13,027 nucleotides of DNA from Nitrososphaeria archaeon (GCA_050011875.1 JBEKIG010000029.1:1-13027), one strand, 5' to 3'; counted from the stretch's first letter, positions 1-13,027 are shown. Notes: generated by a model from the letters alone, not told the origin. Numbers and translations are program-made.

Positions 1-297
1 GATGAATCCATGGACGTCTGGGCCTGCCACGGCATGGCCAGCAGTTGGGGAATGATCGCCACCGGGCTCTTTGCCACCCTGGAGGTGAACGCGGCCGGGG
101 CCAACGGCCTGTTCTTCGGAAACCCGGGCCAACTGGCTTTGCAGGCCCTGGCTACGGTAGTCACCATGGCCTTCGCCTTCGGGATGACCTTTGTGATAGC
201 CAAAATCCTGGATATGAGCATCGGCCTCAAGGTCACCCCCATGGAAGAGGAGGTGGGCCTGGATATCAGCACCCACGGCGAGCGGGCCTATTCTTAA
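1..297 (+). CDS. amtB: Ammonium transporter (Amt family), C-terminal part; gene starts upstream of the window
   Basis: Frame 1 is open from base 1: DESMDVWACHG (Amt DD-L-V---HG motif), hydrophobic helices, and the conserved C-terminus EEEVGLDISTHGERAYS. TAA at 295-297. Next to a P-II gene once the insertion is removed. Confidence 0.93.
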   Translation, partial: DESMDVWACHGMASSWGMIATGLFATLEVNAAGANGLFFGNPGQLALQALATVVTMAFAFGMTFVIAKILDMSIGLKVTPMEEEVGLDISTHGERAYS

Positions 298-1994
298 GAG
301 CCTTCATGCATATCTTCTGCCACCTTTTCTCTTTTTGGCGCAAGTTCTGGATATTCTTGTGAAATAACTTTTCCGATATTGGCCGTAATTTCTTTGTTTC
401 CTTCTAAGGGGCTTGATAATAAGAAGTCTGCAAAAGCATATGAATCCCCAGTCCTTGCTGCAATATAACCTTCTACCGCTCCTAACTTCCCATATGCGTA
501 AAATCGGTATCCCTTGGGTTTTCCCCCAAGCTCTTGAATGTAAATCCCATATCGTTTCCCCATTTCGTCTTTACCGCCAAATAGCAGATGGATAATTTTT
601 TTCTTTTCCTCAAAGGGTAATTTTTCAAAAGGCACACCTGACCTTAAATAATCTTCCTTTTGCCTCAGGATAAGCTTTGCCCACATCCCCCGCTCAGTCT
701 CTATTTCCTTATCAGTAGGCAATGAATTTAATCGTAATAGAATTGAATCAATTTCTTCCTTTATATTTGTGGCTTTATCCTCTAAATCATTCCATTCTGG
801 TTTAATTCTCTTTCTGATTTTGATACCATCATCTTCATCTTCACATTCTTTTAGCATCGAAAGTAAGTTTTTAATTCTTTTCTCGGTAGCTTTAAGTTCA
901 CCTTGTTTAGATTTAAGCTTTATCCTAAGGTCTTCTGCCACCTTCCCAAGTGGGTTTCCATTAAAAACAGCCTCCCGCAAACTTGCTTTTCTGCCAAGCA
1001 CCGAAAGTAATTCATCTAAGACAGCTTTTTCCAGTGCATCGGCATTTACGTGGTATCTACGTTTGCAACCTTGGTAGGGTTTATAGTACCTTGTTCCTTT
1101 TTTATTTGATGTTCCAGTTAAGGCGAAGCCGCTATCCGTATCGAAAATTAAACGTGAGAAAAGGTATTGATGTTTTTGCGTCTTATGGTCATAAGTTCTA
1201 CGGGCTTCACATTTCCTCCTAATTGCAATAATTGTCTCCTTGGAAAGAAGGGGAGGAATGTTTAATGTATGTGTTTCATCAATATTAAAGTCTTCATCTT
1301 TAAAATGAATAGACCAATTATCCCCGGAACGATAGCATACTATTTTATGAAGATTTGGGCCATTCATCCCAAATCGTTCGCCAAGCTGTTTCCATGAGTA
1401 ATTCTCTTCAAGGTAGAGTCTGGCAGCTTCATTTATTATGGCTTGCTTCTTTTCGTCAATTTCCCAAGCCAGAGTGACCTTATTCCAAATCCGGCCAAAG
1501 GGCTTCTTTCCACAAGAAGGGCGGCCATCTTTAGCCCGTTTAACTCGGTTAATGGCCGACTTATACTTTTGCTGTTTTGCAAAGAATTCTTGAATTTCAA
1601 CACCCATACCAAGGATAAGGCAGGAATTTGGATTATATAAGTTATGCTCCATGGTTCCTTCAAAAAATCTTATCCCCAAATTCTGTAAAATCTTTGTATA
1701 TTGTTTTGATTTCGCATTATCCCGTGACCATCTTGATAAATCCGCAACCATGATTGCGTTAAATTTCTTTTCCTTAGCGTCCTGCATTAGCTGTTCTAAG
1801 ATTTTGCGCTCATAGTTTTGTGTGGCATGTTCATGTCCCTCATACCATTTGTAAATTCTGCCATTAAAACTTTGTATCGCCTGGAGAAGTTGCTCCTTTT
1901 GGGTTCGCAAGCTTTCACCTTGTTTAGCCTGTTGCTCTGTTGATACACGAATTAGAGGGGCAAACAACAAGCTTGTATTATCTTCCTGTTTCAT
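294..1994 (-). CDS. Large serine recombinase (integrase), 566 aa in the integrated state
   Basis: IRVSTEQQ catalytic Ser motif, DLSRWSRD, KPFG start of the recombinase domain, degenerate zinc-ribbon region (YLFSRLIFDTDSG...RYYKP) and a coiled coil. RBS AAGGGG upstream. Confidence 0.95.
   Translation of the reverse strand: MKQEDNTSLLFAPLIRVSTEQQAKQGESLRTQKEQLLQAIQSFNGRIYKWYEGHEHATQNYERKILEQLMQDAKEKKFNAIMVADLSRWSRDNAKSKQYTKILQNLGIRFFEGTMEHNLYNPNSCLILGMGVEIQEFFAKQQKYKSAINRVKRAKDGRPSCGKKPFGRIWNKVTLAWEIDEKKQAIINEAARLYLEENYSWKQLGERFGMNGPNLHKIVCYRSGDNWSIHFKDEDFNIDETHTLNIPPLLSKETIIAIRRKCEARRTYDHKTQKHQYLFSRLIFDTDSGFALTGTSNKKGTRYYKPYQGCKRRYHVNADALEKAVLDELLSVLGRKASLREAVFNGNPLGKVAEDLRIKLKSKQGELKATEKRIKNLLSMLKECEDEDDGIKIRKRIKPEWNDLEDKATNIKEEIDSILLRLNSLPTDKEIETERGMWAKLILRQKEDYLRSGVPFEKLPFEEKKKIIHLLFGGKDEMGKRYGIYIQELGGKPKGYRFYAYGKLGAVEGYIAARTGDSYAFADFLLSSPLEGNKEITANIGKVISQEYPELAPKREKVAEDMHEGS
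298..326. other. Left attachment junction: GAGC core plus attP arm TGCATATCTTCTGCCACCTT (307-326)
   Basis: Reverse complement of 307-326 (AAGGTGGCAGAAGATATGCA) matches 8940-8959 (AAGGTGGAAGAACATATGCA) at 18/20. Confidence 0.85.
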
Positions 1995-2038
1995 TAAAAT
2001 ATCCCCTTAAATTAAGCAATTGTTGACGTAGTTTAAGG

Positions 2039-2329
2039 TTATGTTGATTCTGATTCGCCTTCTTTCAGAGGAAACCTCTTTGCATTCGTAAGGTATTCTT
2101 CTAAATCATCTTCATCAACAAGTATTCTTTTTCCCAACTTTATGACTGGGAAGGGAACGTTGCCACGGTTAACCCAACTTCTGAAAGTCCCCTGACTGAT
2201 ACGTAAAACCTTTGAGACTTCTTCTACTGTCAGATACTTCTTGTTTAGTATAGATTTGTCTTGCAAGGCGTTAGCCAAATCCTTAAGTGGGGTTTCCCTA
2301 TCTGATTGACCAAGCTTATCACCTAACAT
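2039..2329 (-). CDS. HTH_17/excisionase-like DNA-binding protein, candidate directionality factor or regulator
   Basis: KYLTVEEVSKVLRISQGTFRSWVNRGNVPFPVIKLGKRILVDEDDLEEYL is a typical excisionase-family HTH. ATG at 2329 lies 2 nt after the upstream stop; the ORF-track start at 2377 is the alternative. Confidence 0.85.
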   Translation of the reverse strand: MLGDKLGQSDRETPLKDLANALQDKSILNKKYLTVEEVSKVLRISQGTFRSWVNRGNVPFPVIKLGKRILVDEDDLEEYLTNAKRFPLKEGESEST

Positions 2330-2331
2330 TT

Positions 2332-3006
2332 CTATAAGCTCGCCATTAGAATGTTTTTTATAGTTGTCGGATACCATTGATTTTTACCCCTCTTAGTTCT
2401 AATACCACGGGTCTTAAATTTCTCTCCAATAGCCTGCAAAGTGTACCCCCTTCCTCTTAATTCCTTTGCTAATTTGATAACCTCTTGTTCAGGCAAGAAC
2501 GGAATTAACTCGCTACCTTCTATCTTGTAGCCGAACGGGATATGACCCACGTGCTCACCGTTTTCAATTTTCCATTTCAATGCATCACTTGTTCTCTCTC
2601 CTATTATACCCCGTTCCATTTCAGCAATTCCCGCTATGAGGGTGAAAAAAAACCTTCCCAAAGGGGACTTAGTATCTAATCTCTCATTGATGCTATGGAA
2701 TCCAACCCCACACTTATCAAGCTCGCTTGTCACCTCCAAGGCGTCTATAGTTGACCTGAATGCCCTATCAAGCTTGTATACCACGATTGCCCCAATTTCC
2801 TTATTCCGGGCCAGATGAAGAATTTTATTTATTCCTGGCCGATTCAGGTTCTTTGCAGATAGGCCAGCATCGGTAAAAATCTCCAAAAGCTCAAAATCGT
2901 TTAGCTCACAGTAAGCTTTAATCTTGGCTTCTTGGTTTTCCAGGCTAACACCTTCCCTGGCCTGTTCCTCAGTTGATACCCTAACATACCCCACAGCTTT
3001 TTTCAT
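2332..3006 (-). CDS. Short serine recombinase, 224 aa (catalytic domain plus recombinase-type DNA-binding domain)
   Basis: GYVRVSTEEQ, VVYKLDRAFRS, IAEMERGIIGERT, then IPFGY...QWYPTTIKNIL. RBS AAGGAG. Confidence 0.93.
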   Translation of the reverse strand: MKKAVGYVRVSTEEQAREGVSLENQEAKIKAYCELNDFELLEIFTDAGLSAKNLNRPGINKILHLARNKEIGAIVVYKLDRAFRSTIDALEVTSELDKCGVGFHSINERLDTKSPLGRFFFTLIAGIAEMERGIIGERTSDALKWKIENGEHVGHIPFGYKIEGSELIPFLPEQEVIKLAKELRGRGYTLQAIGEKFKTRGIRTKRGKNQWYPTTIKNILMASL

Positions 3007-3035
3007 CTAATTTGCTCCTTGACCTTTTTTCTCTG

Positions 3036-3064
3036 TATATATGTCTGTTTGCGTTGCATGTCAA
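3036..3064 (-). promoter_or_regulatory. Candidate sigma70 promoter for the recombinase-HTH-integrase operon
   Basis: Minus strand TTGACA (3064-3059), 17 nt, TATATA (3041-3036), about 30 nt upstream of the ATG at 3006. Confidence 0.65.
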
Positions 3065-3072
3065 GCTTTTTG

Positions 3073-3096
3073 TATAGAAACCGAACGGTTTTTATA
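3073..3096. repeat. Palindrome TATAGAAACCG-AA-CGGTTTTTATA, candidate crossover/binding site for the short serine recombinase
   Basis: 11-bp arms with 10/11 symmetry around a 2-bp centre, immediately upstream of the recombinase promoter. Confidence 0.55.
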
Positions 3097-3217
3097 AATT
3101 AACTGGTTTCGGTGCTAAAATGGATAACCCCCAATCTTCTAAAGAGACAGATTACCATCAAAATTATCTATGAAGACAGCGACGCCCTGTGGTAAAATTC
3201 ATATTGAGGTGGATAAT

Positions 3218-3409
3218 ATGTCTGAAAAATGGGCTGTAGCCTTTGAATGTGACCTCAGCAAAGGGGTATGTGTACTGGCAAAGAAAAATGCCGGGGAGGG
3301 TGAGGTTGCCCTGTTTGACTCCAAGGAAGAAGCGGAAGAATGAGTCAACTCAAGTGGAGAGATAGATTCAGAGCTATGGGATATAAACTATGTGAAATTT
3401 GACGTTTAA
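3218..3409 (+). pseudogene. Small 63-codon gene with an in-frame TGA at codon 42 (3341-3343)
   Basis: RBS GAGGTGG, ATG 3218, MSEKWAVAFECDLSKGVCVLAKKNAGEGEVALFDSKEEAEE*VNSSGEIDSELWDINYVKFDV. Its partial second copy at 4140-4200 differs mostly at synonymous positions. Confidence 0.6.
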
Positions 3410-3498
3410 GTGAGAGTACAGCTTCGCAGCTAACTTGCTGGGATTGTGGACTTTTTTTTAGGAAAAGCAGTAAAAACAACCTGGGTAATGAGGGAATT

Positions 3499-4134
3499 AT
3501 GGGAACCATAATCGAAAACTTAAAGACTCTGAACGCAAGGGAACGATTCTATGTTATTAGATATGCGTTGGGCATCACAGAATTTAAATTGGATACGAAG
3601 TTTCGTGAACAACTTGATAAGTTGTTAGAATTAAGAATTCATCGTGATGCCTTTGTAGCAATGGATTATACTATTGATTGGGTATACGCAAGCTTGAAAT
3701 GGGCAAAGGGTGAACAAGACGTTTACGATAAAGCTGATATGGTACAATTGAATGAAAAAGGGCATGATATTGACTTGTTAGTTGCATATGAGGATGATGT
3801 GAATGATAAGTTAACGCACATTATTTTTATTGAAGCTAAAGGTGTGACACCATGGAAAACTGCCGAGATGAAACCAAAGGTTGAACGACTGAAACTTTTG
3901 TTTCATGATAATAGGGAGCAAGCTGTCCCTCATTTGGTTCTCTTATCACCTAATCAGCCAACGCAATTAGACAAAAAAATACTTGCCTCATGGATGCTTA
4001 AAAATAACGGAGATTATTCATGGATGAAGCTTGATATCCAACCGGGATTGAAGGGTGTAATGCGCTGCGGCGGCGAAAAAAATGAAAGTAATTGCAACGG
4101 CAATTGCTGGAGATTATACGATAGGCAATATTAG
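3499..4134 (+). CDS. Putative PD-(D/E)XK-superfamily nuclease
   Basis: HDIDLLVAY...HIIFIEAKG fits D-x(n)-E-x-K, with a downstream beta strand PHLVLLSP. RBS GAGGG. Confidence 0.7.
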   Translation: MGTIIENLKTLNARERFYVIRYALGITEFKLDTKFREQLDKLLELRIHRDAFVAMDYTIDWVYASLKWAKGEQDVYDKADMVQLNEKGHDIDLLVAYEDDVNDKLTHIIFIEAKGVTPWKTAEMKPKVERLKLLFHDNREQAVPHLVLLSPNQPTQLDKKILASWMLKNNGDYSWMKLDIQPGLKGVMRCGGEKNESNCNGNCWRLYDRQY

Positions 4135-4139
4135 ATATG

Positions 4140-4200
4140 TGCGACCTGAGCAAAGGGGTGTGTGTCCTGGCAAGGAAAGACGCCGGAGAAGGTGAGGTTG
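4140..4200 (+). repeat. Diverged 61-bp direct repeat of 3248-3308 (gene fragment)
   Basis: 52/61 identical; translates as CDLSKGVCVLARKDAGEGEV versus CDLSKGVCVLAKKNAGEGEV. Confidence 0.9.
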
Positions 4201-4463
4201 GGGAGAAGTCTCCGGTCACCCGAAGGGTAGGTGGACTACAGTTCAGAAGATTAAGCCAGGGGATTATCTTCTGGCCTATCTGACTAAAATTTCTCGTCTT
4301 GTGGGAATCTTGGAAGTGGTTTCAGACCCCTACTATTATGACGATGACAAAAATCGAATTTGGTAAGATGGTATATACCCTTGCCGTCTAAGAGTAAAAA
4401 TCATAACAAGTCTTACTCCGCTGAATTGGAACGGCTGTTTCCGGGATAAAAGGAGGAAATAAG

Positions 4464-4934
4464 ATGTTAAAGAAAGTGATTATGTTATTGGGAATTTTGT
4501 TAATGGGTTGGGCATCAGTTTCTTATTGTCAGAACGTTGGTGAGAATGCTGGGATAATAACTTATCCGCCAGAGAATACGGAAATGAATATATTTGTGCA
4601 ACTTGTAGCTAAAGCGTGTTATACTCAGTTGGATACCTTTTTAGCTGCTTTGAAAAAACCTAAGGAAGCGGGTTATCAAATTACGTTTACTAAGTTTAAA
4701 AGAACGAATAAGTATAAACGTAATCTTGGGGGGGAAGATTATTCTGTGATTGAGTATGGCTCCACTTTAGAGTGTTTTTATCCAAATGATAAACCCCCAT
4801 TCACACGAGTAATTTCATTTACTAGTTTTACGGTAGCATATATTCAGCGTGGTAATTCTTGGTACGGGAGTGTTATTGCTGGGGATGTTAAGGATTCAAC
4901 GGGTTCAATTACGAACGTGTATGGGAGGTATTAA
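4464..4934 (+). CDS. Hypothetical exported protein
   Basis: Strong RBS AAAGGAGG; N-terminus MLKKVIMLLGILLMGWASVSYC resembles a signal peptide; no recognisable domain. Confidence 0.75.
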   Translation: MLKKVIMLLGILLMGWASVSYCQNVGENAGIITYPPENTEMNIFVQLVAKACYTQLDTFLAALKKPKEAGYQITFTKFKRTNKYKRNLGGEDYSVIEYGSTLECFYPNDKPPFTRVISFTSFTVAYIQRGNSWYGSVIAGDVKDSTGSITNVYGRY

Positions 4935-5428
4935 TGGATTGTAATTGTTGGGAATGTGAGCATAAAAGGGAGCTTTGGCTTAATAAGTTTGAGAAGTTGT
5001 GGGAATTGACAATATTTGGTTCAGGAATTTGAAAAACTGGATGGAAACTTAACAGCTCTTCATATCTCTGCTGGCAGCCCTGCTCGTCTTCATGATACCG
5101 CAAGATGATTCCCTTATCCCACAAATAGGAAGGCGATGTCAATAGGTTTGCAAGAGGCTCAGACGTGAGAAATCCGGGTGGGGTTTTAACCTTCCCCTTA
5201 GGCATAATTTTTATACTGTAAATCGCACTTAAAACGCTCAGAATGGCACGATTTGATGAAGGGCAAGGGCAAGGGTAGGAGGGAAAACCATTGAAAGCTG
5301 ACCTGAAAAGTGGTTTAATAATATTAGGAAGTGTCTTCCGCCAAGATGCACAATCTATCTTCCTTCAGATATGAGTATCTCTTAAAACCTATAATAACGA
5401 CAAAGCCGTACTTGGAATTGACAATGTG

Positions 5429-6310
5429 ATGAAGCAGTACAAAAGATTAAACTATTCTGAAATGAAAAGAAGGATATTAAACCTTCAACAGCTTTCTAAA
5501 CGCAACGCAGAGCCTGGAGAATATCTGCCCATATTAAAATTGATGTTTACTAAGATGCCTCTACATGGAACAACAATAAAAAATGATTTTATATACCATG
5601 CCAGAATGAATCTTAATGGAAAGCTATTTGACAATCTTGGCGAACTAAAGTATCCGTTAAAAGAGGATATTAAAGCTAAAGGTCGGCTAAACGACATTGG
5701 TGAAAATATCCTATATGTAGCCCTTGGTGAGCTTGAAACATTAATTGAGGTTGCGATACAATTTAATAAGCTATTTACAATATCAACAATTAGGCATAAT
5801 CTTAAAGAAGGCATTTTCATTCCACTTGGAATAATAGACAGAGAATATAGCGTTATTCCACAATCAAAAAGAGAAGAACTATTAATAACTTATCTGAATT
5901 CCGAAATCACAAAAATCGTATCAAATCCTATTGAATATAATTCAACAATAGCCATATCACATTTTATCCTAAATCAACCTGTAAAAAATTATAAGTTAGG
6001 AAGGCTTGCTGGTATAATCTATCCAAGCGTGAAAAGCAAAACGATGACAAATGTAAGAACAAATAATATTGCAATTCCGCCTGAGATATTCGATTTATGC
6101 TTTGTTATTGAGAGAGTTAATGTATACTGTCTTACATATGAAAGCACTCATTATCAATTAAACGAAGTAAATAAGGTGATTCAAATTAATAGTGATGGGA
6201 CATTAAAATGGTTTTATGATTTCGCTGAGATGAAAGATAGGATTTCAAAGGGTCTTCTTGTGGAAAGGGGAACATGTAATAATCTTATAGGCGTGGAGAA
6301 ATACATATAA
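5429..6310 (+). CDS. RES-domain protein (NAD+-acting, ADP-ribosyltransferase-like fold)
   Basis: IYHAR...LKYP...KGRLN (R)...LYVALGELETLIEV (E)...GIIYPSV (S)...NIAI follow RES motif order. Start at ATG 5429 or GTG 5426. Confidence 0.8.
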   Translation: MKQYKRLNYSEMKRRILNLQQLSKRNAEPGEYLPILKLMFTKMPLHGTTIKNDFIYHARMNLNGKLFDNLGELKYPLKEDIKAKGRLNDIGENILYVALGELETLIEVAIQFNKLFTISTIRHNLKEGIFIPLGIIDREYSVIPQSKREELLITYLNSEITKIVSNPIEYNSTIAISHFILNQPVKNYKLGRLAGIIYPSVKSKTMTNVRTNNIAIPPEIFDLCFVIERVNVYCLTYESTHYQLNEVNKVIQINSDGTLKWFYDFAEMKDRISKGLLVERGTCNNLIGVEKYI

Positions 6311-6404
6311 CCATATATCCATAAGCACCTTTCACCTTTTTAGAAAATGGAGTAAATCAATCACACAAGATATACTGCAATAACAGTAGCCAACTTCGAA
6401 AAGC

Positions 6405-6953
6405 TTAAAGCTTATCGGAATCTCCTTTATCTTTCGCACGATAAAATAGTTTTAGGAGATTTTTGTCCATACCTAAACCTCTAAGCTCAGCAAATTTTAA
6501 TTCAATTATAGTTGTTGCAAAAATCCAAGTAGTTTCATAATCATTGGTTAGGGAATCCTTTCTTTCATTATCAAGTGGAGGTTGACCATATTTTTCAATC
6601 AACATTTTCTTTAGGTCATCAAAATTAGATAAGGATACCCTTTTGTCCAAGAGAGTTATGTTTATTCTTTTTAGAACTCTACTATAATCATCCATCACAA
6701 ATCTAACGCTAAACGGTAGGCCATTTAAATAAAAATTATTTATTCCAACGGAAGCATAAACGTTATCGTCGTACTTTTCACCTTTATCGAGTCGTATGGC
6801 CTCCCCTTTAAATGCCTCAAGTATCTGTGATTCTGTCATCCCCCACCGGGCTTGCCTCCAACCCTCAACATCCTTTGGGGGTTCTGCGACCGCTAATGAG
6901 ACAGACAGAATAACCAGTCCTATTGCCGCCAAAAGAATCTTCTTCCCAAGCAA
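6405..6953 (-). CDS. Hypothetical exported protein
   Basis: Signal-peptide-like KKILLAAIGLVILSVSLAVA, then GWRQARWGMTESQI and LIEKYGQP, reminiscent of small periplasmic proteins. TTG start is uncertain. Confidence 0.75.
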   Translation of the reverse strand: MLGKKILLAAIGLVILSVSLAVAEPPKDVEGWRQARWGMTESQILEAFKGEAIRLDKGEKYDDNVYASVGINNFYLNGLPFSVRFVMDDYSRVLKRINITLLDKRVSLSNFDDLKKMLIEKYGQPPLDNERKDSLTNDYETTWIFATTIIELKFAELRGLGMDKNLLKLFYRAKDKGDSDKL

Positions 6954-7231
6954 TGTAGATACCCAAGTAGGCTTTCCCTTTGTCTCCTTTGATAATTTTG
7001 GTTCTAATATGCCCGAATGGACACATAAAGCAATCAGGGTTTTCCTGAATTTGGCATGGGGAATTGATTAGATTTGGAAAAGAGGTAAGAAAGCCTGTGG
7101 GGCTTTCCATTCCCATGTAACCCCATCCGATGATTTCCACATCTGTCAATTTCACGGCCTGGGTTCGAAAATCTACGCAATTGTTATAACCAAAATAGCC
7201 TTATAATTCTGCAAATGGCCCGTTTGGGTTC

Positions 7232-7468
7232 GGGGAAGGGTAATTGGTTAAGTTAAGGGGAAGCTCGCCAAATTCGCCGGTTAAACGTGCATTCACTATA
7301 GCGATAAGGTAACTTTGCAACCTCAGATTACGGAATAAGATTTTCAAGCTACGGTGTAATGGGATAAGTGACTATTATTATTAGAAAAGAGTCCTTTTGT
7401 CACCAACCGTCTCAAATCACCAAATTAAGCAGGCAAAGGTCAACATTTAGAACAACTTACCCTTCCCC
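7232..7468. repeat. 18-bp inverted repeats bracketing about 200 bp of non-coding DNA
   Basis: GGGGAAGGGTAATTGGTT (7232-7249) versus AACAACTTACCCTTCCCC (7451-7468): 16/18 complementary, outer 12 perfect. Confidence 0.55.
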
Positions 7469-7657
7469 CACCCCCTCATTAGAAAGGAATGCCTCATTGC
7501 GTTAGTTAGCTGGCAACGATATGATTACAATTGCTAAAATACAAAATATATTTTGATATGAGAACAATCTATGATAGTATGCAATGAAGATAACATAGCA
7601 TAATCAACAAGTTGTTGGTCTGCATTGTGCTAATACGACAGTTTGTGATTACAGTTT

Positions 7658-7691
7658 GACCTTTTGGTTCCTTTTTATAGGAAACAAAGTC
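7658..7691. other. Hairpin just downstream of the rep-like gene (terminator or origin element)
   Basis: TTTGGTTCCT (7663-7672) pairs with AGGAAACAAA (7679-7688) at 9/10, with outer GAC/GTC. Confidence 0.35.
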
Positions 7692-7716
7692 GTTCACCAT
7701 ATTATCAATATTTACA

Positions 7717-8715
7717 TCACAATGAATCAGGCATGACATAGTGTTTACCAGTGATAGGAATGAAAGATGTCTTTGATAGCTTACTCATAAATGCATTTGT
7801 AAGTAGTTCATGTTCAACTATAAACCTCCAATAATTAGGTACACCCCTATCTTTATCTTTTAGTCTTTCAACCTGCTTGATGAATTCAAAGTCATGTTCC
7901 CTATGAGTAATACCACGAACCCATTGTGCAATATGTTTCTCAAATAACCTCCCACCCCATGGCCTTCTCAGATTAGCTCGTTTAATTTCCTGTTTGTTCT
8001 TTTTTACAAAGTAGTTTGTTAGCATTCTTGAGTCAATATAGGCGAATATGAAAAATTTCTTCAAATCTATGCCATCTATATTGCTTAAAGGTAGTGACAG
8101 CCCTAACCGACTTATTATTTTCCGTTTTAGTAAAAGCTCCATTCTGACAAACTCAGGATTATCAAATGGCTTAGGATAAGTCCTTGTACCTTTAGTGGCT
8201 TTCCTAATATCTGTTGTATAGAATGTGTCCTTGATATTGAATGACTTTTGTTTTTGGTGTCTGAGATACAAGTGTTTGTTGAGGAATTCATTAAAGTCTT
8301 GAAGGTCTCTTGTGTAAAAATCAAAGGATAGCTCAACTTGACTTAATTTGTGAAAGATAGAAAACTTATTGAAATAACCATGAAATAAGTCTAATACCTC
8401 TTTGCTTGGGTCATGAATCTTTATTACTGTTGTAGGTATCAAATTACCTTCAAACCTCATATCATAGAACAATTGAATACAAATATTTTTATCTTGATAC
8501 TCCTTATTCCTTCTAAATTTACCTCTTACATGAAAATTAGTTTTTGAAAGAATGAAACCATTTACATTTAATAGGTCACAAATTGGCGTATGATACCTTA
8601 GGTGAATATCTGAAAGGGTTAGCCAATCTATACTGGTCTTAAGGGTAAAATCAGGAATGTAAGAATCGTCTATATTATTATAGTGAGTTGGGGGATTAAA
8701 TACTTCAAGTGTCAT
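7717..8715 (-). CDS. Rep_trans-like rolling-circle replication initiator or MOBT-like relaxase (divergent)
   Basis: Motifs in the order expected for Rep_trans: SIDWLTLS, LSQVELSFDF (cf. RxDxAxD), TRTYPK (cf. RxYxK catalytic Tyr), FVRMELLLK (cf. WxRxExxL). Basic protein of 332 aa. Confidence 0.6.
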   Translation of the reverse strand: MTLEVFNPPTHYNNIDDSYIPDFTLKTSIDWLTLSDIHLRYHTPICDLLNVNGFILSKTNFHVRGKFRRNKEYQDKNICIQLFYDMRFEGNLIPTTVIKIHDPSKEVLDLFHGYFNKFSIFHKLSQVELSFDFYTRDLQDFNEFLNKHLYLRHQKQKSFNIKDTFYTTDIRKATKGTRTYPKPFDNPEFVRMELLLKRKIISRLGLSLPLSNIDGIDLKKFFIFAYIDSRMLTNYFVKKNKQEIKRANLRRPWGGRLFEKHIAQWVRGITHREHDFEFIKQVERLKDKDRGVPNYWRFIVEHELLTNAFMSKLSKTSFIPITGKHYVMPDSL

Positions 8716-8750
8716 AACGTGTTAAATTTCCATCACATTTGAGATTGAAT

Positions 8751-8829
8751 ACATATTAATGGAAAAAGGCTAACGTGAAAGCTTGACATGGAACGCAAAG
8801 GGACATATTAATGGAAAAAGGCCAACGTG
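8751..8829 (+). repeat. Two 27-bp direct repeats ACATATTAATGGAAAAAGGC(T/C)AACGTG
   Basis: 8751-8777 and 8803-8829, 26/27 identical, 52-bp period, directly upstream of the rep-like ATG. Confidence 0.9.
8783..8811 (+). promoter_or_regulatory. Candidate outward-facing sigma70 promoter directed at glnK
   Basis: TTGACA (8783-8788), 17 nt, TATTAA(T); lies in a 31-bp box 28/31 identical to the reverse complement of 3039-3069. Confidence 0.6.
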
Positions 8830-8877
8830 TACACATATTTTTTTGGTTAGGGAATGGGTGCAAGGATTTTCTTTGTT

Positions 8878-8961
8878 CTATCTGCGGTGAAACTGTCTTG
8901 CGTATACTTCCCCGTTCAGCATAAAGGGGATTGGTTTTGAAGGTGGAAGAACATATGCAAG
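8878..8961 (-). other. Detached 27-codon 3' end of the integrase gene, joined in frame only in the excised circle
   Basis: Joining the two GAGC cores gives ...GAA GGC TCC CTT GCA TAT..., translated ...EGS-LAYVLPPSKPIPFMLNGEVYARQFHRR-TAG (stop at 8880-8878). Confidence 0.75.
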
Positions 8962-8966
8962 GGAGC
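8940..8966. other. Right attachment junction: attP arm (8940-8959) plus GAGC core (8963-8966)
   Basis: The reconstructed attP, arm-AGGGA-GC-CTTCA-arm, is symmetric about the GC dinucleotide, which lies within the shared GAGC. Confidence 0.85.
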
Positions 8967-9019
8967 GGTCAGCCAAATTACCGTTTCTTCTATAGATCCT
9001 CAATAAGAGAGAACCGAAA

Positions 9020-9406
9020 ATGCTAAAAAAGATCGAAGCCATCATTCGGGAAGACAAGCTCAACGATGTCAAGGAAGCCTTGAAGGAAATGGGCATCGTG
9101 GGCCTGAACCTCTTCGAAATTCGCGGCCACGGCCGCCAGGGAGGCATCAGCCTGACGGGCCGTACAGGCAGCTACCGGGTCGATTTGCTGCCCAAGATCC
9201 AGATCAACATCGTCTTGAGCGAACACAACCTGGAAGATACCATTCAGACCATCCTCAGGTCCGCCTATACCGGCATGGCCGGCGACGGCCTGATCTTCGT
9301 CTACCCGGTGGAGGAAGTGATCCGCATCCGCACCCGGGAGCGGGGGCACGACGCGGTGATGTATCCCGGGGACATTGACGAAAGGAAGGAGGTCACCGCC
9401 AAATAG
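9020..9406 (+). CDS. glnK: P-II family nitrogen regulatory protein (GlnK-like), with a C-terminal extension
   Basis: KKIEAIIR, RGHGRQ, T-loop Tyr in GSYRVDLLPK, TG-AGDGLIFV-PVEEVIRIRT; linked to amt. Confidence 0.93.
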   Translation: MLKKIEAIIREDKLNDVKEALKEMGIVGLNLFEIRGHGRQGGISLTGRTGSYRVDLLPKIQINIVLSEHNLEDTIQTILRSAYTGMAGDGLIFVYPVEEVIRIRTRERGHDAVMYPGDIDERKEVTAK

Positions 9407-9585
9407 TTTCCCCCCTTCATTCCGGCCATCCCCCTTCTGGCAGGGTGGTGGGGCGGCCTCCCTAAACTATTGCATTTCTGGTTTTTCCATGACAAAATAA
9501 ATTGATTTCTCGCGGCCAGGGAGGCTATCCTTCCTGGCCTGCATTTCGCTGGGGCGTCTCCCCGGCCTTTTGGGGCAAGAGACCT

Positions 9586-9990
9586 ATGTCAACCGAAGCG
9601 GTGATCTTCGCCTGTCAGCAAGCGGTGCCGGACCCGGAGGCCCTGCTGGTCTCCTTGGGCAAGGGGGGAGACCGGTGGCGGGTGCTTTCGGAGCCTTGCA
9701 GCAGTAAAGTGGAGGCCTTTCAGTTGCTCCGCGCCTTGGGAACTCCGGTGGACCTGGTATGGGTCATCGGCTGCGATAAGACCCTCTGCCGCTACCAGGA
9801 TGGCAGCCGCCGCCTGGAAGGCCGGGTGCAATATTCCCAGGGTTATCTGGAAGAAATCGGGCTGGAGTCGGGGCGGCTGGGCTATTCCCTGGTCACCCCG
9901 GGCGATGCCGCGGCCCTGGCCGGGATCGTCAAGGAAGTTAAGGCCCGTCTGCAGGCCCTGGGGCCAAGCCCCCTCAAGGCCAAGGTTTAG
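9586..9990 (+). CDS. mvhD: MvhD/FlpD-like (hydrogenase delta subunit family) 2Fe-2S protein
   Basis: IFAC...PCSSKV...VWVIGC-x4-CRYQDG...LEEIGLESGRL...LGPSPLK. ATG 9586 preferred over the ORF-track start at 9502. Confidence 0.85.
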   Translation: MSTEAVIFACQQAVPDPEALLVSLGKGGDRWRVLSEPCSSKVEAFQLLRALGTPVDLVWVIGCDKTLCRYQDGSRRLEGRVQYSQGYLEEIGLESGRLGYSLVTPGDAAALAGIVKEVKARLQALGPSPLKAKV

Positions 9991-10039
9991 GACTAATGCT
10001 GTTCATTTAAGGACCAGGAGCCGACGCGCAGTCATTTCC

Positions 10040-10142
10040 TTTGTCATTCTGAGGGAGTCGGGGGCGGCCACAGAATTTCTAAATACGAGATGCTTCGCTT
10101 CGCTCAGCATGACAAAAAAATGTGGGGTGGGCACTGCCCACC
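10040..10142. repeat. Intergenic palindromic repeat plus a REP-like hairpin
   Basis: TTTGTCATTCTGAG (10040-10053) pairs with CTCAGCATGACAAA (10103-10116) at 13/14; GTGG-GGTGGGCA-C-TGCCCACC at 10122-10142. Confidence 0.7.
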
Positions 10143-10211
10143 AATCCCATAGAAAAGAACCGCTTAAGTGAACCTTATTTTATTAAACTGTCTCATTTAG
10201 GAGAACTAGGG

Positions 10212-11645
10212 TTGCCTGCCAAATATCACATCCACATGCGCCGGGTGCCGCCCCGTTTCACCCCTCTGGCCAAAAGCACCGTGATGGACTGGGGCGAGGG
10301 CTGTCTCCGCTGCGCCCGCTGCGTCAAGGAAGACTGTCCGGTGGACGCTTACCGGAAGCGGGGTTTCGACCGGCAGCAGCTGGTGGACACCATCGATCAG
10401 GTCTGCCGCGACTGTTACCGCTGCGTCCAGGGTTGTCCCCGGGGGCTAGTCTTCAAGGCCATGAACCCCCAATACCGGCAGATGGGGGACGACTATTGGA
10501 CCCCGGAGATCATCGCGGTCACCTGGAGCCAGGCGGAAACCGGCAAGATCCCCGTTTCCGGAGCGGGCTATGGCGGGCCCTTTTCCGGGGAGGGCTTCGA
10601 CTCCTGCTGGACCGACATGTCGGAGATCGTCCGGCCCACCCGGGATGGCATCCACGGCCGGGAATATATCAGCACCTCCATCGACCTGGGCCGCAAACCC
10701 ATGTTTCTGGCCTTCAACGAACAACAGGAGATGCTGATCACCCCACCTCGCCTTTTGGAAATCCCTTTACCGGTGGTGCTGGCGGAACCATCCCGGAGCG
10801 CCGACCCGGCGCGGCTGCGTCAGATCATGGTGGCGGCCGCCCAAAACCTGGGCACCCTGGCGCTCTTGCACCGGAAAGACATCGGCGCCGACCTGGCCCC
10901 GGCCGCCTCTCGCCTGGTGCCCATCCTGTCGGCCAGAGAGCCTCTGAAGCAGGATGCGCCGCTGCTCAGCCAGGTGCCCGCGGTGGAGATCCCGGACCAT
11001 CCCGGGGTAATGGCCCAAATGGAGGCCATCAAGAAACGCTTCCCCCAATTGCTCGTCTGGATCAGGGTGCCGGCCGACGGCCAGGCCGCGGCGCGAGTGG
11101 CGGCCTTAGCCGCGGCGGGGGCCGAGGTTTTGCACCTGGCCGGCTCCGACAAGGCCCGGGGCCTCAAGGACGCCGGAACCGCGCACCTGAAGGACCTGGT
11201 GCGCGGCTGCCACCTGAAGCTGGTGGAAGACCGGTTGCGGGACGCCGTCACCTTGCTGGTCAGCGGCGGCATCGCTTTGGCGGAGCACGTGGCTAAGGTT
11301 ATCATCGCCGGCGCCGATGGGGTGATGGCCGACCTCTCCCTGCTCCTGGCCCTGGAATGCCGGCTGTGCCCCGAGTGTCCCGGCGGCGCTGATAAGAAGA
11401 ACCAACAGCCCTGCCCCATCGACCTGGGGAGCCTCAGCGTCCCGCGGGGGGCCCAGCGGATGGTCAACCTCCTGGGCGCCTGGAACAACCAGCTTCTGGA
11501 GGTCCTGGGCGCCATGGGCATGCGGGAGGTGCGCCGTCTGCGAGGGGAAGTGGGCCGGGCCATGTTCAAGGAGGACCTGGATAGAGAAATCTTTGCCCCG
11601 CTCTTCGCCCGGCCGGAGGGTGAAACCAGGAGGGTCGGCGAATAG
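10212..11645 (+). CDS. Ferredoxin-fused glutamate synthase FMN-binding-domain-like protein (degenerate barrel motifs)
   Basis: CLRCARC-x3-CP and CRDCYRC-x3-CP clusters; LLVSGGIALAEHVAKVIIAGADGV, CRLCPEC, EVLGAMGMREVRRLRG. TTG 10212 follows RBS AGGAGA. Confidence 0.85.
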   Translation: MPAKYHIHMRRVPPRFTPLAKSTVMDWGEGCLRCARCVKEDCPVDAYRKRGFDRQQLVDTIDQVCRDCYRCVQGCPRGLVFKAMNPQYRQMGDDYWTPEIIAVTWSQAETGKIPVSGAGYGGPFSGEGFDSCWTDMSEIVRPTRDGIHGREYISTSIDLGRKPMFLAFNEQQEMLITPPRLLEIPLPVVLAEPSRSADPARLRQIMVAAAQNLGTLALLHRKDIGADLAPAASRLVPILSAREPLKQDAPLLSQVPAVEIPDHPGVMAQMEAIKKRFPQLLVWIRVPADGQAAARVAALAAAGAEVLHLAGSDKARGLKDAGTAHLKDLVRGCHLKLVEDRLRDAVTLLVSGGIALAEHVAKVIIAGADGVMADLSLLLALECRLCPECPGGADKKNQQPCPIDLGSLSVPRGAQRMVNLLGAWNNQLLEVLGAMGMREVRRLRGEVGRAMFKEDLDREIFAPLFARPEGETRRVGE

Positions 11646-11657
11646 AAGGAGTTACCC

Positions 11658-11768
11658 GTAGGGCGGCCGTCCCTGGCCGCCTCTAAATGGCGGGCACGGA
11701 GGCCCGCCCCACCGAACCGATAACCGGTTTTCGGCGAAAGGCGAACGCAGGCTAAAACCTGCGGCTAC
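11658..11768. repeat. Cluster of GTAG-type REP-like hairpins
   Basis: GTAG-GGCGGCC-GTCCCT-GGCCGCC (11658-11681), inverted GGCGGGC-ACGGAG-GCCCGCC-CCAC (11689-11712) and CGCAGG-CTAAAA-CCTGCG-G-CTAC (11746-11768). Confidence 0.7.
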
Positions 11769-11855
11769 CACTTAAAAGCAAATGAACGCCAAACCACCCC
11801 GTGGCCGGTTCAAAGTTCAAAGTTAAATCGACTAAAATCAGAAAAAGACTAAAAA

Positions 11856-13027
11856 ATGGCGCAAGCGAAGAAAAAAACGGTTCCCATCATTCCCCTGGAA
11901 TCCTGGAGCGAAGACGGGCCCTGGCAGCCGATTCCCACCCCGTCCCGCTTCCGCACCCCCTTGAGCAAGTACCTGGTGGGGCGTGACGAATCCGCCTGCA
12001 TCAAGTGCGGCGGCTGCGTCGAAGCCTGCCCCTATGGGGTTCACACCAAGTCCGGCGGCTACTTGCGGCGTCCCCGAAATTACCTCTGCCTGGGATTTGC
12101 CTGCCGGGAGAAGGAATTTTTCTGCGTGGCCAAATGCCCGGCCAAGGCCCTGCGGCTCAGCCTCCACCCGGTGTACGGCACCCTGGGGGACCGGCGCTGG
12201 CCTGCGGATTTGCTCCTCAGCACCTGGTGGCAGGCGGAATGGGGCAACCTCCCCTATACCGACCTCGAATATCGCCTGGGAGACTCCGGCGGCGGCTTCG
12301 ATAAACTGCGTTTTCTCTTTCCCAAGCACCATTCGGACTTCAAGCTGACCGAGGACGACATCTCCTTGGAGGTGGAGCTGAACCGGCGGGGAGATGGCCG
12401 GCCCCAGGTGCGGCTGGCAGTGCCCTGGTACGGCGGCGGCATGTCCTTCGGCTCGGTGAGCATCAATACCATTCTGTCCCGGATTCGGGCGGCGATCCGC
12501 TTTAACACCATGGTATCCACCGGCGAGGGCGGCTTTCCCGAAGAACTCTACCCTTATAGTGACAATATCGTCACCCAGGTGGCCACCGGCCTCTTCGGGG
12601 TCCGGGAAGACACCATCCAGCGGGTGCGCATGGTGGAGTTCAAATACGCCCAGGGGGCCAAGCCCGGATTGGGCGGCCATCTGCTGGGGGACAAGGTGAC
12701 CCCCGCGGTGGCCCGCATGCGGGAGTCGGTGACCGGCAGCTCCCTGTTCTCCCCCTTTCCCTTCCACAGCGTCTATTCCGTGGAAGATCACAAGAAACAC
12801 ATCGACTGGATCAAGGAGATCAATCCCCGGGCCCTGGTGTCGGTGAAGGTCTCCACCCCCACCGACGTGGACATGGTGGCGGTGGGGAGCTATTACGCCG
12901 GCGCCCATGTGGTCCAGTTGGACGGCAGCTATGGCGGCACCGGGGCCGCGCCGGATATTGCCAAGAAGAACATCGCCATGCCGGTGGAATATGCCATTCC
13001 CAAGGTGCACCAGTTCCTCAAGGCCGA
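11856..13027 (+). CDS. Ferredoxin-fused glutamate synthase FMN-binding subunit (archaeal-type split GltB domain 2); runs off the window end and is absent from the ORF track
   Basis: Translated by hand from ATG 11856: CIKCGGCVEACP, GGGMSFGS, STGEGG, TQVATGLFGV, EFKYAQGAKPGLGGHL, SPFPFHSVYSVED, VSVK, LDGSYGGTGAAP. Confidence 0.92.
   Translation, partial: MAQAKKKTVPIIPLESWSEDGPWQPIPTPSRFRTPLSKYLVGRDESACIKCGGCVEACPYGVHTKSGGYLRRPRNYLCLGFACREKEFFCVAKCPAKALRLSLHPVYGTLGDRRWPADLLLSTWWQAEWGNLPYTDLEYRLGDSGGGFDKLRFLFPKHHSDFKLTEDDISLEVELNRRGDGRPQVRLAVPWYGGGMSFGSVSINTILSRIRAAIRFNTMVSTGEGGFPEELYPYSDNIVTQVATGLFGVREDTIQRVRMVEFKYAQGAKPGLGGHLLGDKVTPAVARMRESVTGSSLFSPFPFHSVYSVEDHKKHIDWIKEINPRALVSVKVSTPTDVDMVAVGSYYAGAHVVQLDGSYGGTGAAPDIAKKNIAMPVEYAIPKVHQFLKA

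Follow-up and report, generated by a model that had tools for sequence, protein, structure and literature searches.

Large serine recombinases (LSRs) of the canonical kind have their attP outside the integrase gene, and a separate directionality factor sets the direction of the reaction. These enzymes are prized as tools for a strict directionality that is thought to be set by this separate factor. Attachment sites inside a coding sequence have also been described, and are outlined here from the accessible portions of the reports concerned. In the Myxococcus phage Mx8, attP sits inside the stretch that codes for the integrase; integration makes a new 3' end, turning IntP into IntX, and alters the behaviour of the enzyme without inactivating it (PMC6070905). 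In integration-dependent immunity of mycobacteriophages of the BPs type, attP lies in a gene that loses a C-terminal peptide, and host DNA beside the core gives the stop (PMC9262239). The initial annotation of our locus had named the Mx8 integrase and the BPs repressor as precedents, and both are described in this way in those two publications. It also stated that no characterised case was known to it for an LSR. As observations, two phage LSRs with an att site in their own gene are in print. The sprA-like LSR of the SPbeta-like Bacillus phage Goe14 harbours attP (AAG) in its C-terminal coding region and is truncated by 131 aa on integration into spoVK; its authors offer the speculation that integration falls to the long form and excision to the short one (bioRxiv 10.1101/2021.11.22.469490). 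The ORF165 serine integrase of the Psychrobacillus phage Perkons has the att core in its ORF, with a remodelled C-terminus and junctions confirmed by PCR (PMC13245101). The statement on characterised cases still stands, as the accessible text of these reports contains no assay comparing the two forms.

The window analysed here is the whole of a 13,027-nt stretch of DNA, in which a mobile element separates a host ammonium transporter gene, amt, from a P-II gene of the glnK type (Table 1). GC content is 0.56-0.69 in the flanks and 0.29-0.45 in the island, with a step at both ends. The P-II protein is 81% identical to that encoded directly after amt in the relative G043, where the amt-glnK pair is uninterrupted; amt of G043 ends at the same residue (...HGERSYS, then the stop), with a C-terminus of equal length. 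As read from the sequence, the insertion lies 0-4 bp past the amt stop codon of a high-GC peat bacterium. The contig has been assigned to a genome bin of 40.8% GC, and its flanks have 62-69% GC. Mis-binning touches this genome assignment, not the continuity of the contig. Because the contig is foreign to the bin, searches for an empty site among relatives of the bin were fruitless: neither a DNA search of 41 genomes nor a P-II protein search of five genomes returned anything useful.

Table 1. Position of the features in the window (coordinates counted from its first nucleotide)
Feature	Coordinates	Strand	Remarks
amt 3' end, host ammonium transporter	1-297	+	PF00909 (E 2.8e-26), covering 302-399 of the 399 profile positions; stop TAA 295-297
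attL	275-325		Host half-site, then element half-site (P' arm) coding ...VAEDMHEG
LSR, integrated form, 566 aa	294-1994	-	Ends ...KVAEDMHEGS; stop is the complement of 294-296, in host DNA
Mobile element	298-8966		8.67 kb, low GC; directly 3' of the amt stop, upstream of glnK
GAGC core, integrase-side junction (attL), left end of element	298-301		Unitig break and skip joint at 301 in run X15
Excisionase-family HTH protein, 112 aa	2039-2377	-	Directly upstream of int; HTH_17, E 2.7e-13
Serine recombinase, 224 aa, catalytic domain and start of recombinase domain	2332-3006	-	Resolvase, E 1.5e-39; partial Recombinase match
Backbone protein, 332 aa	7717-8715	-	75% identical in L006
Two 27-nt direct repeats (family D12)	8751-8829		96% identity; between tail-coding stretch and 332-aa gene
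Orphaned integrase 3' end	8878-8961	-	27 codons (8961-8881), then TAG (8880-8878); continuous with the ORF solely in the circle formed by excision
GAGC core, far junction (attR), right end of element	8963-8966		
Host P-II (glnK-type) gene	9020-9406	+	Pfam P-II, E 6.8e-27; separated from amt by the element

The window LSR contains the Resolvase catalytic domain (PF00239, E 2.6e-15, 57.2 bits versus a cut-off of 23.3), and residues R16, S18, R88, R91 and D92 are invariant in 33 homologues. A PDB profile search matched catalytic domains solely, among them that of TP901-1 integrase (E 5e-13); likewise, the catalytic domain was the only Pfam match above cut-off, and neither the Pfam nor the PDB sequence-profile results contained a recombinase domain or coiled-coil in the window protein. 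The zinc-ribbon profile PF13408 scored 19.3 bits, under its cut-off of 25.3, and the region has two distant cysteines and no CxxC. The AlphaFold model of a homologue that is 40% identical, P0076 (pLDDT 81.8), has long helices at 349-452 and aligns over 466-620 columns with the full-length SPbeta, Bxb1 and phiC31 integrases; its best Foldseek matches were 9dxd_A (E 7.9e-17), 9iu2_A (9.0e-12), 9rah_A (3.2e-11) and 4kis_C (1.1e-7), and the fold match spans the zinc-ribbon region. Thus the recombinase domain and coiled-coil of an LSR are predicted on this homologue rather than on the window protein. The confidently folded part of the model reaches about residue 534; pLDDT is below 50 over residues 535-603. 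P0076 residue 529 is the aligned counterpart of window residue 520, and the truncated form thus retains the confidently folded part. The tail is modelled as disordered, with no structural role seen in the model, and a database search with the tail region of P0076 matched P0076 itself only.

How does integration affect this gene? As the initial annotation had proposed, the integrase ORF reads through the attP arm and the GAGC core and closes in host DNA after 566 codons; the LSR stop and the amt stop share one TTAA. When the two GAGC cores are joined computationally, the LSR frame runs on through 8961-8881 to the TAG, giving 593 aa and the very tail that had been claimed. Serine 566 is encoded by TCT in the integrated form and by TCC in the excised form. 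Since this residue is kept in both, integration is a clean 27-aa truncation with no residue exchange; the claim that integration and excision alter the C-terminus is correct, with attP inside the ORF, but in the window element the change is not a swap. The rebuilt attP is a short, imperfect dyad around the 4-bp identity GAGC, as expected of an LSR site (about 50 bp, with a 2-bp crossover). Its best dyad centre lies between the G and C of GAGC, with 20 of 26 positions symmetric, no other centre in the stretch exceeding 12 of 26, and it aligns base for base with the attP of the relative L006. This centre implies that the crossover is at GC and palindromic, an unusual situation in LSRs; within GAGC, the dinucleotides GA and AG are also possible.

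The int, HTH and 224-aa genes are arranged head to tail on one strand (3006 to 294), and no minus-strand terminator-like site was found within 1-3300. From this gene order, the HTH and integrase genes seem to share a transcript. The HTH protein belongs to TIGR01764 (42.5 bits versus a cut-off of 28.8), matches PHROG excisionase families and is 83% identical in L006; its place next to int makes it a candidate directionality factor or regulator. The 224-aa recombinase covers positions 87-309 of the 651 in the phrog_95 profile and is 84% identical in L006. The 332-aa protein has no match in Pfam (PF02486 included), PHROG or NCBIfam. Among its neighbours in the ESM Atlas are Rep_trans clusters (TM 0.52-0.58), a lead according to which it is possibly a Rep_trans-like rolling-circle initiator or relaxase. 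The 27-nt direct repeat is present as a single copy in L006. The element also carries cargo genes. A promoter scan of 8600-9100 found none; TTGACA...TATTAA in a 42-nt repeat, spotted by eye, fails the promoter rule of the scan.

The arrangement extends well beyond the window. Among 73 loci, 45 have both integrase and yjbQ matches. In 42 of these 45 the yjbQ half starts at most 500 nt from the integrase end, and the split always falls between ...LVLVN and AMHITAS... In all 42 relatives with a definable junction, the integrase stop is located 5-205 nt beyond the yjbQ boundary and is completed by the host. The target of these elements is mostly a yjbQ-like gene, as opposed to amt-glnK in the window, and the arrangement is kept in both insertion orientations, the yjbQ site having AA or TT at its centre. 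The recurrent integrase ending ...HAHHRQRLHQ is a yjbQ-like gene read out of frame. The clade is large, the best 150 database representatives all having E values of at most 6.5e-113; 617 clusters match at E ≤ 1e-30. These comparisons indicate that an attP within the gene is the normal layout across the whole LSR clade, a family trait. In viral contigs, only two of 80 kept loci were at 37-41% identity, the remainder being generic LSRs, and no terminal repeat or circular form was found.

The orphaned tail of the window carries FMLNG at codon 13 past the crossover, and that of L006 has the same length and a near-identical core. We rebuilt 15 tails, from 14 loci with both junctions and the window, with junction placement exact only to a base or so at several loci. 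Read in frame, all 15 tails stay open over 16 codons or more (median 27), compared with 5 of 30 in the other two frames (median 5). The motif [FY]x[LIVM]xG, mostly PFxLxG, is in frame in 13 of the 15 versus 2 of 30 in other frames, and in these 13 it lies 8-15 codons past the crossover, beyond the half-site of about 25 bp; two rebuilt tails do not have it. Across distant relatives the codons vary and the motif residues are kept (TTT/TTC, GGG/GGT/GGC/GGA, CTG/ATT/GTA). Between the L024 and L025 tails, six codon changes are synonymous and two non-synonymous, and a different stop codon holds the stop at its position. The L045/L051 tails differ by eight synonymous and 11 non-synonymous changes, with 6, 8 and 15 differences at the three codon positions. 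Shifting the frame yields 1-2 synonymous versus 4-18 non-synonymous changes and internal stops. The stop position is held by different stop codons in two tail pairs. An outcome that the initial annotation had itself named as refuting it, a tail not conserved in relatives, did not materialize: length, motif and reading frame are all conserved. As for natural full-length ORFs, eight of 258 proteins have the strict motif P[FY]x[LIVM]xG among their final 32 residues; seven of these count as true, full tails, and P0184 was dropped as its motif is a core strand. The exact 566-aa protein is present on 62 contigs, and its 90% cluster has no 593-aa member. Tail ends differ (...FHRR, ...ATPQ, ...LPN), the conserved part is internal and there is no LAA-like tag. 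We infer that the tail is translated and under selection, as a short motif ending a poorly conserved stretch that is mostly unfolded in the homologue model. Its conservation lends indirect support to a putative difference in activity between the two forms.

It could be argued that attP merely overlaps the 3' end of int through compaction, the extra 27 codons being a tolerated, functionless read-through and both forms acting alike. Twenty-seven open codons could arise by chance (an estimated probability of about 0.16 in 38% GC DNA, for the open codons alone), the tail is predicted to be disordered, and the symmetry of the attP half-site already constrains its first 6-8 codons. Moreover, the closest pair, window and L006, shows no synonymous excess (0 synonymous, 8 non-synonymous). 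However, chance opening and half-site symmetry sit poorly with 15 open tails out of 15 against the few open control frames, with a motif outside the half-site and with coding-type substitutions and conserved stop positions in two pairs, and we regard this explanation as improbable. The window/L006 comparison also raises the prospect that what is conserved is a signal in the DNA or RNA, such as an origin, a nick site or the promoter region of the 332-aa gene, its openness in the integrase frame being a coincidence. Between these two elements the approximately 250 nt from attP to the start of the 332-aa gene, non-coding DNA past the stop included and equally conserved, are more conserved than coding regions (78-82% DNA identity), and the direct repeats adjoin this stretch. 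Because conservation is equal beyond the stop, constraint on coding and constraint on regulation are indistinguishable in this pair. An amino acid motif kept across distant relatives despite varying codons, the dominance of third-position changes in L045/L051 and the closure of the other frames render a pure nucleic acid signal highly improbable.

Could the window element itself be a fixed, inactive remnant, immobile and with a leftover 566-aa gene whose truncation has no present role? Four metagenome runs were examined as assembled contigs, not raw reads. The identical junction is found in four of four metagenome loci (four JGI contigs of up to 26.5 kb), and the element is near-identical in 20 of the 23 runs listed, a uniformity that favours immobility. 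So does the search for the back-join at attP that a circle would contain, which found no such contig among the assembled contigs of the four runs, although this is no evidence that the circle is absent. Run X15 supports the junction: a unitig terminates at 301, the first position of the island contig is 272 and one island-free contig joins 301 to 8995. The latter, the sole contig of its kind, seems to derive from a diverged strain, as its joint lies at 8995 instead of 8967 and 52 mismatches occur in a 682-nt contig covering 8995-9590. Nevertheless, the integrase ORF is intact, as are all backbone genes, which are common to L006, and the orphaned tail is still open with its motif present. We consider a remnant rather unlikely, while giving it appreciable weight; it is compatible with the reading proposed for the family. 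Far less credible is a false junction created by assembly or binning. The GC mismatch between the bin and the flanks is what recommends it, but the arrangement was assembled independently in single contigs of X6 (13,736 nt) and X8 (10,349 nt) and in the four JGI contigs, and an artefact is scarcely conceivable.

Based on these observations, we propose as the likely explanation that attP lies within an LSR gene at the element edge, 27 codons before its stop, that integration yields the 566-aa and excision the 593-aa protein, that this layout is the normal one throughout the clade, and that the tail is selected and acts in the free element. The LSR gene sits at the edge of the element, reading outward, with attP inside it. 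Recombination between attP and attB at GAGC would leave a 566-aa integrase closed by the host TAA, and excision would rebuild the 593-aa gene. What are the implications for the direction of recombination? As the tail cannot be encoded from the integrated gene, it is not needed for excision and must act while the element is free. As the HTH protein is apparently co-transcribed with the integrase, direction cannot be set by a directionality factor simply being present. We tentatively suggest, as the likeliest mechanism, that the tail serves as a state variable, the full-length form integrating and the tail-less form excising with the HTH protein. Only the circle would give rise to the full-length enzyme, which would favour integration; only the integrated copy would give rise to the tail-less enzyme, which would keep all folded domains and carry out excision. 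A more specific version, which we view as somewhat more doubtful, is that direction is partly set by the topology of the integrase gene: a circle-only PFxLxG peptide would license integration or block the co-expressed excisionase-family protein, the tail-less form being excisive. Alternatively, the tail could act as a stability tag or as a docking site for a partner protein. The two forms may differ in stability, directionality or binding of the recombination directionality factor (RDF), as the initial annotation supposed.

If this explanation is correct, the clade would offer a natural example of a reaction that rewrites the C-terminus of its own enzyme, and a system for asking whether an LSR senses the state of its element. 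There is also a consequence for annotation. Clade integrases called from integrated copies bear host-derived ends, for instance ...HAHHRQRLHQ, and should not pass for native sequences in searches for LSRs suited to genome engineering; the 6,207 LSR-att predictions of PMC10083194 may include clade members with att in the ORF. In our literature search no paper turned up that deals with this clade, with yjbQ as a target of LSRs or with an assay of long versus short LSR forms.

In overall fold, as modelled, and in its short dyad attP, the system resembles canonical LSRs such as SPbeta SprA, Bxb1, phiC31 and the Listeria prophage integrase. It is not of the BPs type, in which the repressor is split, the integrase is a tyrosine recombinase and, in the accessible portion of the report, an ssrA-like degradation tag is lost; in the window clade the integrase is split and the tails have no LAA-like end. 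By its sequence, the window element instead has an integrase with att in its own gene, of the Mx8, Goe14 and Perkons type, as do 42 of 42 relatives. The Mx8 enzyme is a phage tyrosine recombinase, whereas the window encodes an LSR of a small non-phage element with a clean 27-aa truncation. Goe14 is a Firmicute phage in which 131 aa are lost and a 97-aa ORF occupies the other end, and the accessible text of the preprint reports no family-wide conservation, tail motif or assay. In Perkons an 18-bp in-frame core produces a 667-aa fusion to floA, according to the available part of that report (PMC13245101), as opposed to truncation in the window. An att site inside its own LSR gene is thus a kind already known; the family-wide conserved tail is the new part.

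A scripted join of the two GAGC cores that flank the element rebuilt an attP with its best dyad centre between the G and the C of GAGC (symmetry at 20 of 26 positions; other centres in the stretch reach 12 of 26 at most), with cores and junctions where the initial annotation had placed them. The join carries the integrase frame on to a TAG and a product of 593 aa, reproducing the excised form with a 27-residue tail foreseen there. Ser566 is encoded in both states, by TCT when integrated and by TCC when excised; therefore the integrated protein is the excised protein minus 27 residues. The att site does lie inside the integrase gene, and the suggested swap of the C-terminus holds in that the end of the protein changes with integration, although the change is a clean loss rather than an exchange. 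These junctions show that the tail is lost on integration and regained on excision. While the element is integrated, the orphaned tail codons lie at the end of an 89-aa ORF that reads antisense across the first part of glnK and is probably meaningless; for phage Goe14 a similar leftover ORF of 97 aa has been reported.

Features of the window and the element it carries
Feature	Position	Strand	Remark
Ammonium transporter (amt), last 98 residues	1-297		stop 295-297
GAGC core, first copy	298-301
Serine recombinase (integrase), 566 aa, first gene of block	1994→294	minus	stop is complement of 294-296
224-aa serine recombinase	2332-3006	minus	overlaps HTH gene by 46 nt
42-nt inverted repeat	3028-3069 and 8778-8819		81% complementary
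61-nt direct repeat	3248-3308 and 4140-4200		85% identical
211-aa ORF	3499-4134
Tail codons in excised form	8961-8881	minus	TAG 8880-8878
89-aa ORF	8878-9147	minus	integrated state
GAGC core, second copy	8963-8966
P-II protein gene	9020-9406

The window is an entire contig (C29) of a metagenome bin, and the block between amt and the P-II gene has 29-45% GC against 56-69% in the flanks. The amt and integrase genes finish on opposite strands of one TTAA. In a relative genome, G043, an amt ending in HGERSYS is followed about 110 nt on by a P-II gene 81% identical to that of the window; therefore amt next to glnK is the arrangement without interruption, and the amt stop belongs to the host itself. 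The contig is probably mis-binned, the island's composition having probably steered the binning: the bin overall has 40.8% GC as opposed to the host flanks, a P-II protein search of five genomes closely related to the bin was without a match, and the nearest P-II genes (81-87% identity) belong to Desulfobaccales-like genomes. The same junction is found on four metagenome contigs at 99.95-100% identity, and single contigs of two runs (X6 and X8) cross the junctions. Run X15 has one contig that joins 301 to 8995, skipping 8,693 bases, with the joint marked 'between: not known', as well as one unitig that stops at 301 and an island contig that starts at 272. Among the contigs of four runs aligned to the window, which are assembled contigs that drop rare forms, none was reported with the back-join of the circle. 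At least 97% of sampled words occur in 20 of the 23 runs listed; these 20 represent 17 studies, and 19 are flagged as possible sources of the window DNA. On the host side, summed contig depth is 357-1977 in the depth interval 10006-10440 versus about 15-80 in other intervals, a number of contigs pass from about 10141-10145 directly to about 11661-11689, omitting the gene of a 507-aa Fe-S protein, and loose contig ends abound at 10081, 10115 and 11807 (region 10081-11824), which suggests that a repeat or variable cassette flanks that gene.

Is the tail conserved among related integrases? Fifteen excised tails were rebuilt, from the window and from 14 loci with both junctions, several of which are exact only to about one base. 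The in-frame tail is open for at least 16 codons in all 15 (median 27) and other frames in 5 of 30 (median 5). The motif [FY]x[LIVM]xG, mostly after P, appears 8-15 codons past the crossover in 13 of 15 tails, L038 and L055 being the exceptions, and in 2 of 30 other frames; it falls outside the att half-site of about 25 bp, and its codons vary between elements. The L024 and L025 tails differ by six synonymous and two non-synonymous codons and keep the stop position (TAA versus TGA), while those of L045 and L051 differ by 8 and 11, and third positions account for 15 of 29 base differences; when the frame is shifted, the counts become 1-2 synonymous versus 4-18 non-synonymous changes, and internal stops appear. 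The tail is conserved, a point that the initial annotation had proposed to check, and it looks translated. The strict motif P[FY]x[LIVM]xG, sought in the last 32 residues of 258 database proteins, occurs in eight. P0184 was dropped as a tail carrier, its match being by inspection a conserved core strand; the seven with a full tail (P0076, P0098, P0161, P0188, P0214, P0218 and P0244) can only have been annotated on DNA that was in the attP state. The five-member 90% cluster of the window integrase contains no 593-aa form: it holds the 566-aa protein, three unrelated 177-aa proteins and P0124. The last, of 686 aa, is an assembly chimera in which part of a YbhB-like protein (152 residues) runs into integrase residues 33-566 via a shared KEQLLQA; it draws the unrelated proteins into the cluster.

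What might the tail do? With Pfam only the catalytic domain of the window integrase is above cut-off, and a PDB sequence profile search returned catalytic domains only. The AlphaFold model of P0076 (mean pLDDT 81.8) best matches the full-length SPbeta, Bxb1 and phiC31 integrases and is confidently folded to about residue 534, with pLDDT below 50 for residues 535-603. Residue 520 of the window integrase aligns to P0076 residue 529; therefore everything that is folded with confidence is retained in the 566-aa form, and no more is lost than the end of the low-confidence C-terminal stretch. The core has an [FY]x[IL]xG strand in its last beta-sheet, which the motif of the predicted tail resembles. 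Since the tail is beyond the coding capacity of the integrated gene, excision cannot require it, and it must have its role in the free state. The recombinase, HTH and integrase genes follow one another head to tail, no terminator-like site intervening on their strand, and by this order may be co-expressed. If so, the presence of the HTH protein, which satisfies the excisionase-family model TIGR01764, cannot alone determine direction, and the missing information could come from the tail. Of the roles considered, we tentatively favour one in which the long form integrates and the short form excises with the HTH protein. A tail that serves stability or docks a partner seems less likely to us. For phiC31 integrase, the accessible part of a preprint has the extreme C-terminus contributing to the interface with the directionality factor, a lead for the role of the tail here. 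A tail devoid of function is quite improbable. The closest relative, L006 (integrase 75% identical), has a tail of equal length and a near-identical core, and as the two tails show 0 synonymous and 8 non-synonymous differences and the DNA past the stop is equally conserved, this pair does not separate coding from regulatory constraint; the L024/L025 and L045/L051 pairs carry changes of the coding type.

The window element and L006 share a backbone of a 332-aa protein (75%), the 224-aa serine recombinase (84%), the HTH protein (83%) and the integrase, and differ in the middle. The only leads for the 332-aa protein came from the ESM Atlas, to Rep_trans, and members of the family are scarce in the viral collection (2 of 80 kept loci). 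In the 224-aa recombinase a catalytic domain is followed by no more than the beginning of a recombinase domain; the protein is probably functional rather than a fragment, because its gene overlaps the HTH gene by 46 nt and it is 84% identical in L006. The 42-nt inverted repeat lies upstream of its gene and near the right end, where the copy faces outward to glnK within a 52-nt duplication that L006 does not have. TTGACA-17-TATTAA was seen by eye in this repeat, and a promoter scan made no call there. The 61-nt direct repeat flanks the 211-aa ORF, each copy encoding the end of a small acidic peptide.

An integrase protein search gave 390 relatives, many with a near-identical RHAHHRQRLHQ ending. 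In L006, L007, L009 and L012 its coding stretch lies directly past a GC step and is part of a conserved yjbQ-like (UPF0047) gene read out of frame. Integrase and yjbQ matches co-occur in 45 of 73 genome loci; in 42 of these (all but L013, L071 and L075) half a yjbQ-like gene begins less than 500 nt from the integrase end, the split point is constant (LVLVN/AMHITAS) and the integrase stops 5-205 nt past the boundary. The integrase runs into the C-terminal half of yjbQ on the same strand in 18 of the 42 and into the antisense of the N-terminal half in 24, where its stop is a TGA completed by host GTTGACC. One codon boundary of this gene is targeted in both orientations by the clade (42 loci, L006-L077). 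The central dinucleotide on the integrase strand is AA in L006 and TT in the antisense type, which looks like a flip of a near-palindromic attP. Nine yjbQ-splitting elements (L024, L025, L027, L030, L031, L038, L043, L060 and L064) hold an intact yjbQ-like gene directly upstream of the integrase, apparently a replacement copy that the element brings along.

The att site inside the gene is confirmed, and as far as sequence goes, an integration-dependent change of the C-terminus is supported. In the accessible parts of the sources, the same principle is established or observed for the tyrosine integrase of Mx8 (PMC6070905) and the repressor gene of the BPs-type switch (PMC9262239). The initial impression that no large serine recombinase (LSR) case had been characterized needs qualifying, as two such cases have been published as observations: the LSR of Bacillus phage Goe14 loses 131 aa, and its authors offer the same speculation (bioRxiv 10.1101/2021.11.22.469490), and that of phage Perkons is fused to floA (PMC13245101). 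It stands in that the accessible literature on such integrases yielded no assay of long versus short LSR forms; nor did we find there any paper on the present clade or on yjbQ as an LSR target (including PMC10083194, main text in part). New relative to these systems is an entire environmental LSR clade in which attP has stayed within the gene, along with a conserved tail encodable by the free form alone.
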